Shown: in pieces, positions 1 through 16,601 of the stretch | Numbering within the stretch: the first letter of the stretch is position 1 | Layout: each line of letters starts with the position of its first letter | UHGV virus genome: UHGV-0088365 | Reading direction: 5' to 3' (one strand) | Source of the DNA: a virus | DNA: 16,601 nucleotides | Translations under genes and position numbers: made by a program | The notes under the pieces: model-generated | Seen by the model: only the letters and a program-made list of their open reading frames with translations | Told to the model about the DNA's origin: nothing | Databases searched by the model: none

Positions 1-461
1 TATTCATTATCCGGATAGTCGGCATGGGCTATAACGATAGTTTCATGCCCGGTGTTCAGCTCAATGATATAGGGCAGACGCTTTACCAGCTCCACCAGCG
101 CCCTGGCTAATATTTCCTGATCAGTGTCCAGCATGAAGAACCATTGTCCGCCATTCATTAGCCAGTTATTCACGTTGCCATCAGGACTTAACGCATCAAG
201 CATCAACCGCTCATGGTTCCCCATCACTGCCCTGAACCAGGGCATCTGCAATAGTTCCAGACATTCGACATTTTCGGTGCCGCGATCGATAAGGTCGCCA
301 ACCGATATCAGTAAATCCTGTGTCGGGTCAAAATCCACACGATGGAGTTCATTCATAAGTAGGGTGCAGCAACCGTGCAAATCACCAACAACCCATATGT
401 TTCTGTAGCCTGAACCATCAATACGGCTATATAAATTCACTTCATGCAGCGCCTGATTCAT
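1..461 (-). CDS. Serine/threonine protein phosphatase, lambda-PPase/PrpA-like metallophosphoesterase (partial; C-terminal part runs off the window start)
   Basis: Minus-strand ORF with ATG at 461..459; translation [40 protein letters not shown]...[17 protein letters not shown]...VMGNHERLM carries the GDxHG / GDxxDRG / GNHE calcineurin-like phosphoesterase motifs. Its start overlaps the stop of the upstream gene (ATGA). Not in the ORF track because it is truncated by the window edge. Confidence 0.85.
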
Positions 462-769
462 GCGGCAACCTTCTCCCGCAGCCAGATACAAACCGGGCCA
501 TCTTCAGTGTCATGAATAGAGCCAACAAACCATCCTTCGCCCTCTGGTCGCTCTGGTTCCCAGGCGGCAATATCGGGACCATCTGCGTCCAGATTAAAAT
601 GATCTTCATCCATACTGCGAATAGTCCACTGAAGATTATTTTCCTTCATCCAGGCGTCAAATTCCTCAGTGGATATATATTCACGACCTGCGCAAAACTT
701 TTCATACTCCGGATGTGTCCAGCAGCCATATTCATCACGTTCTACCGGCATTTCTTTAATTGTGTTCAC
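458..769 (-). CDS. Hypothetical acidic protein, 103 aa
   Basis: ORF-track ORF; GTG start at 769 preceded by GGAGG with 7-nt spacing; GTGA overlap with the upstream gene and ATGA overlap with the downstream phosphatase gene. No family recognised. Confidence 0.6.
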
Positions 770-990
770 TCTTCATCCTCCAAATCAGCAACCGCGTCCA
801 TCACATCAGAACCGCGAATAACTTCAAAAGCGCGGCAGGCCATTTGAAATACCCGTTGCTCTTGCGGGTGCGGAGACTCCCAATATTTGAAGCCTGGGCG
901 ATGCGTGTACCCCATCATGGAATAAAAATCGCCAGCAAGTTCAATCGCGGCATCAACAAGTTCGCGATTTGTCATCGTCTGTTCTGTCAT
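766..990 (-). CDS. Hypothetical protein, 74 aa
   Basis: ORF-track ORF; ATG at 990 preceded by GGAGA with about 7-nt spacing; stop overlaps the next start. No family recognised. Confidence 0.55.
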   Translation of the reverse strand: MTEQTMTNRELVDAAIELAGDFYSMMGYTHRPGFKYWESPHPQEQRVFQMACRAFEVIRGSDVMDAVADLEDEE

Positions 991-1261
991 TTGGTTTCTC
1001 CTGTCTGAACATCACTATCATCAGGTCGCCTTTTGTCGCTATCCTCGCTGTTGTGCCTGGTTCAATGCGGCTAAGCTCAAATGCGTCATAGAACGCTTCT
1101 AATGCCTTCTGGCGTAGTTCCTGTTTGCGGCGCTTTCCCCACTGCTTTAGAAAAACAGAGGCCGCCCACTTCCCCGCACTGAACATGATGAAAAACCAAC
1201 CGAGAAGCGCCAGACCGGTATTCAGGAGCGTATCGATCGTTATTGTCGTGTCGATATTCAC
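953..1261 (-). CDS. Putative small membrane protein, 102 aa, GTG start
   Basis: Fills the gap between the Ea22-like gene and the 74-aa gene; GTGA overlap with the Ea22-like stop; one hydrophobic helix (LALLGWFFIMF) followed by a basic stretch. Overlaps the next gene by 38 nt, so start and reality are uncertain. Confidence 0.35.
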   Translation of the reverse strand: MNIDTTITIDTLLNTGLALLGWFFIMFSAGKWAASVFLKQWGKRRKQELRQKALEAFYDAFELSRIEPGTTARIATKGDLMIVMFRQEKPNDRTDDDKSRTC

Positions 1262-1938
1262 TGGCTGCTTCCTCTTCGAAGCTCATCGGCAAAGTCAGTT
1301 GCATGTTCACCGAGTAGTTTCCAGTTATCGCGTATATCAGATGCAAGCGACTGTTCGGATTTTGAGTTACATTTCTGTGCAAACATCTCCAATCCCTGCG
1401 CCCGGACTTCAGCCAGGAAAGCATCGGTGGCTGGCGTTTCCCGTGAACGGTAAGACCAAACAATGTCGTCTGTTTCACTGGGTTCTTCATGAGAGCAATT
1501 TGGGCAGACAGCAGTACAACCAGCATGATCTTCTATGAGCATCTTCAGCCACGAGTTCTCCTCCGCCAGCGTCACGCGACTGGCCTCCAGTTCTGCTACG
1601 CGCTGTTTTGCAGCATCCAGTTCAATCGACAATTTTTCCAACTGCTCTTTATGCTTTTTATATTCCTGATATGCGTGCCAGGACTGACCTTTGCGCACAC
1701 TATCAGTAATATCAGTAATCTGTTCTGGTGTTAGCGTGGTCAGTGGCTGTGCTGGGAAAATCAGCACTTTCCCGGAATCCCAATCAAAACCAGCGTGAAT
1801 TGACTGAACCTCAACTGAAGGTGTTGAACCAATGCTGCCAGGCGAATGAACAACGATCGTTACATCCATATCGCGATGATGGCTGTGGTTGTTGGACAAA
1901 ATACGATTCACCAACTCAGAAAATTTGGAAAATTTCAT
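1258..1938 (-). CDS. Ea22-like (ead/Ea22 family) lambdoid early protein with central coiled coil, about 226 aa
   Basis: ORF-track ORF 1258..1998 trimmed to the internal ATG at 1938 ([17 protein letters not shown]...), which forms an ATGA overlap with the stop of the upstream gene. Coiled-coil segment ([39 protein letters not shown]) and Cys pair CPNC are as I recall for Ea22-family proteins of lambdoid prophages. Confidence 0.65.
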
Positions 1939-2297
1939 GCTGATTCCCTTTGATCTTCCTGGATAATGTTGTTGCAATCTTTCACGCACTCGTTGCATAT
2001 GAAAGCGTTGTCCCCGGCAATTAACTTTTTAACGGTGTGCTGGGATTTGTTGCAGAAGCTGCAATAAAGCGTTGGACTGGCTGATACGGATGGTGCGCCA
2101 GATGTCAGCCGCGCGATGTCGTTCTTGCGACGCAATATCACACGGCTGCACTCAACCAGCATCTCCGGGGATATCTCCTCCTCCGTAGAGAGCGTCTCTA
2201 ATCGTTCGAGTATGTGGAAGGCTTTTTCCTGGGTAATCCTGAGTAATTCAGCGTTACGCTCTGCCAGTTGTGCGGGCGTTAAACCTTCAGACTTCAT
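1935..2297 (-). CDS. Hypothetical protein with C-terminal ClpX-type C4 zinc-ribbon domain, 120 aa
   Basis: ATG at 2297 preceded by AAGGAGAG. C-terminus [38 protein letters not shown] closely matches the ClpX N-terminal zinc-binding domain as I recall it ([39 protein letters not shown]). Confidence 0.75.
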
Positions 2298-2571
2298 ACA
2301 CTCTCCTTTCGAAATAAACGTACTGATTAATCATGCCCAGGGGCATTTCGAGTTTTTCCGCGATCTCACGGCGGGGAACACCACACTGATGAAGCTGCCG
2401 TGCCAGTTCTATATCGCTCTGCCGGTATTTGGCTGACTGGTGAAAGTCTCCTTTCAGAATCATGCTGATCCGCAGTTGCCGCGCTTTAGTCCTGACAGCA
2501 CCACCGGTACGCCCGATCAGTCTCCCAATACCCTCGACTGTCATAGTCCCGGCGCACTGGCGGAGTATCAT
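2287..2571 (-). CDS. Small DNA-binding protein with two predicted HTH-like segments (first resembles a GcrA-type N-terminal HTH), about 94 aa
   Basis: ORF-track ORF 2287..2604 trimmed to the ATG at 2571, which has a GGGGAAGGG Shine-Dalgarno-like run upstream (a GTG at 2604 is the alternative). Segments [28 protein letters not shown] and [34 protein letters not shown] look like HTH units. Confidence 0.5.
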
Positions 2572-2600
2572 AATTTCTGCCCTTCCCCATCCCCGCCAGC

Positions 2601-3212
2601 TCACGCAGAACTCCTTCTAACCAAAAGAACGCCATCTTCAGAAACAACGTTGCAGGACTTCAGGTAATTCATTGCCTCTTTCGGTAATGGATTCTTTGGA
2701 TCGGCGTTTGCCAGGGATTTCGATAACCTCATGATAAATTTGATCATTACCTTCTGGCGAAGCTTGTGCTCATGAGATAAAGAAAGGTAATAGGAAATGG
2801 TATGGGCTAAACGCTCACGAAGCTGTTCTGTGCCGTGATATACAGCAGCGATATCACGCAGTGCATTGACCAGTTCCCGGTAAATATGCGGAGCAACCTG
2901 GCATTCAATGTTGGTTGGTGACTCATAAATTACATTCAGCCCCAGCTTTTGAGCCAGCTCGTGCTCTGCACGAGCGCCAACTGATTCCTCCCACCCCTTG
3001 AGCAAATAGACCGCATTAGCCGAACGCACCATTGCAAGGCAAATATCTATGTATTCGCTCTCGCAGAGGCCAGCAGGTAACAGCGCCGGATTCAGAACAA
3101 TATGCCCTACCTCCATCAGCTCTTTTGCTTTCGAAAAAAACGCTGTGCGGTTGTAGTCGGGATAACCAGTCATCGGCCCCGCGATGTAAATTTTCATAAT
3201 GCGTTTTGACAT
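2601..3212 (-). CDS. DUF4406-like (nucleoside 2-deoxyribosyltransferase-like fold) protein with an unrecognised C-terminal extension, about 203 aa
   Basis: ATG at 3212 (MSKRIMKIYIAGPMTGYPDYNRTAFF...VGHIVLNPALLP...) preceded by GGGGAAA; TGATG overlap with the upstream small ORF. The IYIAGPMTG...N...NP pattern is typical of the DUF4406 / deoxyribosyltransferase-like family. The track ORF 2601..3239 uses an upstream TTG. Confidence 0.65.
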   Translation of the reverse strand: MSKRIMKIYIAGPMTGYPDYNRTAFFSKAKELMEVGHIVLNPALLPAGLCESEYIDICLAMVRSANAVYLLKGWEESVGARAEHELAQKLGLNVIYESPTNIECQVAPHIYRELVNALRDIAAVYHGTEQLRERLAHTISYYLSLSHEHKLRQKVMIKFIMRLSKSLANADPKNPLPKEAMNYLKSCNVVSEDGVLLVRRSSA

Positions 3213-3367
3213 CAAAGTTTCCCCAGGAACGTTACGCAAAAGTTGATGAGAGCAAAGAGTTCAATGCCCAGCTCAAACAACGCCAGGACAGTGAAAAACA
3301 GGACATATAGCAACCCAATTTCTGAACCGGATTGCTGGTGGATTGCACTAATTGCGACAAGCATCAT
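3212..3367 (-). CDS. Small hydrophobic membrane peptide, about 51 aa, first gene of the leftward operon
   Basis: Not in the ORF track (too short). ATGATG at 3367..3362 preceded by AGGAGG; translation MMLVAISAIHQQSGSEIGLLYVLFFTVLALFELGIELFALINFCVTFLGKL; stop TGA overlaps the ATG of the DUF4406-like gene. Confidence 0.45.
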   Translation of the reverse strand: MMLVAISAIHQQSGSEIGLLYVLFFTVLALFELGIELFALINFCVTFLGKL

Positions 3368-3408
3368 GACCTCCTGATATAGCGTCTGAAAAAAGTATCT
3401 TCATTTTG

Positions 3409-3438
3409 TGTTAGAAAATCAATTTTGATTTTCTAACA
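3409..3438. promoter_or_regulatory. Perfect 30-bp palindrome TGTTAGAAAATCAATTTTGATTTTCTAACA in the divergent intergenic region; putative operator
   Basis: Read directly: the two 14-nt arms TGTTAGAAAATCAA and TTGATTTTCTAACA are exact reverse complements with a 2-nt centre (TT). It lies between the leftward operon start (3367) and the Ref-like gene start (3484). Related half-sites occur at 4060-4069 and in the 13973-14013 inverted repeat. Confidence 0.6.
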
Positions 3439-3483
3439 TGTTTGATCAACCATAGCGGCTATGTAGACAAACCGGGTATTTCT

Positions 3484-4059
3484 ATGAAGCAAAGCTATTG
3501 GGAGAAACAGACACAAAAAGCCCTGCAAAAACTGGCTGATCCGAAATGGCGAGAGGAACAAAGGGCAAAGCGTCTTCAGCAAGCTCAACGCCAGCAGCAG
3601 CGTGCGCGAGAAAAAGCCGCATCGCCTGAATATCGGCAAAAGAAAATTGAAAAAGCGAAGCAATATGAACAGCGAAGAAAAGAGAAGGCCGCTTCTGCTC
3701 CTGTCAAAAAAACTCGCGCGTCACGCGGCCTGAAAGGCAGAACACTCACAGCAGATGAGCGCCGGATACAAACTGCCATCGGTGCTCTCCCCTGCATTGC
3801 CTGCCATATGCACGGACAGCATAGCCCTGTGGTATCCCTGCACCACATCTTCGGAAGAACAGCAGAGAACGCGCATAAATACGTCCTCCCTTTGTGTAAA
3901 TGGCACCATCAACACGCAGCGCCAGCAGAGATCCGCGAGCAATACCCCTGGTTGGTTCCTGTTCATGCTGATGGAAAAATAGGCGGTAAAGCAGATTTCA
4001 GGCGGCACAATGCTGATGAAATGACGTTGTATCAGATGGCGATTGAATTGATGAATTAG
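3484..4059 (+). CDS. Ref-like recombination-enhancement HNH-family nuclease (basic disordered N-terminus plus Cys/His-rich C-terminal core), 191 aa
   Basis: ATG at 3484 (MKQSYWEKQ...). The N-terminal half is very K/R/Q-rich; the C-terminal half has CIACHMHGQ...LHHIFGRT...CKWHHQ, consistent with an HNH-type metal-binding nuclease core as described for phage P1 Ref. The track ORF starts further upstream at 3442. Confidence 0.65.
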   Translation: MKQSYWEKQTQKALQKLADPKWREEQRAKRLQQAQRQQQRAREKAASPEYRQKKIEKAKQYEQRRKEKAASAPVKKTRASRGLKGRTLTADERRIQTAIGALPCIACHMHGQHSPVVSLHHIFGRTAENAHKYVLPLCKWHHQHAAPAEIREQYPWLVPVHADGKIGGKADFRRHNADEMTLYQMAIELMN

Positions 4060-4075
4060 TTTTCTAACATTTTAA
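4056..4075. promoter_or_regulatory. Single copy of the TTTTCTAACA half-site immediately after the Ref-like stop codon
   Basis: TTTTCTAACA at 4060-4069 is identical to the right arm of the 3409-3438 palindrome; no convincing partner arm is seen upstream. Confidence 0.35.
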
Positions 4076-4390
4076 GTTGAATTATAAATTTCTCCGATGT
4101 ACATTCACTACCGATTGGCACACCGGTCAACTTTTTGAGACAAACTGTATAGTTTTTCGTATTATTGCCGCCGCCATACCTATGGCGGTGCAATATAGGT
4201 GGCTGAAAAGCCCCCGTTGACTCACGGTGTTCCAGCCTTTATTGCGCCGCCGCCAGACCGTGGAACAGTCGATGGCGGCTCCGAAAGCAAGGAGTCACTA
4301 CACTATGAACAGCTACTGTCTTTTCCCATCACTCGTTATCCGCCACTCACGCGATAATCTGCATTCTTTACTCGCGCTGGGGGTGTCAAA

Positions 4391-4558
4391 ATGACCGTTC
4401 GCTACCTCAACTTTCAAATCCAGAACATCACTGGCGGTTGCTATGACTGGTTTGTCACTCTCGGAAAAGAAGTGATCACCGGGAAGCTGGATGAAGTGAA
4501 AGCTAAAGCAATGGCCTACGCCTGCAAGCAAGCCCGGAAGAAATCCGCCAAAGCATAA
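4391..4558 (+). CDS. Hypothetical small basic protein, 55 aa, possibly coupled to a 29-aa leader ORF (4305-4394)
   Basis: ATG at 4391 with GGGGGTG upstream; translation MTVRYLNFQIQNITGGCYDWFVTLGKEVITGKLDEVKAKAMAYACKQARKKSAKA. A 29-aa ORF at 4305-4394 (AAGGAG upstream) ends in an ATGA overlap with this start. Both are below the ORF-track size cutoff; the antisense track ORF 4313..4531 looks less plausible. Confidence 0.3.
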   Translation: MTVRYLNFQIQNITGGCYDWFVTLGKEVITGKLDEVKAKAMAYACKQARKKSAKA

Positions 4559-4762
4559 AATACTGACTTTTGCGCCCTGGCCTTATCGTGGGGTATATTT
4601 CTACGGCACCTTAGAAAAACGGGTGCCGGGATTGGAACCTCACGCGGTAGCTCCTTAACTTAGTCAAAGGAGGCTGCCAATATCGCTACTATCCCCACCC
4701 CAACTCATTCTGAATTTATCTGGCGTTTCTATTCCTGCCAAAAACACCTGTATATCTGCGTC

Positions 4763-5140
4763 ATGGCTGCAACCGAAGCAGAAGCTCGTTCATACCTTCC
4801 TGAAGAACCCTGCATTTTTGCCGCACGCTTCACTCTTGATGCGATGGAGATCCTAAATTACTGGAATCTTCTTGTTTGGTGCTTTTCCAGCTTTGTTCAG
4901 GAAAGACTTTATAACTTTTATTGGGTATTTGTAGTGATGCTGATACTGGCATTCCTCACAGCCGGAATTGGCCCGTGGATTGCCTCATTTATCTGGGCGT
5001 TCATGTATAATAAATATTTCACCGTAAATAAGATAAAACAAGGCTTCATTTTTGCTGGTTCTCACACAGAAAATGAGTTGGCTGCTAGCAAGCTAGGATT
5101 GTCATTAAATCAAAACAACTGCAAAACTATTACCGAGTAA
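4763..5140 (+). CDS. Putative small inner-membrane protein (two predicted TM helices); start uncertain (4763 or 4844)
   Basis: ORF-track ORF; hydrophobic segments LLVWCFSSFV and YWVFVVMLILAFLTAGIGPWIASFIWAFM. The body is AT-rich relative to flanks. No clear Shine-Dalgarno at either candidate ATG. Confidence 0.45.
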   Translation: MAATEAEARSYLPEEPCIFAARFTLDAMEILNYWNLLVWCFSSFVQERLYNFYWVFVVMLILAFLTAGIGPWIASFIWAFMYNKYFTVNKIKQGFIFAGSHTENELAASKLGLSLNQNNCKTITE

Positions 5141-5147
5141 AGCCAAA

Positions 5148-5171
5148 AAGCAGGCTTAATAGTAAGCCTGC
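5148..5171. terminator. Hairpin GCAGGCTT-aatagt-AAGCCTGC between convergent genes; intrinsic terminator for the minus-strand gene, possibly bidirectional
   Basis: Perfect 8-bp stem with 6-nt loop. On the minus strand it is followed by TTTTTGGC; on the plus strand it is preceded by AAAAA. Confidence 0.55.
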
Positions 5172-5179
5172 TATGTCAA

Positions 5180-6013
5180 TCACGAATCTCTCTGACAATT
5201 CAGAAACATAAACGCCCGCTTGTCTGTTAAATCCGTAACATAATACTCTCTCATGCCTGTAGGTTTTATTCTACGAGCATATACAAACTTATGAACTGGT
5301 TGTTTTTCCCCATAACTTACATCAGTCCTAAATTCATCAACCACGCTACCATCTTTTTCAGTTTCCTTTCTCACTAGCTGATTTTCTAATACAGGCTTTG
5401 ATTCGTCCATGCCACTAAAAGCATCCTGACCTGTGCTGTTGCCTCGGTTTCCGCGTGGCAAATCCCATGAAAAATAAGTGCCATAGTCAGTAATCACACG
5501 ATCCCATGTTCCGGAATCCCCCATATAGTTAGAACGCTCCCCCTTGTAAGTTACAGCCACCTTACAGGCATACGTTTCACCATTATTTTTTTTATCATGT
5601 CCAGCCATGCTTGCAGGAGTTGCAGGGGAATTATGAATAGATGCGCTTACATCATCCTGCGTTAATTCCTCAACTGGAGCAAATTCATATATGGGTGTGC
5701 CGAGGCTATTTAAATATAACTTATATCTAACCCTAAGCGCACTTCCATCAGAAAATTCATACGTTCCCAGACATTGGAGCTTATTTTTTTCTCTTATCTC
5801 ATTGATCTGATTATAAGCATCAATTACAGAGATTGCTTCCTGATCGTCCTTCAGCAGTTCATTATAATCATCGATTAACATCTGTCTGGTTTTAGGGGCA
5901 TTACAGTCAATTTTGCTAAAATCATAAGCAAAGGCAAATGTGGGAACAGAGAGAGCAACAACAGTAGCAAGTATTGTTGAGGAACATCTTTTTCCATTTT
6001 TTATAAAAAACAT
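5180..6013 (-). CDS. Secreted or periplasmic protein of unknown function with Sec signal peptide, about 277 aa
   Basis: ORF-track ORF 5180..6091 trimmed to the ATG at 6013 (GGAG 8 nt upstream), giving MFFIKNGKRCSSTILATVVALSVPTFAFA-YDF: basic n-region, hydrophobic core and AFA cleavage-type motif. Mature part is rich in Gly, Tyr and Trp. AT-rich. No family recognised. Confidence 0.7.
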   Translation of the reverse strand: MFFIKNGKRCSSTILATVVALSVPTFAFAYDFSKIDCNAPKTRQMLIDDYNELLKDDQEAISVIDAYNQINEIREKNKLQCLGTYEFSDGSALRVRYKLYLNSLGTPIYEFAPVEELTQDDVSASIHNSPATPASMAGHDKKNNGETYACKVAVTYKGERSNYMGDSGTWDRVITDYGTYFSWDLPRGNRGNSTGQDAFSGMDESKPVLENQLVRKETEKDGSVVDEFRTDVSYGEKQPVHKFVYARRIKPTGMREYYVTDLTDKRAFMFLNCQRDS

Positions 6014-6305
6014 TTCATTAACTCCATACTTTACCATCTTAGCCGCGAGCGCGGTCCCTAAAACCCTTAACTTCACTACACCGTCCTTCATGTAAACAAA
6101 ATGAGGTTTTATGTTATAAAAACAATCAACTTCATCAACATGATTTAGGCCAAGTTTCGGTCAAATAATAAAATCCTCAAAAAGTGGTTGACACTATTCT
6201 GGAAATCACAAACTGCACATAATCCATCGCGCTAACGGCTCCCGTTGAAGGTTCTTTTGACGATTAACTTTCAGCCGAAGCGCGGTAGGGAGTCATAACG
6301 CCAAA

Positions 6306-6333
6306 GCAGGCCGCCATGTGCGGCCTTTTTTTG
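6306..6333 (+). terminator. Intrinsic terminator or attenuator hairpin (GGCCGC-catgt-GCGGCC followed by TTTTTTT) 27 nt upstream of the next start codon
   Basis: Read directly: GC-rich 6-bp stem (7 with the flanking A-T pair), 5-nt loop, 7-T run at 6326-6332. It lies between a TTGACA hexamer at 6188 and the GGAGG/ATG of the 217-aa gene at 6360. Confidence 0.6.
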
Positions 6334-6359
6334 TATCCGTCATCCGTGGAGGAAGGACA

Positions 6360-7013
6360 ATGGAAAAGATCGCAATATTCAGCCTGACCACCAGCAAGCC
6401 TCAAATGCTCACTGCAATACTGAAAGACGGTGCTCTCATTATTAACGAAGTAAAACCCCTTCCCGCGTCAGCATTGGAGCAAAAGCAAAAAATTCCTCCA
6501 GCTATAGCAGCCCTGCGGAAAAGCAAATTTAAGGTACTGGTAGACGAAATTACGCCAACGATCTCCGCTGGCACCGGAGCAAGCCAGGTGACTCTCAAGA
6601 CCCGTCATGCCGATGGCAGAGCAGCAATCATCGTCGGGATGGAAAGATACAGAGAGTTAAAACTCCAGAAGCTATTATCCCTGCCGCAAAATAACAAAGG
6701 TGCTTTCGAAATCCCTGACTCCATCGTTGACACCGAATACAACGGTAACGGAGAAGAAGTCTACCGGGTGAACTGGCAGGATATCAGGCCGGAGCATATT
6801 TTGATGATCCTGTGTTGCTACGCGACCGTATACCACAATGTAGCCAGTGCGGATTACGTAGAGCAGATGACCGGTACAGTCGAGAAAGAGCAAAAAACAG
6901 GCATACTCGCTTCGTTCCTGTCCATTATTGGGCATGAAAAAGTTAAAGCAGGCACCTCCCAGCCAAAGACACTGACTGGGAAAGAAGTTGATGAAGATAC
7001 CGTGATACTTTGA
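6360..7013 (+). CDS. Hypothetical protein, 217 aa
   Basis: ORF-track ORF 6318..7013 trimmed to the ATG at 6360 (MEKIAIFSL...), which has GGAGGAAGG upstream. No family recognised. Confidence 0.7.
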   Translation: MEKIAIFSLTTSKPQMLTAILKDGALIINEVKPLPASALEQKQKIPPAIAALRKSKFKVLVDEITPTISAGTGASQVTLKTRHADGRAAIIVGMERYRELKLQKLLSLPQNNKGAFEIPDSIVDTEYNGNGEEVYRVNWQDIRPEHILMILCCYATVYHNVASADYVEQMTGTVEKEQKTGILASFLSIIGHEKVKAGTSQPKTLTGKEVDEDTVIL

Positions 7014-7148
7014 TCACATTAGTAGCTTTGTTAACTCCCTCAATACCAGGTAGAAGAGTAACAAAAATATTGACGCCAGTATTTGCGTGGTCAATGAAGC
7101 GTTCATAAACAGATCAATTAGCATTAATAATTCGAAGATAACATCCAT
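7014..7148 (-). CDS. Putative small hydrophobic peptide, 44 aa
   Basis: Not in the ORF track. ATG at 7148..7146 with GGAG about 8 nt upstream; translation MDVIFELLMLIDLFMNASLTTQILASIFLLLFYLVLRELTKLLM; its stop abuts the stop of the convergent 217-aa gene. Confidence 0.3.
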   Translation of the reverse strand: MDVIFELLMLIDLFMNASLTTQILASIFLLLFYLVLRELTKLLM

Positions 7149-7341
7149 GTCATTCACTCCGTTTAATTTTTAATCTAATGCCAGCAAATGAAGCTGGCCC
7201 CCGCATAAAGATTAATGAAAGTCACTTGTCACCAGTGAGGGGATTTATGAACCACATCCCCCTGAACTGGTGGCCTGTCTGTTTCTCGCATTTCACACCC
7301 TGCATACAGTTTCCCCCAGGTTATGACTGAGAGGCTTTGTT

Positions 7342-7671
7342 ATGGGCTATAGCAGACTCGACGATAGGTACATTGAAGACGATATTTTTCGTGCGCTGTT
7401 TCACCAGGAAATGATTAAGAGGGTATCGGAGTATCACTCTGATAATTTCCAGTACACGATAAAGATTGATGAAGTATATCGTTCAGACCTTGCAGCCTAC
7501 AGGGCGTATGGCAATGCAGATTTGCGCTGGGTATTCCGGGTGCTGGTGGGCCATGAGTCAGAAATGGAAGAAATGCCCGCAGGGACCACGTTAACTCTTC
7601 CTGATGTGGCATGGCTGAGGAACAAGATCCGTGATTACGCAAGCGCGGAACCGGAGATAGAAAATGCCTGA
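7342..7671 (+). CDS. Hypothetical protein, 109 aa, with weak resemblance to the LysM-like phage tail protein X family
   Basis: ORF-track ORF; its stop overlaps the next start by 8 nt. The segment YGNADLRWVFRVLVGHESEMEEMPAGTTLTLPDV loosely resembles the P2 gpX pattern (...YG...V..VL..N.G......LP.GT.v.LPDV) as I recall it; weak. Confidence 0.6.
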   Translation: MGYSRLDDRYIEDDIFRALFHQEMIKRVSEYHSDNFQYTIKIDEVYRSDLAAYRAYGNADLRWVFRVLVGHESEMEEMPAGTTLTLPDVAWLRNKIRDYASAEPEIENA

Positions 7672-8857
7672 TTTCCTGAAAAACCAGGATGGGCGCTATA
7701 TCACTGACGGCCTGTCCTCTAAGGACTTCACGCGTTTATTCGACCTTATCAGGAAAGAACAAACCCGTAAGCGCCGACAAGCTCACCGGACGCTGACGCC
7801 AGGTAGACTGAGGAACAAATCCGCCGAAGATATTCTCAAGTTAGGGAAGAAAAAAGGCGGCACGTTCTTCACGCGAGACGACCTGAAAGGTTTCGAAAAG
7901 CTACGGAGTAAAACGCGCGAAAAATATGACAGCAAGACGGCTGGCATCACATACGCCCAGCTGGTGGCATCCAGCCAGGCAATCGATATTAAGCGTGCAA
8001 ATAACGCCGTGGATGACGGATCTGGTATCAAAAGAGCTACACCCGTATCTCTTCGCCACAATGTGATTAATATCCGCGTAGAAGCATCGGATATATCCGT
8101 CCACCAGCACCATATCGTCCGGATACGCTTTGAAGAATGGGATCAGATGGTTGATGACATCGCAGAAGACGATAAATCAGCTCTCAAAATCACTAAATCA
8201 CTGTGCGCCGGGCGAGTGTCTTTCGATTGTGACTGTGGTCGTCATCAATACTGGTATCGTTACATCGCCACTGCGGGTAACTTTGCCCTGGCACCGCCAA
8301 AAGAATACGCCTATCCAAAAGTTCGCAACCCGAAGCTGCAAGGCGTCGCCTGTAAACACGTGATCCACTCAATGACGCGGTTACAGTCCGCCAGTTGGCA
8401 AATGAGTATTGCTCGTGCGCTACAAAAGGCTGCAACGCAAATTGCATTTGGTGACGATCGCCGCCGTACAACCAAACACTTCTCAAAAGAAGACGAGAAG
8501 GAGTTTAATCGCAATCGTAGCAGTAAAACGAACGTTGAAGCCGCCAAACGCGAATGGAGGCTCTATCAGAAGCGCCAGGCAGCTTTAAGTACAAAACTGG
8601 CAAAGGACAACGGCAAGATCGACAAACTACGTGACCAATTGACCAAGGCCAGAAAGTTGTCAGATGCACAGAAAAAACGGGCGGCAGCAAAAGAAGCGGC
8701 CTTGCAACGTGAGAAACAGAAAAACAAGGAGCTTCAGCAACGCCTTGCCGATCAGTTCGCACTGAAGAAGCAGGCGTTCATTGATGCGCTTGTCATGGCT
8801 GGAACACCACCAGCACAAGCTGAAAAAATGTTCATGGAGTATGTAAAAAAAGCATAA
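7664..8857 (+). CDS. Basic protein with SWIM-type zinc finger (CxC...CxH) and long C-terminal K/R/Q/A-rich coiled coil, 397 aa
   Basis: ORF-track ORF. FDCDCGRHQYWY...(about 40 aa)...GVACKHVIHS fits the SWIM CxCxnCxH signature; residues about 280-397 are predicted coiled coil (e.g. KRAAAKEAALQREKQKNKELQQRLADQFALKK). Confidence 0.75.
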   Translation: MPDFLKNQDGRYITDGLSSKDFTRLFDLIRKEQTRKRRQAHRTLTPGRLRNKSAEDILKLGKKKGGTFFTRDDLKGFEKLRSKTREKYDSKTAGITYAQLVASSQAIDIKRANNAVDDGSGIKRATPVSLRHNVINIRVEASDISVHQHHIVRIRFEEWDQMVDDIAEDDKSALKITKSLCAGRVSFDCDCGRHQYWYRYIATAGNFALAPPKEYAYPKVRNPKLQGVACKHVIHSMTRLQSASWQMSIARALQKAATQIAFGDDRRRTTKHFSKEDEKEFNRNRSSKTNVEAAKREWRLYQKRQAALSTKLAKDNGKIDKLRDQLTKARKLSDAQKKRAAAKEAALQREKQKNKELQQRLADQFALKKQAFIDALVMAGTPPAQAEKMFMEYVKKA

Positions 8858-8866
8858 ACCACACAT

Positions 8867-8900
8867 AGCCTAGTAGTTTATGCTGGGCTTTCATTTTTTT
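8867..8900 (+). terminator. Intrinsic terminator after the SWIM-protein gene
   Basis: Stem AGCCTAG / CTGGGCT (7 bp with one G-U pair), 9-nt loop, followed by TTCATTTTTTT. The stop of the convergent minus-strand gene (8891) lies inside the T-run. Confidence 0.5.
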
Positions 8901-9619
8901 GAAAGATCAATTCCAGTATTATCAAACAAACTGGAAATATCAGACACCAATTTATTAAAATGCTTGTCATCATTATAGAATGATGTGCTTTTTATAGCGA
9001 CTATAAAATCACATAAATCTTGCGGAGATTCAATGCTAACCCCCTTATTTTTATATAGTTCAATAATACTGCCAACATCAGTATGCAATAGTTTTATCGC
9101 GCCACAAATTTCTCGCTGTTTCGTAACCAAGTCATTAAGTTTATTTTCATTTTCATCTAAGATTTGTTTTGAATATTTAGCGTCATTGGTTGCTTGATTT
9201 AACTTTGTTTTCTTTCTTTGCAATTCTATTCTTTTATCATAATCAGCAACTTCATCTAAATATCTTATTTCAGTGTATAATTTACTTGTTAGCTTAGATA
9301 TCTTCAGTGTGAGAACAGGAGCTAACACAGATGCAAATACTCCATAAATAAATGGGATTACAACGTGATAAACCCACGGGGATACAATCCAATTATCAAT
9401 GAACGGGACATTACCACCAACAGAAACAATAGATAATGTATATAGGATGTCGTCCTTTGACTTTAATATAATTAAAATATCCTTCCAGTTAAAAATTAGA
9501 AAAGAAATGACAACATATGCAAAAACCTTGTTAAATATTTTATCTTTTATTATTTCAGAAAATGATTTTAGTTCTGTTTCATTTATAGACGGATTATCTT
9601 TAACTTTTTCTGACATCAT
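8891..9619 (-). CDS. AT-rich membrane protein (two predicted TM helices) with coiled-coil-rich C-terminal domain, 242 aa; candidate abortive-infection or exclusion-type effector
   Basis: ORF-track ORF; ATGATG start at 9619 with AGGA 7 nt upstream. Predicted TM segments FAYVVISFLIFNW and WVYHVVIPFIYGVFASVLAPVLTL; K/E/N-rich helical C-terminus. Markedly AT-rich. No family recognised. Confidence 0.75.
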   Translation of the reverse strand: MMSEKVKDNPSINETELKSFSEIIKDKIFNKVFAYVVISFLIFNWKDILIILKSKDDILYTLSIVSVGGNVPFIDNWIVSPWVYHVVIPFIYGVFASVLAPVLTLKISKLTSKLYTEIRYLDEVADYDKRIELQRKKTKLNQATNDAKYSKQILDENENKLNDLVTKQREICGAIKLLHTDVGSIIELYKNKGVSIESPQDLCDFIVAIKSTSFYNDDKHFNKLVSDISSLFDNTGIDLSKK

Positions 9620-9640
9620 AGCTTATCCTGATTACTTTTA

Positions 9641-9841
9641 TTATGGATAGTTAAAAGATTCAACAGGTGATGGTGGTTGAATTGGGTAATGTTTCTTCTC
9701 GTACTCCTCAATGAGAAGACTCATAACCTCAAAGAAATCACCTTCCGGAGTATTCATTTCCGGTTCGTTATCGAACATCGGTTCGACCGCACGCAGTGCG
9801 GCCTCATAATCTTGTTCTGTACGGATAGGTTTAATGTTCAT
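9641..9841 (-). CDS. Small protein resembling only the N-terminal (non-HTH) domain of YgjM/HigA-type antitoxins, 66 aa
   Basis: ORF-track ORF; MNIKPIRTEQDYEAALRAVEPMFDNEPEMNTPEGDFFEVMSLLIEEYEKKHYPI follows the pattern of the N-terminal domain of E. coli K-12 HigA (...NEEQYTQALELVDHLL.NDPENPLLDLV...ITAWEE...) as I recall it, but there is no HTH domain. No Shine-Dalgarno sequence is evident. Confidence 0.5.
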   Translation of the reverse strand: MNIKPIRTEQDYEAALRAVEPMFDNEPEMNTPEGDFFEVMSLLIEEYEKKHYPIQPPSPVESFNYP

Positions 9842-9854
9842 TAATTACAAAGGA

Positions 9855-9885
9855 AAGCCCACTTGCTAAGTGGGCTTTTTGTATG
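9855..9885. terminator. Hairpin AAAGCCCACTT-gct-AAGTGGGCTTT followed by TTGTATGTGTTTT; terminator, strongest in the plus orientation
   Basis: Perfect 11-bp stem with 3-nt loop between the higA stop (9898) and the 66-aa ORF start (9841). The T-run is on the plus strand; the minus orientation has only TTTCCTTT. Confidence 0.5.
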
Positions 9886-9897
9886 TGTTTTACTATA

Positions 9898-10236
9898 TCA
9901 GGCTGCTTTTTTATTCAGGTTCCGCTGAGAAATAAATTTTTCAGCAGTATTGATACGACTTAACTCTTCCTGAACGCGCATATCATTTTCGACTTCCCAC
10001 AGATCTACTGCGGTCTGAAGATTAATCCAAAAATCTACAGAAGTATCGAATGCTTTTGCCAGGCGATATGCCATATCCATCGTTAGCTTACGATTGTTAT
10101 TAACAAGAGCACTTACGGTGTTACGATGAACATGAAGTATTTCTGCTAACTCGTTGATCTTCAGCTCTAACGGCTCCAGGTATTCGTACAGCAGGATATC
10201 ACCTACGGTCGTCGGTTTTCTGGTTGCCTGTTTCAT
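9898..10236 (-). CDS. higA: HigA-family antitoxin (XRE-type HTH), 112 aa
   Basis: ORF-track ORF; PTTVGDILLYEYLEPLELKINELAEILHVHRNTVSALVNNNRKLTMDMAYRLAKAFDTSVDFWINLQTAVDLW matches the HigA/VapI HTH antitoxin pattern; it lies downstream of a HigB-like toxin gene (toxin-first order typical of higBA). Confidence 0.8.
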   Translation of the reverse strand: MKQATRKPTTVGDILLYEYLEPLELKINELAEILHVHRNTVSALVNNNRKLTMDMAYRLAKAFDTSVDFWINLQTAVDLWEVENDMRVQEELSRINTAEKFISQRNLNKKAA

Positions 10237-10306
10237 TTTTTGCCCTTACTAGCGTGCGTATTAAGTGGACTCTGGTCAGAACCCGGTCCGTAACCGGGTA
10301 TCTGTT

Positions 10307-10609
10307 TTAGTATTTGTGAGGGTCGAGATACAAGTCCTCGGCCTTTCCGTTAACCCACTTAAAAATTAACCTATATTGCTTATTCACCCTTACTGATGAA
10401 TAGCCATTTAGCTTCCCTGACAGTTCCTCATACCGATTACCTGGTGGTGATCTTAAATCCTTACAGGTAGTTGCGGCATTGATAATGTCCAACTTCCGTG
10501 ACAATGTCATATGAATATCAGGAGGTATCTTTCTATGTGGTGTTGAAAATTCAAAAAAATCATCAAGCCACGCATCCCTGAAATCCTTTATGTTAATTTT
10601 TTTGGTCAT
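10307..10609 (-). CDS. higB: HigB-like toxin (plasmid-maintenance killer protein, RelE/ParE superfamily), 100 aa
   Basis: ORF-track ORF; C-terminal half GNRYEELSGKLNGYSSVRVNKQYRLIFKWVNGKAEDLYLDPHKY follows the HigB pattern (...G.R.G.YS.RVN..YRL.F...NG.A..L...DYH) as I recall it; upstream GGAGGA. Confidence 0.8.
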   Translation of the reverse strand: MTKKINIKDFRDAWLDDFFEFSTPHRKIPPDIHMTLSRKLDIINAATTCKDLRSPPGNRYEELSGKLNGYSSVRVNKQYRLIFKWVNGKAEDLYLDPHKY

Positions 10610-10654
10610 TAGTCATTTGATCCTCCGTGATGATTACCGAATGCCATAACTATA

Positions 10655-10682
10655 GCGCACCGTTGCACTGTGCGCAAGTGCA
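10655..10682. promoter_or_regulatory. Nested palindromes (GCGCAC...GTGCGC and TGCACT-N7-AGTGCA) in the divergent promoter region between higB and the rightward operon; putative operator
   Basis: Read directly in GCGCACCGTTGCACTGTGCGCAAGTGCA; toxin-antitoxin promoters are typically autoregulated through palindromic operators. Confidence 0.4.
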
Positions 10683-10771
10683 TTTTATGAATTCCCCCTC
10701 CTTCATCCAAAATCACAATCTCCAGAAAATCTTCCTTTCGATACCTGACAGATCGACCTTTGAGGATGCTT

Positions 10772-11563
10772 ATGGGCCGTTTTGACGAATGGTTTGCTGA
10801 CGATGCAAACCTGGCAAGTAAGGAGTCAGAACATGACAGCACGCAGAGAGAAACGCCAGCGCCGATTGAAGCGAATGCAGGAGGCGCGCCGGAACATGGC
10901 AATACCGGTTCGGATTCATTCAGCATTCTGGAAGAGCAACCCGCCGCCCAAGCTGATAGCCATGATAATTTTGCTGATAGCAACGGTGGCCTTACTCCGG
11001 ATGCTGGCGAATCAGATATAGCCATACTTCCATCTTCCCTGGCTGGCAGAGAACCGACTCCACAGTTAAAAGCACGCTATAACGGGCATAAAGCCTTTAA
11101 CGACCAAATCCGCGCAGACTGGATGCTGATTATTGAATCCAGCCCAGACGCGTTTCAGGCTCTCTTATATCGACCAGATGTTGGCACATATGGGGTAGTC
11201 AGCGACGAAACAGGAGAAGAGTCATTCACTGAACTGGATAACAACCAACGCGAACTGACTTACCAGGAACCTGAAATCGTTTATGTGCTGGATAACCCTG
11301 ACGGGCGTGACTCTTTCCATGCGATTGACGCAGACGGTGAGCAGGATGGCTTAACCGATGATGTTCTGATTCTGCGTATTGCAGCAAATAACGTCCCCGT
11401 CGGCTCAATTCTTGAATGGAATGAAGAGATGGTAAACGGCGTAGCGCGCCGCTGGTGGTACGTGCACCGTATTTTTAGCTACGGCACACAGCATGTTGGT
11501 TCGCTTTACTACTGCATACCTGCCAGGAATTTTGATACGACTCAAAACGGAGTGATCGAATGA
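10772..11563 (+). CDS. Hypothetical protein with acidic, low-complexity N-terminal half, 263 aa
   Basis: ORF-track ORF 10760..11563 trimmed to the ATG at 10772 (GAGGA 5 nt upstream); ATGA overlap with the next gene. No family recognised. Confidence 0.7.
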   Translation: MGRFDEWFADDANLASKESEHDSTQRETPAPIEANAGGAPEHGNTGSDSFSILEEQPAAQADSHDNFADSNGGLTPDAGESDIAILPSSLAGREPTPQLKARYNGHKAFNDQIRADWMLIIESSPDAFQALLYRPDVGTYGVVSDETGEESFTELDNNQRELTYQEPEIVYVLDNPDGRDSFHAIDADGEQDGLTDDVLILRIAANNVPVGSILEWNEEMVNGVARRWWYVHRIFSYGTQHVGSLYYCIPARNFDTTQNGVIE

Positions 11564-12327
11564 CTTCAAATAAAACCCTCCTGGCGCGAACAGGTGAATG
11601 GCAAACCTCACGCACAGGAAAATTCCAGACCACGGGCTTTGAAAACGTGGATAACGCGTTTGCGACGCTAATCAGCAACATTTTTTCTGATATCTTACTG
11701 GTGGCCCCCGCGCCGGAAGAAAAACGCTTTGCGTCATTCCTGAATCGTCCACCAGCAGAGCGTGTCTATGTGGCCCGTTTCGACAATGCGATCGAGTTTC
11801 TTAAAGCAGTTCGTCGCGCAAATGCCGGGCAAGGGAGAAAACCTGAAAACCAGAACATTAACCGGGATGCTCTCCCCCTGGTCAATATCTCACGCACTAT
11901 GGATATCAATTATATCAACGATGATCAGCAGATTGACCGCAAAAAAGTAGCCAGTTTTTGCGAACCGGATACCGGAATGCCTTTAGCAGAACTGGAATAC
12001 ACCCAGGCCATTCTGACGTATGACGTTACGTTAATGGCAACTGATAAAGCGACCATGAGTCTGATGTGTAATTCGCTGGGCGCACGGCTTCGCCTGATGA
12101 CAGGTACACAATTTGAAGCAACCACTCACCTTGTTCGTGTCCCGGTCCCGCTGATTTGCTCGATACAGGATGCCAAAGAAGTCGGCTTTACGGATGTTTC
12201 AGCACCAATTGGAGAAGAGCGTATTTATGCCACACAAGCGCCGATAAGTGTGATTGCAGACGTGATCACAGCATGGGAGTTGGACGCAAAACGTATTATT
12301 ACCGAAACCTCGATATCTATGGGGTGA
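11560..12327 (+). CDS. Hypothetical protein, 255 aa
   Basis: ORF-track ORF; ATG at 11560 with GGAG upstream; translationally coupled to both neighbours. No family recognised. Confidence 0.7.
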   Translation: MTSNKTLLARTGEWQTSRTGKFQTTGFENVDNAFATLISNIFSDILLVAPAPEEKRFASFLNRPPAERVYVARFDNAIEFLKAVRRANAGQGRKPENQNINRDALPLVNISRTMDINYINDDQQIDRKKVASFCEPDTGMPLAELEYTQAILTYDVTLMATDKATMSLMCNSLGARLRLMTGTQFEATTHLVRVPVPLICSIQDAKEVGFTDVSAPIGEERIYATQAPISVIADVITAWELDAKRIITETSISMG

Positions 12328-12330
12328 TAA

Positions 12331-13311
12331 GTGGCCCAGGAGTTACAACAATATTTTCTACAGTCAGTGCTCATTAACGATAACAAAGTGCCACGAGACT
12401 GGATTTTTACCGCAGTATATGTAGAAAAAACCAGCCTCAAAGCCCCTTTGCTAAAACTGGAAATTCATGACGCTACCGGCACCGTAATTGATGACTGGAA
12501 AGCCAAATACGGTGCATCGCTGGTGGCTGAAATGGGCGATCCAAACGGTAATGCAGGCACTTTTAAAACAGATTTCTTTGTTACGTCTGCAATGCTGGCT
12601 GGTGATGTTGTTACCGTTATTGCTGTCAGTGAAGACGTGCGCAGGTTTAAGATCCCCTCCCCGCGCACAAATTTACATACCAACAAAACACCAGACGCTA
12701 TATTCAAGGCATATTCCGGCAAACTTAAAATTACCAGCAGCGTGCTAAAACGCGCAGTTACATATCATCTGAATGCCGGTGACAAACCGTCAAAAATGCT
12801 TTCGGAGATAGCGCGAGACAAAGGTGCATTGTGTTGGGTATGTCGGGGGGAATTTAACTTTTATACCCTGGCTGATCTGATGAAGCAAACGCCATCATTT
12901 ACCTACGAGGGGAATAACCCTAAAGCAGAATACACTTTGTCCAAAATGCGCCTACTCCAACAGGAACATGCGACAACAGCAAAGAATCAATATCGTTTTG
13001 TTGGGTATTCCATGACCGATGGCTACGTCGAATATGGCGATAGCTCACTCCCAGTGCGTTATATATCCGACTCTGATATGGAAACTCTTCGCAATATGCA
13101 GCTGTCTCTCGTCCCCAAAATGGATATAGAAGTCGCAGGCAATCCTGATATAAAACCGGGGATGGTAATAGAGATTATCGTATACCGCTATGACCAGGAA
13201 AACCGCATTGATGAATCAATGCCCCGTAAGCTGATAGTAAAAAATGTTGCGCACTTTGAGGACCGAGTAGGCTACACAACACGAATGATATTGGGAGTGC
13301 CTAACAAATGA
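12331..13311 (+). CDS. Hypothetical protein, 326 aa (GTG start); possibly a baseplate-hub-like protein given its position before the spike-like gene
   Basis: ORF-track ORF; GTG start 3 nt after the upstream stop; ATGA overlap with the downstream spike-like gene. The hub assignment is from gene order only, not from recognised sequence motifs. Confidence 0.65.
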   Translation: MAQELQQYFLQSVLINDNKVPRDWIFTAVYVEKTSLKAPLLKLEIHDATGTVIDDWKAKYGASLVAEMGDPNGNAGTFKTDFFVTSAMLAGDVVTVIAVSEDVRRFKIPSPRTNLHTNKTPDAIFKAYSGKLKITSSVLKRAVTYHLNAGDKPSKMLSEIARDKGALCWVCRGEFNFYTLADLMKQTPSFTYEGNNPKAEYTLSKMRLLQQEHATTAKNQYRFVGYSMTDGYVEYGDSSLPVRYISDSDMETLRNMQLSLVPKMDIEVAGNPDIKPGMVIEIIVYRYDQENRIDESMPRKLIVKNVAHFEDRVGYTTRMILGVPNK

Positions 13312-13961
13312 AGCGTAGAGCACAAATTGTTGGAACTGTGCACCCAGCAGGGCTTATGCGTGCTCAAGTCCGTGTTTTACCTGACTGGAATGGCGTTCCT
13401 GATGACGATCTACCCTGGGCGGAATACCTGTTACCCATCGGGAACGCTTTTGTACCTACAGTCAAAGGTGACCTGGTCTGGGTAGAGTTTCCTTATTTAG
13501 ATGTTAACGGTCGAATAGACACCAGACGCCCAATGATAGTTGGCGCGGCTCAGGATGCGCCTGGCGGAGTTCCAAACGTCGCGCCGGAGGCGTCAGGCAA
13601 TGGTAGCGGCTGGACGCCGCCGGAAGTAGATGGAGCACCTCCCCGCCCCCAAATCTCAGCAACGAAAGACTTCGTTATTCACCGCAACAATATTCTTGAA
13701 GTACGAACTGCTGGTGGCGGCTATGAAATTGCCAATACGGCAGCAGGCTCAAGGATTGGCATGAATGAGTCCGGGCAGATATATATCATTGGTCCGGCTG
13801 ATGTAATCGTGAATGCAGGAGGGAGTGTTAACGTCAAATCAGCCAACAACATCAATGTTAATGGGGAAAATATTGCTGTCACCGCTAACGGGGACATAGC
13901 TTTCAAGGCAGGGGGAACCTTTCAGGCCACTGCTGGCAACTTCGATTTCAAGAAAGGATAG
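13308..13961 (+). CDS. Baseplate-spike-like protein (gpV/gp45-type N-terminal OB-fold pattern plus Gly-rich beta-helix-like C-terminus), 217 aa
   Basis: ORF-track ORF. N-terminus IVGTV...RAQVRV...LPWAEYL...GDLVWVEF resembles the Phage_base_V pattern (compared from memory with Mu gp45 and P2 gpV); C-terminus has short repeats GGSVNVKSANNINVNGENIAVTANGDIAFKAGGTF typical of spike beta-helices. Confidence 0.6.
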   Translation: MKRRAQIVGTVHPAGLMRAQVRVLPDWNGVPDDDLPWAEYLLPIGNAFVPTVKGDLVWVEFPYLDVNGRIDTRRPMIVGAAQDAPGGVPNVAPEASGNGSGWTPPEVDGAPPRPQISATKDFVIHRNNILEVRTAGGGYEIANTAAGSRIGMNESGQIYIIGPADVIVNAGGSVNVKSANNINVNGENIAVTANGDIAFKAGGTFQATAGNFDFKKG

Positions 13962-13972
13962 AAAATGCACCC

Positions 13973-14013
13973 ATTTGTGTTAGATAATTAACGCATATTT
14001 TCTAACACAAATG
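13973..14013. promoter_or_regulatory. 13-bp perfect inverted repeat CATTTGTGTTAGA-N15-TCTAACACAAATG directly upstream of rdgC; related to the 3409-3438 palindrome
   Basis: Read directly; arms at 13973-13985 and 14001-14013. It shares the core TGTTAGA / TCTAACA with the two sites at 3409-3438 and 4060-4069. No T-run follows, so it does not look like an intrinsic terminator. Confidence 0.55.
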
Positions 14014-14020
14014 GTGAGAA

Positions 14021-14926
14021 ATGAGATCAGTCGCTTTCAAAAATATCTTCATCTATCGTCTTTCACGCGAAGTTAACTGGGATACCGCAGTAGTAAATGC
14101 AGCCCTTAGCAAGTTTGTGTTTACCCCATGCGGTTCTCAGGATATGGCTAAAGCTGGTTGGACCCCAATTCTTGGCGACAACCTCACCCATGAAAACCAG
14201 GGTTTTCTTCTGATGCAGCATAAACGAGAGGAAAAAATCCTGCCTTCTCAAGTACTCAAAGAAGAGTTACAGAAAAAAATCCTGAAACTTGAAGAAGAGC
14301 AAGACAGAAAGCTGAAGAAGACCGAAAAAGATTCGCTGAAGGATGAAGTGCTTCACTCTCTTCTTCCTCGTGCTTTCACGAGAAAATCACTCGCAAAAAT
14401 CCTGATCGACCGCAGCAACCATCTGGTATTCGTTGAGGCAAGCAGCGCCAAAAAGGCAGAGGACCAGCTGGCTTTATTGCGAAAATCGCTCGGCAGCCTG
14501 CCTGTCATTCCATTCACACCACGCGAACCGCTGGAAATTACAATGACCGAGTGGTTTAAAAACGGCTTCCCTGCCGGATTTACAGCAGGTGAAGACGCCA
14601 CATTAAAGGGTCTGCTCGATAATGGTGGTGCCGTTCGCTGTAACAAAGTTGATCTACAGTCCGACGAGATTATGTCTCACATTGAGGCGGGGAAAGTAGC
14701 TACGACCGTTGCAATTAACTGGATGGACCGCGCGTCGTTCAGAGTCAACGATGATATGAGTATCAAAGCCCTGACATTCTGTGATGATCTCTATGACCAG
14801 AACGACGATATCGACCGGGAGGATGTAGCACAACGATTTGATGCTGATTTCGTGCTCTTTACGGGCGAATTATCTGCACTGTTTAACGCGCTGGTGGAGG
14901 CCATTGGCGGTGAAGCAGAACGATAA
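14021..14926 (+). CDS. rdgC: RdgC-family recombination-associated protein, 301 aa
   Basis: ORF-track ORF; long colinear identity with E. coli RdgC as I recall it (FKN..YRLSRE..., FTPCGSQDMAKAGW, REEKILPS, KKTEKDSLKDEVLHSLLPRAF, ASSAKKAEDQLALLRKSLGSLPV). Confidence 0.9.
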   Translation: MRSVAFKNIFIYRLSREVNWDTAVVNAALSKFVFTPCGSQDMAKAGWTPILGDNLTHENQGFLLMQHKREEKILPSQVLKEELQKKILKLEEEQDRKLKKTEKDSLKDEVLHSLLPRAFTRKSLAKILIDRSNHLVFVEASSAKKAEDQLALLRKSLGSLPVIPFTPREPLEITMTEWFKNGFPAGFTAGEDATLKGLLDNGGAVRCNKVDLQSDEIMSHIEAGKVATTVAINWMDRASFRVNDDMSIKALTFCDDLYDQNDDIDREDVAQRFDADFVLFTGELSALFNALVEAIGGEAER

Positions 14927-15590
14927 TAACCGACCGCTTGTTGTGAGTCTTTGTGATTTTACGGGGGCAATGGTTGCCCCCTGGCTGGAATACGGTGTCG
15001 ATGCCGCTATCGTCGATCCACAGCACTTATCGACCAGTGACGAGCGGATGCAATCAGGTGCCGTTCTGACGCGTATTAGTGCGATCATCGATAGCGATGA
15101 AGTATACGCTTTTCTCCGTAAGAATTTGCAGCGCATCGTGTTTCTGGCCGGGTTCCCACCGTGTACTGACCTGGCTGTTTCCGGCGCGCGCTGGTTTTCG
15201 GACAAGGCTAATAAAGATCCGGTTTTCCAGTTCAAAGCAATGCAGGTTGTCTGGCAGTGTTATGACATTGCAAAGATGATCGGTTGTCCGTACATGATTG
15301 AAAATCCGGTCAGCAAAATATCGACATTCTGGCGTAAGCCAGATCACATCTTTCACCCTTACTTCTTCACTGCATATTGTCAGGAAGATAACTACACCAA
15401 AAAAACATGCCTCTGGAGCGGCCAGGGCTTTGTCATGCCTGATGCCCTAATGGACGAATCATTAGGCAAGCCAGATAACAGAATCCATGCCGCGCCACCA
15501 GGGCCTGACAGGGCTAATTTTCGAAGTGCTACTCCACATGGATTCGCAAAGGCAGTTTTCGAAGCGAATAAGGGGGTGCTCTATGAGTAA
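14910..15590 (+). CDS. Short DNA cytosine-5 methyltransferase-like protein (PC and ENV-like motifs), about 226 aa; start uncertain
   Basis: ORF-track ORF 14838..15590. I place the start at GTG 14910 (GGAGG 9 nt upstream), overlapping the rdgC 3' end; ATG 14970 is the alternative. GFPPCTDLAVSGARW resembles C5-MTase motif IV (GFPCQ.FS.AGK), MIENPVSKI resembles motif VI (ENV), and VVSLCDFTGAM sits where motif I would be but lacks the Gly-rich loop. Too short for a canonical stand-alone C5-MTase. Confidence 0.55.
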   Translation: MKQNDNNRPLVVSLCDFTGAMVAPWLEYGVDAAIVDPQHLSTSDERMQSGAVLTRISAIIDSDEVYAFLRKNLQRIVFLAGFPPCTDLAVSGARWFSDKANKDPVFQFKAMQVVWQCYDIAKMIGCPYMIENPVSKISTFWRKPDHIFHPYFFTAYCQEDNYTKKTCLWSGQGFVMPDALMDESLGKPDNRIHAAPPGPDRANFRSATPHGFAKAVFEANKGVLYE

Positions 15591-16488
15591 ATCTATAGCA
15601 AGCATAGCCATAGAAAAACAGGATACGATGGCTGAAATTAGCTATATGCGCACCATTCGGACTCCGGATGAATATGAGCGTCCGATCTTCAAATGGGTAG
15701 GCGGTAAATTCTCAGAGTTGCCTACAGTGCTTGAGCATCTACCACACGGCAAGCGGTTAATAGAACCGTTCGTTGGTGGCGGTTCTGTATTTACGAATGC
15801 AGGATTTCGCCACAACCTGCTTAATGATATTAACGGTGACCTGATTAACTTCTATCAGACATTGCAGCGAGAAGGACATTCGCTCGTCACGCTGTCATAT
15901 AGTTTTTTCCAAAATTACAACAACGCTGACGGTTACCTCGAAGTGCGTGAGGCATTTAACAGAGGAAAGTATGACCAGCTACATCATGCTGCCGCCTTTT
16001 TGTACCTTAATCGGCACTGTTTTAATGGCGTAACGCGGTACAACCAAAATCGCGAGTTCAACGTGGGGTATGGCAAATACAAAGCGCCCTACTTCCCACA
16101 TGCAGAGATGGAGGCATTTTTGGCTGATGACGTACTCAAAAACACGTCCTTTGTATCAGGTGACTTTGCTGGCGTCATCGAGGCGGCTGGTGAAGGCGAT
16201 GTGATTTTTTGCGATCCGCCGTATGAACCGCTGCCGGATACAGAAGGGTTTACCAGTTATTCAGGAAATAGCTTCCGTTTCGACGAACAGAAACGGCTGG
16301 TATCTCTATTGGTGGAAGCCCACCAGCGCGGCGCTAAGGTAGTGATTACAAATAGTGGTGCGCCAAGCATCCGTGAACTATATGAAGGAAACGGGTTTAA
16401 AGTACATCATATGGCAGCCAGACGGTCGGTTTCCTGCAAGGCGTCAACACGTGTAGTTGCTAACGATATAATTGCAATAATGAAGTAA
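15583..16488 (+). CDS. dam: DNA adenine methyltransferase, Dam family (N6-adenine, GATC-type), 301 aa
   Basis: ORF-track ORF 15487..16488 trimmed to the ATG at 15583 (AGGGGG upstream), overlapping the preceding stop by 8 nt. Motifs FKWVGGK, EPFVGGGSVF, FLYLNR...NG..RYN..EFNV and DPPY match E. coli Dam as I recall it. Confidence 0.9.
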   Translation: MSKSIASIAIEKQDTMAEISYMRTIRTPDEYERPIFKWVGGKFSELPTVLEHLPHGKRLIEPFVGGGSVFTNAGFRHNLLNDINGDLINFYQTLQREGHSLVTLSYSFFQNYNNADGYLEVREAFNRGKYDQLHHAAAFLYLNRHCFNGVTRYNQNREFNVGYGKYKAPYFPHAEMEAFLADDVLKNTSFVSGDFAGVIEAAGEGDVIFCDPPYEPLPDTEGFTSYSGNSFRFDEQKRLVSLLVEAHQRGAKVVITNSGAPSIRELYEGNGFKVHHMAARRSVSCKASTRVVANDIIAIMK

Positions 16489-16520
16489 AAAACGCCGCAG
16501 TAGCGGCGTTTACTTTTTTA
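16489..16520. terminator. Bidirectional intrinsic terminator (AACGCCGC-agta-GCGGCGTT with A-run upstream and T-run downstream)
   Basis: Read directly after the dam stop codon; it also lies 3' of the converging minus-strand partial ORF. Confidence 0.7.
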
Positions 16521-16541
16521 TGTGGCGAAATACCTATTAAC

Positions 16542-16601
16542 CTAACTTCGCCCAGGTATCACGCAGCCCAACGGTGCGGTTAAATACCGGTTTTTCCGCC
16601 G
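16542..16601 (-). CDS. 3' end of a converging gene (last about 19 codons, ...RRKNRYLTAPLGCVIPGRS-stop); identity unknown
   Basis: Minus-strand open frame from the window edge to a TAG at 16544..16542, followed by the bidirectional terminator. Too short to identify. Confidence 0.35.
   Translation of the reverse strand, partial: RRKNRYLTAPLGCVIPGRS

Follow-up and report, generated by a model that had tools for sequence, protein, structure and literature searches.

In bacteriophage P1, the uhr-hrdC-dmt operon, which lies after upfC, encodes an RdgC homolog (HrdC), a cytosine methyltransferase function, and Dam, in that order. The last two are joined in Dmt, a bifunctional protein of 754 amino acids in which a canonical PF00145 domain with a target-recognition region (∼470 aa) is fused to Dam. 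The C1 operator Odmt and the promoter Pdmt precede the hrdC-dmt genes, which are C1-controlled. Dam methylation is required at the P1 pac sites for packaging (PMC12707154). In the CRISPRi host that was used, none of uhr, hrdC, and dmt was essential for lytic growth of P1 (PMC10695390), so any role of a corresponding gene set would be accessory. A small phage cytosine methyltransferase has been characterized in K42, a virulent siphovirus (KarlJaspers-like Warwickvirus). The product of the 711-bp gene, K42 Dcm, raises 5-methylcytosine (5mC) on msDNA, as measured by LC-MS, and triggers Retron-Eco1/Ec86 (bioRxiv 10.1101/2023.08.16.553469; Wang et al., Cell Rep 2024). No rise in 5mC was seen with a C82A/E128A/K175A/K176A mutant, and the specificity of the enzyme for CCWGG is an assumption drawn from analogy to the host Dcm (bioRxiv 10.1101/2023.08.16.553469).

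The window analyzed here (the whole stretch of DNA, 16,601 nucleotides of virus genome UHGV-0088365) shares 98.9% identity with Escherichia phage D6 and 99.8% with E. coli plasmids. It contains three plus-strand genes, rdgC, a 226-residue open reading frame, and dam, which together correspond in D6 to the (uhr)-hrdC-dmt accessory operon of P1 (Table 1). The tight coupling of these genes described in the initial annotation was borne out by the open reading frame coordinates, which overlap by 17 and 8 nt; the 8-nt overlap of the dam start with the upstream stop is visible in ATGAGTAA. In P1 the operon includes uhr and follows upfC, whereas in the window uhr is absent and the operon directly follows the tail genes. 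The cytosine methyltransferase function is part of Dmt in P1 but a separate 226-residue protein in D6. The trio is also present on a contig of 85 kb, around a homolog of 64% identity; the RdgC, Gp23-like, and tail-length genes of this contig suggest a phage-plasmid. The trio is thus a D6-like (P1-family) phage-plasmid block, genuine but mostly ordinary. Because the GenBank record of phage D6 names all three genes and gives their putative functions, the trio matters little for discovery. The explanation that we favor, at a probability of roughly 0.72, is that this is a D6-type hrdC-dmt-like operon under its own C1-type control, in which an active compact C5 enzyme and Dam mark phage DNA. The observations cover the identity and overlap of the genes, their family membership, fold and residue conservation, the synteny with P1, and the recurrence of the operator motif; the activity and target sequence of the 226-residue protein, repressor binding, and the biological roles are inferred.

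Table 1. Positions of genes and candidate regulatory elements of the rdgC-dam region in the window
Feature	Position	Strand	Basis
Weak sigma-70-like promoter candidate (TAGAAA, 18-nt spacer, GATAAT)	13959..13988	+	Consensus scan, 9/12 matches
18-nt inverted repeat, CCATTTGTGTTAGATAAT / ATTTTCTAACACAAATGG, 8-nt spacer	13971..14014	.	Arms 94% complementary
rdgC (P1 hrdC homolog), recombination-associated DNA-binding protein, 301 aa	14021..14926	+	ATG 14021, TAA 14926
Compact C5-cytosine methyltransferase-like protein, 226 aa, phage 'Dcm-like' family, = D6 orf64	14910..15590	+	GTG 14910, TAA 15590
dam, standalone Dam-family N6-adenine DNA methyltransferase, 301 aa	15583..16488	+	ATG 15583 after GGGGG run, TAA 16488
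Bidirectional intrinsic terminator shared with convergent glnS	16490..16511	.	9-bp stem, 6 GC pairs, T-runs on both strands

The assignments of the two outer genes made in the initial annotation were upheld by profile searches. RdgC gave a full-length match to PF04381 (E 6e-102, 341.4 bits against a cutoff of 25), exceeded the cutoff of NCBIfam NF001462 (381.8 against 330 bits), matched phrog_724 (E 9e-124), and is 52% identical to P1 HrdC across its full length. It has the same length as E. coli RdgC, from which it differs in being a phage-plasmid-borne paralog of the P1 HrdC type; by analogy with the E. coli protein, it would be expected to bind DNA and restrain RecA. Dam, like its relatives in E. 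coli and T4, matched PF02086 (E 6.7e-56, 190.3 bits against a cutoff of 22) and TIGR00571 (243.7 against 114.85 bits) over its full length, and its translation contains the DPPY catalytic motif (FCDPPYEP), consistent with methylation of GATC. It is 69% identical to residues 478–753 of P1 Dmt but falls below the cutoff of the host Dam equivalog NF008152 (235.6 against 441 bits). An N-terminal extension of 22–32 residues has no counterpart in Dam and corresponds to the linker of P1 Dmt; in-frame ATG codons at 15628 and 15646 may serve as alternative starts.

The GTG start of the middle gene is preceded by GGAGG at 14895–14899. On a plasmid of 99.8% identity, NCBI PGAP instead starts this gene at ATG 14970 and labels it hypothetical, which is probably wrong because that start would remove a conserved strand together with motif I. 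In RefSeq (PGAP) records of D6-like plasmids, the cytosine methyltransferase-like gene is truncated and hypothetical, and the intact dam gene is flagged as a pseudogene; the methylation capacity of the D6-like phage-plasmids common in E. coli and Salmonella is therefore under-reported.

Inspection of the 226-residue polypeptide revealed the PC motif (FPPCTDLAVSG, the cysteine being Cys-85) and the ENV-like motif (IENPVS, the glutamate being Glu-131) that had been noted earlier, in the order IV then VI. Also as noted, a clear glycine loop of motif I is missing, the sequence being SLCDFTG instead of FxGxG with the last glycine alone kept, and so is a target-recognition domain. At the place of the latter, between motifs VIII and IX, there are just ∼35 residues (172–209), which are highly conserved, and no separate small target-recognition domain was seen in the predicted model.

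The protein matched phrog_757 (E 4.3e-78, residues 2–224), a family with at least 7,924 homologs at 90% clustering and 1592 representatives at 50% identity, mostly of 200–260 residues, and matches were present in 1591 phage records. Cys-85, Glu-131, and Lys-164 are invariant in a family alignment of 70 diverse sequences, in which motif I varies, and 50 columns are invariant within the closer clade. PF00145 gave no match, as the initial annotation had suspected it might not, and neither did any other Pfam family at E values up to 1 or any NCBIfam model. The compact family is thus without a Pfam or NCBIfam model despite its presence in ∼1,600 sequenced phages and one experimentally active member. 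In the nin region of lambdoid prophages, homologs of 59% identity occur on their own, flanked by ninB and ninE and with neither Dam nor RdgC nearby, which rules out an obligate partnership of the compact enzyme with either protein. In one metagenomic protein the compact domain is fused straight to Dam. An apparent fusion of RdgC to the middle gene product (P0004) was seen on one contig of 1 kb and has the appearance of an indel artifact.

The structure of the 226-residue protein was predicted with confidence (pLDDT 87), and the best structural matches of the model were DNMT3B, a prophage C5-methyltransferase, and a C5-carboxymethyltransferase. The model has a class I methyltransferase fold closest to C5 DNA enzymes, and this match, together with the PC and ENV motifs and the lack of a PF00145 match, agrees with the earlier description of a non-canonical C5-methyltransferase-like protein. 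Its likeness to canonical C5 DNA methyltransferases (M.HhaI, Dcm, and DNMT3) extends to the Rossmann-type fold and to motifs IV (PC), VI (ENV-like), and VIII-like in the same order. In contrast to those enzymes, it has neither a PF00145 match nor a target-recognition domain, motif I is degenerate, lysines occupy the place of the motif VIII arginines, and it is approximately two-thirds as long as the shortest canonical enzymes among the structural matches listed (291–388 aa).

The relationship to canonical enzymes was not apparent at the level of sequence. Neither phmmer nor two profile searches of PDB sequences with the protein or its family returned a significant canonical C5-methyltransferase; the family profile aligned just one PDB sequence in register, that of DNMT2, at a non-significant E value of 0.61. 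No sequence similarity to the C5 domain of P1 Dmt was detectable: BLASTP against the N-terminal half of Dmt found nothing significant, and two hhalign runs against it gave a probability of 0.2, although the PC and ENV motifs were in register in this weak alignment. A homolog search from the Dmt C5 domain recovered close P1-type proteins alone (69–99% identity), which could not serve as the basis of a broad canonical profile. Given that the N-terminal half of P1 Dmt is a canonical PF00145 domain, a cytosine methyltransferase nonetheless occupies the same slot in both phages.

A Warwickvirus homolog that has exactly the residue numbering of the K42 Dcm mutant is 36.9% identical to the 226-residue protein (tblastn E 2e-32), and Cys-85, Glu-131, Lys-164, and Lys-165 correspond to Cys-82, Glu-128, Lys-175, and Lys-176 of K42 Dcm. 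The two proteins (226 and 236 residues) belong to the same compact family, share the Cys/Glu/Lys-Lys set, and both lack a target-recognition domain. They differ in motif I, which K42 Dcm keeps in the canonical form FDGSG (SLFDGSG) and the D6 clade replaces with CDFTG, and in setting, dcm of K42 being placed among replication genes and not beside rdgC and dam as in D6. Because the catalytic residues of the 5mC-making K42 enzyme are kept, the 226-residue protein is probably active rather than dead. It would be a SAM-dependent C5-cytosine DNA methyltransferase of the compact phage 'Dcm-like' family, in which Cys-85 would attack C6 of cytosine and Glu-131 would protonate N3, with Lys-164 and Lys-165 standing for the motif VIII arginines and the short, highly conserved loop (residues ∼172–209) replacing the target-recognition domain. 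Since motif I is degenerate, reading SLCDFTG and not SLFDGSG as in the characterized relative, however, SAM binding in the D6 clade is best regarded as putative.

The initial annotation had also allowed for an inactive enzyme. Such a relic, serving only as a DNA-binding or regulatory partner of, for example, Dam or RdgC, would fit a motif I in which the first FxGxG glycine is missing and which differs among family members, as well as the failure of any C5-methyltransferase HMM to detect the protein and its hypothetical label in PGAP. It is very improbable given the invariance of the nucleophilic cysteine, the ENV glutamate, and the motif VIII lysine across the 70 sequences, the 50 invariant columns of the closer clade, and the production of 5mC in vivo by the 37%-identical K42 Dcm; the solitary lambdoid homologs indicate, moreover, that no partner is needed. 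Less remote, but still decidedly unlikely, is an active cysteine-dependent pyrimidine C5 methyltransferase whose real substrate is not a double-stranded DNA motif but single-stranded or hairpin DNA, RNA or tRNA (as for DNMT2), or almost any sequence. The absence of a target-recognition domain is in keeping with this, as is the near invariance of the loop that replaces it, which suggests one fixed substrate family-wide; in addition, DNMT2, which provided the sole in-register PDB alignment, is a tRNA methyltransferase, and the one characterized substrate of a relative, retron msDNA, is a single-stranded DNA stem-loop. The P1 slot, on the other hand, is filled by a canonical DNA C5-methyltransferase fused to Dam, and a natural fusion of the compact domain to Dam exists, both of which point to DNA, and the best fold matches are DNA enzymes and not RNA enzymes. 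A long shot of a related kind is that the D6 clade, defined by motif I CDxTG and the invariant mini-loop, modifies cytosine by an undescribed mode of recognition, be it near-sequence-independent or structure-specific m5C formation, use of a non-SAM cofactor, or recognition borrowed from the coupled, sometimes fused, Dam.

Upstream of rdgC, the promoter candidate overlaps the inverted repeat listed in Table 1. Sites of this type found by consensus scan before rdgC were no commoner than in shuffled sequence, and the promoter candidate, weak alone, gains its value from this overlap. A 21-mer related to the repeat, AAATTGATTTTCTAACACAAA, occurs nine times in D6 (five or fewer mismatches) as compared with zero to three times in 20 shuffles. 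Copies are found in front of c1, lpa, repL/icd, orf52, ref, cre, and rdgC (twice in the last case), and a second inverted pair is present upstream of ref, within the window. Just 8–11 of 17 positions match the P1 C1 operator consensus. By analogy, the repeat is probably a bivalent operator for a C1-type repressor, and because it resembles sites at the genome positions of P1 C1 operators, the trio is probably under its own repressor control.

The initial annotation had placed the trio at the end of the rightward tail-gene operon. In a fuller form of that reading, the genes would be the distal part of a late tail/baseplate operon and the repeat would act in the RNA, as a hairpin for processing or attenuation that masks the rdgC ribosome-binding site, rather than as an operator. 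The layout accommodates this: genes from 10760 to 16488 are on a single strand with short gaps throughout, the baseplate gene stops at 13961, only 59 nt before rdgC, and no T-run terminator was found in front of rdgC. The RNA of the repeat is predicted to form a stable hairpin (−21.3 kcal/mol, z −5.5) that takes in the initial bases of GGTGAG, the Shine-Dalgarno sequence of rdgC, and the candidate promoter matches the consensus only weakly. What a hairpin in the RNA leaves unexplained, however, is why eight further intergenic sites in D6 carry the motif, placed as the C1 operators are in P1 (before c1, lpa, repL/icd, ref, and cre), or why it again forms an inverted pair before ref, and the homologous P1 operon is C1-controlled. 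The tail-operon reading is on balance unlikely, although the RNA-element and operator readings of the repeat are mutually compatible. With a promoter-like site and an operator-like inverted repeat before rdgC, the trio is probably not merely the end of the tail operon. In the favored explanation, the trio would be transcribed from its own promoter and shut off in the prophage by the inverted pair of C1-repressor-type operators, with read-through from the tail genes also possible. The overlapping cistrons would be translationally coupled, and transcription would stop at the bidirectional terminator after dam, on the far side of which the minus-strand glnS gene has its 3′ end at 16537.

With the trio read as a C1-type-controlled methyltransferase operon, both enzymes would mark replicating phage DNA and so may protect it from m5C- or m6A-sensitive restriction enzymes. 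Self-methylation against host restriction, as first proposed, is thus plausible but would not be the sole role: P1 pac sites need Dam methylation for packaging (PMC12707154), and in D6, GATC sites are clustered most densely within the pacA homolog. By analogy with P1, pac cleavage and further steps that depend on GATC are probably licensed or timed by Dam methylation as well. Site-avoidance analysis was uninformative on these roles, GATC being not avoided and CCWGG over-represented. A relative of Dam is a known trigger of Retron-Sen2, as is a relative of Dcm for Retron-Eco1, and since relatives of both triggers are carried together, they may affect the host range of D6-like phage-plasmids.

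The initial annotation described rdgC, a short C5-methyltransferase-like gene (here the middle gene) and dam as a tightly coupled trio, and the coordinates and both overlaps were borne out by the ORF list and a reading of the junctions. The middle gene starts 17 nt within rdgC, with GGAGG upstream at 14895-14899, and it overlaps dam by 8 nt at ATGAGTAA, with a GGGGG run immediately 5'. A terminator common to dam and the convergent, phage-plasmid-borne glnS closes the block. Over its 2.5 kb, the region shares 98.9% identity with Escherichia phage D6 (a P1-family phage-plasmid). Among 5426 complete E. coli genomes, 101 match it at up to 99.8% identity, on plasmids every time and never on a chromosome. 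The trio is real and its initial reading holds for the most part, and its operon was previously annotated in D6: the GenBank record carries all three genes with matching boundaries, labeling the middle gene (orf64) 'putative DNA-cytosine methylase' and dam (orf63) 'site-specific DNA-adenine methylase, similar to C-term half of P1 dmt only'.

Features of the window discussed in the text
Feature	Position	Strand	Details
DUF4406 protein gene	2601-3239	-	212 aa; E 5e-34
Second inverted pair	~3395-3440		CATTTTGTGTTAGAAAATCAA / TTGATTTTCTAACATG
Ref-type RecA-dependent nuclease gene	3442-4059	+	PF16786, E 2e-36
D6 orf73	8891-9619	-	242 aa
HigB-like toxin and HTH_3 antitoxin genes	9898-10236 and 10307-10609	-	toxin PF05015, E 4e-35
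Inverted repeat, 18-nt arms	13971-13988 and 13997-14014		in 59-nt gap before rdgC; arms 94% complementary
rdgC	14021-14926	+	301 aa
Middle gene (D6 orf64)	GTG 14910 to 15590	+	226 aa; frame open from 14838
dam (D6 orf63)	ATG 15583 to 16488	+
Terminator	16490-16511	both	9-bp GC-rich stem, T-run on each strand
glnS 3' end (D6 orf62)	16537-16601	-	glutaminyl-tRNA synthetase

In the automated (PGAP) annotation of NZ_CP061103.1, a 99.8%-identical plasmid, the middle gene begins instead at ATG 14970 (to 15590), and the resulting 206-aa 'hypothetical protein' lacks motif I and the conserved first strand. The same annotation gives dam as 15670-16488 and flags this intact gene as a pseudogene 'missing N-terminus', which presumably reflects the use of the fused P1 Dmt as reference.

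RdgC matched PF04381 (E 6e-102), scored above the cutoff of the NCBIfam RdgC model and is 52% identical to P1 HrdC over its full length. Dam matched PF02086 and TIGR00571, both above their cutoffs, carries a DPPY motif and shares 69% identity with residues 478-753 of P1 Dmt, a fusion whose N-terminal half is a canonical PF00145 C5-methyltransferase. The P1 record gives the gene order uhr-hrdC-dmt, with transcription from promoter Pdmt governed by the C1 operator Odmt. This synteny, together with the identities, indicates that the window holds the D6 version of an operon known from P1, the matching slot again encoding a cytosine-methyltransferase function.

Neither BLAST nor hhalign detected similarity between the middle protein itself and the C5 domain of P1 Dmt. 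It went unmatched in a Pfam scan, by which the HMM search for PF00145 proposed in the initial annotation was run, had no NCBIfam match and found nothing significant among PDB sequences. It did match phrog_757 ('DNA methyltransferase') over its full length (E 4e-78). Homologs number at least 7,924 at 90% clustering; at 50% clustering the compact family has 1592 representatives, 118 of them with E < 1e-30, and almost all are 200-260 aa long. Among the matches listed at 90% clustering, none had a Pfam domain apart from one artefactual RdgC read-through. By tblastn, 1591 phage records were matched, chiefly Escherichia, Klebsiella and Salmonella phages but extending to phages of Campylobacter, Flavobacterium, Vibrio and others, with labels varying from hypothetical to cytosine methylase. 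The middle protein is a member of a known, partly characterized phage family rather than a novel kind of enzyme. In BFVD, the compact methyltransferase-like fold also occurs as one domain of two very large proteins of uncultured phages, A0A6J5NPY6 (1126 aa) and A0A6J5SE15 (1397 aa), one of which is annotated with a helicase/UvrB N-terminal domain.

The motifs of the middle protein follow the canonical order: SLCDFTG at the motif I position, VDPQH at the end of strand 2, FPPCTDLAVSG (motif IV), IENPVS (motif VI), YTKKTCLW at the motif VIII position and a C-terminal helix, RANFRSATPHGFAKAV. The PC and ENV-like motifs noticed initially are thus present. Weak profile alignments, both short of significance, lined up PC and ENV with those of P1 Dmt, and motifs I to IV with their DNMT2 counterparts. 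The reported lack of a clear motif I Gly loop also holds, the clade of the middle protein having CDxTG where K42 Dcm, a characterized compact relative, has the canonical FDGSG. Likewise, neither the sequence nor the structural model contains a target-recognition domain; in its place is a short loop (residues 172-209) of lower model confidence, nearly invariant within the close clade.

These departures had led the initial annotation to allow for an inactive enzyme, an option now disfavored by a relative of demonstrated activity. Mutants of the Drexlerviridae phage K42 that escape retron Ec86 have lost a 711-bp 'Dcm-like' gene, whose expression raises 5mC in msDNA by LC-MS and is toxic together with the retron; the C82A/E128A/K175A/K176A mutant is inert (preprint 10.1101/2023.08.16.553469; published as Wang et al., Cell Rep 2024, per PMC12640716). 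Warwickvirus phage tuinn has a homolog that, when translated from its internal ATG, is likewise 711 bp and has C82 (PPC), E128 (ENP) and K175-K176 (FKKTCLW) in the exact K42 Dcm numbering; it is 36.9% identical to the middle protein (E 2e-32). The counterparts in the middle protein are C85, E131 and K164-K165, and C85, E131 and K164 were invariant in an alignment of 70 sequences that share 34-50% identity with it. On the strength of residue conservation and the active relative, the middle protein very probably has C5 methyltransferase activity and is no relic, with the CDxTG sequence of its clade as a caution. Site choice by a 226-aa enzyme that lacks a target-recognition domain is a question for the family as a whole; the CCWGG specificity claimed for K42 Dcm had been carried over from host Dcm as an assumption, with msDNA mutants as sole support (10.1101/2023.08.16.553469).

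The middle protein does not need RdgC or Dam as neighbors. In Cronobacter lambdoid prophages, homologs of 59% identity are found on their own, flanked by ninB and ninE/ninF, and the Dhillonvirus and Warwickvirus homologs are encoded amid replication genes. The order RdgC, compact enzyme, Dam is retained on an 85-kb contig with a 64%-identical homolog, judged a phage-plasmid by gene content. A metagenomic protein of 563 aa (P0121; coding region 218-1909, on a single 2-kb contig only) contains a compact domain (65% identical to the middle protein) and a Dam domain (49% identity with the window Dam) joined by a linker, paralleling the P1 Dmt fusion but with the compact enzyme. P1-type Dmt also occurs in two forms, a 762-aa fusion and a standalone 473-aa C5 enzyme. 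The recurring Dam association and the fused and standalone forms indicate that the two methyltransferase functions act as an exchangeable module. A second apparent fusion, in which the RdgC C-terminus is read into the whole middle protein (P0004, 305 aa, 1-kb ENA contig), is unlikely to be real, a 1-nt indel or assembly error being most likely.

The inverted repeat before rdgC overlaps a weak promoter-like site, TAGAAA-18-GATAAT. In the D6 genome, assembled from three segments for the count, the 21-mer AAATTGATTTTCTAACACAAA had 9 sites at ≤5 mismatches, as against 0-3 (mean ~0.45) in 20 shuffles. The sites are intergenic by the D6 annotation: upstream of c1, lpa, orf52, ref and cre, between repL and icd, adjoining the pmgS and pmgR homologs and, as an inverted pair, upstream of rdgC. 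Most of these correspond to positions of C1 operators in P1, with Odmt, Oc4, OrepL and Oban confirmed in the P1 record. The motif matches just 8-11 of 17 positions of the P1 operator consensus. As in P1, the trio probably has a promoter of its own under repressor control, and it is probably not just the end of the rightward operon in which the initial annotation placed it. As RNA, the repeat would fold into a stable hairpin (-21.3 kcal/mol, z -5.5) extending into the rdgC ribosome-binding site, and, speculatively, rdgC might be poorly translated from transcripts that read through from the tail genes.

The second inverted pair, an operator-like repeat of like kind, lies directly 5' of the Ref-type nuclease gene. 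E. coli RdgC inhibits RecA, and judging from these repeats Ref and RdgC, both acting via RecA, may be under one common repressor. Shortly before the repeat preceding ref, on the other strand, is the DUF4406 gene.

It is plausible that both methyltransferases self-methylate against restriction; the D6 genome showed no avoidance of GATC or CCWGG, which fits self-methylation without discriminating power. According to a review, P1 packaging requires Dam methylation at pac sites, and dmt is required in Dam- hosts (PMC12707154). A CRISPRi screen of P1 scored uhr, hrdC and dmt alike as dispensable for lytic growth (PMC10695390). In D6, GATC sites are densest within the pacA homolog (five in 135 bp, MF356679 3715-3849), reminiscent of the Dam-regulated P1 pac site.

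Elsewhere in the window, the HigB-like/HTH_3 toxin-antitoxin pair is encoded on the opposite strand, with tail and baseplate genes to either side. GC content falls to 31-35% in a stretch within 9001-10000 (~47% elsewhere), and the orf73 protein encoded there, which had no Pfam match, looks like recently acquired cargo.
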